Shown here in pieces: positions 1-64,000 of a stretch of DNA of 64,000 nucleotides. The notes beneath the pieces were generated by a model that saw nothing but the letters and a program-made list of their open reading frames with translations, did no database searches and was not told the origin of the DNA. Origin of the DNA: Eledone cirrhosa (taxonomy: Eukaryota); NCBI GenBank assembly GCA_964016885.1, contig OZ024763.1, positions 9,982,001-10,046,000 on the forward strand. The letters run 5' to 3'. The position numbers and the translations under genes were made by a program. How positions within the stretch are numbered: the stretch's first letter is position 1; each line of letters begins with the position of its first letter.

Positions 1-679
1 CTCAATGCGTTCAGTCATCTTGCGTGAAAACAAAAATCCAACAAGCATGCACTGGATGTCTGTACTCCATAACAGCTGGGAACTGATGCGGCCTACTGGC
101 ACAAAAATGTTCACACATGCGCAGGAGGGGTATTGCCCATACGGCATTAGTTTTGGCGGGGAAAAATAAAATCAGATACCTTTTGAATACATCTTGTATA
201 TGGTGTGTTTTAGGTACAAAGTATCCCTGCATGTTGCACGAGGTGACTAAAAGAATTGGTGTTAAAAAGGGTATTTGGCTGTCTCAAAGCATCCAACCCA
301 TGCCAGTATAGAAAAGGGTATGTCAAAGAGATGATGATATACTCATACCCTGCTGTTAAAGCAGTTCATCATCATCATTTAGCGTCTGATTTTCCTGTTA
401 GCAAGGGTTTCATGGAAGCTACTGACCTCTCAGACAGGCTGGGGGGTCTGCATCTCATTTGAGTATGGGCTTACATTATTCCAAGTGTAGAGAAATCGTA
501 TCTTTGCCACAACTGAGGGTCCTCCCAAGCCTTTGTTTAGCAAGCTTTTTATGGCTGGTGCCCTTCCTATCACCAACCACTTTACAGCGTCTACTGGATG
601 CATTTATTGTGTAGATCACCAACACAAAGTCATGCGCTTGACACAACTGAAGGGTCCTTCCAACCCTTTATTTAATTAT

Positions 680-975
680 ATAGTGCACCCCTAGCATTCG
701 CGGAATTTTCCTTAGAACCTAACTAATAATTGTTCATGGAAACCACTGCATATTCGTGGAATTGTAAATATCTTCCACAATTTTTATGTGGCAAAATATA
801 TTTTTTCAGGCTTTTTAACACTAAATTATTAACAATAAACCATATTTGCTGGCCTATATTTTACATTGTTTTGACGTTTATAGGCATTTTTATGGACCAC
901 GTCCAATATTCGTGGTTTTTCACTCTTTGCGAGTGCTCTAGAGACATAACCCCCGCGAATAACAGAGGACAACTA
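680..975 (-). mobile_element. Tigger/pogo-like MITE (another copy at ~3834-4077)
   Basis: Imperfect TIRs (tagtgcacccct... / ...gaggacaacta), TA flanks, and shared internal sequence with the other copies. Confidence 0.55.
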
Positions 976-3900
976 TATATATATATGGTAAATATACTGA
1001 TAGTAAAGAGGGGTTAAATGTCTACGATTTATATTTCTGTTTGTCTATGGTGTTTCATAGTTGTTGTTTCATTGTTTGGATTGGCAGTATGGGTAGAGGG
1101 TCGGACGCCATGCTTTCTAGCATAGTTACGTCCCTTTACAGACTGAGTTCAAATCCCACCGAGGTTAACTTTGCCTTTCATCCTTACGGGGTCGATAAAA
1201 TAAAGTACCAGTAATGTACTGGAAAATTGCTGGCCTTGTGCCAAATGTAGAAACAATTATTGGTCTTTCATCTTGTTTCTTTTCTTCCAGTTTCTGCGGT
1301 TTCCTGAAGACTTGGCTTCCATTCCTCATAGTTTTTACTGTAATCCTGCTTCTCTTTCTGTTCTCACATTTCAATTTGATGTAGACATTATGGATACATG
1401 GAACTGTTGTTGCTGCTGCCGTTTTCAGAAACAAGGGGTTTTTTTTTTTTCCTTCTGGTGGGAGGTTCATCTCCCCATCTGATTTAAATAAATATACAAC
1501 ACTATAAGCCACTCATCTGGTAGAAATAACAGCCAAACCTCCTTCACACCAGACCGTAACATTTTCTTAAGAATAGGAAAGATACATTGGATAATGTAGT
1601 CCAATATACATTGTCTATATTTTAGGACAGGATGGTCATGGCTGGAACATCTTTGATCTGAATCATAGGATCTTAGCTGACCTGGTGCTAAACATTAACA
1701 AGGAAGGACACATTAGATAATGTAGTCCTAGATATACTATGACTTTATCAAAGACTAGATGGTCACAGCTAAAACATCTTTGATCATGGATCTGTCCGAT
1801 CAGAGCTGACCTGGGGCTAAACAGCTATAACAACAACAACAACACATTGTTTAAATAACTTGAAGGAAGAACGCATTAGATAATGTAGTTCTAGATACAC
1901 TGTGCCACTGTTTTCATCTTAAGTCAGTCAGATCAAAGCTGACCTGTGACTAAATAACAAGAAGGAAAGATACATTAGGCAATGTAGTCCTAGGTATATT
2001 GTGTCAACTCAAGCTAACCTTCATCTAAACAACAACACATCTTAAGTCTGCCAGATCAGAGCTTGTGACTAAACAATAACTACATCACTGATTTAAATTA
2101 GAAAAAATTTAAATAACAAATTATTTTTTAAATGCCATATATACTTGTTTGTAGATAAGTCACGTTTTATTTTACTTTAAAAAAATCGAGTGCTTAAAGC
2201 CACATACAACTTATCTGCTGAATATTAACCCTTTCATTACCATATTTCTTATGAAAGACACTGCCTAGGTTTTTCAAATAATTTTGAAAATAATCCAGAA
2301 TTTGGAGGGATTTAGTAATATAACTATCTTATTCATTATTAAGTTGCTGTTTGGTGCATAACTTAACAAAAGGTCTTACATTAAATTATGATAGAAGGTT
2401 TTTAGATAAATGTAAACAGTTTTGTATCATAGAGTGAGGGGCAATTTGGTAACATAAGGCTTAAATAATAAAATGTTATATACACAAAGGGAATGAGACA
2501 TGGTAACTATCTCATTTATGAGTTATTTTAGTCATTCAAAAACTTCATTTCCTGGTATAAAAATGTTTGTCACATTGCTTTTAACCTTCATTTGGGACCA
2601 GGCTAGAAATGGCGAGATGAAAATTTTGAAACTAGGGGATAAATGTAAAATGAAATTAAGTTTTTGTGTGTGTCTTTGAATGGTTAAAATGATTCTTCCA
2701 TTGTGTCATTGCTTTAGCTTCACCACACATTCACAGATCAAGTACAAATCCAAAATGGTAAATATCAATTTTGAAATTGTATGGTTTGGGACATGAAATG
2801 TTGCTAGAACTGTTTTTTTAACAGAATCTTTACCATTATTGGTCTCAGTTTTAAACTGATCATTATCAAGTTAATGTTTCTATATTTGGCACAAGGCCAG
2901 CAATTTAAAAAGGAGAAAGTTGATTAATTCAAACCGAGTGTGTTACTGGTACATAATCATATTAATAATAATTGTTTCTACATTTGGCATAAGGCCAGCA
3001 ATTTAAAGGGAAAGTTGATTAAATCACCCCCAGCGTGCTACTTTATTTGACCGGTCCACCCTCGTCTGGAGGGAAGACAAAGCTAACCTCGGCAGGATGT
3101 AACTCAATGCCACAAAACATTTTGTCCGACTTGACAGGATGTAACTCAATGCCACAAAACATTTTGTCCGACTTGATTCTGTCAGTCAACTGCCCTTCAT
3201 GTTAATAAATGTTTCTGATTCAGGCACAAGGCGAACAATTTTGAGGGGAAAGTTGATTAAATTGACCCCAGTGCAAAGTTGAGTTAATAATAATAATTGT
3301 GATAATGCTGATGATGATAATAACATTAACAAACTCAAAATTCTATATTTTCAAACAAAAGAAAAATGATTTTTTTCTTTGTTAATCTATTTATTGATTT
3401 TTTGTTGTTATTTTTTTGATATTTCAATATTGAAACTGTAAAAAATGTGTTTATTTGTTGTTGTTTTTTAATTTAGTTCTCCTATTAACTCCCTGTGTGT
3501 TTGTGTATATATATATTTTTTTACAGACATAAAAACGATGATATATATATATATATGTAAAAGGTAAACAGAAATAACAAGACAATCGGTACAGTATATG
3601 GAAGGAATATATTAGGTTAACGCAAGCCAGCTGCTAGTTTACCTAAACACACACATGAAGTCACCCTATCAGTAAATGTTTGTTATTTCTATAAATTTAC
3701 AACCCAACATTAACATATACACACGTGTCTGTGTTGTATACATTAATTTCAACTCTTCTTATTAATAACTACATTGTTTCTTTCTATGGACTATGTTGAC
3801 AAACCTTATTTAGTCATTCCACCCTCATACATATACAGTTGTCCCCCAGTATTCACAGGGTTCCTAAAGCAACCGCAAATATTGGACATGGTCTATAAAA

Positions 3901-5067
3901 ATGCCTATAAACATAAAATATGATATATAATTTAGCATTAAAAATATAAATTGCCACAAAAAAAGCCATAAAATAATCACGAAAGATATTTACGATTCCG
4001 CAAATATGCGGTGGTTTCCACAAATAATTATTAGTTAGATTCTGCGGAAAGTTCCGCAAATGCAGGGAGTACACTACACATACACAGATAGTGAATCCTA
4101 TAATAATGTGTCTTAGACTTCTTGTAATATAATTCCATTCATATCTTGGAGTCTTTGTCCAAATATGACATCAATGTCAGTACTTGACTGGTACTTTATT
4201 TTATCAATCCTGAGAGCAGAAATGGCAAAGTTGACCATAGCAGGATTTAAACTCAGAACAGAAAGGGCCATAAAAGTACATGAGAAAATACCATCTTTAA
4301 ATCTAATATGCTTTATACAAATATTAAATTGACCCCAGTGTATGACTGGTATTTTTACATTATTGGCCATTGAACTCAGAACATTAAGAGCTATTAGTAA
4401 ATGCCACAATATGCTTTCTTTTATAATCACATCTTGAATGCTTTTATAAATATTATACCAATATCTGGAAGGGAGAGAATAACATCAGTGTAACAAAGTA
4501 TGTGACCTTTAAAATACAGGTATAGTCCATCTTGTATTATGACATGCAGGGATATGGTTTACCCATTTTAAACTGGATACACATTGCAGCAAATAATCTT
4601 GATGATATATACATGTATGTACCTGTAACTCTTGATGGAATGCCATAGTGGCATACAGCATCTTGGGCATTTTAATCCTGGCAGGACCCATCGTCTCTCC
4701 AGGTCTGAACCAGAGAAGTAAGAAAGAGATATGGGGGAAGAATCTACACCAGTACTTTTTTTTTATCGACTGCAAAAGGATAAAAAGCAAAGTTGATCCC
4801 GGTAGGATTTGAACTCTGCACAGAGAGATAGAACAAACACTACACTCTATCTGATGTTCTAACAACAATGTAAATTTGCCACCTAAAGAATATAACATAG
4901 AATGTGAAAGTCTGATTGCATAAAATATATATTTACAACAAATAACATAGAATGTGAAAGTTTGATTGCATAAAATATATATTTACAACAAATAACACAA
5001 AAAACAAGAAAAAATTGTCAACAGTGGTCCCCTATTTTAATATCCAGTGTCAAACATTGATTCGCAA

Positions 5068-5688
5068 CTATGTCACTTTCATCTCAGCCAAAGCTAAAAC
5101 GTTTTTCTCTTGTAGCAGTTGTTGGTACTGAGTCTGAAGTTTCTGGATCTGTAATTGAAGGTTAGCTAGCTCCACAGAAACCTCAACAGCAGATTTGTAA
5201 TTTTTCTGAGAATAACGCAAACTCTGTGGCACCAAAACACCAAACCAGTTGAGAGGATCTTTGCTCATGGGTTTCTGCTGTTTTTTGCTTAAGCCCTTGT
5301 CATTGGATTTGGTGTCATCTGATGTTTGTTCTTGTTTGTCATTGTCACTATCGCTGTTCTTTGCAACGTTACGTTTCCGTAAAGTATCCAATACAGGAGT
5401 CTCGACGCCATCCTCGCCAACGTTGGACACCAGTGTAAAGGCTGTCTCCAATCCCTCATTTGAGCATTCTACTTTGACAGATGCTTGCATCTCACGTTCC
5501 GTGATTTTCAAGGAGCTGATCGATGTCACCCCACGAATATAACGTGCTCGGGACATATGCAAGTTTCCTGACTTTAAGTTCTGCTCCAACATGGCCTGGC
5601 ATTGGTAGTATTTATCTAATACACTGAGGAATTCTAAAAGGACTTTGTCAATATGTTCTGAAAGAGTTTGCATTTCTGACAACGGCAT
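5068..5688 (-). CDS. CCDC115: Coiled-coil domain-containing protein 115 / V-ATPase assembly factor VMA22, single coding exon
   Basis: 206-aa ORF with family-like N-terminal 'LEQNLKSGNLHMSRARYIRG' and the hallmark 'DPLNWFGVLVPQSLRYSQKNY' followed by a C-terminal coiled coil. The ATG is directly preceded by a branch point/polypyrimidine/CAG acceptor (ctaacctttcttctgttccatgtttttcag|ATG). Confidence 0.9.
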   Translation of the reverse strand: MPLSEMQTLSEHIDKVLLEFLSVLDKYYQCQAMLEQNLKSGNLHMSRARYIRGVTSISSLKITEREMQASVKVECSNEGLETAFTLVSNVGEDGVETPVLDTLRKRNVAKNSDSDNDKQEQTSDDTKSNDKGLSKKQQKPMSKDPLNWFGVLVPQSLRYSQKNYKSAVEVSVELANLQLQIQKLQTQYQQLLQEKNVLALAEMKVT

Positions 5689-7085
5689 CTGAAAAACATG
5701 GAACAGAAGAAAGGTTAGACAATAGTATTAGTCATTAACATATTTCTAATGAAAGACACTGGTGTTTGGGACATAACTTAACAAAGTTTCTTACATAATA
5801 TGTATTTTTAGTTAAATATAAACTAACCCTTTCGTGAACACATTTCTAATGAAAGACACTGCCCATGATTTTCAAATATTTTTATTATGCTGGTGTTTGG
5901 AACATAACTTAACAAACGTTCTTACATAATATTATATGTTTGTTTTTATCTAAAAGATAAAAACAAACAGTTTTTTCTCATAGAACCAGGAGCAGTTTGG
6001 TATCAAAAAGGATTTAAGAAACATCACTTGGCTTAGTGTATATAGGTCTATCATTTTTAAAATGGTAGGGTCAATTTGAGGGAGATTTGGCTACTACATC
6101 GAGTATATTATGTAGAAACTCCCTCACTGGTTCATGAGACATTACATTGTGATTTGAGAGAAATTTGGTTACAATTTCTTGTCACATTGAGGCTACCTTA
6201 TAGCTATAGCATGGTCACCTTATCATACCCCAGGTCTGTCAAGTTGCTGAAAATAGCAGTTAAATTTACCATTAATTAAACTCTACTATCTGCAAAAATA
6301 ACTGACATTAAATAATAGATACACAGTGCCTGAGAGAAAGAAAAGAAATTCAGGAAGATCTTTGATCATAGGTCTGCTCAGAATTGACCTTGGGCTAAAC
6401 AACTACAACGAAGGAGACTACATGGTCACTTGATCTACTAGAAATAGCAGCCAAATCTTCAAATTACATTCTACTATCTGGATGGAATATCTGTCATCAT
6501 GGATAGCCTGGGGCTAAACAATGACACCACAATCCAACTAAGGAGCTTCTACGTGATCACTCAACCTACCTGAAATGACAGCCAAATCTCCCTCAAATTA
6601 CACATTAGTGTGAACTTTACAAGCTTTGATCACAAGCCTGGAGCTAAATAACCACAACAAAATAATTATTCAGCCAGCCTATTTCAATAGAAATAGTCCA
6701 GTGGATGAAGGGAATACCACTTAGAGAGAAAGGAAGACAATGGATTGCAGGGATAGAGTCAGTGATGAATGTTGGGAAGAGAAATGGAATGAGATGGTTG
6801 AGTCATGTTGAAGAAGGATAAAAGTGATTGGGTGAGCTAGCCTTAACCCTTTAGCATTTAAACTGGTCATATCCAGCCAGAATTCTCTCACCTCTTTCTG
6901 TTCAAACTGGCTGCTCATACTGATGTTAAGGTATTGTTCTCAAAATCTCATAGATTTGATGTTATGTGAGGTAAAGCCACGAAATACAATAGTAAATATA
7001 GAGTAATGTAAAGGTTAAAACATGTATTTCAAGAACAAAGTGTTCTCCACTAAGTTTTCCTGCTGCTTACCTGTAAATCTGGACT

Positions 7086-8573
7086 TCATGTACACCCACA
7101 AGGGTTACCACAGTTCATGTTATCACCCCACATATGTGAGAGCTCATCAGTAGTGAGGTCTGGCATAGAATACATGTCAGGTGAACAGGTTTTCATACAA
7201 TGCCATCTCTGGTCGTCAACGGTCACTGGACCAAACGCTGCTGCTAACCAGATTCCCATGGTCACATCTTCTCCCTGATAAACTTTCAAGTGGTCAGAAG
7301 CATTTGCTAACCATTGACTAATGTCTGATGTGAACACATAGCCAGATCCACAAGCAAATTTTGGATAGACCAAAGAATTATAATGCCATTCTGCCCACTT
7401 GCCATATCTATCAACTGCCCAGTTGGAACGGAATTTACCAAACCAAAATGTTTTGTACTTGATTCTCTCTAAGTGATTCAATATGTGTTTCAAATTGAGA
7501 AAGCAATCGTCATCGGACTTCAACACATAAGAATAAGTGTGCTTTCCCATCAGCTGTTTCTGGGCTAGGAGCAACTTGTTTGGCAAATTTCTGTAAACAT
7601 CTACCTCTTGAATAATCAACAAGTCAGAGAAATTCTCCTGCTCTTTTAACAAATGTTCTTCTTCTTGGTTTTTCTCTGCCAACCAATGCTTGTATCGTTG
7701 AGCGCGACTTGTTATATGTCTCTCTAAGCCAACGATATCATCTACACTGTATATAAAATTTGTAACCAGCTGCGACCAGCAATGTACACTGGAGTAACTT
7801 TGGTAAAAGTAAACAACAGCGCTACCTGGTAGAGGTATACAAAACACTGTCGTGCTGGTTTCATTATTGTAATATGAAAAATCCGTGCCTTCAGGTATTT
7901 CAACTGCCAGGGTTCCTTCGAAACCTTTAGGGAGTAGGAAAGTCTCCACAGGTTGGTAGTAAAAAGTGTCTTTTAAAATCCCAGGGTCAATGGTGCTGAA
8001 GTGGACACGGGTAACCTCCTCTTGGTTGGCACTGTTTAGTAGAACTACAGGAATCCGTGGAAGGCTGGGGTTAGATTTAACAGATTCATGAAGACCAAAT
8101 TTTCGAATGATAATTGGATGAAGAATACGGAAGGCTAGAAACAGTTTTAAGTGGGGGTAATTCGATGCCATAATTTCTAAACCCACAGGCTGAGGTTCCA
8201 AGTTGTAACTTTGATGGATATATTCACCATCATCTGTTGAACTAACTAAAGCTACCTGGTTGTCGTTTGACTGCGGGTGGGCAATCTGTGGTGTCCAAGA
8301 GAGACATGAGTAGGAGTCCACCCTATCTTCAAATGGTACTGGACAAGATTTATCTCCAACCACAAAATACAGTTTAATCTGGTTGCTTAACTCCCCAAAG
8401 ACGTCACATCCCCATGTATTTCTGATGGTCATTCGTTGTTCAAAGTTCTCTCTGGCTGAAGACACTAGGATGATTAGCTTGACATAGTGTTTTGTAGACA
8501 GTTTAGGATAATAAAGTAAGACAGCAGCAAGAATGAATATTAGGGCTACAGATGTAGTCACTAGACTCGCCAT
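7086..8573 (-). CDS. B3GALNT2: UDP-GalNAc:beta-1,3-N-acetylgalactosaminyltransferase 2 (GT31), intronless CDS
   Basis: 495-aa ORF: N-terminal TM anchor, 'SSARENFEQRMTIRNTW', 'DVYRNLPNKLL', DxD motif 'YVLKSDDDCFL', 'YPKFACGSGYV', 'YQGEDVTMGIWL', C-terminal 'CGNPCGC'. Stem insertion and C-terminus match B3GALNT2. Confidence 0.9.
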   Translation of the reverse strand: MASLVTTSVALIFILAAVLLYYPKLSTKHYVKLIILVSSARENFEQRMTIRNTWGCDVFGELSNQIKLYFVVGDKSCPVPFEDRVDSYSCLSWTPQIAHPQSNDNQVALVSSTDDGEYIHQSYNLEPQPVGLEIMASNYPHLKLFLAFRILHPIIIRKFGLHESVKSNPSLPRIPVVLLNSANQEEVTRVHFSTIDPGILKDTFYYQPVETFLLPKGFEGTLAVEIPEGTDFSYYNNETSTTVFCIPLPGSAVVYFYQSYSSVHCWSQLVTNFIYSVDDIVGLERHITSRAQRYKHWLAEKNQEEEHLLKEQENFSDLLIIQEVDVYRNLPNKLLLAQKQLMGKHTYSYVLKSDDDCFLNLKHILNHLERIKYKTFWFGKFRSNWAVDRYGKWAEWHYNSLVYPKFACGSGYVFTSDISQWLANASDHLKVYQGEDVTMGIWLAAAFGPVTVDDQRWHCMKTCSPDMYSMPDLTTDELSHMWGDNMNCGNPCGCT

Positions 8574-9221
8574 GGTATTATGTCAGGGTCTACTTGTAAT
8601 TTAATAAACATTAGAGAGTTCAATCATTTTTGACTGCTGTGGTGAGTGAAAACACTAAGGCAATGATTCCCAGAGGAAGTCTGAGCTAAGTTCACAATTT
8701 CAAGTACTTTGTTCTAAACATAATATACAAACACTGGTATACATTCTTCTCTACATACACACACTTCTCTCTGTATAACAATCTTGGAAGGGAGTAACTG
8801 TAGCAGGGATTTTGTGAGAAAATGCATTTAAATAAAAGGGGGCCTTATTAGTGAAAGGTTTGGGAACCACTACTCTTAAGATTCAATTCCTTGTCCTTTC
8901 CTCTGGAAAAGAGATTGTGGTGTTGTAGAATGTGCTATATACAAGTAGATATTAATGGCAAACACTGGTGCCAGAAATGATATTCATGAATTATATATAT
9001 GGAAGGATATGAGATATAATTGAAATAGGAAATTTTAATGTGTTTACATGGTGTCATATCTGGTGGGATTGCATTTGACCCATATTTACTAATGGCATCA
9101 AACTACCTGAATGAGTTTTTTTTCTTTTTGTATTACCCTTATTGATTGAACTTAAATTTAATTTCCAAATTCAGTTTTTGAGAAATTTAAAGACCAGAAT
9201 TATTTTTCTTTTAATACTGAT

Positions 9222-9560
9222 GGAGGCACATGGCTTAGTGGTTAGAGCATTGGCCTTGCAATCGAAAGGTTGTGGGTTCAATTCTCAGACCGGGTGATGT
9301 GTTGTTTCCTTGAGCAAGACACTTTATTTCACATTGCTCCAGTTTACTCAGCTGTAGAAATGAGATGATAGGACTGGGGTCCCTATCATTCCACTGCAAA
9401 GTGGACGTGTAGGTGCCATGGCAAAAAAGCACCCAGCACTCACTGTAAATGAGGTTGGTGTTAGGAAGGGGATCCAGCTGTAGAAATCAAGCCAGAATCA
9501 GTTCCCGTCCCACCCTTGGAAGCAGGGAAAAGCGGACGTAAAATGATGATGATGATGATG
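9222..9560 (+). mobile_element. tRNA-derived SINE with an (ATG)n tail (copies at 29197-29533 and 60247-60580, both minus)
   Basis: tRNA-like head GGAGGCACATGGCTTAGTGGTTAGAGC...GGTTCAATTC and an RTE-like 3' tail; near-identical dispersed copies. Confidence 0.85.
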
Positions 9561-10699
9561 ACTGTCTTTCCAGAATAAAAATATTTACAATCTACATTTC
9601 AATAACAAGGAAATATTTAAAGAATGCGAGTATTAGTTTTTTTTTGTTGTTGCTATTCGTTTTCACATTTTTCCATAATAAAACTATTAATATTTGCTAT
9701 CTCGATTATGTCTCAGATATCCTTTCATACTTGCAAATCATGATCATGAATTTTTTTTTTTTTTTCTTTCTTTTTGGAAACCGTTTAAGTTTACAAACAG
9801 TTGTTTATTGTGAGGAGTTGCAATGGTGTGGTAAGTTGTGTTTGTCTGAAGTCAGTGGTGCTGAGGTGGTAATTCTGTAATGTATGGCACCAAATTCATC
9901 AAAAACCTCCAAGTACCTCCCTCCTCTATGTAAAACTGTCAAGTAGCCGGTAGTCAGACAACAGAAGTGTAGAACTGCCTGCCTGGAAATTGATGTAAAC
10001 CTTGATAAGATTATAAGGTGCCAAATAGCAGAGTTGAGTAGAATAATAATAATAATGATGATTTCATTTATTGGCCACAAGGGCCGACATATAGGGGACA
10101 ATACAAAGGGACAGTGTGGGTTTACAATAAAATTGTGTGAAAATACACAATAACAAAACCAGTTTAACAATGAAAACATACAAAAATAATATATATATAA
10201 AAATATAAAATAAGTGAAGTGCCCACCACTTCGAGAGAGCCTTCTCCTCCACAAGTTAACCAGCCTGATTTCATTTCATTTTTTGGCCACAAGAGCGAAA
10301 ACAAACAAAACCAAAGGAGCTTGAAAACAACAGTAAGAAAACAAAATGAAGAATTTATATCATGGTGCTTAACATGATAAATGCACTCAGTGTAAAGTAG
10401 TTGGTGATAGAACGAGCATCCAGCCATAGTAAATCTGGCAAACAAAGGGCCAAGAACACTCTTCAGCTATGTCAACTTCTCTAACAGTAGAGCATGGAAT
10501 CATGAGTCGGGCCCTTCGCCCACCTGGAGTTCAGAGTTCCTCTCCAACCCAAGCTCGAAGGGAAAACGGACGTTAAACAACGATGATATATATTGTTTTA
10601 GTATTTGTCTTGCAAGTTTCTCAATGTGAAATTGTACGTTGAAACAGTTATACACTGAAAATGTACTAAACTAACTGAGCAATAGATTAGTTAGCTCAC

Positions 10700-11050
10700 A
10701 AATAATGTTTCTATTTTTGGCACAAGACCAGCAATTACCTCAGTACATTACTGGTACTTTATTATATCGACTCCGTAAGGATGAAAGGCAAAGCTCAGCT
10801 CGGCAGGATTTGAACTCAGAACGCGAAAGGCCATAACTCTGTTCTGCAAAGCATGGTGTCCGACCCTCTACCGATACTGTCAACCCACTGCCCTAATAAT
10901 AATAATGGTTTCTTATATAAGCACAAGGCCAGCAATTTTGAAGGAGGGAAAAGTCGATTAAATCGACCACAGTATGTGACTGGTACTTTATTTTATCGAC
11001 CCCGTAAGGATGAAAGGCAAAGTTAACCTCGGCGGGATTTGAAACCGCCC
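10700..11050 (-). mobile_element. Abundant short SINE family (also ~1077-1262, 2870-3280, 34670-34855, 35175-35570, 57995-58130)
   Basis: Recurrent 'ggcacaaggccagcaatt...ggtactttattttatcgaccccgtaaggatgaaaggcaaagttaacctcggcgggatttgaactcaga' with a B-box-like GAGTTCAAATCC. Confidence 0.8.
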
Positions 11051-11716
11051 AATAATAAAACCAAAGTGATAATCAACACACACGTATATAAATATGTGTG
11101 TGTGTATATATTTATACATATATGTAACCAAACCTAGAATAGACAATCTATGTGGAAGGTGCGAGCTGATCAGTCTTCATCAACAATACAATATCTTCAA
11201 CTACAATATCAAACATGACCTTCACTAAAAACAAGGAGATTTGGCTGCTGTTTCTAGCAGTCCAAATGACCATGTACAGACTTTTATTCGCTCAGCGAAT
11301 GTGTACGTGTTGTTGTTGTTGTTGTAGGTTTGGTTCTAGATTAGCTGCGAATGAGATCATTCTATCTGTCACTATTCTGTTTTTATCCTTGACATAGTGT
11401 ATCCAGGGCTACGTCCTTACCGTTTCCTCGAAACGGTAAGGATCTTTCGTTACTATTTCTTTCTTTCTATCTGTCTGTCCCTTTCAAACACACACACACA
11501 CATATATATATATATACATACATACATATATCTACATACACACACACACATATATATATTGTGTGTGTAATTTTATCAACTTGGTTCATAAAGTATCCTA
11601 CTATTTAAATCAGTTTGGTATTCATTCTATCGATTTCTATTCGTTGACCTGCAATCTTCTGATATTTAAATTGACAGAACATAACTGATTTTAAATTTTA
11701 TAGAAATATAACTTAC

Positions 11717-11820
11717 AATGTTTTGTTATCAGCTCTGATTTTTCAGTCGAATTCTTACAGCGAAACAACGTCATCGGTCGGTCAATGGTTATCTCCCCTC
11801 ACTTCAGTTCCTGCTCACAT
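11717..11820 (-). other. Putative non-coding first exon of the B3GALNT2/CCDC115 unit
   Basis: Minus-strand donor ATT|GTAAGT at 11716-11711 next to a CpG-containing, repeat-free segment. The 5' boundary is a guess. Confidence 0.4.
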
Positions 11821-13316
11821 TTAAAGCCATTTTTATTTTACTTTATTTTAAATATGAAAACACTCTAAAATATACAGGCGTAATTTTTTTTTACATTATT
11901 AACCTGTTTTAGAGATGTTTCCATTTTTATGTAAATTATTGACTGGTAACACAGCGAATTAAAAGAGTCTGTAGAGCCTTCGAATAGAATGCTTTGCGGT
12001 ATTTGTTTCAGTTCTCTGCTTTCTGAATTTAAATTACGCCGAGATCAACCATTATTTTTTTTTATTTTACTCTTCTGATTATCGAATTATTTCCCCTCGC
12101 TCGAATATTCCATAATATAAAATGGAGTTATTGGCCTTTGAAGTTTAACGACTCCGTATAATAAATAAGTTTCGAATTGTGTCGCATGGCAAGTATATAT
12201 TAAAAAAAATACTATTAAGCAGCACAATAAAGAAATAAAATTCTACATATGACAATGTATGGCAGTGGTTAGTTATCATTTTTTTTAGTATGAAAAGTGT
12301 AACTTGAATAAAGTCTCGGGACAACGAGAACTGACTCGTCGGCAGTGTCATATATTTTGATATATATATATATATATATATTTCAAATGGCATTCTACAC
12401 TAGACTCGATATATTACAGGGCTTATTTAGAATGCCTTTAGTTTAAATATAAACTTTCTTAACAGAAGAGACGTAGCTGAATGAAGTCTCGTGTCAACGA
12501 GAACATCTGTTCCTACAATTTGAATCCTTCACTCTCTCACTGATATTTAATTGTTTCCCTTAAATTTTAATATATGGTGATTTATAATTAACAAAATTAG
12601 TTGTTGGTCGTAATAACAATATGAAAGGCTAAAATCAACCACTCCCTCCCATTTCCTCTTACTTTTATTATTTAATATTTTTTTTCTTGCAATATTTGTA
12701 TAATCTCCCCCCCCCCCTCCCCGTATATATGGAAGTGGCAGCAGTTGTAAATACATAGTAGTAGTGGTAAGGAAGTAAGAATGACAACAGTACTGTCAAA
12801 AATAATATAATATAATATATATATAGCACAGAATATAATATATATTTACTGTACATAGCACAGAATATAATATATATATATATAACAGAAATTATTTGTT
12901 TAAACTTTTAACCAATGTTAATAAATAAATGTTTGTTCAACAGTTTCATATAATGTATATATACTATTAATATATATATATACACACTCTATTACTGGTT
13001 TCAGTCATTAGTAACAGTAGTAATGAACAATAACAAAGCATCCAATAGTAGCAGTAGTAAGAGTAGTGTAGAATAAGGAAGTAAGAGCGGTTGTAGTAGT
13101 AATAGAAGTAATAGTAGTGGTGGTGGTGGTGGTAACCGTAGTAGTTGTGGTGTGTGTATACATGAAAGCCCAGGAGCTGCCGGAATATCCCAACATGAAG
13201 GGTTAAAACTTAATAAACAGACAAAGAAATCCATAAGACACACACACACGGGCTAGAGCTGAGCAAGCTAAACTATAGCTACAACCATCCCGTCTCACAG
13301 GGCCCACCAGGTTGTG
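11820..13316. promoter_or_regulatory. Probable divergent promoter region between B3GALNT2/CCDC115 and FBXO42
   Basis: Head-to-head arrangement of the genes, local CpG enrichment, and a duplicated 21-bp motif at 12311 and 12484. Confidence 0.4.
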
Positions 13317-13569
13317 ATGGAAGACGAAGATGAAGACCACCACATCAAGAAAACCCTGCAACCAGACGAAACGGTCCTTGCCCAGATATTGCGTAAGGAC
13401 GATGACAGCGAAGGAGGTGCCGATGATGATTGTTGTCAAGTAGAACGAGGTGTTTCCATTCGTGACTTCCCAGAAGAATTGGTCGAACATATATTCTACT
13501 ATTTGTCACCATACCGGGATTTACAATCGGCAAAGCTAGTCTGTAGGCAGTGGTACCGCCTTGCCTTAG
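13317..13569 (+). CDS. FBXO42: FBXO42 coding exon 1 (F-box)
   Basis: ATG at 13317; F-box '[36 protein letters not shown]'; donor TAG|GTAAGA at 13570, phase 1. Confidence 0.9.
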
Positions 13570-13707
13570 GTAAGACACACGCGCACACACACGTATATAT
13601 ATATATATATATATATACACATTTATATATATACATATTTATATATATATATATATATATATACACACCCTTTCTGTCTTTCTATCTATATACACTTATC
13701 TATTTAT

Positions 13708-13752
<45 letters not shown>

Positions 13753-13791
13753 TTTATAAATATATATATATATATACACATATATTTATAA

Positions 13792-13822
<31 letters not shown>

Positions 13823-14149
13823 CACATATATTTATAAATCTCTCTCTCTCTATATATATATACACCTATTTATAAATATTTTCTCACACACACACTATAT
13901 ATATATATAATATGTAGGTTCCCGAGCGGTGTCGTAGGTAACCACAATTAAAAGAGGTACTCAATATATTATTATATAGAGAGAAATGACTTCTACAGGA
14001 CTAGAACTGTATCATTCGTATGAAATCATCCGGACATACCTGATGATTTCATACGAATGAAACAGTTTTAGTCCTGTAGAAGTCATTTCTCTCTATATAA
14101 TATATATGTATATAGTTACTTACACACACACACGCGTGTGTTATGCTTA

Positions 14150-14211
<62 letters not shown>

Positions 14212-14369
14212 CATTTCTGTTTATTTATACATACATGCTGGCATAACTAATGTCTCAACCCGGTTCTGCATCTAAAATGGAACCTATTTTCACTTTATCT
14301 CAATTCTATCTTAATATCGCCACTGGACAGGCATGAACATCACTACATCTTATACTTTCCTATTTGAGT

Positions 14370-14405
<36 letters not shown>

Positions 14406-15136
14406 AATGAAGTAATTCCGTCGGAAAGGTCCAGGAAAAAAGAGTGCTTTATGTAGGTTACAGACCTTATTACATAAATATATGTTATTACATAAATATA
14501 TATATATATGTGTGTGTGTGTAATATAAATCTCTATATGTATATTTATATATATATATATATATATATATAAAGTGTGTGTATGTATTTGAAATTAATGT
14601 GCAAGTGGCTGAGTATTCCACAGACATTAATGTAGTTATCAAGAAGTGCCGCTGAATTACAGGTACATCTCATGTTTGTCAGCTGTAAGAACTGGACGTT
14701 AATATGAAATAAGGGGTTTTGCTCAATAACACATGCCGACAGTAATTGTACATATGACATTAGTGAACTGAAGAACTCCATAACACCCAAACCACATGTC
14801 TTCACTTCAATAAGTATGAACACTTTAAAAGAAAGTTTTGTAATGTAGAACCAGTGGTAGTGGGGTCTTAGACAGTTTTGTAGAGTGGCTCTTTTGATGT
14901 TCAGTTGACCTCTGTGTTGTTCTAAATCTAATGATATGCAGTAAGTTTACATTTTGTGTCAAAAACTACATGCTCTTACATGGTAAATGATGGTTAAAAG
15001 ACGTAAAATACTCATAAAATGTTAAAAATAGCTCCATTATAAATGTTTCTCAGACTCAGAGAATATTAAACATTGGGTCATGGCATCTGTCACGAAGATT
15101 TGTGCAGTTCTAAATCTGATTTTGTGCTAAATACTA

Positions 15137-16373
15137 CAAGGGTCGGCTGAAAGTTTCATAGGCTGACCAAGATACTCTCATGGAATATGACCAAATGAGG
15201 TTTATTTTTCAACATAGTCCCCCTTGCAGTCCACACACTTCTTCCATCAGTGTTGCAGGGCTTTTATCCTGTTGGTAAAAAAAAGTCATCAACAGCAGAT
15301 ATGTCATCATCACTGTGACACTGGTTCCCACCCAAGCGTTTTTTCATGTTGGGGAACATAATAGTCAGATGGGGCCATATCAGGAGAATAGGGAGGGTGA
15401 TCAACCAGTTCAAAGAAACAGCCACACACAGCAGCCATTGAAACCAAGGACTTGTATGCTGGAGCATTGCCCTGGTGAAACAAGACTCCTTTAGTCAGTT
15501 TGTCCTGGATGTTTGGTCTTGATAGCCTTTTGTAATGGCCTCGGCAAGTTGACATAGTAATCTCCATTGATGGTGTGGCCCTTTTGAAGATAAACACAAT
15601 GCCTTTTGTATCCAAAACAGTTGAGGCTATCACCTTCTCTACAGATGAAACGACCTTGGCCTTCCTTGGTGCAAGTGAGGAGGTGTGTTTCCATTGCATG
15701 GACTGTCTCTGGCTCAAAGTGATGAACCCAACACTCATCCTAGGTTAGGAAACATTCAAGGAAACTAGCTGGATGTGCCTCAATGTCAGATTTTCCTGTG
15801 ATGTGATCAGCCTGGTGTGATTTTGATCAGGTGTCAGAAGATGTGGCACCCACCTTTGTCATGCCAAGTTCATTGTGCAGAATATTCTAAACTCTCTCAC
15901 AGAATATGCTAATAGCATTGGCTACTTGATTTAACTCACCTGTCATCCATCACCATGTGGTGAACACGATCATTGTTTTCTTTGGTGGTGACAGTTGCAA
16001 GATGTCCAGACCCTGAGTCATCTTCAAGACTCTCCCTCCCTCCCTTTCTAGATTCAGCTGCCCATTTTTGCACTTTTGATAAAGCTGGAATATCATCCCT
16101 TAATGTAGCAACCATGTCTGCATGAATGTCCTTGGGGGCTAAACCCTTTTTCTGCAGGTAATTGATAACACCAAGATTTCAAATGTTGTCCATTTTCCAG
16201 AGAAGTCGCTACCAGTTACTTTTGAAGTCTTCTTTGAACAGTCAGATGTCAGTTTACCTGGAAAGAAACAATGCAGTTATTAATAAGAAGAGTTGAAATT
16301 AGTGCATGCAAGATTTCAAGGCTCTAACTTCACTCTTTCCATGCCAGCCTATGAACTTTTCAGCCCATCCTCG
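15137..16373 (-). mobile_element. Decayed mariner (DD34D-type) transposon
   Basis: About 30-bp imperfect TIRs (caagggtcggctgaaagtttcataggctg / cagcctatgaacttttcagcccatcctcg) with TA flanks; frameshifted transposase with 'HQGNAPAY' and 'HPPYSPDMAPSDY'. Confidence 0.85.
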
Positions 16374-16933
16374 TAAATGATGGTTAAAAAATTAAAACAC
16401 TTGTAAAGTATTTAAAATATCACTATTACAAATGTTTGGTATGAAAATAAAGTTAAGGGTCAGGAAGGCTGCCATCATTATCAAACTTGACTCCTTTTCC
16501 TTTTTAAGTGAAAAGGGGTTTATTTTGTTTGTTTTTATTTACTTTTTGCATGGGGGGGGGGGGTTAATCACTAGTATGTATGGACTTGTAACTCTTGATG
16601 GTGGTGTTGGAGCATTGTTGTAAGATATGGTGTATTAAGAGCAATTTAAACCTGGTGAAGCCCGTCCCCTTTCCAGGTCTGAACACAGCTGATTTCTTCC
16701 AGAGAAAGAGAGAGAGAAGTGAGGAAGAATCAACTGCCCGTACTGGACTGGTACTTTTTTTTTATAAACCTCGAAAGAATGAAAGGCGAAGTTGACCTTA
16801 GTGGGATTTGAACTCCAAGCACAGCTGGAACAAATACCACAAACATTCTGACATTCTCATTATTCTACCATGGCAATTTGTCACCTTTTTTTTTTTTATC
16901 TCTAGACTGACATATATATTTCTTTTTTTACAG

Positions 16934-17170
16934 GTGTTATATATAAACGGGAACAGAATTTCCATAATGCTATATCCAACACTGAAGTATTGTGGACGAA
17001 GCTACTACCAGGTGATGGCCCTTCCATCACAGACCGCTACTCTCATTGTGCCTGCTACTATGACAAGTCCTTGTATGTTTTTGGGGGCTGCACTTCAACC
17101 AATACCACTTTTAATGATCTATGGGGGTTTGATTTGGCCAGCCGGCAATGGGTGCGGCCCTTGGCAATGG
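16934..17170 (+). CDS. FBXO42: FBXO42 exon 2 (kelch)
   Basis: Acceptor tttttttacag|; encodes 'RYSHCACYYDKSLYVFGGCT...FNDLWGFDLASRQWVRPLAMG'; donor GTAAGA at 17171. Confidence 0.92.
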
Positions 17171-18688
17171 GTAAGATCATTTGGCTTATTTTCTTATTTT
17201 CCTACATTTTTTACTGGTTTCAGTCATTGCAGGCATACTGGAGCTTTGCCTCCAAGGAATTGATCATGTTCACCCACACCCCCTCTACTCTGATCTTTCT
17301 TTGATCTCTTTTTGCCAAACCACTACTGGTTGTTAAATGGTGCAGACTTAAAAACAGACATAGATAGACAGGCACGCCCTCACATATACACATGTGGCAG
17401 GCTTCTGTACAGTTTCTGTCTACCAGATGTAAAAGGTATTTGAAACTTAATAAAAGATAAATATTGGTATATTAAGATGGTGATTAGAACATAATTTAAA
17501 AAATAATCTATATTGGAATATTCAGATAGTGTTTTGTACATAACAAGAGATAAATATACCTTGATACTTTAGCCCTTTAGTATTTAAACCAGCCATATCC
17601 GGTCAGAATTCTCTCACCTCATTCTGTTGTAACTGGCTGCTCATACTGATGTTAAGGTATTGTTCTCAAAATGTATAGCATCAAAATCTTGTAGATTTAA
17701 TATTATGTGAGATAAATATTTAAGATAACGCTTTTACCACAAAAATACAATAGTAAATGATCGAACATAATTTCATGAAAGACAAATATATATATATTGG
17801 TATATTAAGATGGTGTTTGGAACAACAAAAGATATATATTGTGACATTGAGCAGTGATTGTGCATGGTTGTGTGGTTAAGAAGTTTACTTTGCAATCATG
17901 TGGTTTCAGTTCAGTCCCACTGTGTGACATCTTGGTTCAATGTAGGTTGACTTCCTTTTCGGTCCTCTAATCCCATTAATCCTTTAGCATTTAAACCAAC
18001 CAGAATTCCCTCACCTCTTTCTATTCAAACCAGCCATAACTAGCTGCTCATATTTATGTTAAAGTATTGTTCTCAAAATAAATACCGAAATCTTGTAGAT
18101 TCGATATTATGTGAAATAAAGTGTTTACCGTGAAAATACAATAGTAAATATACAGTAATGTAAAGGGTTAACCTATTCCATATCAAACCATCCTTGGTTC
18201 TATGCTACTAAACTGTTTATATTTACCTAACCTTCTGCCCACGACCACCACAACCAAAATATGTCAACATTAAACTTCAATATTATTATCATCATTAGTT
18301 AACCTGTTTATCTGATGTGATGATGGATGATGATTAAGTTAATATTGATGATTATGATAGTGATGATTAGCAAATGTGAAGATGATTAAGGTACTGTTTT
18401 AATGATGATGATGGTGATTAAGGTATTGTTTTAATGATGATGATGGTGATGATTAAGGTATTGTTTTAATGATGATGATGGTGATGATTAAGGTATTGTT
18501 TTAATGATGATGATTAGCTAATGTGATGATAATGATGATGGTGCTTAAGTTAATGTGATAATTATGATGATGGTGATGATTAAGTTAATGTGATGCTGAT
18601 TATACTAATGTGATGATTAACTAACCTACAGTGTGTCATATAATTTATACAGTTTTTCTTTCCTCCCACCTCTCTCTTCCTCCTCTAG

Positions 18689-18792
18689 GTGCTTACCCCT
18701 CCCCTAAAGCCTGCGCTACCATTGTAGTTTATAAGGACAGCTTGGTATTATTTGGAGGCTGGAGTCATCCAACACCATCACCACTACATCAG
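18689..18792 (+). CDS. FBXO42: FBXO42 exon 3
   Basis: Encodes '[34 protein letters not shown]'; canonical AG/GT ends, phases 1/0. Confidence 0.92.
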
Positions 18793-19039
18793 GTAAACCC
18801 TTTTTATCAGCATTATCTATTATGTTAAATGAGTGCTGTTGTACCAGTGGTGTAAAACGTCTGTCATACAGTGGAAAGGGGATGGTAAAAGTGTGTGTCT
18901 GTGTGAGAGAGAGAGAGAGAGAGAGAGAGCAATGATAGAGGTAGTAGCAACAAAGCAGAATTTAAACAAAATTTTTAATCTCACATCTTTATGAAAGAGG
19001 ATACTAAAAGTGTGTGTGTGTGTGTGTGTGAGAGAGACA

Positions 19040-19570
19040 GAGAGTCCCTGAGGCTTGGCCTCCACATCTGTGATCCTCACAAAGGCTGCTGTGGTTCCAC
19101 TGTGAATTCTTATGGTCTTCACCCATTGTCATGGCATTATAGTGCTGGCTGCCTCCTACGCCATGCTGCTCTCAATGAGATCATAAAGCATGGCCTGAAT
19201 AATACAGGTTTCCCAGGGCTGGACCAAGGGGATGGCAAAAGGCCAGACAATCTTCCGTTCTGCGGAGGTAGGCCCCTCATGTGGGATACAGGTTGTGACA
19301 CTTTCTCTAGCAGCAACTTTGTGTGTTCAGTTACCAGCCAAGGGTTCGCTGCCTACCAGGCCAAAGATGGCAGACTGTCAAAGTATCGGCCGCTCTCTGA
19401 TAGGTTTTGGTTGAACCTGTAGCAGTGAAGACTTCTGGCATTCTTGGCCTCCGGACCACATCCTTGCTCATTGCTATTGGAGCAGGTGTGAGCCCTGTGA
19501 AGTAGAATGACTCTTTCAGCACGTCTCTCTCGACATCCTCCAGGACAGTGTCATTTCCATCCTATCATGA
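19040..19570 (+). mobile_element. 3' fragment of a CRE-like non-LTR retrotransposon (zinc knuckle plus restriction-like endonuclease)
   Basis: 'LRLGLHICDPHKGCCGSTVNSYGLHPLS...RHAALNEIIK...GDGKRPD...LMWDTGCDT'. Confidence 0.65.
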
Positions 19571-19696
19571 GGTGGACTGACCCCTAAGTTTCATCTATGG
19601 TGGTGGCATGTGGTTCAGATTTACTTCCATAAGCATGATTTGTAAGGAAGTGAAAACATTTAATAGTTACTCTTCCCCCCACTCACTTAGTAAATT

Positions 19697-21311
19697 CTTC
19701 TTCTTCGCCACTTATTCCTGAGAGGGTCATGGAGAAAGAGTCCTCAAACATTCCCTCCAGCGGGTCCTATCTGACGCAACCATCTCCAGTGGGTCCTATC
19801 TGAAGCAACCATCTCCAGCAGGTCCTATCTGAAGCAACCATCTCCAGCAGGTCCTATCTGACGCAACCATCTCCAGCAGGTCCTATCTGACGCAACCATC
19901 TCCAGCAGGTCCTATCTGAAGCAACCATCTCCAGCAGGTCCTATCTGACGCAACCATCTCCAGCAGGTCCTATCTGAAGCAACCATCTCCAGCAGGTCCT
20001 ATCTGACGCAACCATCTCCAGTGGGTCCTATCTGAAGCAACCATCTCCAGCAGGTCCTATCTGACGCAACCATCTCCAGTGGGTCCTATCTGAAGCAACC
20101 ATCTCCAGTGGGTCCTATCTGAAGCAACCATCTCCAGCAGGTCCTATCTGACGCAACCATCTCCAGTGGGTCCTATCTGAAGCAACCATCTCCAGCAGGT
20201 CCTATCTGACGCAACCATCTCCAGTGGGTCCTATCTGAAGCAACCATCTCCAGTGGGTCCTATCTGAAGCAACCATCTCCAGTGGGTCCTATCTGAAGCA
20301 ACCATCTCCAGCAGGTCCTATCTGACGCAACCATCTCCAGCAGGTCCTATCTGAAGCAACCATCTCCAGCAGGTCCTATCTGACGCAACCATCTCCAGTG
20401 GGTCCTATCTGAAGCAACCATCTCCAGCAGGTCCTATCTGACGCAACCATCTCCAGTGGGTCCTATCTGAAGCAACCATCTCCAGCAGGTCCTATCTGAA
20501 GCAACCATCTTCATTTGATCTGTCTGGATCCGCAAGCGAGACCAGCCGAGGTCATGAATGTTATCCAACCATGTTGGGTCTCCTGCCAGTTGGTTTTGCT
20601 TGTAAGATATATCCAGCAGTTATTTTCTCCGACATTCTAACCACATGCCCTTAGTATCAGAACTGTGATTTCTCATTCATAGAAGTAGCGGCTCTACCTG
20701 GAGTGACTCTCTGTTCTCCAAGCTACGCACTCTGTCGAGTAACGTTACTCCAACGACCCTTCAAAGGAACCCCATTTCAGCTGTTTGTATTCGCGATCAT
20801 ATTCTTTCAGTCATTACCCAAGATTCATGACCATAGGTAAGGGTTGGCTCAAATATTGAATTGAAGATTACAAGTTTGGATTTTACACCTACCTCCCTTC
20901 TTCTGATTACTGAATGATGGAGCTGGCGCATTAGTGCGCCAGCTCCTGCAATTCTTGCACTTAATTCAGCCTCCTGCCTTCCATCACTTGTGAACACAGC
21001 CCCGAGATACTTGCACTTCTCCACTTTCGTACTGTCACCTCTCCTGTTCATTATTTTCGAGAACAGAATTGACAAGTGCAGCTGGGCTGGAAGTGGTGTC
21101 ATGACTGGCAGGTGTAGGATCAGTTGGCTGGAATTTGCAGACATCATGGTATTATTTAACTCATCAGGTGATCTCTGATATGCACTTGATAGGTTTGATG
21201 TTGAGTGTTGCATGGCTGGAATGAAAATCAGTGCTGCGAAGACTGAGACACTTGTCCTTTCAAGGAAGCCTGTGCAGTGCACTCTACATGTAAATGGAGT
21301 TCCACTGAATA
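19697..21311 (-). mobile_element. RTE-like LINE insertion with 5' inversion, internal 30-bp minisatellite and (GAA)n tail
   Basis: Minus-strand 'KYLGAVFTSDG...PTLTYGHESW'; inverted RT piece 'LSPLLF...FADI...MKISAAKT' on plus at ~21030-21310; candidate TSD AGTAAATT at 19689-19696 and 21312-21319. Confidence 0.75.
19755..20510. repeat. 30-bp minisatellite (~25 units) GGTCCTATCTGA(A/C)GCAACCATCTCCAG(CA/TG)
   Basis: Directly visible tandem array without spacers. Confidence 0.95.
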
Positions 21312-21719
21312 AGTAAATTAATATATACTTTTATAGCAAAAGAGGATGATAAGGTTGTGAGAGTGAAAGAGTGGGTGGGGGCAAAATATTTTTCTTAATC
21401 CTATAAGAAGTCTTTATGAAAAGGAGATGATATGTGATAGAGAAAGAGAGATATAGAAAGAGCTAAAAGATTTACTTTTACAAAATATAGTTTATTCTCA
21501 AATATATACAAGCAAAATATTCCATTTTCAGTCATTTGTTAAATTTATTTGATTTGTTTCATTGTATACAGTTGTCCCCTGGTATTGTGGGGGTTATGTT
21601 CCTAGAATACCCTCCAATAATGGACGTCATCCATAAAAATGCCTATAAAAGTCAAAACATAAAGTAAAATATAATTAAAAAAGAGGGGGCAAATACAGTA
21701 TATTGTTATTAATAATTTA

Positions 21720-22590
21720 GATAAAGATAATAAGATAATGAAATTATTGTGTACAGTGCTCAGGTGCACTACAACTCATCAAAGGTGCATGTATAGTACA
21801 TAGAATAATGAACAAATGTCAGGAAAATAAACAGTGTATGAATCATGATATAATAACAATAACAATAATGAAATATTGTGTACAGTGCCCAGGTGCACCA
21901 CAACTCATCAAAAAGTGCATGTACAGTACATAGGGCAATGCACAAACATCAGTAAAATGAACAGTGCACGAGTCATGATACACACATGTGTGCATGTGTA
22001 TGGAAGGGGTACATCAGGTGTAGTTTTGGCGTATTTCGGGAAGCATGAGTGTCTTAAAGGATGCAGTGTCTCGGCAGCTAACAATTGACGCAGGCAGTTT
22101 GTTCCATGCTTCAGCAACTCTGAGCGTGAAAAAATGTCTGCGAAAGTCATGGGAGCTGTGCTGTTTTCTTATCTTGTAGGCATGTCCACGTGTGTTAGAC
22201 ACATGGAGATCAAAGAGGCGCTCAGGGTTGCAGTTGGCGAGATGGTTAAAAACTTTGTGGGTATTCACCAAGTCCATTGCCAGACGTCGGAGCTTCAATG
22301 AATCCATGCCCAGGGAAGCAAGGCGTTCAGAGTATGGTAGGTGTCTGATGGAGGGTATGCGCTTGGTTGCACGTCTCTAAACAGTTTCCAGGAGGTCAAT
22401 GTTCCGAGCAAGATAGGGGTTCCAGACTGATGATGCGAATTCCAAGTGTGGTCGCACCATAGCTGTATACAGTTTTAAATAGATGGCTGGAGAGCGGCTA
22501 ACAAAGGTCTTGCTGAGTGATGCCAAGACACCCTCGGCCTTCTTGACAATCTTAGAGACATGCTTTGTCCAACGCAAATCGTTGCTGACA
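21720..22590 (-). mobile_element. CR1/L2-type LINE 3' fragment nested in a Tigger/pogo-like MITE (~21569-22753)
   Basis: 'LYTAMVRPHLEFASSVWNPY' and 'TRGHAYKIRK...RRHFFTLRVAEAWNKLP'. The two MITE halves on either side resemble the uninterrupted copies at ~680-975 and ~3834-4077. Confidence 0.8.
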
Positions 22591-22827
22591 AATAATAGCT
22601 TTAAAATAATATATATTGCCACAAAAAAAGCCATAAAAACATCATGGGAGATATTTACAATTCCACGAATATGCAGTGGTTTCCACAAACAATTGTTAGG
22701 TTCTAAGGAAAATTCTGTGAATAACTGGGACCACGAAGACCAGGGGTACATTGTATATATAATTAAGTACTGTATGTATTACTTGTGTATATGTGTTTCT
22801 CTGTCTATCCCTCTCTCTCTCTTCCAG

Positions 22828-22988
22828 GCTGCCTGTTTCTTCAATGAGCTTCATATCTACACCCCCTCTACAAACCGGTGGACTTCCATTACTTCTCGCA
22901 ACCAGCCACAGTCTGTTGCTGGTCACTCAGCTTCCATTATAAAGGACACCATGATTGTCTTTGGAGGGTCACATTTTCCTGGCACTGG
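22828..22988 (+). CDS. FBXO42: FBXO42 exon 4
   Basis: Encodes 'AACFFNELHIYTPSTNRW...AGHSASIIKDTMIVFGGS'; cttccag| acceptor and GTATGT donor, phases 0/2. Confidence 0.9.
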
Positions 22989-23079
22989 GTATGTATTACA
23001 ATGTCACTACATGTTGGTGTTGATGTTGATGTTGTAGTAGTGGTTGTGGTGATAGTTGTTACTCTGCATTCTATACACA

Positions 23080-23930
23080 TACATACTGCAATATACACAC
23101 ACATAAACATACCACAGAGACACTCCATATACATACATACACATACTTCATTCACACAAATATACACACACACTCTACACACCCAGCTACTTAACACACA
23201 CTCCACACATATATATATACACCCACACTCACTCTACACATATATATACACCCACACTCATTCTACACATATATATATACACCCACACTCACTACACATA
23301 TATATACCCACACTCACTCTACACATATATATACACCCACACTCACTCTACACAGATATATACACGCCCACACTTACTCTACACATATATACGCACCCAC
23401 ACTCACTCTACACATATATACACACCCACACTTACTCAACACATATATACACACCCACACTCACTCTACACATATATACACACCCACACTCACTCTACAC
23501 ATATATATACACCCACACTCACTCTACACATATATACACCCACACTTACTCTACACATATATACACACCCATACTCACTCTACACATATATACACACCCA
23601 CACTTACTCTACACATATACACACCCACACTCACTCTACACATATATACACACCCACACTCACTCTACACATATATACACACCCACACTTACTCTACACA
23701 TATATACACACCCACACTCACTCTACACATATATACACACCCACACTTACTCTACACATATATACACACCCACACTCACTCTACACATATATACACACCC
23801 ACACTCACTCTACACATATATACACACCCACACTCACTCTACACATATATACACACCCACACTCACTCTACACATATATACACACCCACACTCACTCTAC
23901 ACATATATATACACCCACACTTACTCTACG
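23080..23930. repeat. ~29-bp CA-rich minisatellite (cacacccacactcactctacacatatata)n
   Basis: Tandem array in FBXO42 intron 4. Confidence 0.9.
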
Positions 23931-24007
23931 CGTGTTACCTCAACCCATCCCACCCATTCCACCACACTCTCCTGTTGAATCAGTCATGTGTTGGGTTGTT
24001 TTTGTAG

Positions 24008-24104
24008 GTCCAATGATGTTTGGCTGTTTGATTTTCTGGAGCAGGACTGGCACAAGAAGGAAATCACTGGACCAAAACCAAGTCCACGGTATGGTCAGTC
24101 ACAG
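24008..24104 (+). CDS. FBXO42: FBXO42 exon 5
   Basis: Encodes 'SNDVWLFDFLEQDWHKKEITGPKPSPRYGQSQ'; tttgtag| acceptor and CAG|GTAAGT donor. Confidence 0.92.
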
Positions 24105-24449
24105 GTAAGTGTCTTTCTCTACATACATATTTCACAACATGTGTATCTTAGTAGACCTCCTTCAGTCATGGTTGACCATCTTCCTCTCTGAGGCACATGA
24201 CCAGCAGTCACTTCATGCCATGCCACATGACCAGCAGTCACTTCATGCCATGCCACAGATGTTGTCCACAGCTTCACACCAATGGCATCACAACACATTT
24301 TTTCCAATTTCGTAAACCAGAACAAAATGAAAATAGAGTGTCTTGCTCTAGAAAACTACCTGCCCCTGGTCCAAGAAATGAACTGACGACCTCATGATTC
24401 CAAGCCCAACACTCTAACAACTAAGCCACATGCCTTCACACACACAACT

Positions 24450-25797
24450 ATTGAATGTAGGGGCCAAGAGGCAATTAAGGAGATGAAAAATGGTAAGGCA
24501 GCTGGACCGTCGGGGATAGTTGCTGAGATGCTGAAGGCATCAGGGGACGTAGGGACTAAACTGGTTGCACACATCGTCAATCAAGCTATATATGGTGGTG
24601 TCATACCCAAAGACTGGTGCAGCAGTATTCTCATAAATTGCTACAAAGGTAAAGGGGATGCTCTAGAGAGGAACAATTACAGGGGCATAAAGCGGATGGA
24701 TCAGGTTATGAAAGTGGTAGAAAGGATATTAGCGCATCTGATTAGAGAAAGGGTCAAATTAGATGAGATGCAGTTTGGTTTTGTGCCTGGGAAAAGTACA
24801 ACAGATGCCCTCTTCTTAGACAACTACAAGAGAGGTTCTTAGAAAAGAATAAGCCACTATACTTAGCTTTTGTTGACCTAGAGAAGGCCTTTGATAGGGT
24901 ACCCTGATCTGTCATCTGGTGGTCCCTAAGGAAGCTAGGTGTTGAGGAATGGCTTGTGAGGACAGTGCAAGCTTTGTACATGAGGAATTCCAGATACAAG
25001 TAGGAGTACATCACGGTTCGGTCCTCAGCTCGCTCTTGTTCATTATAGTCCTCCAAGCCATAACAGAGGAGTTTAAGACTGGTTGCCCATGGGAACTTCT
25101 CTATACTGACAATCTGGTTCTTATAGCAGAATCAGTAGAGGAGCTAGAGAATAAATTCTGGCTATGGAAACAGCAGTTGGAAGCAAGAGGATTGAGGGCG
25201 AACCTAGTTAAGACAAAAGTGTTGATAAGTAGAAAAGAGGACAAAACTCTGATTCCGTCAGGGAAATGGCCATGTTCGATATGTAGAAAAAGAACTGGCA
25301 TAAATTCTATAAAATGTACACAATGCAGATCTTGGTTACACAAGAGATGTAGTGGGATAGCCGCAAACTAACAGGTAGGGAAAAATATGTATGCAGTAGA
25401 TGTACAGGGAAATTTGACAGTAGAAGTTGCAGTGATAGACACATTTTTCAAATGCAGGTAGGATCTATAGAAGTGGTGGATAGCTTCCGGTACCTAGGAG
25501 ATCAGATTAGCATGGGAGACAGGTGTTCCGAGGCCATAGTATCTGGAATAAGGACGGGTTGGAAAAAGTTTAGGGAGCTGCTTCTTCTGCTGACAAAGAA
25601 GGGTTTCTCCCTGCATACAAAAGGCCGGTTATATGATGCCTGTGTGAGATGCGTGATGCTGCATGGTAGTGAGACATGGGCAGCAACTGCAGAGGATATG
25701 TGACGGCTGGAGAGAAATGAAGCAAGTATGCTCCGTTGGATGTGTAATATCAATGTACGTGAACAACCAAGCATGGATGAGTTGAGAGAGAAACTGT
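24450..25797 (+). mobile_element. RTE-clade LINE RT fragment (degraded)
   Basis: 'GKAAGPSGIVAEMLK', 'NYRGIK', 'QFGFVPGKST', 'FVDLEKAFD', 'LLYTDNL', Cys/His finger, 'MLHGSETW'. Confidence 0.88.
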
Positions 25798-26040
25798 GTA
25801 CATATATATATAACGAAGGAAGTGTGGTAAGGAACCAGGTGGACCATAACACACCAGAGTACTCAATACCTAGGGTAGTAGAGTGGGTAATAGGAAAATA
25901 TTCAAGACCCCGACGGCAGAATACATATATATATACATATACATATATATACACATATATATATATACATATATATATATATAATATATATATATAATAT
26001 ATATATATACATATATATATATAATATATATATACATATA

Positions 26041-27350
26041 CAGGGTGTGGACTATATTTGTTCACAATTTTCAACTGCTAATTTTATGCAAATTTTTTTT
26101 ACTTCCGTTGTCACTCTTGTCTTCATAAAAACAGTGACTATATTTCCATTATTTATTTTCAGAATAATTGATTATGAATAATTTCTAACCTCCAAATTTG
26201 TGGAAGAGACACGGAGTTCTTCTCGGAATCCGCACCGGGAGGACAAATAAGGAAATTTCAGACTTTCTCAGCGTCAGCAGGAGAATGGTGGAAAAGGTCA
26301 GAAAGGAATTGGAAGATTCAGAATTCGACTACGAAGCAACATCAGAGAGGAAAACACATGATGGACGATCTAACGCCTTCAGAACGCCTGAGTTCGTCGC
26401 TGAAGTTCAGGATATCATCAACAATGAACCTAGCAAGTCGATGCGTGCCATTGCAAGGGAGAAAGGCAGCGTGGATGAAAAGCTCATTAGGCTGGTGGTA
26501 CATGAAGACATTCGCTACGTTTCATACAAGATGAGGAAAGGACAATTTCTGTCAAAGGCGATGCAAGAAAAGCGACTGAAGCACACAAAGAAGCTGATCA
26601 ACAAGTTGAAACACCCACTGGAGCCAGACATGCTGTGGTTTTTCTCCGACGAGAAAAACTTCTGCCAAGACCAGAAGATCAACTCCCAGAACAACAGGTG
26701 GCTCGCTGTCTCATCCAAAGACGTGCCCAGAGTCATGCAGACAAAGTTTCCAGCGACAACATTGGTCTTAGGTGTCGTCAGCAGTCAAGGTGACATCGTG
26801 CCACCTCACTTCTTCCCTGAGGGCCTCAAGCTGAACACCGATGGCTACATCCGCGTTCTAAGCGAGGTAGTAAAGCCCTGGATCGACCAGGTAGCTGCAG
26901 GTAGGCCGTACGTGTGGCAGCAAGACTCAGCGCCCTGCTATACCAGCCGAAAGACCCAAGCCTGGCTGTCAGAGAACTTCGTCGACCACACTTCACCTGA
27001 CATCTGGCCTCCCAGCTCGCCTGACTGCAACCCCCTCGACTTCTTTGTGTGGGGTGCAGTGGAACGAGACACCAACAGATCTAGCTGCAATATGAAAGAC
27101 GATCTGAAGGCCAGGATCACAAGTGCCTTTAGGGGCCTAAGTTGGGGGACAGTGACGAAGGCCTGTAGCCGGTTCCGAGGCCGCCTTCAGGCCGTCATCA
27201 AAGCCAATGGCGGGTTTATCGAGTGAGATCGAAAGAACAAGTCATGAAGACAAACTGACCCAAGTTTGATAAATATATCTTAAAAAATAAAACTACTGTG
27301 TTATTTTTTCCTAGACAGTAGTCTTGCGAACAGATATCGTCCGCACCCTG
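26041..27350 (+). mobile_element. Tc1/mariner superfamily, DD37D (maT/Bmmar1-like) transposon, near full length
   Basis: 27-bp TIRs CAGGGTG(T/C)GGAC(T/G)ATAT(T/C)TGTTC(A/G)CAA with TA flanks. The transposase at 26198-27226 has FSDEK, QQDSAP and SPDCNPLD, with 37 residues between D2 and D3. Confidence 0.92.
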
Positions 27351-27735
27351 TATATATATATACACACATATATATATACACATATATATATATATATATA
27401 TATATAAGATAAGTTATTCCGGGTTGAATCGGAGGTAACTACAGTAAGTAAGGTACTCAATACATAGCAGAGTATAAAAGTTTTAATATAGAAGAGCTTC
27501 TACAGGACTAGAACTGTTTCATTCGTGAGAAATCATCAGAAGCTCTTGTATATTAAAACTTATATATATATATATATGGGATAACAAGTTATCGCTATAG
27601 GTAATCCGGTTAGAGGTTGTGAGTACTCTGTACTTTGGATAGTTTTAACGTACGGCGTTGTTTGACTCAACAAAAGGTTTCCTTAGTTAGATAGCGAGTG
27701 TGAGAGAATTTCCATGCAGGTTATTCTTGGAGTAA

Positions 27736-30021
27736 TAGTAGTGAAAGAGTGAAGAATAACATGGTCGGCTGTACAAAAAGGGTTTTATTTACAGTATTAA
27801 CAATTGTTTCATTGATCAGGTGAGTCTAAAGGCCGCTAATCACTCGAAATTGCACCACTCGACCTTAAATATAGTGTATGTCTCTGATCAAAACATCGGA
27901 ATACTGGAGGGTGTAACACATGTCATTTGTATTTATAGATACATCGGAGAATCAAGTGAATGAAAACAATAACATCAATAATAATAAAGAAGTTAAAATG
28001 ATAAAGATGTAAAACATAAGTACAGAATACGATTGTTGATAATAGTAGTAGTGGTGGTAGTTGAAGTTATAATGGTGAGTGGATGTGTAAAATAGTGATG
28101 ACGGTAAAGATAACAATAACATGAAAAGAAATATGAAATACTTGATATGTCGTATAAATGCAAGAGGTACAGTCAAATCTCAGAGGATTAAAATAAAAAA
28201 TAAAAAATAAGTAAGAGAGGAAGAGATAAGGGGAAGGAGTAGATAGATAGAGAATAAAAAGTGACAGGGGCAGTGATGATATATGGGTGATTAAGGACTG
28301 GCAGACTGATTGTTTTATCTTAATGGAGGTCATGCGAGAGAGAGGGGAAGAAATGTTGGGAGATTTATGATGTTGATTTAATGATTGGTTGGTCAGTTGA
28401 CAGCTAATAATAGTGGAGTGATGTGGAGGTAGTACATTAAAACCCGGGTGGTTCTGCTTGAATTCTGAGATTGCTGGAACGAATCATGTTGGTTTGAAGT
28501 TAGAGAACTTGGTAGCTGCTTTTTGCCTACAGAAAATTGATCTTTCTATTTTGTTGTTAAGCAACGGTTTTGGTATGTACATAGGCATTCTATAAAAAAC
28601 CGTAGACTGGAGAACTCAATGACGCTGGCCAATAAGATCTGGCAGCTTAAGGACGTCAACCAGGAATATGAGATTAGCTGGTCGAAGTTATCGAGTGCAA
28701 GGGCCTACAAGAATGGAATGTCCCACTGCGGACTTTGCAATATGGAGCTGCTCCATATTTTGAAGTATGATAAAATGCTACTTAACAACAAAATAGAAAG
28801 ATCAATTTTCTGTAGGCAAAAAGCAGCTACCAAGTTCTCTAACTTCAAACCAACATGATTCGTTCCAGCAATCTCAGAATTCAAGCAGAACCACCCTGGT
28901 TTTAATGTACTACCTCCACATCACTCCACTATTATTAGCTGTCAACTGACCAACCAATCATTAAATCAACATCATAAATCTCCCAACATTTCTTCCCCTC
29001 TCTCTCGCATCATCTCCATTAAGATAAAACAATCAGTCTGCCAGTCCTTAATCACCCATATATCATCACTGCCCCTTTCACTTTTTATTCTCTATCTATC
29101 TACTACTTCCATGTCCTTAGTCCTACCCCTTATGTTTCATCCTCGAATCCTTATCCTCACTCTCTGTTCCTGTCCCTTACCTCTTCCTCTCTTACTTCAT
29201 CATCATCATTTTACGTCCGCTTTTTCCCTGCTTGCAAGGGTGGGATGGGAACTGATTCTGGCTTGATTTCTACAGCTGGATGCCCTTCCTAACACCAACC
29301 TCATTTACAGTGAGTGCTGGGTGCTTTTTTTGCCGTGGCACCTCCACGACCACTTTGCAGTGGAATGATATGGACCCCAGTCCCTATCATCTCATTTTTA
29401 CAGCTGAGTAAACTGGAGCAATGTGAAATAAAGTGTCTTGCTCAAGGAAACAACACATCACCTGGTCTGAGAATTGAACTCACAACCTTTTGATTGCAAG
29501 GCCAATGCTCTAACCACTAAGCCATGTGCCTCCACACTTATTTTTTATTATTTTTTATTTTAATCCTCTGAGATTTGACTGTACCTCTTGTATTTATACG
29601 ACATATCAAGTATTTCATATTTCTTTTCATGTTATTGTTATCTTTACCGTCATCACTATTTTACACATCCACTCACCATTATAACTTCAACTACCACCAC
29701 TACTACTATTATCAACAATCGTATTCTGTACTTATGTTTTACATCTTTATCATTTTCATTCTAACTTCTTTATTATTATTGATGTTATTGTTTTCATTCA
29801 CTTGATTCTCCGATGTATCTATAAATACCAATGACATGTGTTACACCCTCCAGTATTCCGATGTTTTGATCAGAGACATACTCTGTATTTAAGGTCGAGT
29901 GGTGCAACTTCGAATGATTAGCGGCCTTCAGACTCCCCTGATCAATGAAACAATTGTTAATACTGTAAATAAAACCCTTTTTGTACAGCCGACCATGTTA
30001 TTCTTCACTCTTTCACTACTA
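27736..30021. mobile_element. Penelope-like element 3' end with inverted pseudo-LTRs
   Basis: Arm ~27736-28561 is the reverse complement of ~28781-30021 (the latter interrupted by a SINE). The spacer and start of the right arm encode a Penelope endonuclease C-terminus 'TLANKIWQLKD...YKNGMSHCGLCNME...LLN'. Confidence 0.8.
29851..29965 (+). ncRNA. Atypical hammerhead-like motif in the pseudo-LTR (mirror copy 27792-27906, minus)
   Basis: Stem I CAGTATT/AATACTG, core CCGATGT, stem II TTGATCAG/CTGATCAA around a ~64-nt insert, then GAAAC-AATT-GT-T. Confidence 0.5.
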
Positions 30022-30284
30022 TATATATATAGGATTTTCACCCCGAAACTGGATACCAACCCAGAGTACACCTGAACTTCCACCAGGAAATCTTCGTATC
30101 ATTGAAATTTCCTTTGCTTCTTGCATTTAAATATTCCACAACTCTCTACCACTTTTCCTCTACTACAATCTTCTTACACCACCTTCTTCTTCTCACCCGT
30201 CTATTTTTCACTCCCACCCTAGTACCTTCAATATGCCCAATTCCAACCCGCCCGTCCCCTCAATCTATCTTATTTCTCATTCTT

Positions 30285-30320
30285 TCTTCTGATGAAGGGC
30301 TAGCGTCCGAAACGTTAAGA
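30285..30320 (+). ncRNA. Minimal type I hammerhead ribozyme motif (Penelope type)
   Basis: TCTT-CTGATGA-A-GGGC(TAGC)GTCC-GAA-ACGT-T-AAGA: stem I TCTT/AAGA, stem II GGGC/GTCC, palindromic stem III. Confidence 0.7.
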
Positions 30321-31584
30321 CCCTCTTCCGGCTATATCAAGCGTTAACCTAATATATCCCTTCCATATACTGTACCAATTGTGTTGTTATTTCTGTTTAC
30401 CTTTTACATATATATATAGATATATATTTGTTTCATTTTATAGAATGAAACAACTCTAGTGCTTATATAATAAAATGAATATGCCTAACCCTACTAACGT
30501 ATTGAGTACCTTTTTTAACAGTAGTCACCTCCTAATTTACATTGGGATTCTCTATATATATTATAAAAAGGAAGAGAGACTGTTTTACATAAACATCCTC
30601 TGTTTATTATATAATGAGATTTGCACCTAGTTGCATATAATGAGATTTGCACCTAGTTGCATATAATGAGATTTGCACCTAGAAAGTTCCTCTCTAAGCC
30701 ATAAGTCCGGGCAAGGTTGTTTGTGGAAGACCAACAGTCTCCCAGGTATACCAACTTCTTCTCTCCATGCCACAGATGTTGTCAAAGGGAAAGACAATGG
30801 TTGATACAGCTTGGCACCAGTGACATTACAACTGATTTCTACAATTGAGTACACTGGTGCAATGTGAAATAAAGTGTCTTGCTCAAGGACACAACGCATC
30901 ACCTGGTCTGAGAATCAAACTCACAACCTTCCAATTGCAATTCTAACGTTCTAACCACTAAACCATGCACCTATAGCGAGCATATATCATCATCATTTAA
31001 CGTCCATCTTCTACGCTAGCATGGGCTGGATGTGTTTGTCCCACTTGAGGTAAGATTGCCCAGGAGACCGTATCTCGCTCATACAGAACTGTTTCTGGCA
31101 GGTTTTCTACATCAGTAAACAAAATTGAGACATTTGATCCCATTATATTATTACATAAGCAAGTGTTCAAAAAGAAAGAAGAAAAATAAAAATAAGGTGC
31201 GTAAATTTAAACATTGTGGAGGAGGTATGTTATGCAGTGAAAATTGTTAGAGAGAGTAGAAAAGGCAGAACTTATGATTTGGCAGAAAGACAAGTCACTA
31301 TTTAAACTCAGAAGAAGGAAAATAAGTAGGCATTTTCTGTTTAAATTCCAACTACATATTGATTCTTAAAACATTATCAATATAAATATAGGATAACTAA
31401 TACTTAGTCACCCTATTTACACCAGTGCTCATGTTTTAAAGTATCCTGTCAATTAGATGTCTGTGGTACAGTTACGTGACAACACACCATTAACCCAGCC
31501 AGTGTTTATATCAGTTTGTACGGTGGATTGGGGTTTTTATTTAAGTTCACACATCGACAAAGCAAAGGATAGGCTGTGTTAACC

Positions 31585-32150
31585 AGTGATAGAAGGGGGG
31601 TGAATTAAGTGCAAGAATTGTGGGATCTGGTGCAGTGTTGTGCCAGTTTCAGCATTCAGTAATCAGATGGAAGGTAGGTGTAAACGCCAAATGTGCTCTC
31701 TTCAATTCGATATTCATGCCAACCCTTACCTATGATCATGAATTTTGGGTAATGACTCAAAGGATACAATGGCTAAAATGGGGTTCAGCCAAAGGATCTT
31801 TGGAGTAATGTTACTCAATAGAGTGTGTAGCTTGGAGATCAAAGAGTCACTCTAGGTAGAGCTGCTACTTCTCTGAATTGAGAGATCACAGCTCCAATAT
31901 TATGAGCAGTTGGTTAGAATGTCTCAGGAAAGAATTGCTGGACAGATTTTATGGGCAAAACTAACAGGTAGGAGATGTAGGAGTAGACCTTGAGCAAGAT
32001 AGTTGGATAATATCCATGAGCTTGGCTGGTCTTGCTTGGGGATCCAGCTGAATCAATTGAAGAGGGCTGCTTCTGACGGGACCCGCTGGAAGGAGTGTTG
32101 AAAACTCTTCCCCCACAACTCTCTCAGGAATAAGGGAATGAAGAAGAAGA
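31585..32150 (+). mobile_element. RTE-like LINE 3' fragment, same family as 19697-21311
   Basis: 'FNSIFMPTLTYDHEFWVMT' and a (GAA)n tail near 32140. Confidence 0.7.
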
Positions 32151-33500
32151 AAAGGTTATCCTGAATATTTTCATTGTAACCTGATCTAACCAATGCCTCA
32201 TTGTAATATTGTTCAATCTGGTCAAAATTATACTATTAGAAGATAGTCTAGAGATCCTACTTGATACGTGATCACCTAGGGTGATTGAAGAGATTATTGA
32301 CATAGAAAAGCTGTTCACTAAGTTTATAAAAAGGTTTATAAAGCCCAGTATTTAGTTCAAAAGTGATGTCTAGGAAATTTACTACTTTGTAATTGATATC
32401 TATATTTATATAGTGTTTCTTTGTTCTTTCTAGGTTTCTATTATTACTATCAAGTGTGAAGCAGGCATCATCATGATATAAGCCTCCATTAATGAAAGGG
32501 AAGATGTCTTTTAGTTTACTTAGTAAGAATAAACTTATTAGGTCAGTAACCTGAGCCATATCAAAGTTATCAGGGCAGATTTTCCTGGTTCAGAGGTTCC
32601 CATCAAATTCAATTATAGTCTTCCTTGCAGCTAGGATGATGTCAATTTCAGCATTAGTTAAATTACTTAATCTTTTTGCCATAATTAAAGCTCTGTTCAG
32701 AAGGTTAGGGAGATAGAAGAGTAATAATTGTCTATGTCAAACTGTATAAAGCTCATTTCTCTTTTGTCTTCTAGTTTAGTGGACCAATTTATTACCTCGT
32801 TGGTGTTGTCCTATAAATTCAAGGTTATTTTTTGTTTTATGGTAGGTATTATCCTATCTAGTATCTCTTTGCTAATTTTCCCTACAACTGCCGTAGAGGG
32901 TCATATAAGTCTGAATGGTTTATTATTAAAGTCTACTTTATGGTTTTTTAAAGTAAATCTGAGAGTTGTAGGTATATTAGCTTCCGTATATTTTTCAAAG
33001 TCTAACCTATTAACTATATTCCTCCTCTCATTGTTTATGTCCCTTAGGTTTTTAGGCACAGTTTTTGTTTAATTCTTTATAAATTAAAGATTTGTAGGCA
33101 TGGAAATATTCACTATAAATATTTTGTCATCTAAAACTAGTAATTTTTTTGGTTTTCTGAAATTCCTTATAGTTGAGTTCAAATCATTTAAGAAAAAGTT
33201 CATATATAGAAATGTTTTTTTGAATTTAATGTTCCTGATCATGTTGATGAAGTCCTCAAAACTATCAAATAAAACATTGTGTGGAGGGCTTTGGTAAGTT
33301 TTGAATCCCTATGTCTTTGAAGGTGGTTTGTTGGCTTGCTATTTCTTTTCAATGTTCCAGTTGTAATGAAAGGTATGCCATCTGATTCTTCTGATAAAGG
33401 GTTTACACTATTTATCAGCAGTTTATAGTATGTATTGTCTGGTATGGGTATATTCTTGAGGGACATTGGTAAGTGGTCCTTGGTTAGCATCTTGGTTAAG
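32150..33500 (-). mobile_element. Penelope-like RT fragment (degraded)
   Basis: 'SLKNIPIP', 'GGLYHDDA', 'VNFLDITFELNTGLYKPFYK' and 'NHP' are typical of PLE reverse transcriptases. Confidence 0.75.
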
Positions 33501-33770
33501 GGATTTACTGCTCAACAGAAGGAGCAGCTTAGTATAACAGTTGAAAGTGGATATATCCACTCATATTTTAACAAGGCACATTGAAGCTTAATGTGTTATT
33601 CACATCAAATCTTGCAAGTCACAATATTTAGGGTGTAATCCATGGGGTATGGTGCTGGGAGTTAATAACAGTGAAATCACAGAGCATAGATATTCATTTT
33701 GCTAGCAGGGAAAGTGGACGTTAAAACAACAATGATATATATATATCATCATCATCATTTTATATATATA

Positions 33771-34668
33771 CTAGCATTAAAGCCCGGCGTTGCTCGGGCT
33801 CAGTAAGTTACACCACCCATTTTATGGCAGCACTTTTTTGTCTGCCAGGCACTGGGTGAATGAATTGCAGACATGGACTGCCGAAGCAGGAGCTGCGCCA
33901 GCAGTGACAATTGTAGTTTCGCCTATGGTTCTTATCTCTGTGGAAAGAAGTGTTGAAATGTATTGTTTCACAGTACTTGCGCAACACGCGCGTAGACGAT
34001 GCCAGCCGAACAACAGAGCTGCGATGGAGTTGTTCTGCATGGTTGTCTAATCTGTGTTTTCTAAATTTAAGACAGTAGGGAGGGGTGTGATATGGGGGAG
34101 AGTTAGCTGCTGTTTCTAGGAGGTTTAGTGACCTCAGAGGATATTATTGTGTATAGTAAATAAACTGATACTTCTTTCTTCCATGTTCGTTGAGAGATGT
34201 TTTAAAAAAGATTTATCGCTATTTTTTTTGATGTTGAATAAATTTATCCGTTGCTTTTGAATAATTGTTGTCATTGAAGTAAATAAATGTTTGACCGTTC
34301 CACACTCAAAAACAAACGTTCTCTCTCTCCATTTCTTTCTCCCGAGTTCCTAAAGGAAGTTTGTAAGGAGTGGTTTAAGCGTATATAAGAGAAAGTTGCA
34401 GCATGTATGTAGTTTTATCGAATTTTAAGGGGAGTAGAGAGAGGACATCAGATTGTATTAGAGGGATAAAGCATCATGTATTTAGTTTTATCGATTATTT
34501 CCGTAATTATGGGTGAGTTGAAAAAAATAAATAGTCGTTGACCTAAGTTAGACCATTTACAACATTCTTACAGACTTTGAGTCGAATCAGTTTGAAATTG
34601 TGCAAATGTATAAACATGGAACATGCACACACACACACACACACACACAACCATCTGCCTTTTATAGA
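33771..34668 (-). mobile_element. Non-autonomous Helitron
   Basis: Minus strand begins TC and ends with the GC hairpin AGCCCGAGCAACGCCGGGCT followed 6 nt later by CTAG; inserted between A and T; internal (CA)n. Confidence 0.65.
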
Positions 34669-35075
34669 TAATTGTTTCTACTTTTGGCACAAGGCCAGCA
34701 ATTACCCAGTGCATTACTGGTACTTTATTTTATCGACCCCGTAAGGATGAAAGACTAAGTTAATCTCGGCGGGATTTGAACTCAGTCCGTAAAGGGAGGT
34801 AACTATGCTGCAAAGCATAACGTACGACCCTCTACCGATACTGCCAATCCACTGCCTTTTATAGATAATGATATATGGTCAACCACAAGAGTGTGTCCCT
34901 TTGTTCATCTACATACATACTTCACATCATATATCTGTATAAATGTGTACACACACATACACATAATATATATATATGTACAGAGTCACAGTACACAAAT
35001 CTATTTCCAATAACCAATCAATATAGTTCAAGATATAAGCATTCCATGTTTTCACACTCCACTTTCTATTTTCAG

Positions 35076-35132
35076 ATTGTCCTCAGTCACAAACACATTC
35101 TTATCCTTGGTGGTTGTGGTGGACCAAATCAG
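35076..35132 (+). CDS. FBXO42: FBXO42 exon 6 (57 nt)
   Basis: Encodes 'IVLSHKHILILGGCGGPNQ'; ttttcag| acceptor and CAG|GTATTT donor. Confidence 0.9.
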
Positions 35133-36109
35133 GTATTTTTCTGTTATTTATTGTTATTTTGTTGTTATATGGTGTCAGATTGGCAGAATTGTTATAACAT
35201 TCGACTAAATGTTTAGTAGCATTTAGTTACGGCTCTTTATGTTCTGAGTTCAAATCCCACCAAGGTTAGCTTTGCCTTTCATCCTTATGGGGTTGGTAAA
35301 ATAAAGTACCAGTAACACAGTGGAGTCAATTTAATCGACTTTCCTCTCGCTCAAAAATGTTGGCTTTATGCATAAGTCAGAACCAGGATTGGCAGTATTG
35401 GTAGAGGGTCGGACACCATGCTTTGACATATAGAGTTACAGCCCTTGCCATTCTGAGTTCAAATCCCGTCGAGGTTAATTTTGCCTTTCATCCTTATGGG
35501 GTTGATAAAATAAAGTACCAGTAATGTACTGGGATAATTTCTGGCCTTGTGCCAAAAGTAGAAACAATTATTATATTGCATTGGCAAAAGGAAGGCAGTA
35601 GGAAGGCAGTATCATTAAAGCTTTGAACCAAATGTTATGTGGCATTTATTCTGGCTCTTTACATGCTGAGGTTAATTTTATGCTGTATCCTTTCAAGATC
35701 AATAAAATAAGGTAGCAGTGATGTACTGGGGCTAGTTTAATCAACTACGCCCATAAGCATATTACTCCTATCATTGTTGGAGGTGCAGATGTTCATAATT
35801 TTCTGACAAAAATGACTAATTTTAGAGAGTATATTGGGTGCATTTGTTGACACCAGCACAACCACTTTATAGTCTTGGTGAGGTATAGTCTATGAAGGCA
35901 GCATCACTAACATTTTATAAGGTGTGCTATGAATATATAAGGTCTGGAGAGGGACGGGCTCCGACAGGCTTAAAATGCTCAAGAAACGCTTACATACATG
36001 TATATATACATAAATATATATATACATAAATATATATATACATGTATTGATAGTGGTAGAAAAAGAAAAAGAAATTGTCAAGAGAAAGAGATATCATCAT
36101 CATCATCAT

Positions 36110-36880
36110 CATTTTACGTCCGCTTTTCCCTGCTTGCAAGGGTGGGACGGGTCCTATTCAGCACAGCATCTCTCCATTCGTCACGGTCCTTCGTCATCTC
36201 CGTGAGTTTCAGCAATCTGAGGTCAGCTCTCACCACCTCCGCCCATGTTTTTCATAGTCTACCTCTACCGTGTCTTCCTTCTACTGGGATTTCTTGGCAC
36301 CTCTTTATCCAGCGGTCATCCTCCATGCACATCACATGTCCATACCATCTCAGTTTTCTCTCCCGCACACCACAACTTATCCCTCTTATACCCAGTTTCT
36401 CTCTCAACTCATCTATGCTTGGTTGTTCACGCACATTGACATTGCAGATGCAACGGAGCATGCTTGCTTCATTTCTCTCCAGCCGTCGCATATCCTCCGC
36501 AGTTGCTGCCCATGTCTCACTACCATGCAGCATCGCGCATCTCACACAGGCATCATACAACCGGCTTTTCGTTCATCGGGAGGAACCCTTCTTTGTCAAC
36601 AGAGGAAACAGCTCCCTAAACTTCTTCCAACCCGTCCTTATTCTGGATACTATCGCCCCTGAACACTTTCCTCTCTTGCTAATCTAATCACCTAGGTAGC
36701 GGAAGCTATCAACCACCTCTATAGATCCTACCTGCATTTGAAAAATGTGTCTATCAATACGACTTCTACTGTCAAATTTCCCTGTACATCTACTGCATAT
36801 GTATTTCTCCCTACCTGTTAGTTTGCCTGCTATCCCACTACATGTCTTGTGTAACCAAGATCTGCATTGTGTACATTTTA
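36110..36880 (-). mobile_element. RTE LINE 3' fragment
   Basis: 'YDACVRCAMLHGSETWAAT...LRWYGHV...GRHGRGR'; ends in an (ATG)n tail. Confidence 0.88.
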
Positions 36881-37728
36881 TATGATAATATGATAATATT
36901 TACTACTTTTTTTTTTTTAAATAAAGAAAATTATAATAAGGTAGAATATGAATATGCCATTATTTTTATGCATTCTTTGTATAAAACAAGAAATGACAAG
37001 TATATAATATAAAAGATTAGGGGACATTTTTATGTATGCCAATCATTATTATGACATCTTTATTATTATATGGTACATATTTTATTATGTTTTGTGTAAT
37101 TAAAATAAACAAGCAAAGTATACCATGTTTTTTGAAAATTTAAGAATTTTCTGACAACAATTTTTGGGGGAGTGTGGCTGCACCTCCACACCCCCTCGGC
37201 AATAAGCTTGATGTCTATGTTAGAAACAGTTATTTTGGTGTAAGCATGGTTGTGTAGTTTAAGAAGTTTGTTTCAAAATCATAGCTGTAGAAAATATTTG
37301 TCCAAGTTGCCATACAGTGGGACTGAACCCCAAACCACGTGGTTGGGAAGCAAACTCCTTAACCACACAACCATACCTATATCATTATTATCATCATTTT
37401 TACATCTGTTCTTCCAGGTTTGTATGGGTTAGACTGGTATTTTACAGTACAGCATCTCTTCACTTGTCGTGTTATTTTGCCATCTCTTCTGTGAGCTTCA
37501 GTGCAGCTCGCACCACCACCCAGGTCTTCCTCTACTTAACTGGAGCTACTGACCTCCCAGATGGATTGAGGACTGCATCCCTCTTACAAATTCTTGCATT
37601 TTAGAGACCGTACAGGGTGTATATCATTGTGGTGCTAAACTCAGAATAGCCGCAGAGAGTAATATAATAAATATTTTGGTATTGAGTACTTTTTTCTTGC
37701 ATTTGTAAACCCAAAAATATATATGTGC

Positions 37729-37781
<53 letters not shown>

Positions 37782-38416
37782 TTGGACATGTCATATATAT
37801 ATATATAGCTCTCTCCCGCTCTGAGGACCCTTCAGTTGTGTCAAGGACATGACAGCCTCCCTAGTGTTTGGTGATCTAAACAATAAACACACACTGTAAA
37901 GTGGTTGGTGATAGGAAGGACATCTATCCATAGAAATCTTGCCAATCAAAGGGTTGGGAGGACTCTCTTTTGTGTCAAAGGCATGACAACCTCACCTGAG
38001 CACTCGATGGAATGCCAGACCGGACAAGTCCCTGGCTTGCCTGCGAGATCAGTGGCTCCACTTCAGTACTGACTTGGTCTATATAGACCCATCCAACCCA
38101 TGGTAGCAGGGAAAGTGGACATTAAAACGACTGATGATATATATATGAGGCTTTAGTGTTTTTGCTCTGCTTGAGTACTGATCAGTCTGTGATGACACGT
38201 CCAACCCTAATTAGCAGGGACAATGGATGCTAAATGATAATAGCCTTGCTTCAGTACTGAGTTTGTCTGTAAAGTCCCATCCAACACATGCTAGCAGAGA
38301 CAATGGATGTTGAATGATGATATATATTTGTGTTGCCGTTCCTCTTTATAGATCTGTCTGTGTACCTATCCTCTCTCCCCCTCAATAGATATGTACATCT
38401 CTCTCTCTCTCTGTAG

Positions 38417-38536
38417 ATCTTTAATGATGCTTGGCTGTTGGTGATGGAATCTGAGGATGACTTCCATTGGGAAGAGATCCGTGTCTTGCAGACAGAATAC
38501 AGTGCACCCCAGCTCTGGTGTCACCCTGCATGTAAG
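38417..38536 (+). CDS. FBXO42: FBXO42 exon 7 (not in the ORF track)
   Basis: Hand translation gives IFNDAWLLVMESEDDFHWEEIRVLQTEYSAPQLWCHPACK, matching the FBXO42 'DAWLL...APELWCHPAC' motif; ctgtag| acceptor and AAG|GTGGGT donor. Confidence 0.9.
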
Positions 38537-39030
38537 GTGGGTAACTATTATTAAAGGTTTTCAGCATTTGTGTCATCACTATCATCACAATCACCACCAC
38601 CTCCACCACTATCATCACAATCACGACTACCTCCATCACAATCACCACAATCACCACCACCTCCACCACAATCACCACCACCTCCATCACAATCACCCCC
38701 ACCTCCACCACTATCATCGCAATCACCACTATCACCATCACCATCATAATCACCAACACCATCACCACAACCAACATTTTAACATTTTCATTGCTGGGGC
38801 ATGCATTAGCCTTGGACTCACTATGGGATCCTTTTTGAAGCAATGATATATAGATGGATGCCCTTCCTGATACTAACACTTTCAATCACCTCTTACAACA
38901 CCCAGGGATTATTATGGGCCTATCCTATACTGGGATACACACAGCATTATGAGGGGAAAAAGTTTATATATATCCTTGATCCAGGACTCCTTCCACCGAC
39001 TTGTGTCCCTTGCCAGTCTGTGGTCTCCAG

Positions 39031-39600
39031 ATGAGTCTCCAGATGTGGCCAGCTCATCTGTTGTCACTGAGTCTCCAGATGTAGCCAGCTCATCTGTTGT
39101 CACCGAGTTGCGAGATGTAGCCAGCCCATCTGTTGTCACCGAGTTGCGAGATGTAGCCAGCCCATCTGTTGTCACCGAGTCTCCAGATGTAGCCAGCTCA
39201 TCTGTTGTCACCGAGTTGCGAGATGTAGCCAGCCCATCTGTTGTCACCGAATTGCGAGATGTAGCCAGCCCATCTGTTGTCACCGAATTGCGAGATGTAG
39301 CCAGCCCATCTGTTGTCACCGAGTTGCGAGATGTAGCCAGCCCATCTGTTGTCACCGAGTTGCGAGATGTAGCCAGCCCATCTGTTGTCACCGAGTTGCG
39401 AGATGTAGCCAGCCCATCTGTTGTCACCGAGTTGCGAGATGTAGCCAGCCCATCTGTTGTCACCGAGTTGCGAGATGTAGCCAGCCCATCTGTTGTCACC
39501 GAATTGCGAGATGTGGCCAGTCCATCTGTTGTCACTGAGTCTCCAGATGTAGCCAGCCCATCTGTTGTCACCGAGTCTCCAGATGTAGCCAGCCCATCTG
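39031..39600. repeat. 36-bp minisatellite (~16 units) GAG(TTGC/TCTC)(G/C)AGATGTAGCCAGCCCATCTGTTGTCACC
   Basis: Tandem array in FBXO42 intron 7. Confidence 0.95.
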
Positions 39601-40836
39601 TGTTTGTTCATCTTGGTGGTTGTTATGTCGCTGACTCCAGTTTATATTTAGTTGCTTTTCCCAGTTGATGAGAGAAACAGTAAAAAAAAAACAATTGCAT
39701 TATATTTCAACCCTTTTGATACCAACTTGGCCCAAACTGGACCTGGTTCCCATTTAAATTAAAATCTTCCAACATAATTTTATATTAAAACATGTTATGT
39801 TATGATCTTAATAATGAAATAATGGTTAATTTTAGTAAATCCCTCAAAATTCTTCATTAATTAACCATATTTCTAATGAACGATAGTTATTTTCAAAATA
39901 ATCCTTTATTAACTCTTAACATCCTGTAATGATTTAGCAGAAAATATTTAAAAGCAGATTTATTAATTCAAATGTTTGTAGTATTTACTAGTGGACAGAT
40001 TGATTTGAAAACTTTCAGTAAAGATTTGTTTAATGTTTCAAGAATGTCTTGCTAATGTGGTTCCATGTGGTACAGGATGAAAATAGTTAAGCTGATGTTT
40101 GGAGCATCACTTAACCCTACATTACTCTATATATACTATTGTATTTTTGTGGTAAAGGCTTTACCTCACATAAAAATCTTGATGTTATTTATTTTGAGAA
40201 CAATACCTTAACATCAGTATGAGTGGCCAGTTACAGCCAGTTTAAACAGAATGAGGTGAGAGAATTCTGACCGGATATGGCTGGTTTAAATACTAAAGGG
40301 TTAAGTGAAGGTATATTTATCTCTTGTTATGTACAAAACACTATCTGAATATTCCAATATAGATTTATTTTTTAAATTATGTTCTAATCACCATCTTAAT
40401 ATACCAATATTTATCTTTTATTAAGTTTCAAATACCTTTTACATCTGGTAGACAGAAACTGTACAGAAGCCTGCCACATGTGTATATGTGAGGGTGTGCC
40501 TGTCTATCTATGTCTGTTTTTAAGTCTGCACCATGGATACGGCCGGTTTAAATGCTAAAGGATTAAAGGTTCTTACATAAAATTCATAAAATTATGACAG
40601 ATCTTTATTTAGAGAAACACTTTAAAATAGCTTTGTGTCATAGAACCAGGGGCAATTTCTTGCAGTTTGGTATTAACAGGGTTAACTAATTGAAATAAAG
40701 AGTATTTTATTAGAAGTAGAAAAAGGATTAAGACGATAGTATAATTATTGATAGTATCTTTACTTTGTTTAGTGGAGGCTACAGGAGTTGTGTAATGATG
40801 GCAATATAATATATAATTATTTTCTTTCTTTCTTAG

Positions 40837-42045
40837 GTGAAGGATATGGTTGTGGTGTTAAGTAAACCTTCCAAGTCTATGAAATTAGTACCTCGGTCTC
40901 AATCAAAATGGTCAAAACATGGAAGGCACTACAGCATGAAGACCAGTCTGAAGTCAAGTTCTGCTACTGCATCACATTCTTCTAAGTCAGCACTTCATTC
41001 TGCAGAACCTCGTGCCAGTACCTCAAACTCATGGCCTGATCAAGTACCACAAACCAATTGCATCACCGAGGGTGAAAGTCCTGAGAAGATGACAGCTGTC
41101 CATGTACAAGACAACATGGACACTCAAAGTGTGTTTTCAGTCTCTGTGCCTTCCTACGAGTTGCCGTCAATGTCATCAACATCGTCAAACTTTAGCCAAC
41201 TTGGAGCAGCAGCCTCGTCATATGGCCAGTGCATGGACAGCTTTGAGTATGGCTTCAGTAACATGCACAAAAAGTCGAACTTTATTCCATCTCCGTCCAA
41301 CGGGGAGAGTAGTTGTGCTACTACTGCTTCAACTATAAACAGACTACAACACCAACAGGAACAACAGCAACAGGAACACAAAAATTGGGCCACATCGAGT
41401 GCCCATCGCAGCTTGCAAGCCGTTGGTGGCGGGGCAGCTGTCGGTTCTTCTAATGGTCTCACACCACCAGAGGGCGCTGCATCAGCCGTTTCCCCAGCAT
41501 TGTCTGCTTACCCTCGTCTTACTTCCCATCAGAACCGTCTCAAACGACTGGAGATGCTGTGTCATTATGAGGAAAAATTCTGGAGGAAAAGTCAGGCATT
41601 GCAACAACAACAACAGCAGCAGCAGCAACATCATCATCAACATCCACAACGACCTCAACCAGTTTCTGGTGTGCTACGTAGTCGATTTACTGAACGGAGA
41701 GCTGCTTCTGGTAGCAACAGCACTGCCAGTAGCCATGGCAACACAACAGCTACATCATCTACGCCTGTCAGCTACAAGGAGCCACGCTCACTCATGCATG
41801 TACATAACTTGGACATTAGTAAAGCCATCACTGAAAAAACTGTCACCTGGAGGGAAGTGCATGAGAATATCTCTAACAGCATTCCTGAAGAAGCGATCCT
41901 TTACTCGCTGGTGGAGGGCCGTGGCGAGCTAATAATGTTTGGGGGTATTCTGCGAGATATCAATACGATGCAACGAGGTATCCATATCAGGCCACGTGTC
42001 AGTAACAGCCTCTATGTACTCTCATCTCCACAGCCGACTTTATGA
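40837..42045 (+). CDS. FBXO42: FBXO42 terminal exon 8
   Basis: tcttag| acceptor; 'VKDMVVVLSKP', a long Ser/Gln-rich insert, then 'PEEAILYSLVEGRGELIMFGG...VSNSLYVL' and TGA. Summed CDS is 2238 nt = 745 aa plus stop. Confidence 0.92.
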   Translation: MKDMVVVLSKPSKSMKLVPRSQSKWSKHGRHYSMKTSLKSSSATASHSSKSALHSAEPRASTSNSWPDQVPQTNCITEGESPEKMTAVHVQDNMDTQSVFSVSVPSYELPSMSSTSSNFSQLGAAASSYGQCMDSFEYGFSNMHKKSNFIPSPSNGESSCATTASTINRLQHQQEQQQQEHKNWATSSAHRSLQAVGGGAAVGSSNGLTPPEGAASAVSPALSAYPRLTSHQNRLKRLEMLCHYEEKFWRKSQALQQQQQQQQQHHHQHPQRPQPVSGVLRSRFTERRAASGSNSTASSHGNTTATSSTPVSYKEPRSLMHVHNLDISKAITEKTVTWREVHENISNSIPEEAILYSLVEGRGELIMFGGILRDINTMQRGIHIRPRVSNSLYVLSSPQPTL

Positions 42046-44399
42046 AGCAGGTTTCTGTTAAAAAGTACATACAATGAAATTATTTAGTATAGGCACTTGT
42101 GAAATAAATGTGAGAGAGCCATTAAAAGGAACAAGAAGAAAACATGTTCATATTTACAGAAACACTCTTCAATTTATTCATTTTGCATTATAAAAATTCA
42201 TCAATCATTACTTTATGTCCACTTTTTATGCTGGCATGGGTTGGACAGTTATTCTAGTCCAAGTCAATCTTTATTCAGAGTTACAGCTCTCCTCTATGTA
42301 TTAGACGACCAGATCATGCTCATATGTTGTAAATTTTGGCCTCATTTCTATGGCTTTCTAACATCAGCCATTTAACAGAGTGTACTAGTGTGTATTTTAT
42401 TTGGGTAACCAACACAAGAGAAGTTGTCCTCAGCAACACTAAAGAGCTCACTTTATCCTGTGTTGTCTCTGATGGTTAGCCAGTTTACAGTGTGTGCTGA
42501 TTACATTTTATAGTAGGGTCCACACTAAAGAAGTTCAGTTGCCCCTCTACAAAACAGTATCTCCACTCTATGTTGTTTCTACTCTTATTTTTAGCTTGCT
42601 TTGATGCCCTTCATGAGGCTGACCCTTTTATTTCAGTCTCCTTTTACGACACACTGAGCTACAGTGTACCGACTCTAAATCTGATATACTTGTTTGATAA
42701 ACTTGCTGTAATGTTTACAATGTTAGTGCTACATGTGGCTTAGGGGTTAGTGTTGGGCTCACAGTCGTGAGGTTGTGAGTTTGATTCCCAGACTGGGCGG
42801 TGCATTGTTTTTTAATATGCACTTTATTTTATGTGGCTCCAGCTGGAAGAAATGAGTTGCGACATCACTGATGCCAAGCTGTATTGGCCCTTGGACAACA
42901 TCTGTGGTGTGAGGAGGGCAGACTGCTGGTCTTCTATAAAAACACCTTACTCTGTCTTGTGCCTCAGAGAGGAATTTTCTAGGTGAAAACCCATGGTCAG
43001 CCATGGCTGAAGGGGGACTATAATGATAATAGTGTTGTTTGGTGGGAGAGTGGCATAATGTGAGAACTTAGAGCAGTAACCTCACTATGCCATCATAGTG
43101 AGCAGTGCATGGACAGCTGTGAGTATTCCATCTCTGTCCAATGGGGAGAACAGCTGTGCTTCTAGTATAGACAGACTACAACAATAACAGGTATACTAAA
43201 ATTTGGTTACATTGACTACCCACTGCCAATGGCTTCACACCACCATCAAAGCTCTGATACAAAGAATAGCCTTGAATCAATATAAACACCAACAGAAGCT
43301 TCTCTTCCTGCTAGGATCTGCCACCATCAACATTGCCATATCTGGAGAGGCTGTAAAGGCTTTTAGCACAGAGGTAAGTCAGCATATGCTGTATACACAG
43401 GTACAAATTCTTGGTTAATTAATAATACTGGTTTTGTTGGAATAAGTCATCACCTCATCATCATTTAATATTTATTTTCCATTCTTTCATAGGATGAAAG
43501 CCAGACAGATGATTATGTCTTGCTCATACGCTCCATGTTTGGCTTAGTCTTCCACAGCTTGATGCCCTCTCTAATGCCAAATACATTACAGGGTTGACTG
43601 GGTTTTTTGTCGTGGCACCAGCATTACCAACTTACAGGGTGGACTCTGTGCTTTTTCTCATGGCACCAGTAGGACCACCTTGTAAGGTTGGCTACGTGCA
43701 TTTTATGGCTTCTACACTTCCACTTTACAGGGTGTACTGGGTGCATTTTATTGACACCAATACTAACACTTTACATGGCCTGGGTCCATTTTATCACTGC
43801 ATCAGCACCTTATAGAGTGGTCTCACTGAAAAAAAACAACAGTTTTAAGTGCAGGTAAATAAAACATTTTTAATCTAATTTAGTTTTGTAATGAAAAGAA
43901 AAAAATGATGAGGCATTGTAAAGGTGTCACAGTCTGCTTGTGATATAAACATGCAAGTGGTTGAGCATTCCACAGACGTGTGTACCTGTGGCATAGTCCT
44001 CAGGGAGATTCTGTATGTGACAAGAGTGGCCATTTGAATTAGAGTTACAACTGATTTTATCCAGCAACATGAAATACAGCTGGAGGACACGCCACTGGGA
44101 ATTAAACACCTCAACCACTAAACCACATGTCTTCACTATAACAGCAACAACATGTGGTGGTGGTCCTTGAATTAGTTGTAGTCAAGGTGGTGGTGGTGGT
44201 GGACCTTGAATTAGTTATAGTGATGGTGGTGGTGGTGAACCTTGAATTAGTTATAGTGATGGTGGTGGTGGTGGTGGACCTTGAATTAGTTATAGTGATG
44301 GTGGTAGTGGTGGTGGTAGTAAATGGTATTAGTGGTAGTGATGGCCTCCATTTCTCTTGCCCTCCCCATGTCTGTATAGTGAGCAAATGGGGTCCCACA

Positions 44400-45490
44400 T
44401 ACTGGCCGCCCCACAGCCCCAGGGACACAGTGGAGAAGGCGTTTCTCTGAAAGATGGCAAGGGAGATGTGCTGGAAGAACCATTCCATCTCGTGAGGCTC
44501 ACAGCTGCGGGTCGCCAGCTCAGCACCTATGGTAGTGAGTAGGGAGGTAGCCCTAGGGCCAAGGACACCAGAAGTCTCCACTGCCAAGAACACAACCGCA
44601 AACCTGTCGAAGAACAACCAGTACTTGGAAAAGTTTGGCTTCCTCAGCCCGACGTGCAACAGAACCTGGGTTAATCACAGACTGCACCAGGTTGCGGCTG
44701 GAGATAGTGTCACTGCAAGTGGCATCCAAGACGAGGGGTTTGCCACCGCGGAGCGGGAAGATGGTCATACCATCTGGATTTTTGCCATCCCCTCGGTCCA
44801 GCCCCACCAGCTTGAGCTGGGAGGGGAAGCCTGCAGTATCCAAGCCATATTTAATGACCTTGTTGAGGGCAGCATGGTGTGGAAGGCGGCCAGCACTGTA
44901 GTGACAGGAAAGTGGGTGGAGGCCTGACCTTGTTGAGGGCAGCATGGTGTGGAAGGCGGCCAGCACTGTAGTGACAGGAAAGTGGGTGGAGGCCTGACCT
45001 TGTTGAGGGCAGCATGGTGTGGAAGGTGGCCAGCACTGTAGTGACAGGAAAGTGGGTGGAGGCCTGACCTTGTTGAGGGCAGCGTGATGTGGAAGGCGGC
45101 CAGCTCTGTAGTGACAGGAAAGTGGGTGGAGGCCTGACCTTGTTGAGGGCAGCATGGTGTGGAAGGCGGCCAGCACTGTAGTGACAGGAAAGTGGGTGGA
45201 GGCCGAAAGAGTCCACAGTGGATCAGCAGGGTCATTTGTGCAGTTCACAGATCCGGAGGCCAAGTCTTGGGGGAAACGCTGATGCGTAGGCCAAGGCTAC
45301 CATATCGGACAGGTAAAGTGGCCTGTTGCCATCCAATGTCATCAAACCTGACGTTGCATATCTCCTCAGCTGCTGCTCAGATACAAGTGTCGAGGTCAGC
45401 AAGGAGAGATGCGTGGCTGTAGCACGGTGCGCTGCGAAGGGTATAGAGGAGCTTTGGTATGGCGAAGCAGTTCCTTAACAGGAAGAGTGC
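44400..45490 (-). mobile_element. CRE-like non-LTR retrotransposon 3' part with five internal 70-bp tandem copies (44855-45204)
   Basis: 'GLHPLSCHYSAGRLPHHAALNKV...GLDRGDGKNPDGMTIFP...LVLDATCSDT' and 'VETSGVLGP'; repeat period of 70 bp seen directly. Confidence 0.7.
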
Positions 45491-45491
45491 T

Positions 45492-45750
45492 CAGTATTTC
45501 GTCCTCGACTTGAACGGGAAATGAAATACCGTCTCCATTAATCGTTTAAAAAAAGTGTTCATAGAACAGGAATTGCCACCAGTACCCACCGTTTCTCCAG
45601 CAGACTCACCAACAACTTTGCCCGACACAAACACGGCAAATTCTGCACAACCCCGACGCACCAAATCTGGAACAACAGTCCGATGGCCCACGCGATACGT
45701 ACAAGTTTATCGGGTAAGTACAAATTATGCATCTGGTCGACATTTCGGCT
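45492..45750 (+). mobile_element. Ty3/Gypsy integrase C-terminal remnant
   Basis: 'YFVLDLNGK*NTVSINRLKKVF...PRRTKSGTTVRWPTRY' resembles the Gypsy integrase tail; a possible PPT/LTR follows near 46115. Confidence 0.5.
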
Positions 45751-48639
45751 AATTTATACATTTCAACGAATCGGCCAATTTCTGTGGTCATGAACTATTG
45801 CTACACACAAATCAATTAACACCGTGCATCACCCACATCAAAAGAACAGACAAAATAACAATTTTCAGTTTCTATGAAATGAACGAACTTTTAATCAACA
45901 AACTTTTCGTATGAACATTTTCAATTTTATGTAACATCACAGTACATTTTCCTGCATGTAAATTTCTTTTGCTTTGCACGTTTTCTTTCATTTCTCCTGT
46001 TTGTAAATGACTTTCATGTGTTTTTTATTTTTACTGATTTTCTTCAACAACACACCTAGTCATACCTATCTTCATTTCACATGCACCTAGATCGTTCAAT
46101 CTTAGCTTTCTCACTGGAAGTGGGTACTATGAATCTGAGCTTTCCCGCCTCTGGGACAAGCCGTGGGAGAGGCTAAACACAGGTCAGAGGTGTTTACGCC
46201 TGACAGAAAATAGGTCAGAGGGTATATCCATCTTTCTGACTTGTTTACACTTGGCAAACTAATCCCTTGGGAGAGACTAACCAAAGTTCAGAGAATATAT
46301 CTATCCTTCTAACTTCAACTCTTATAAATACAGGGGTTGTTCACGCCCCGACAGAAAAGAAGTGATATACAGACAAGACAAGTCGCATTTACAAGCTCTC
46401 GTCACGAAAAACCAGTCTGCCACTTATTCTCACCTTCCTGGCTGATCGCTGACTCCTGCAATACAAACAAGTAAAATATACTGATACGCACACACGCATT
46501 CATAGTGAGTTCAGCATTTGTACACGCACCATTCATTTCTGTTTACACATACTTGTACCTTTCTGATACAGTACAAATTATATTATAATCGTATTCTGTG
46601 ATACTTGTGAATGTATAGTATACTTTATTTAGTATACTGCCAGTTATATCTACAGTATATATACATTATAATTAGTAAAAAATACACATTTTTTCCGAGA
46701 AAATTTGATTGCACTGTTTTGTTTTCACTTATGTATTTTTTTAAAATGTTCTTTATTCATTATAAAAATTAAATGATAGCATTCTATATGTGGGTGGGCC
46801 CCTTTATCTCCAGGTAACCAATATTTTTAGACCCAGTCCGCCACTGGTTATAGTCATGGTGGTGGTAGTGATGGTAGTCCTTGAATTAGTTATAGTCATA
46901 GTGGTGGTAGTGATGGTAGTCCTTGAATTAGTTATAGTCATGGTGGTGGTAGTGATGGTAGTCCTTGAATTAGTTATAGTCATGGTGGTGGTATTTAGTC
47001 AGTAGAGCTAGCTAATCATCGCCTTAGTAGGAGTAGTAATACACGTGTTATAGTAGCTTTCGTTATGGTTTTAAGTTGCAGCTGTTGTTGTTATGGTTGC
47101 GGTTCTATTATGTTTGTTGTTGTAGTTGCTAGTTATGGTTTTATTTATCTGGTTTGTAAGTTGTAATGTTTGTATAAAAAGAATCGTCGTAGTTGTAATT
47201 GTTGTTTAAAATGTAGTTGTTGTTGTAATTGTTGTTTAAAATGTAGTTGTTGTTGTAATTGTTGTTTAAAATGTAGTTGTTGTTGTTTGTCGTTTAGTCA
47301 TGCTGTCAATCAGCGTGCAACGTCTGGATCACCAACCAGAGAACTGATGTCGCTATCGTTTACAACTTCACGGGTAATCTCCCTTGATCTACTTAAAACT
47401 TTCTGTTTCTTTATCAAGTCTCACACACACAATCTCTCGCGTATTATCTTTCTATTCACTCGTGCGCATACTTAGCATCTATGAAATTTTGTTTACAATA
47501 AATAAACTCTCTTCCAACAAATGAAACAGTTCTAATACCATAGAAGCCATTTCCCGACTGAAATAGAATATGTACTTTTATTTAATGTACCTTATTTTTT
47601 TGTAGCCTTTTCCCGTTCTTCTTCTGAAAACCATACATTCACCCCCACCCAGGTTCATATGGCTCTGTTATGGTCAGAAACATACACTCTTGCAGCTTAT
47701 ACAGACCAACAAAAAACGCGCACACACCTCTGTACATACGTACACACATTTGCTCGCAGCTTCGTTCTTACAAACACACACTCCTTCACATATACGCACA
47801 AGTACAGTTCTATATACAAAACGTTTTTTTCTTCTTTCAGATAGTCGCACTCAATCACCACCTTCTCAAAGAAATGTATAATACACTAAACGCCAGCTTC
47901 AACAGTTTTCTAACAGATGGCAACATGAATGGACCTAATATTTTTCTCAAAAATTATTTTTTTCCTTTTCCGCCCTACCTGTCTCCTCAATTTTTCTATT
48001 TCTTCTTTAATTTCTCATTTTATTTATGAGAAATGTAGACTCACTAAGACTACCTTAATATGCATGAATAGTGGCCCATGACTGCTGAGAACAGGCTCCG
48101 TTTGCTGAAGTGTAGGCAGCCCATCTAAGAGAGCAACCACTCCAAATAAATTGGTGCAGGGTGGAGAAGCCCCCTACGCCCAGAAAGATGGATTCCCTAG
48201 TGCTGGTGACACGAATAAATGCACCCAGTCCATACTGTAAAATGGAGGTAATGGTAGTAGCATTCAGCCATTAAAAAACCATGCCAAAGTATGGGGTGGA
48301 GAGGACCCCAGAGTCCAATAAGACAACCTCTCTAGTGCTGGTGGCACAAATAAACACCCAGTCCATGCTGTAAAGATAGGAAGCACATCCAGCCAGTATA
48401 TTATTAATGCCAAATTATGAGCACAAAATAGAGATATAACTAACTGTGTAAACAGTAATAACACTAACAATTTATAGCTGTGCACGGTAGTGGGGTGGTT
48501 ACTGCGGCCTTGTGTGAGAACACCCCTCCGACTGTCATCAAGCAATTACACAATAACAATAACAACAACAACAATAATAATAATGATGATAATGATTTTA
48601 CATATTTTTCCTTGTAGACAAAAAGGAAAAACATCAACA

Positions 48640-51540
48640 AAAGATGACACATCTTAGGGTTGGCACTCTGAGAGGTAGATCTGGTGAGATAGAGATGTTA
48701 GAGAGAAGACATGTGGATGTGTGCTGCGTGCAAGAGGTGAGATGAAGAGGTGCCTCAGCAAGGCTAATCACAAGCAAATAGCTTAGCTATAAGCTTTTCT
48801 GGGTAGCAAACTATGATGAGATAGGTGGGGTAGGCATTTTACTGGCCAAGAAGTGGACTGACAAGACAATAGAGGTAGTTAGAGTAAGTAATAGAATCAT
48901 TAAGATTAGATTAGTTGTAGGCAATAGACATCTGACAATCATCTCTACCTATGCTCCCCAAGTGGTCCTAGGTAAAGAAGAGAAGGACTGCTTTTACAAG
49001 CAACTTCTAGAGACAACCATAGTGACAGAGGACAGAGACCTAGTCATACTAGCAGGTGACTTCAATGGTCATGTTGGACAGCTCCAGGATGGATACACTG
49101 GGGTACATGGTGGTCATGGTTATGGCTCAAGACACAAAGGAGTGAGGCTTCTTGAATTTTGTGATGCAAGCGAACTAACCATTTGCAACACTAACTTCAG
49201 GAAAACTGCCAATCACCTAATAACCTACCAATCAGGCGAACACATAATCCAGATTGACTTCTTGCTAGTTAGGCAACAAGACAGACAGATGGTGTCAAAT
49301 ACTAAGGCACACCCCGGGAAAGAATGTACTCCCCAGCATAGGTTAGTTGTTAGTGACATCTCAATAAGCAAAAGACAAAATGAGACATACAGGAAGGTGT
49401 GGAATAGGAAAGTCTGGAAGCTAAAGGATCTTTCACTTAAATATAGGTTTAGGAAAGCCCTATAGGATGTGTATGATGAGCAAGAAGACGAATTAGAATT
49501 GTATGATATAGAAGATAACCGGAAGTTCTTACCAGACAACTTACTGCACACAACTGCAGAGACTTGTGGCTGGAACAAAGTTCCAACCAGACAGAGGGTG
49601 ACTTGGTGGTGGAACAGCACGGGAGATAAGGCCATTAAAGACAAAAGACAAACATGGAAGGATAGGAAAAATGTGGGTTGAGTAGAGACTGTTACTCAGC
49701 TGCTAAAAAAGATGCTAGATGTCAGGTATACATAGCACGCAGGGATGCTGAGAACAGGAGGTTTGCCAATGTTCTGTGACAAGAGGATCAGAGACATGAG
49801 GTGTTTCAGAGAGAATCAGGATGTTGTTGGAGATAAGTGTTTGAAATGATGCTGGTGTACTTAGCGTCACTGATGCTCAGAAAAAGGAGGCTTGGAAACG
49901 TCATTATGAGAGACTGATGAATGTTGTGAATGAATGGGAGAGAGAGAAATTAGACCCAACAAAGGGACCAGCTATTGAGATTGATGACTATAGGGTCAAG
50001 GAAACAATTAAAAAGATGAAAAGTGGTAAGGCCACTGGACCATCAGGGATAGTTGCTGAGATGTTGAAGGCATCAGAAGTAGGAACTAAACTAATTGCAC
50101 GCATAGTCAATTAAGTTATATATGGCCGAGTCACCCAAAGACTGGTGCAGCAGTATTCTTGTAAATTGTTACATAGGTAAAGGGGATGCTCTGGAGAGGA
50201 GTAATTACAGGGGCATAAAACTGATGGATCAGGTTATGAAAGTGACAGAAAGTTTGCTAGCATAACTAATTAGAGAAAGAGTCAAATTAGATGAGATGCA
50301 GTTTGGTTTTGTGCCTAGTGAGACAACTACAAGAGAGGTTCTTAGAGAAGAATAAGCCACTACATTTAGCTTTTGTTGACCTGGAGAAGGCCTTTGATAG
50401 AGTACCCCGATCTGTCATCAGGTGGTCCTAAAGGAAACTAGGTGTAGAGGAATGGCTTGTGAGGACAGTGCAAGCTATGTACAGGGTGCTATTGGTAAAG
50501 TGAGGGTAGGAATGGAGTTTAGTGAGGAATTCCAGATACAAGTAGGAGTTCATCAAGGTTCAGTCCTCAGCCCACTCTTATTCATTATAGTTCTCCAAGC
50601 CATAACAGAGGAGTTTAACCCTTTAATGTTCAAACCGGCCAGAATTCTCTACCTTCTTGTGTTGAAACTGGCTCTAACTGGTCACACAAACTGATGTTAA
50701 GGTATTGTTCTCAAAATAAATACTTTCAAATCTCATAGATTCGATATTATGTGAGATAAAGCATTTACCATGAAAATATAATAGTATATATAGAGTAATG
50801 TGAATGCTAAAGGGTTAAAACTGGCTGTCCAAGGGAACTTCTCTATGCTGACGATCTGGTTCTTATAACAGAGCTAGAGAATAAATTCCAACTGGAAACA
50901 GCAGTTGGAATCAATAGGACTGAGAGTGAAATTAGTAAAGACAAAAGTATTGATAAGTAGGAAAGAGGACATGACTCTGATTCCATCAGGGAAATGGCCA
51001 TGTTCGATATGTAGAAAAGGAGTTGGCATAAACTCTATAGAATGTTCACAATGCAGATCTTGGGTACACAAAGAGGCGAAGTGGGATAGCAGGCAAACTA
51101 ACAGGAAGGGAAAACTTCATATGTAGTAGATGTTCAGGGAAAATTAATAGTAGAAGTGTCAGTAATAGACACATTTTTCAAATGCAGGTAGGATCTATAG
51201 AGGTGGTTGATAGCTTCCAATATCTAGGTGATCAGATTAGCAAGGGAGGAGAATGCCTCAAAGCCATTGTATTTAGAATAAGGACAGGATGGAAGAAGTT
51301 TAGGGAGCTGCTTCCTCTGTTAACAACAAAGGGTTTCTCCCTATTAATGAAAGGTCAGTTGAGGTGCATGAACGACCAAGCAATGATAAGTTGAAAGAGA
51401 AACTGTATAAAAGGAATAAACTGTAGTGTGTAGGAGAGAAGACTATGTTGGTATGACCATGTGATGCACATGGATGATGACAGCTGGGTGAAGAAGTGGC
51501 AAGAAATCCCAGAGGAAATGACGAAGGACTGCGATGAGTG
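48640..51540 (+). mobile_element. RTE-clade LINE, nearly complete but degraded ORF (APE endonuclease plus RT)
   Basis: APE motifs 'DVCCVQEVR', 'YAPQ', 'GDFNGHVG', 'QIDFLL', 'QHRLVV'; RT motifs 'GVHQGSVLSPLLF' and 'YADDL'; many stops and frameshifts. Confidence 0.9.
50619..50814 (+). mobile_element. piggyBac-type MITE with TTAA target duplication (family copies at ~6843-7019, 17570-17760, 17976-18171, 40112-40304)
   Basis: CCCTTT...AAAGGG ends flanked by TTAA on both sides. It splits the RTE sequence GAGTTTAA|..ACTGG that is contiguous at ~25070. Confidence 0.8.
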
Positions 51541-52310
51541 GAGAGATGCTGTGTTGAATAGGACCCGTCCCACCCTGGCAAGCAGAGAAAAATAGGACAT
51601 AAAATAATTGTTTCTACTTTAGGCACAAGGCCAGCAATTACCCAGTACATTACTGGTACTTTATTTTATAATGAAGATGATATATATATATATTATAACT
51701 AGCTAATTTATTACTAACCCCTTTACTTACTGTCTAGCTAGCTAACTTACTCTTAGATGTCTATTAACTTATGACTAGCTGTCTAACTTGTTTACTTACT
51801 AAAGACTGTCAGACTCTATATATAATATATATATGTATGTCTGTCTTTCTCCCCCTCCCTCTCTCGCTATATCTATCTAATAACTGTTTCTATTATTGGC
51901 ACAAGGCCAGCATTATCCCAGTGTATCACTGGTACTTTATTTTATCGACCCCGTACTAATAACAGTCGACAAATAGATAGATAGACAAACAAATGGTAGA
52001 ACTGATCGATAGAGAGGGAGAGAAAAAGAGAAAGGACTGATAGATAGAGATAGACAGATAAATAGATAGCTGAGGCTCTGTGTTCACCACTTCATTCCTT
52101 CTTTACCCACATCCTCAGCAGACACACACAGCACTTTCACCAACCCTACCCTGCCCCGCTCTTTCTCTTCAAACACAAAGTTAGCGACATCAGTTACAGG
52201 GTTAAAAAAGGTCGCGTTTTCTAGTCATTACAAAGGCTGGTTGGTGGTAGGTAGGGAGAGGTGATGATGAAGGTAATGAATACCTGCATACAAAACGGAA
52301 AAAATAATTT

Positions 52311-52384
52311 TGGCCAGTATGGGGCTCGAACCCACGACATTCGCGTTATTAGCACGACGCTCTAACCAACTGAGCTAACCGGCC
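52311..52384 (-). tRNA. tRNA-Ile (anticodon AAT)
   Basis: GGCCGGTTAGCTCAGTTGGTTAGAGCGTCGTGCTAATAACGCGAATGTCGTGGGTTCGAGCCCCATACTGGCCA forms a full cloverleaf with A/B boxes and a downstream oligo-T Pol III terminator. Confidence 0.95.
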
Positions 52385-52789
52385 AGCTGCTGCCAATGAT
52401 GTTTTACTATTGATTTACACGAAAGATTAAGGTTCATTTTAGAGTAAAGTATTGACTGCTGCTGTATGTGTGCTCATTATTTAAGCCCCATAAAGTACCC
52501 GTAATACACTGGGTATTTGCTGGCCTTGTGTCAAAAGTAGAAACAATTATTTAAGTCCCATAAACCTTGCGATTCGGCAAATGGAAATCGATCAAGTTTT
52601 AGAATGAGTACTGGGTTCAATTTCATTGTCTAAACTTTTTACTTCGGTGCCAATGGTTCCATAATGGTTCAAAACTTGCAAAAGAATATAAAGATAAAAT
52701 AGTGTGTAGGGAACACACACGAAGGCAGTCATGTTAGAGATGCCTACTGACTGTAGTAGGTTTTACTTTGTATTTAGGTAAGGCGGGTC

Positions 52790-53000
52790 TTCTCTATTAC
52801 TGTGTAGCGCCAAAGATCTCGGTCCAGTGACGTTGTCTTGGAGAGGTGTGTGTGAGATCGGAATTTATCAAGTCGTCCCAGGTTTTTCTGGGTCTGCCTA
52901 CTCTGTGGCTACCGTCTATTTTTATTGCCCTGCACTTTTTTTTATACAGCTGTCGTCTTCCATGCGCATCACGTGACCATACCAATGTAGTCTTCTCTCG
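52790..53000 (-). mobile_element. RTE LINE extreme 3' fragment between the tRNA genes
   Basis: 'CRAIKIDGSHRVGRPRKTWDDLI'. Confidence 0.75.
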
Positions 53001-53057
53001 AGTAATCTTTATATATTCTAATATATTATATATATATATAATATATAAACTAATTAC

Positions 53058-53138
<81 letters not shown>

Positions 53139-53174
53139 TTATAAACTAATTTACAAAAAAAAGAAAAAAATCAT

Positions 53175-53248
53175 TGGCCAGTATGGGGCTCGAACCCACG
53201 ACATTCGCGTTATTAGCACGACGCTCTAACCAACTGAGCTAACCGGCC
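53175..53248 (-). tRNA. tRNA-Ile (anticodon AAT), second identical copy
   Basis: Identical 74-nt sequence; downstream T-tract at 53155-53170. Confidence 0.95.
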
Positions 53249-53584
53249 AGCTGATGAAAATCTTTACAAGTTAATTTTATATACCAACAGTCATTCTACA
53301 TATATTATGTATAGACTATTGTACAATCTTGGAGTATAGCGTACCGTTTTCGCATTAGTTAATGTAAAATTCCTTCTCTACAGGGATTTTCTAGCAGTAA
53401 TTTACTAGTTTTCACTTTTGCTGCCTTCGTGAATAATTTCTATTTGGTAAATTTATAAATCTACTCGCGTTCGAGACAAAATTATTTTTTTTCCTAGTGT
53501 ATTTTTTCTTTCTTTTCATGTGTTTTCAACGACCAAACTCATCTGATAACTCGGTGAAACGAGCTGCTAACGAAGAAAAAACGT

Positions 53585-53987
53585 GGCACTACAACGCTAT
53601 TAGCTGCCAGTCCAGTGGAAAACAGGCGAAGATGACGTCACTCGTCAACATCGTTTATTTCCGTATTACTACCACGCGTAAGTGGAGTTTTCACGCGGTT
53701 TTTTGAGAGAGAGAGGGAAGAGGAGAGATAGGGAAGAGAGAGAGAGAGGGAAGACTTAAAAGGGCCAAATTAGAAAACAAATAGAAAAAACAAATAGAAA
53801 ACAAGTCATGGTTATAAAGCATATCGATGTAAGTGAAGTTACTTAAATGAAAATATAGGTGGCCCTTAAAAGGGCCAAATTAGAAAACAAATTTAAGTTA
53901 ATTAGAAAACAAGTCATTCATAAATTTAAGTTTTATAATCAAATTTTTTTCACCAACAAATATGACAGCTAATAGCGTTGTAGTGCC
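53585..53987. mobile_element. Putative MITE with 22-bp perfect inverted ends
   Basis: GGCACTACAACGCTATTAGCTG at 53585-53606 and its reverse complement at 53966-53987; internal 28-bp direct repeat. Confidence 0.5.
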
Positions 53988-54039
53988 CGCAATTCTGTAT
54001 CTTTACGTATATTGCGCATAAATATGGATGGATGGATGT

Positions 54040-57000
54040 ATGTATGTGTGTGTTGACTTGTTCTTCTTTTTGGTAAATATCATCTTGGTTAAGAGAGTGG
54101 GACTGGCTTTGTGCAGTGCCTTTGCTCACTATAAAAGCTTCACGGCACAGGCATTGCTTTATATCTGGAGATCTCTCTGCACTTATCATCACATGGTACC
54201 ATGGGCCCAGCACTATGTGTCAATAATTGTCACAAGTGTAGTGTTTGTACCAGAGTTTTCATGTCACAGGCTGAACTAAAAAGTCACACTCGTTCAGCGC
54301 ATCGGTAGGGGTTCTCCTACATGGATATAAAGTAGTGGCCGTACTCGAAAACGAGTTGGCAGCCACCATACATGTATGTATGTATGGATGGATGTATGTA
54401 TGTGTGTATACATGTATGTATGGATGGATGGATGTATGTATGGATGTATGCATGTATGTATACATGTATATATGTAAGTATGTATGTATATGTGTATATA
54501 TGTATGTATGTATATATGTATGTATATGTATATGTGTATGTATGTGTATATGTATGTATATGTATATATGTATGTATGTGTATATGTATGTATATGTGTG
54601 TATGTATATGTATGTATGTATGTATATGTGTGTATGTATATGTATGTATATGTGTATATGTATGTGTATGTATGTATATGTATGTATGTATGTATGTATA
54701 TGTATGTATGTATATGTGTGTATGTATATGTATATGTATGTATGTATATGTGTATGTATGTGTATATGTATGTATGTATATATGTATGTATGTATATGTG
54801 TATGTATGTATATATGTATGTATGTGTATATGTATGTATGTATATGTGTATGTATGTATATATGTATGTATGTGTATATGTATGTATGTGTGTGTATGTA
54901 TATGTATATATGTATGTATATGTGTGTATGTATATATATGTGTGTATGTATGTATGTGTGTATGTATGTATATGTGTGTGTATGTATGTATATGTATGTA
55001 TGTATGTATATATATATGTATGTATGTATATATATGTATATATGCGTGTATGTGTGTGTATATGTATATGTACGTGTATGTATATATGCATGTATATGCC
55101 GGGAGAGATGACCCCTTAGCCTTTGTCAAGGCAGAATTCTAGGAGAAGGAAAACTCTGATATAACACCTGCAACCCTGATGGTATCCAATGATGTTGACC
55201 TGTTCTTCTTTTTGGTAAATATCATCTTGGTTAAGAGAGTGGGACTGGCTTTGTGCAGTGCCTTTGCTCACTATAAAAGCTTCACAGCACAGGCATTGCT
55301 TTATATCTGGAGATCTCTCTGCACTTGTCATCACATGGTACCATGGGCCCTGCACTATGTGTCAATAATGGTCACAAGTGTAGTCTTTATACCAGAGTTT
55401 TCAAGTCGCTGGCTGGACTAAAGTGACATTCGTTCAGCGCATCGGTAGGGGTTCTCCTACATGGATATAAAGTAGTGGCCGTACTCGAAAACGAGTTGGC
55501 AGCCACCATATATGTAAGTATATACATGTATACTATGTCAGGTCACCAGTTGGTGCTACTGGTAACATGTATCCCAGTTCAACCTGTCTCATGGTCGGGT
55601 CGTTGGCGACTAAACTGGCAACCCCACCAAGGTTTCTTGGTGAGGAGGGTGACTTTGGACATCCTGCAGGACTAAAAACAAAACCTGTCAAAGGGCAAAG
55701 GAACTCTTAAGAGTCAATGGCCATCCAAAATCACCGGGAGAGATGACCCCTTAGCCTTTGTCAAGGCAGAATTCTAGGAGAAGGAAAACTCTGATATAAC
55801 ACCTGCAACCCTGATGGTATCCAATGATGTTGACTTGTTCTTCTTTTTGGTAAATATCATCTTGGTTAAGAGAGTGGGACTGGCTTTGTGCAGTGCCTTT
55901 GCTCACTATAAAAGCTTCACGGCACAGGCATTGCTTTATATCTGGAGATCTCTCTGCACTTGTCACATGGTGCCATGAGCCTAGCACTATGTGTCAATAA
56001 TTGTCACAGGTGTAGTGTTTGTACCAGAGTTTTCAAGTCGCTGGCTGGACTAAAAAGTCACACTTGTTTAGTGCATCGGTAGGGGTTCTCCTACATGGAT
56101 ATAAAGTAGTGGCCATACTCGAAAACGAGTTGGCAGCCACCATGTAAGTATGTATGCGTGTATGAGAACAACTGGAAGGACTTCAGGAACTCGGTCTATG
56201 AGGCTTCAGCAGAGGTCCTTGGCTTTGTCACAAGAAAACAAGGACTGGTTTGATGAGAATGACCAGGAGGTCAAGGCTCTGCTAGACAGAAAACAAAAGG
56301 CACTTGATGCAGTTCTTAAAGGTGGTAGCTCTGTTGGTGACAATTATGAGTGTTACAGACAGGTAAAGAAGGAAATGCAGGTGAAACTCAGGGCTATGCA
56401 AAATACCTGGTGGAGCAACAAAGCAGATGAAGTTCAAGTGGCATCTGACGGCAACAATGTGAAACTGCCGCACTTTCTACTCACAGAGGTGTATGGCCCT
56501 TTCAGCTCTCCAGTGTCCCCTTTGAGATCAAAAGATGGCAAGCAATTACTGCGCGACCCGAAAGACACTCGACAGATAGAGAGATCACTTTGATGAGCTC
56601 TTAAACCAACCACCCCAGGTTGATGATGATTTCATTTGTTCCATTCCTATTGAACCAGTGAAGCATATGAGATGGCTAATGTATCTTCTCTTGCAGAGGG
56701 GACTTCTGTTGTGCATAAGCTGAACTGTGGTAAGTCTCCTGGTATGGATGGTCTGAGTGGAGCGGTTTGGAAGTGTGGTGGTGAAAACTTCAGACAGCGC
56801 CTGACTGACCTCATGAAAATGGTGTGGGAAGATGGGAATGTCCCACAAGAAGGATGCGCTCATGGTGATTCTCCATAAAGGAAAGGACGGCAAGGACAAA
56901 TGTGGCAATTATCATATCATATCCCTTCTTTCAGTAGTTGGTAAAGTCGTGTCGAATATTGATGGATAGATTGATCCCAAGAGTTGCTCTGAATGTGTTG

Positions 57001-58205
57001 CCTGAGTCGCAGTGTGGGTTCAGAAACGAAAGAGGAACAGTGGATATGATCGTTTCTACTCGGCAGCTGCAAGAAAAGTGTATCGAACAATGTATGGACC
57101 TTTACCAGGTCTTTGTTGACTTGACAAAGGCCTTTGACACTGTCAATCGAACTGCGTTGTGGGAAAAAAATCCAAGGTAGGGTAGAAGATTCTGCATCTT
57201 TTCCATGATGACATGAAGGCTTTGGTCAGTTTTGGTGGTAGCATCTCTGAACCAATATCAGTTGAAAATGGAGTGAAGCAGGGGGACATTCCGGCTCCAA
57301 CTCTGTTTTCCTTATATTTTACAATAGTGTTTCTCATGGCATTCAAATATTGTTCTCATGGGGTTTACATCAGGTATCGGGCGATGGCAATACTTGAACA
57401 CGAGTTTGCAGCCATCATGTAGTATGTATGTATGTATGTCGGGTCACTCTTGAGTGCTATTGGTAACATGTAACCAAGTACAACCTGTCGCATGGTCGGG
57501 TCATCGGCGACTAAACCGGCAACCCCACCAAGTTTACTTGGTGAGGAGGTGATTTTGGACACCCTGCAGGACAAAAGACAAAACCTGACAAAGGGCGGAA
57601 GATCTCATAAGAGTCAACGGCCATCCAAAAGTGTGTAAATATGTATATACACATGTACATATGTATGTATATGTATATGTGTATATACATGGGTGCATGT
57701 GTATGTACATGCGCGGGAACAGAAATAATTGGGCTGGACACCCGATCGCGCGGTCAAACCACTGGGAGTGAAGGACCCCTAGCCTTTGTCAGGGCATTCT
57801 TCTAGGAGAAGGCAACTCAGGAAACTGGGATAACTCCGATATAAAACCTGCGGCTCAGTAGTTACCGATGATGTTGATATTTTATTCTTTTCGGGTTATA
57901 GCTACTGTCGCTCAGAGAGTGGGATTGGCTCAGTGCACAGTCTTTCCTCATTTAAAAAAATATCTTCATGCACAGGCATTGCACGATAGAATTAATTAAT
58001 TGTTTCTACTTTTGGCACAAGGCCAGCAATTACCCCTACTACATTACTGGTACTTTATTTTATCGACCCCGTAAGGATGAAAGGCAAAGTTAACCTAGGC
58101 GGGATTTGAACTCAGAATGGCAAGGGCCGTAGAATTAATTAATAATTATTAATAATGGTATATCGTGCAATGGCCATACTCGATAATGAGGGGGCAGCCA
58201 TCATG
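54040..58205 (+). mobile_element. Cluster of non-autonomous RTE-derived elements with a 3' stem-loop and (TATG)n tails, plus a BovB-like RT fragment (56163-57415)
   Basis: Three near-identical ~320-420 bp units end in GTGGCC(G/A)TACTCGAAAACGAGTTGGCAGCCAC plus a microsatellite; RT motifs 'LPESQCGFR', 'FVDLTKAFDTVNR', 'GVKQG..APTLF'. Confidence 0.75.
54370..55095. repeat. (TATG/TA/TG)n microsatellite; similar arrays at 13590-13910, 38570-38775, 58720-58975, 63120-63465 and 63880-64000
   Basis: Simple repeats seen directly. Confidence 0.95.
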
Positions 58206-59345
58206 TATGCATGCATGCATGTATATATGTGTGTGTGTGTGTATATATATGTGTGTGTGTGTGTGCGTGTGTGTATATATATATATATATATATGTGCAT
58301 GTGGGTGTGTATATATATATTTCCATATACATATTTATTCAGCTGATATAGGCTGGATTGGTTGGAATATTCTGACGCGAATTCTTTCTGCTCTATTAAA
58401 TCGAAACAAATCTTGACTTTTTACTTGAGGTTTTCTATATAAGAGACCGGGAGACCATGTTGATACTATGAAGGCCATTTGTCCTAAGCCGCTTGGACTA
58501 TTGCTCCCAGCTGTGGTCACCCCATAGTATCAAACTAACCACAGAACTTGAGACAATCCAACGAAGCTACACCAAGAGGATTGCATGATGAAGGAGATTT
58601 AAATTTCCACTTTGATTAAAATGATGGTCATTGAAGTGTTTACTTACTCAGATCCTTTGAAATAACTTTCTTTCTCTTACTGTAACTGGACATACCTACG
58701 AAATAGAAAACAGTCGAATAGACAGTGGTGTGGTGTGGTGTAGTATAGTGGAGTGTGGTTTAGTGTAGTGGACAGTGGTGTGGTGTAGTGTAGTGGAGTA
58801 TGGTTTAGTGTAGTGGGCAGTGGTGTGGTGTAGTGGAGTGTGGTGGAGTGTGGTGGAGTGGAGTGTGGTTCAATGTAGGGTGGGGGATATGGTGTAGTGG
58901 AGTGTGGTAGCATGTGGTGTGATGGCATGTGATGTGATGTGGCGTGGCGTGGTGAAATGTGATGTGATGTGATGAGAATAGACGTTAAATGGTGATGATG
59001 ATATGTATGTATGTTCTGAGCTGTTTCTATTTCAAAATCATCCCTTTGCCTATTACTGGTACATATCCAACCAAAGCTTAATTAATTTTGCAGGGAACAA
59101 AGGTTGCATTGAATTAAATAAACTGCGAGACGAAATATGTCCGGGACTGGGGGTGGGGGTGAGTTCATTTCATTTACATGTCAAAATGTAGTTTTCCCTT
59201 TCCATACATTTGTATTCATTGATATATACATTCTAAAACACACATATATCCTTACACCAGGAGAAAACTGCCCTCCAGGCGGTATTTCAGCTGGTAGGTA
59301 TGCGTATATATATATATATATATATACACATACCTACCAGCTGAA

Positions 59346-59381
<36 letters not shown>

Positions 59382-61688
59382 TGTGTGTATACAACACTCA
59401 CATATATATATATATCATACACACATATATATATATACACATACATGTATTTTTGTGTGTGTGTCTGTGTGGAGGAGGCTGCCCTGAGATTAAGAAAGCG
59501 GGAGTTGTCTTATAAAAAACTTGTTCAATCCAGTTTAGACTTGTAACGTAACACAGGTGTAACGTTGCAGACAAACAGCAGCACACACAATGTTTGCCTA
59601 ATTAATACTTACCGTTAATAACCTTTCACCTTTTTTCTACCTGCCTTCCTATACAGGTAAGACGATGAATTGGCGGAGTAGTTTAGCTGTTGGAATAAAA
59701 TATCTCAACACTGAGTTCAAATCCTGCCGGGGTCAGCTTACCTTACTTTTTTTTGTGATTGATTCTTCCTCTATTTCTCTTTAGATCAGACTTTCTCTCT
59801 CTTCAACTCACCCCCTCCCTCTCTCCTCTGTCTCACCCTCCAGCTCCAACCCCTCGTCCCCTCTATCTATCTATCTATAATTTCGGGGTGAGGGATGAGG
59901 GTTAGTTACATAACCTACCAGTCCAACAGAGGTGGTGGATTGGTGGAATTGTTACAGAATTGACCAGGTTCTGCGTGTTCTGGGTTCAAATTCTGCCTCT
60001 TTCTGCCAGTTGAAAATTCTTGGGGGATAGTATCAACAATAGAAAGACCAATGGAAACATTCCTTCTTTGGCCAGACTGCCTGGGCTGTGGGCTGTGTAT
60101 ATATAATATAAGATCAAAAGATGGTTAAAAGAGTTCCAAGTCTTTTATTATGCGCATTTCAAAAACATATTTGCATTGCTTTATTGTGCTACAATAAAAC
60201 TCACCTCCTACATATATATATATATATATATATGTGTGTGCAGGTATCATCATCATCATCATTTCATTTTACGTCCGCTTTTTTCCTTGCTTGCAAGGGT
60301 GGGACAGGAACTGATTCTGGCTTGATTTCTACAGCTGGATGCCCTTCCTAACACCAACCTCATTTACAGTGAGTGCTGGGTGTTTTTTTTTTTTGCAGTG
60401 GAATGATAGGGACCCCCAGTCCTATCATCTCATCTTATTTATACAGCTGAGTAAACTGGAGCAATGTGAAAAAAATAAAGTGTCTTGCTCAAGGACACAA
60501 TACATTACCCGGTCTGAGAATTGAATTCACAACCTTTCGATTGCAAGGCCAATGCTCTAACCACTAAGCCATGTGCCTCCATATATATATATATACATAC
60601 ATATATATATGTATACATATATTTATATATACATATATATATGTATACATATATTTATATATACATATATATATGTATACATACATACATATATATATAT
60701 GTATACATACATATATGTATGTATACGGCCGTTAATATGCATACAACACACACACACAAAAACAAGATCGCGTAGGACAGAACAAAGGAGAGGCACAAAA
60801 ACAAAGAAAAGAATCCCCAGTCACTGAAGAGGTCACAGAATGTGTGACGAAAGAACTTTGAGAATATATAAACAATCATCTGGTTGTGGAACCAACCAAC
60901 CAACTGGAAATTTATAAATTCCTAAATTTATAAATTTATTATAATAAATTGAAGTGAAAGCAACTGGTGCATGTGTTTCTTATTGGCAACATGACCCTCC
61001 CAAAGTATAACAATATCGGCTTCAACACACGTTTTAAGATAAAGAATCTTGCTAAACAAATTCAGAAACGAAATATATTTATATATATATATATATATAA
61101 ATAAATATACACGTATGTGTATGATTGTGTATAGAAGATTATATTAATAAAAGGAATTCCAACTTTGTCTGATTTACTCGTTTTATTTGATTTACTAGCG
61201 TTAATTGAACAAGTACTTTCATACCTTCGCAATCCTCAGGTTCATATTCAGTGGTGACACTTGAGAGTAGTCAATGCAGCTAGAAGCTGCAAAGTTGCTG
61301 GTCGCCCTCTTGTCTCTGATTTAAACACCATGGATTTTTATCTGTTATATTCCTTCGTTATATTTTGAATACCTGATGATTTCATACCGAATCCCGGTCA
61401 TTGAAATGATCATAGTATAATAAACCTTTCAAGGATTTACACCAGTCCAGTTTCCTGTTATTTTCTAATAATTAATTCCGTACTCGCACCACTAACTACA
61501 CTAACGAAGACGGGTGAGTTGCATTACATTGAGTGCTTTCCATAACATTACATCATGGTTGACTACACAGAATGACCAATTCTATCCAGTGGTGAACCAA
61601 CAAACCAAATAAATATATATATACATATATATGTATATATATATATATATGTATACATATATATTTATGTGTATATATATATTTATAC

Positions 61689-61721
<33 letters not shown>

Positions 61722-61722
61722 T

Positions 61723-62830
61723 GTATAGAGGAGCAGTCAGCAAAGTTAGGATTAGCAATGAGCATAGCGAGGAATTTAGCGTACAGGTCGGTGTCCAGCA
61801 GAGCTCTGTTCTTAGCCCTCTCCTGTTCATCTTAGTCCTGCAGGCAATAACGGAGGAGTTTAAGACTGGATGCTCATGGGAACACCTGTATGCAGATGAC
61901 CTCGCACTTATAGCTGAATCTATGGTAGAACTAGAGAAGAAATTCCAAACTTGGAAGCAGGGACTAGAAAGAAAGGGTCTCAAAGTCAACATGACAAAGA
62001 CTAAGGTCCTAGTAAGTAGACGAGAAAACAGAACCCAGATCCCCTCAGGGAAATGGCCTTGCTCAGTATGTAGGAAAGGTGTAGGTAGGAACTCCATTCT
62101 CTACCCCAAATGCAAACAACGGGTACACAAGAGATGTAGCGGGATCTCAGGAAGCTTAACTAAGAATGTAGGCTTCACATGCAGCAGCTGTGCTGGGACA
62201 GCAAGCAGCAAACAGCCACAGGAAACAAGTACCACCAAACTCTTGGAGGGCTCTGTAGAAACAGTAGACAGCTTCTGCTACCTAGGTGACCGAATTAGCA
62301 GCGGAGGTGGGTGTTCGGAAAGTACAATAACTAGGGTAAGAACAGGATGGAAGAAGTTCAGGGAACTACTGCCACTGCTAACTGCAAAAGGCTTTTCCCT
62401 CAAAATGAAAGGCAGACTGTATGATGCATGTATCCGAACAGCAATGTTACATGGTAGTGAGACATGGGCACTGTCTGTGGAAGACTTGCGTAGATTAGAA
62501 AGTAACGAAGCCTGCATGCTCCGATGGATGTGTAATAGTAATATATGTGAACGGCAAAGCATAAATGAATTGAGAGAGAGACTGAGCATAAGAGGAATCA
62601 AATGCTGTGTGCAGGAGAGGCGGTTGCGTTGGTATGGACATGTGACACGTATGAAGCATGACAGCTGTGTAAAAAGGTGCAGAGCATTAGAAGTTGATGG
62701 AAACCGCGGAGTGGGGAGACCCAAAAAGACCTGGGATGAGGTGATAAAAGCCAACCTTACTCAATTACACCTCTCAAAGGCGATGACACATGACCGTGAC
62801 CTCTGGCGTCACGCAGTAATACAGAACACC
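61723..62830 (+). mobile_element. 5'-truncated RTE LINE with an open 3' half of the ORF
   Basis: Uninterrupted 'VLSPLLF...LYADDL...WPCSVCRKGVG...HKRCSG...MLHGSETW...LRWYGHV...GRPKKTW'. Confidence 0.9.
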
Positions 62831-63138
62831 CGACCCGCCCATGGGTACAAGCCGAAACTGAAGTATATAGACAATATGCCCCCACACCCTCCCACTGTAA
62901 AGTGGACGTGTAGGCGCCACGGAAAAAAAAGCACCCAGCACTCCCTGTAAATTAGGTTGGTGTTAGGAAGGGCATCCAGCTGTAGAAATCAAGCTAGAAT
63001 CAGTTCCCGTATGAGCAAGACAAGGTCAGCCGACCGGACACTGCTCACAACAGGACAACCCATCCTACCCATGCTAGCGTGGAAGAACGGACGTAAAACG
63101 GTGATGATGATGATGATATGTTTACATATATATATATA

Positions 63139-63177
<39 letters not shown>

Positions 63178-63284
63178 ACATATATATATATATATACTTA
63201 TATATATATATATATGTATACATAAATATATATATATATATATGTATACATATATATATATATATACTTATATGTATACATATA

Positions 63285-63322
<38 letters not shown>

Positions 63323-63329
63323 TACATAT

Positions 63330-63364
<35 letters not shown>

Positions 63365-63712
63365 AGTATACATATATATGTATGTATACACACGCACACA
63401 CACTCACAAAACAAAATATATATGTATATATATATATATATGTGTATATATATATATATATATATAATAAGGGTTGACGGACCCAGCATATTTATGAATG
63501 CCAGTACCGGTTGTATCTCAGCGCACTCAATGGGCAATGTAAGATACATTACCAGAGTATACACATAGTTATTTGCCTCAACACAACACACGTAAAACGG
63601 GTGCCTATAAGGATGGTGCAGTGCAGCAGTAAGCTGCACTGCACCATCTGTCTGCATATATTATGCAACAATGCACAATCGGCTTATGCTGCTTCATCAT
63701 ATTATTATATAC

Positions 63713-63770
<58 letters not shown>

Positions 63771-64000
63771 TATGGTTAAGCAGATGTTATGTAAAGTGGA
63801 TTCCTAGCTTTTGAAAGAATTAAATGAATATTCATGAGAAATGTGTCATTATGAGTGTTCCTGTACTAGCTTATATGTACACACACACACACACACACAC
63901 ACATACAGATACACCCACACACAGACACACACACAGACAGACACACACACACATACATACACACACACACACACACACATAGACACACACACACCAACAC

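Follow-up and report, generated by a model that had tools for sequence, protein, structure and literature searches.

In Eledone cirrhosa, an intact, single-exon B3GALNT2 ORF sits in CCDC115's first intron and on the same strand, as in loci of the ChAT/VAChT type. The best overall reading, which seems rather likely, is that of a retrocopy having the CCDC115 exon as its 3' UTR and probably the CCDC115 promoter as its own, with two mRNAs made. Four things are observed directly: both ORFs, their splice motifs, three contig edges (11717, 7071 and 5688) and the missing introns. The proposed history is the following: an intron-free B3GALNT2 retrocopy would have reached fixation, in an ancestral cephalopod, within the intron that interrupts the CCDC115 5' UTR, and the locus would make at least two mRNAs, i.e., (i) mRNA 1, in which exon 1 is joined directly to the CCDC115 exon and gives the CCDC115 protein, and (ii) mRNA 2, in which the whole B3GALNT2 ORF is spliced, 15 nt past its stop, onto the CCDC115 exon. 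The start of mRNA 2 would most likely be the same promoter, via 8713 or via exons further 5', and a promoter common to both mRNAs is likely. The CCDC115 exon of mRNA 2 would mainly be a 3' UTR with a poly(A) site; this mRNA would thus carry two ORFs and give mostly the B3GALNT2 product. The splice choice would split the output between two proteins rather than co-produce them.

All positions are those of the window, i.e., the whole stretch of 64,000 nucleotides analysed (contig OZ024763.1, positions 9,982,001 to 10,046,000). The features are the following:

13317..13570, plus strand: F-box coding exon of FBXO42, head-to-head with exon 1.
11717..12070, minus strand: non-coding first exon, the 5' limit being the end of one contig (X4 record 24) and not a mapped start site.
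11711..11716, minus strand: intron 1 donor GTAAGT (ATT/GTAAGT), from the sequence and the exact edge of record 24.
9781..9981, minus strand: possible extra 5' exon piece (X4 record 22), with its acceptor probably at 9978.
8714..8720, minus strand: candidate acceptor of the B3GALNT2 exon (TTTAG/ before 8713), weak and predicted from sequence.
8573-7086, minus strand: B3GALNT2 ORF, intact, single exon, 495 aa, with a good Kozak context (ACCATGG).
7088-7086, minus strand: stop codon TGA of B3GALNT2, as read in the sequence.
7085-7071, minus strand: 15-nt tail from stop to donor, also as read.
5689..7070, minus strand: intron 2, 1382 nt, with donor CAG/GTAAGC, branch CTAAC (5718-5714), pyrimidine tract and CAG/ATG.
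5688-5068, minus strand: CCDC115 (Vma22) ORF, intact, single exon, 206 aa.
5036..5041, minus strand: candidate poly(A) signal ATTAAA, a motif putatively common to both mRNAs.

The two separate full ORFs encode distinct proteins, as in the dicistronic loci of FlyBase. The B3GALNT2 product matches Galactosyl_T (PF01762, E 6e-21) and is 69-70% identical to Octopus B3GALNT2. The CCDC115 product matches Vma22/CCDC115 (PF21730, E 2e-20), with 69% identity to CCDC115 of O. bimaculoides, and its ATG forms bases 1-3 of its exon (5688). Since FBXO42 and exon 1 stand head-to-head, the promoter between them is probably bidirectional.

The original prediction had described B3GALNT2 as a whole-gene cassette exon of the CCDC115 5' UTR. 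The sequence features on which it was built (TGA, tail, donors, branch, acceptors) were each found where it had placed them. The splice sites of 12340-5000 were ranked by a rough weight-matrix scan with approximate weights. Donor 7070 ranks 1/432 among the GT sites, donor 10523 4/432 and donor 11716 26/432; among the AG sites, acceptor 5688 ranks 2/434, the weak acceptor 8713 95/434 and an acceptor motif at 6329, within intron 2, 1/434. The branch A of intron 2 sits 27 nt before the CCDC115 exon. The 6891 donor could close a mini-exon of repeat origin and so lengthen CCDC115 by 9 in-frame residues, but the acceptors available to it score poorly. The Rfam scan of 4500-13500 gave no match.

Of four runs, none is listed as RNA; X1 and X2 are treated as DNA, and X4 (one sample of one study) is RNA-like, being taken as RNA from its contig edges alone. 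Record 24 of X4 matches 11717-12070 over 354 letters and continues with 30 non-genomic letters past 11717. Record 18 matches over 523 letters and breaks off at precisely 7071, where 30 foreign letters follow, and X4 shows no unspliced alternative there; the downstream donor of the B3GALNT2 exon is thus in use. Record 17, the CCDC115 contig, begins exactly at 5688. The DNA contigs (X1, X2) run through 11717, 7071 and 5688. The probability of finding GT, GT and AG by chance at three given positions is about 2e-4, and the coincidence of the X4 edges with the predicted splice sites is more than chance. X4 holds 0.63 of the words in 5000-8750, the predicted exonic share being 0.62. Five positions within introns (6071, 6382, 10174, 10680 and 12249) are uncovered in X4, which was not counted as evidence. 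The RNA-like CCDC115 contig extends beyond 5000, i.e., past the ATTAAA at 5036..5041.

Eight simulated transcript sets (k=31) were compared with the X4 contig edges. Only one of the eight gives all three edges, i.e., that combining exon1→CCDC115 and B3GALNT2→CCDC115. Models A, E, F and G match the edges of the skipping junction between the flanking exons, as read from the geometry of records 24 and 17, and models C, G and H each leave at least one of the three edges unexplained. Under the full cassette, contigs of 355 and 59 nt would be expected; the contig observed has 384 nt. The joints and loose ends listed were dominated by repeat matches and include no splice joint, so that both junctions were deduced from contig geometry and not from junction letters; on this basis the exon1→CCDC115 junction is very probable and the B3GALNT2→CCDC115 junction nearly as probable. 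A contig spanning two genes does not by itself prove one transcript; one processed mRNA with both ORFs is strongly implied by the contig edges, the simulation and the records of O. bimaculoides (see below). The contig geometry thus supports the cassette prediction for the skipping of B3GALNT2 and for its splice onto CCDC115, and not for its entry: 8713 is the sole predicted site that has no backing in X4, no 11717→8713 junction was seen in the X4 contigs (which show presence, not absence), and record 20 (8524-8825) passes 8713 unspliced. Because 8713 is crossed in this way and record 22 enters near 9980, B3GALNT2 may have other 5' exons or a start of its own. The match of record 22 ends at 9981, upstream of which it carries 29 foreign letters, and this points to another upstream splice; the 9978 acceptor is possibly paired with donor 10523 (CAG/GTGGGC). 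The X4 depths are 57.2 for CCDC115, 31.3 for exon 1 and 3.1-5.7 for the B3GALNT2 pieces. At face value they would suggest that B3GALNT2 inclusion is the minor form; depth cannot rank genes, and this reading is therefore set aside.

These results bear on three other views of the transcripts. B3GALNT2 could start from a private promoter within intron 1, which may derive from a repeat and lie upstream of ~9035 or 9980, i.e., an alternative first exon, only the terminal exon of CCDC115 being common. A separate start would agree with records 20 and 21, which together run from 8524 to 9035 and are unspliced at 8713, with record 22, whose match breaks off at 9981, with record 24, which has no branch at the exon-1 donor, and with the weak 8713 acceptor. 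However, the unspliced pieces, at a depth of 2.5-3.1, may come from pre-mRNA, a 5' UTR from 9978 would hold 24 ATGs in 1405 nt, and in O. bimaculoides the B3GALNT2 accession passed to a CCDC115 record (see below). Moreover, contig cleaning commonly discards low-depth junction paths, and this also counts against a private promoter, which we consider rather unlikely. It is far less probable that the first exon is common and B3GALNT2 polyadenylated within intron 2 as in ChAT/VAChT, the 30 letters at 7071 being a cryptic or repeat exon. In its favour, the joint at 7071 is read from geometry and not from the overhang letters, and intron 2 has the strong 6329 acceptor and high-copy repeats at which contigs also break. 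Against this, models C, G and H each miss some of the three edges, the acceptors of the 6840-7020 repeat score poorly and, between the B3GALNT2 stop and the 5688 acceptor, the sole AATAAA/ATTAAA is at 5886. A nested ORF serving as terminal exon with its own 3' end was not found among the RNA-like contigs, that of B3GALNT2 being spliced 15 nt past the stop, and model C, as said, fails. Finally, the B3GALNT2→CCDC115 splice could be noise, i.e., incidental read-through of adjacent independent genes, as the single sample and the low contig depth over B3GALNT2 would allow; with no unspliced alternative at 7071, a donor of first rank and a linkage preserved in other cephalopods, this is hardly credible.

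Stop codons located less than 50-55 nt upstream of the last junction escape EJC-dependent NMD, and the 15-nt spacing would fit such an escape, provided that NMD in cephalopods depends on exon junctions. The original prediction went further and proposed a dicistronic mRNA with co-regulation of the two genes. In a truly dicistronic message, ribosomes that stop at 7088-7086 would reinitiate after 15 nt, at the CCDC115 ATG, and both proteins would be made. The short gap, the NMD-immune two-ORF mRNAs of human SNURF-SNRPN and LASS1-GDF1 (PMC3951408) and the 159 dicistronic pairs of FlyBase (PMC4528330) are in its favour. On the contrary, the upstream ORF has 495 codons, and ribosomes are said to reinitiate only very rarely once they have translated a long ORF (PMC5972666); there is no UGGGA core in the final 100 nt of B3GALNT2; the B3GALNT2 stop is overlapped by an ATG (7089) that does not share the CCDC115 frame; the simulation leads to a monocistronic CCDC115 mRNA; and the two genes are unlinked in outgroups. 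The sequence cues would thus speak against the translation of both proteins from the long mRNA. Such a dicistronic message appears improbable, and CCDC115 is very probably translated little or not at all from mRNA 2.

The prediction had called for a look at other cephalopods; Octopus vulgaris and O. bimaculoides both show linkage of B3GALNT2 and CCDC115. In the former, CAI9741109.1 and CAI9741110.1 are consecutive on one sequence of 41,231,014 nt. In the latter, RefSeq XP_014780875.1 is a B3GALNT2-like protein (497 aa) and XP_014780875.2 is CCDC115 isoform X2 (218 aa); there are at least five CCDC115 records, one of which took over the B3GALNT2 accession. The relatives P0004 and P0016 are on sequences of equal size (249,348), and so are P0121 and P0135 (3186); linkage deduced from equal sequence sizes and accession tracking is indirect evidence. 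A 28-aa N-terminal extension of P0121 was tried as an exon 1 homologue and rejected, since its best score of 24 lies below the 29 that shuffled sequences can reach. In 9/9 non-cephalopod lophotrochozoans, matched by name, the two genes are on different sequences as judged by sequence size, with chromosome-scale sequences in seven of these species. B3GALNT2 and CCDC115 thus form a new neighbourhood, as expected for a retrogene, though outgroup unlinking does not say which gene moved. With this result and the aspect of a landed retrocopy, the proposal that shared glycosylation biology explains the pairing finds no support. Among 10 proteins looked up for the FBXO42 neighbourhood, FBXO42, B3GALNT2 and CCDC115 occur together in no species; FBXO42 and B3GALNT2 of Sinanodonta are on different sequences, and the Potamilus and Capitella sequences are small scaffolds. 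Of the 78 loci from a metagenome scan, none has an identity like that of a cephalopod and none matches CCDC115.

The fish-like locus L025 and that of another animal (L027) have four common introns of identical position and phase, and all four are absent from B3GALNT2 of the window. However, B3GALNT2 is intron-poor elsewhere too, since L001 is intronless and the four are missing from L003 as well; intron loss therefore needs no retroposition. Altogether, B3GALNT2 is quite likely here an old retrocopy. A poly(A) remnant or a target-site duplication would not be expected in an event so old. In a comparison limited to proteins, B3GALNT2 forms one cluster for the two Octopus species and one for Argonauta; the retrocopy may have replaced its parent gene.

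A complete and conserved gene for a 495-aa enzyme would thus be an optional internal segment of the transcript of an unrelated gene, a clean animal example kept in several cephalopods. It suggests that a relocated copy can survive on the terminal exon of its neighbour, and probably also on its promoter, and both the rules of NMD and reinitiation could be tested on it, as a natural case, in molluscs. An annotation flaw is also accounted for, i.e., two unrelated proteins under one RefSeq accession in successive versions; to judge from this, loci of this kind in cephalopod genomes escape pipelines that allow one ORF per transcript. No rule is overturned and no long-standing question is settled. 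A stronger version is unlikely, namely that squid, cuttlefish and octopus all have as their sole B3GALNT2 a complete cassette exon of CCDC115 without independent mRNA, its tissue-regulated inclusion being a conserved switch between a V-ATPase assembly factor and alpha-dystroglycan glycosylation, and ribosomes possibly reinitiating when the exon is included. The open literature gave, among the papers listed, no gene-structure work on B3GALNT2 with CCDC115, nothing relevant for dicistronic, bicistronic or polycistronic transcripts of octopus, cephalopod or coleoid, and nothing on intronless B3GALNT2 or on CCDC115 in octopus.

VAChT is a terminal exon, whereas the octopus nested ORF apparently splices back onto a host coding exon. 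Otherwise the cholinergic locus is similar, one gene having an ORF of a single exon nested in intron 1 of the other; its non-coding first exon is shared, as is probable in octopus, and ChAT and VAChT are partners in one pathway, in contrast to B3GALNT2 and CCDC115, which are unrelated proteins (PMC7524744). As in the dicistronic loci of Drosophila, two unrelated ORFs would be on one processed mRNA with a monocistronic alternative; 69/159 of the FlyBase loci have one gene also as a monocistronic isoform, and 130 genes have common 5' non-coding exons (PMC4528330). In most of the Drosophila cases, a promoter further downstream gives the downstream monocistron, or else one of the ORFs is disrupted by a splice, whereas in octopus the whole upstream ORF is apparently skipped from an upstream exon; an identical layout may occur among the fly loci. 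SNURF-SNRPN and LASS1(CERS1)-GDF1 also have an upstream stop less than 50 nt from a junction, the distance being 45 nt in SNURF (PMC3951408) and 15 nt in octopus, but the octopus upstream ORF is a 495-aa enzyme and apparently skippable, and translation of both ORFs would be hypothetical there. Retrocopies using host exons are described in 13 human and 14 mouse cases, e.g., mouse Taf9/Ak6; like these and orphan retrogenes, the octopus gene is an intron-free copy in a host intron, apparently using host exons, with its parent possibly lost. The retrocopies described use upstream host exons, while that of octopus apparently uses also an entire downstream host coding exon as its 3' end (PMC4772013). 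This architecture has close precedents; on the present analysis, a relocated gene would take both its start and its end from a neighbour, which is uncommon but not without example.

The arrangement of B3GALNT2 and CCDC115 at this locus is real. Both ORFs match their relatives over the full length, and the identity of the window proteins, 69-70% with Octopus and 58% with Argonauta, marks the source as an octopod. The genes considered are:

8573-7086, minus strand: B3GALNT2 ORF, intact, single exon, 495 aa (PF01762)
5688-5068, minus strand: CCDC115/Vma22 ORF, intact, single exon, 206 aa (PF21730)
13317-42045, plus strand: FBXO42, head-to-head with the CCDC115/B3GALNT2 locus

The last FBXO42 exon carries a 399-aa ORF including a long Ser/Gln/His-rich stretch. 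Shortly downstream of the CCDC115 stop, a 50-nt unit is repeated 2.1 times (4892-4997, 98% match), possibly within a common 3' UTR. The window also contains a 313-aa ORF (26285-27226, plus strand), which we take to resemble a Tc1/mariner-type transposase, and fragments resembling a LINE reverse transcriptase, near 24483-25371 and near 61631-62950.

All splice motifs of the original prediction, i.e., B3GALNT2 as a cassette exon in the CCDC115 5' UTR, are found in the sequence. In a rough scan with approximate weights, donor 7070 ranks first of 432 GT sites, acceptor 5688 second of 434 AG sites and acceptor 8713 only 95th among AG sites. It must be noticed that an intron 2 repeat (6891-6917, minus strand) has a strong donor (3/432); an ATG upstream of it would be in frame with CCDC115, adding 9 residues. 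CCDC115 isoform X1 of O. bimaculoides has an N-terminal extension of 6 residues. Intron 1 has a near-perfect hairpin (11417-11445, stem of about 13 bp, 3-nt loop; folding energy -20.6 kcal/mol, z -4.7, 0/200 shuffles), possibly the end of a small transposon or a stem with a regulatory role; the good donor motif at 11420 (5/432) overlaps it.

The four sequencing runs (X1 to X4) come from one study and none is recorded as RNA. Runs X1-X3 contain 0.89-0.90 of the words of 5000-8750 and X4 contains 0.63, the predicted exonic share being 0.62. Contigs of X4, X1 and X2 were compared with 5000-12340. In X4, one contig (record 24) matches 11717-12070, i.e., non-coding exon 1, with 30 extra letters past the 11717 donor; another (record 18) matches 7593 to 7071 with 30 extra letters past the 7071 donor; a third (record 17) has its first base exactly at 5688. 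Since contigs are built from 31-letter words, 30 letters are the expected overlap of adjacent contigs. In X1 and X2, single contigs span each of 5688, 7071, 8713 and 11717. Splice junctions are thus inferred from contig edges in one RNA-like sample.

Contigs were simulated for 8 transcript sets, with the data fixing the outer ends 12070 and 7593, so that the test covers the overhangs and the 5688 start only. The set combining exon 1 to CCDC115 with B3GALNT2 to CCDC115 is the sole one matching the three edges together (contigs of 384 and 553 nt, and a first base at 5688). At least one edge is missed by each of four others, in which B3GALNT2 has its own poly(A) site in intron 2, skipping does not occur, an intron is retained, or a cryptic exon at 6329 is used. 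The predicted skipping mRNA thus agrees with the 11717 and 5688 edges. As for B3GALNT2 inclusion, junction 7071 to 5688 fits the X4 edges, but 11717 to 8713 is absent from the X4 contigs (5000-12340), since 384 nt is observed and not the 355 plus 59 nt predicted for the full cassette. This junction is either rare and cleaned away, or unused. Position 8713 is crossed unspliced (records 20, 8524-8825, and 21, 8806-9035). The genome match of record 22 ends at 9981, amid tandem AG acceptors (9982, 9978, 9974), which would fit acceptor 9978 fed by a CAG-ending donor such as 10523. This edge suggests further 5'-UTR exons within intron 1; their source may be a repeat remnant whose end is at 10524.

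A promoter near 11.9-12.1 kb, probably common to FBXO42, would drive exon 1, whose splicing to 5688 would give the CCDC115 mRNA. RNA keeping the B3GALNT2 exon would be spliced 15 nt past the stop onto the CCDC115 exon, which would provide its 3' UTR and poly(A) site. This spacing may be compatible with evasion of junction-dependent NMD, an argument made for SNURF (PMC3951408, in excerpt). The long mRNA is expected to yield mainly B3GALNT2, because reinitiation past long ORFs is reported to be very rare (PMC5972666, in excerpt), the last 100 nt of B3GALNT2 contain no UGGGA core, and an out-of-frame ATG overlaps its stop.

Among other cephalopods, B3GALNT2 and CCDC115 lie on the same sequence in O. 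bimaculoides (26,644,807 nt) and O. vulgaris (CAI9741109.1 and CAI9741110.1; 41,231,014 nt), but relatives about 50% identical, probably squid or cuttlefish, only hint at linkage (P0004/P0016, sequences both of 249,348; P0121/P0135, both 3186). In O. bimaculoides, XP_014780875.1 is B3GALNT2-like (497 aa) and XP_014780875.2 is CCDC115 isoform X2 (218 aa); an accession normally passes to an overlapping model, thus the two gene models overlapped. The current B3GALNT2 model (XP_052832836.1, P0129) has 372 aa and an unrelated N-terminus, probably from an assembly or annotation break; the older one (P0130) is full length, 497 aa. In translations of CCDC115 relatives, N-terminal extensions differ and change right before the conserved start, which would fit a splice acceptor there too. 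Argonauta CCDC115 is not among the matches listed.

In 9/9 name-matched non-cephalopod species (Gigantopelta, Mya, Patella caerulea, P. vulgata, Mactra, Pinctada, Mercenaria, Saccostrea, Watersipora), the two genes lie, among the matches listed (120 of 161 in one search), on sequences of unlike size; two species on small scaffolds have little weight and the Pinctada B3GALNT2 match is partial. Both human genes are tied to glycosylation disorders, the ground on which co-regulation was proposed; this tie is probably coincidence, since the genes are not linked in the non-cephalopods compared. Intron positions were examined in 3 of 78 metagenome loci. A fish-like locus (L025) and one of an unrelated animal (L027) have four common introns with identical phases (residues 340, 380, 434 and 454, window B3GALNT2 numbering). 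All four are missing from the window gene, which together with the new neighbourhood points to a putative retrocopy. Two loci count against this reading: L003 also lacks the four introns, and L001, an 8.6-kb contig that looks genomic and comes from another animal, holds at 2201-3640 a full-length B3GALNT2 with no introns, i.e., an intron-free gene arose or persisted elsewhere too.

No description of this locus was found in the open-access literature searched. The excerpted FlyBase account (PMC4528330) gives 159 dicistronic pairs, of which 69 also have a monocistronic form of one gene, and 5' exons common to 130 genes; the same layout may be among that dicistronic set. In ChAT/VAChT, a single-exon ORF is found in the first intron, behind a common exon (PMC7524744, in excerpt), and mammalian retrocopies borrow upstream host exons, e.g., Taf9/Ak6 (PMC4772013, in excerpt). 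The B3GALNT2/CCDC115 locus resembles a blend of the three. It differs from the ChAT/VAChT type because the nested B3GALNT2 ORF appears to be spliced onward, and it likely belongs, though incompletely, with true dicistronic genes or cassette exons.

Follow-up and report, generated by a model that had tools for sequence, protein, structure and literature searches.

A hammerhead motif with a long stem-II extension and a lineage-variable core in Penelope-like retrotransposons of Eledone cirrhosa

The locus and its retrotransposon

The window analyzed here is the whole 64,000-nt stretch of Eledone cirrhosa contig OZ024763.1 (positions 9,982,001 to 10,046,000), and it contains a 5'-truncated retrotransposon insertion with an inverted arm, flanked by (TA)n at both ends (Table 1). 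About 1 kb behind the end of its GIY-YIG open reading frame (ORF) lies a motif that a preliminary description, made from the letters alone, had read as a noncanonical type I hammerhead. Direct reading bears out this layout, with every named part in place: three helices surround a core and are open at stem I, stem III has only 2 bp as a monomer and 8 bp as a dimer, and the mirror copy carries an identical core. The palindromic, dimer-type stem III that had been likened to those of Penelope-type hammerheads is indeed present, and its palindrome is invariant across the lineages of the element. Single-sequence folding was not significant (z of -1.68 and -0.82, with 11/200 and 38/200 shuffles as good). 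We consider the motif to be beyond chance because of its position at the ORF end, its recurrence in hundreds of exact copies where reversed control patterns gave 0 matches, and its covariation between lineages.

Sequence features identify the motif as the hammerhead of a Hydra-clade Penelope-like element (PLE) present in thousands of copies. In a full-length unit (L194), the motif occurs twice, 3389 nt apart, flanking an ORF that encodes reverse transcriptase (RT) and endonuclease (EN) and starts ~300 nt behind the first predicted cut site. This single ORF, with RT followed by a C-terminal GIY-YIG-type EN, and the pseudo-LTR tandem are those of the Hydra clade. The same holds for DKT replacing DKG (ADKT in L194) and for the CxCX5C linker with CxxC/CxH around E and N (CNCHLPDKC and CRLC..E..N..CRH in L175), the linker and EN motifs being matched by eye to a published alignment (PMC8557442), while the RWK call rests on one damaged copy, L194, which gives stop-WK. 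Element 3' ends run into (TA)n, and on these motifs and this target preference we assign the element to the Hydra clade. Pfam gave no family for a 576-aa piece of the ORF or for the 95 aa in the window, and a metagenome search returned seven distant relatives (28-38%). In most of these, only a short stretch of DNA follows the ORF, and no convincing long-armed motif was seen. In a tree of 30 endonuclease-end segments, nine rows of lineage D (see below) group together (100/100), C4 and U4 rows are interleaved outside D, and two long rows are unsure. A non-LTR retrozyme was considered and rejected, the motif being tied to the ORF end and the copies dispersed, truncated, and inverted.

Table 1. 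Features of the insertion in window coordinates
Feature	Position	Strand	Remark
Inverted, 5'-truncated element arm with longer 3' tail, ending in (TA)n	27568-28570	-	
Mirror hammerhead copy, same C4/U9 core	27792-27906	-	
GIY-YIG endonuclease, C-terminal 95 codons + stop, 5'-truncated	28571-28858	+	CxxC..E..N..C
tRNA-like SINE	29197-29536	-	later insertion confined to the right arm, extraneous to the element
TATA box TATAAATA	29820-29827	+	32 nt before predicted start
Stem I, 5' strand CAGTATT	29851-29857	+	direct reading, lineage alignment
Predicted transcription start, A of pyrimidine-A initiator	29852	+	inferred from copy 5' boundaries, G excess, D/E replicate
Core CCGATGT, C3-U9	29858-29864	+	C4 = lineage consensus; U9 (29864) private to locus
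U10.1 (T 29865) and stem II, 5' strand TTGATCAG (29866-29873)	29865-29873	+	
64-nt stem-II extension	29874-29937	+	covarying helix AAGGTCG 29891-29897 / CGGCCTT 29922-29928
Inner helix of extension, 3 bp, predicted	29903-29905/29914-29916	+	damaged in window copy
Stem II, 3' strand CTGATCAA (29938-29945) and U11.1 (T 29946)	29938-29946	+	
GAAA/stem III/GUU block	29947-29958	+	GAAA core at 29947-29950
Self-complementary ACAAUUGU, dimer stem III	within 29947-29958	+	
Palindrome ACAATTGT	29950-29957	+	
GTT (GUU triplet)	29956-29958	+	predicted cut after 29958
Stem I, 3' strand AATACTG	29959-29965	+	direct reading, lineage alignment
3' tail to shorter 3' end, then (TA)n target	29966-30022	+	

Rfam gave 16 matches in 24000-34000 at E<=10, none of them a hammerhead, so that this search misses the motif, as had been anticipated for standard searches. 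A plain minimal motif at 30285 was likewise missed (E<=10). This second hammerhead motif (30285-30320, +) belongs to another repeat family, consists of TCTT, CTGATGA, a short stem II, GAAA-CG-TT, and AAGA, and has near-identical copies in L027, L096, and L183. Other hammerhead-like motifs were seen in L154, L175, L024, L046, L179, L048, and L186, with 20, 26, 49, 50, 53, and 88 nt between core halves; one of these families combines a CCGAAGA core with the same ACAAUUGU palindrome. A long stem II may be common in the Eledone cirrhosa genome.

Several further observations concern the surroundings. The two element 3' ends at 30022 and 27568, ~170 nt apart, both run into (TA)n, and the 3' tails are longer than those of 30-40 nt reported from other PLEs. 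Compared with each other, the two arms have six differences inside the 64-nt insert (29874-29937 versus 27820-27883) and only two changes plus one small indel in the ~300 nt upstream. On the strand antisense to the ribozyme, the insert border forms a strong splice-donor-like word, CAG/GTGAGT (27817-27825, +), which is present in lineages A and D and lost in the right arm of the window, and an acceptor-like CTTTTTGTACAG stands before an ATG at ~29976-29997. Elsewhere, the window holds a 345-codon open frame (26189-27226, +) ending in WPPSSPDCNPLD, which we take to be Tc1/mariner transposase-like, three minisatellites (20000-20636 and 23136-24011, 29 nt each; 38925-39709, 36 nt), and an inverted repeat pair (25363-25800 / 36389-36826).

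Lineage variation of the core and of stem II

Clustering of 189 distinct full motifs, from loci that are not a random sample and with a search pattern that required the extension and ACAAUUG, resolved lineages A, A1, A2, B, C, and D, all of which keep these two features. Lineage A has C4 and a U.U at positions 10.1/11.1, A1 and A2 being mixed; lineage B has U4 (26/33) and U.U; lineage C has U4 and A.A. In lineage D, the core is CUGAUGU and is accompanied by G10.1-C11.1. It has 347 exact matches, and U9 is present in 97 of the first 100 listed; a further group with U9 and A10.1 makes up 13/89 D/E copies among the matches listed. Lineages B and C display the CUGANGA / GAAA / NUH core, from which the window copy departs by C4 and U9 and its lineage by C4. 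The rest is constant: C3, G5, A6, G8, GAAAC-AAUU-GU, and H17 stay fixed across lineages, G8, G12, the C3-G8 pair, and A15.1-U16.1 are kept in all lineage majorities, and among 37 lineage-A copies, G12-A15.1 is present in 37/37 and G8 in 35/37. These lineage counts indicate that positions 4, 9, 10.1, and 11.1 drift by lineage, while the catalytic bases are fixed.

The CCGAUGU core, which the preliminary description had put forward as a variant in its own right, does not hold up as a consensus. Exact whole-genome counts in the same 21-letter frame gave A9 in 604/617 matches (CCGATGA 488, CTGATGA 116), and of the 13 with another base at position 9, CCGATGT accounts for 4, two of them the window locus itself. 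Of the 34 copies most similar to that of the window, A9 is found in 31 and G in one, and U is confined to the window pair; in contigs from three runs of one sample, the base at 29864 is A in 13876/13903 of contig depth (99.8%). As U9 is not the lineage consensus, the C4+U9 core is that of a mutated copy. C4 is the lineage-A consensus (33/37 in the anchored sample), and U9, to judge from the copies compared, is that of a separate sister lineage in which it is accompanied by U4. The two window arms share five private changes including U9, and so come from a single mutated template; the shared core, which the preliminary description took to predate the duplication, shows only one common template. 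That CCGAUGU is a functional, selected new core is scarcely credible: both arms share it, and C4 and U9 are each, separately, a lineage consensus, but exact matches are so few (4/617), the two outside the window locus lack its other private changes, and only 1 of 53 readable D/E cores among the matches listed combines C4 with U9. The window copy, in which C4 and U9 coincide with damage to the inner helix, is probably crippled. Decay at CpG does not by itself account for the U4 copies (C>T 116 versus G>A 34, p 1e-11), among which a sub-lineage can be recognized; some scattered U4 copies are probably due to decay.

As for the stem-II insert, the helix proposed within it is part of a structure that is conserved and covaries across lineages. 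In 18 alignment representatives, hand-picked across lineages, 84.5% of the 528 cells are paired as the named structure requires, a value reached by 0/500 shuffles, with slid controls at 26-45%. Both-sided changes occur in 5/12 extension pairs, 3/7 stem I pairs, and 1/9 stem II pairs, a number of pairs that is not above that of shuffles (9 versus 8.0, 183/500). On the same 18-row alignment, RNAalifold returned, unprompted, the helix of the extension together with an inner helix of 3 bp, with 6/8 pairs compensatory, and did not recover stems I-III. The lineages being related, these covariation counts represent few independent events. The insert helix forms a series, AAGGTCG/CGGCCTT, AAGGTTG/CAACCTT, AAGATTG/CAATCTT, and AAAATTG/CAATTTT, and the insert words GUAUU, UGACRCAA, UAG, and UAGAC are conserved. 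Part of the inner helix is lost in the window copy. In the alignments, all sampled lineages retain an extension of ~64 nt that carries compensatory changes. Selection of the insert as DNA, as an internal promoter or enhancer in a tolerant loop II with pairing secondary, is in our opinion very unlikely. The insert word TGACGCAA, which resembles a bZIP site, is kept unpaired or weakly paired in all lineages. In Drosophila Penelope, control sequences lie downstream of the start site (PMC2377424). However, stepwise changes on both sides of the insert helix are a prediction of RNA pairing, although the two roles are not mutually exclusive.

Copy ends and the predicted RNA start

An anchor placed downstream of the ribozyme has 780 exact matches, and 89 distinct copies among the matches listed were used to map where copies begin. 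Of these, 19/89 have their 5' end in 29849-29855, against ~0.25 per base (p 6e-14), 3/89 begin no more than 2 nt from the cut (p 0.13), and 79/89 run through the cut site. A pile-up at the cut site, suggested by 41 copies with non-T before the cut, was not upheld by this anchored sample. TATA-like boxes 30-33 nt before a pyrimidine-A are also found in lineages B, C, and D, and for D/E, the start was predicted beforehand from the TATA spacing to lie 8 nt upstream of stem I. In 89 distinct D/E copies among the matches listed, of 766, 9/89 begin within 1 nt of the predicted start, 3/89 in the 5 nt at the start of stem I, and 4/89 near the cut; 81/89 run through the cut site. In lineage C, the pile-up is weak (~3/30 at the initiator, by eye). 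The Drosophila Penelope promoter is TATA-less (PMC2377424).

The base preceding the start, when it is not C (n=100), is G in 40, A in 10, and T in 50 cases. Untemplated G marks capped LINE-1 RNA, and a G excess before the start is as expected from cap copying (PMC4859970). Of 30 loci viewed, the 13 preceded by G are all 5' junctions (13/13), several of them microhomologies. Microhomology to the inverted partner arm accounts for some of the surplus G, and ATAT, the start word in D/E, agrees with the (TA)n target. It is improbable that the pile-up of 5' ends reflects fold-back of cDNA on stem I, microhomology, or a splice acceptor (CAG/TATT). In favor of such an origin, the two strands of stem I can pair with each other and are used by some junctions, microhomology is seen at several of the G junctions, and lineages A and B are acceptor-like at this point, as is Drosophila Penelope (PMC4209133). 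However, in D/E the ends peak 8 nt before stem I, where there is no AG acceptor, a TATA box is suitably spaced in each of A, B, C, and D, and the arms of head-to-head pairs end at the same base, some ends joining (TA)n directly. Transcription is therefore likely to start at the base equivalent to 29852. With a start at or just before stem I, the ribozyme would likely occupy nucleotides 1 to ~107 of the capped RNA, and since copies pile up at the initiator and not at the cut site, most templates were likely copied uncut.

Known hammerheads and a proposed role

The closest published relatives are the Hydra-clade PLE hammerheads (Craig et al. 2021, PMC8557442, File S2), which are also type I, lie after an ORF with a C-terminal GIY-YIG domain, have a short self-complementary stem III, and are associated with (TA)n targets. 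In 14/26 Hydra rows, a U follows A9 and another precedes GAAA, as here. In contrast, in all 26 rows loop 2 measures <=10 nt and the core begins with CUGA, while here loop 2 is a structured domain of ~64 nt and the bases at positions 4 and 9 depend on the lineage. Hydra-1_Obim belongs to a different family, and two short motifs of our element family are absent from that supplement. Long loops have precedents in the same source, in plant PLE-X (35 nt in PLE-X1_sMoe, 28 nt in PLE-X1_sTam) and in the Naiad "half cores" 35-50 nt apart, but these are about half as long and belong to other clades, and the portions consulted report no conserved internal structure for them. Metazoan PLE pseudo-LTR hammerheads (Cervera and de la Pena 2014, PMC4209133) resemble ours in their place in the repeat and in having a palindromic stem III and a long helix II; they too are predicted to act as dimers and expected to be of low activity. 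They are minimal, however, and lack a large insert, and that paper stresses a conserved G10.1-C11.1 and an extra base after A9, while the G-C is found here in one lineage only.

The substitutions themselves are in part published, so that C4, although a lineage consensus, is no undescribed variant: U4C (in a viroid) and U10.1-U11.1 have been described (Perreault et al. 2011, PMC3088659), U4C lowering activity in vitro yet sufficing in vivo and U.U being the best-tolerated mismatch. Those variants are rare single cases, whereas here they are fixed in whole retroelement lineages. A9U as a natural lineage consensus was absent from the literature searched, although Lunse et al. (PMC5785218), on small dimeric variants of PLE hammerheads, or the supplements of PMC4209133 and PMC3088659 may list C4/U9 variants. 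In the mostly open-access literature searched, we found neither the long extension, nor a lineage-level A9U, nor a TATA-directed start at the ribozyme; what we could not find in print, and regard as new here, is the stem-II extension, the lineage drift at 4/9/10.1/11.1, and the start-site signal in copy ends. Anolis Poseidon PAc (PMC11167929) likewise has two 3' ends and AT-rich targets; its hammerhead requires protein for cutting and the uncut RNA serves as the principal template, but its ORF starts inside the ribozyme and not, as here, ~300 nt behind the cut site.

Folded as monomers, 5/5 usable sequences give P(A15.1-U16.1) <0.06, with rods burying the core, while 4/5 cofolds show an extended duplex in which the palindromes are paired (ACAAUUGU duplex, -6.4 kcal/mol), and a dimer route is known for such hammerheads (PMC4209133; review PMC6765202). 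The reading we favor, and consider rather probable, is that of a decayed pseudo-LTR hammerhead with a conserved, covarying extension, a ribozyme likely placed at the capped 5' end that would cut slowly, and only when dimeric or aided by protein. RNA polymerase II would start at 29852 below the TATA box; the monomer would be an inactive rod until two RNAs pair via ACAAUUGU and complete stem III, and the cut after 29958 would detach the capped leader of 107 nt or, when made in the downstream repeat, the tail at which reverse transcription is primed. Such a slow, concentration-dependent switch would likely sort RNA into uncut template and cut RNA that is translated or degraded. The extension would probably serve as a platform for the element's own protein and thereby offset the weak junction beside stem II.

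Lineages with C4 or U9 have each made hundreds of copies, and this spread of changes expected to lower activity also fits a relaxed need, or no need, for catalysis. We consider it unlikely that the motif is a hammerhead-derived, effectively noncatalytic structured 5' leader for protein binding or translation. U4C, A9U, and U.U, A.A, or G-C are each fixed in some lineage, 79/89 and 81/89 copies pass the cut site among the matches listed, and self-cleaving folds can promote translation, although there in a cutting-dependent manner (PMC13725137). Nevertheless, C3, G5, A6, G8, G12-A15.1, U16.1, and GUH are kept in every lineage majority, stems are replaced by compensatory changes, and the dimer palindrome is invariant. 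Beyond the favored slow-cutting hammerhead, a more specific and only tentative possibility is that the ~64-nt domain recruits the RT-endonuclease of the element and frees positions 4, 9, and 10.1/11.1, making a protein- and dimer-gated self-decapping switch in the very first nucleotides of the element's RNA.

The headline core of the preliminary description is a private mutation. What deserves attention is the conserved long arm, the drift of the core, and the start-site signal. Thousands of copies in a single genome escape motif searches that allow only a short loop 2, and the lineages of the family offer naturally occurring core variants (U4/C4, A9/U9, U.U/A.A/G-C) built on a common scaffold. 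The role of the hammerhead in Penelope-like elements has been stated to be unclear (PMC8557442, PMC11167929). Copy ends point to a start at the first bases of the ribozyme and to mostly uncut templates, and this pattern makes the question testable, as cap removal or translation control versus release from a long precursor. If gated self-decapping were true, copy ends would offer a direct handle on the purpose of the Penelope hammerhead.
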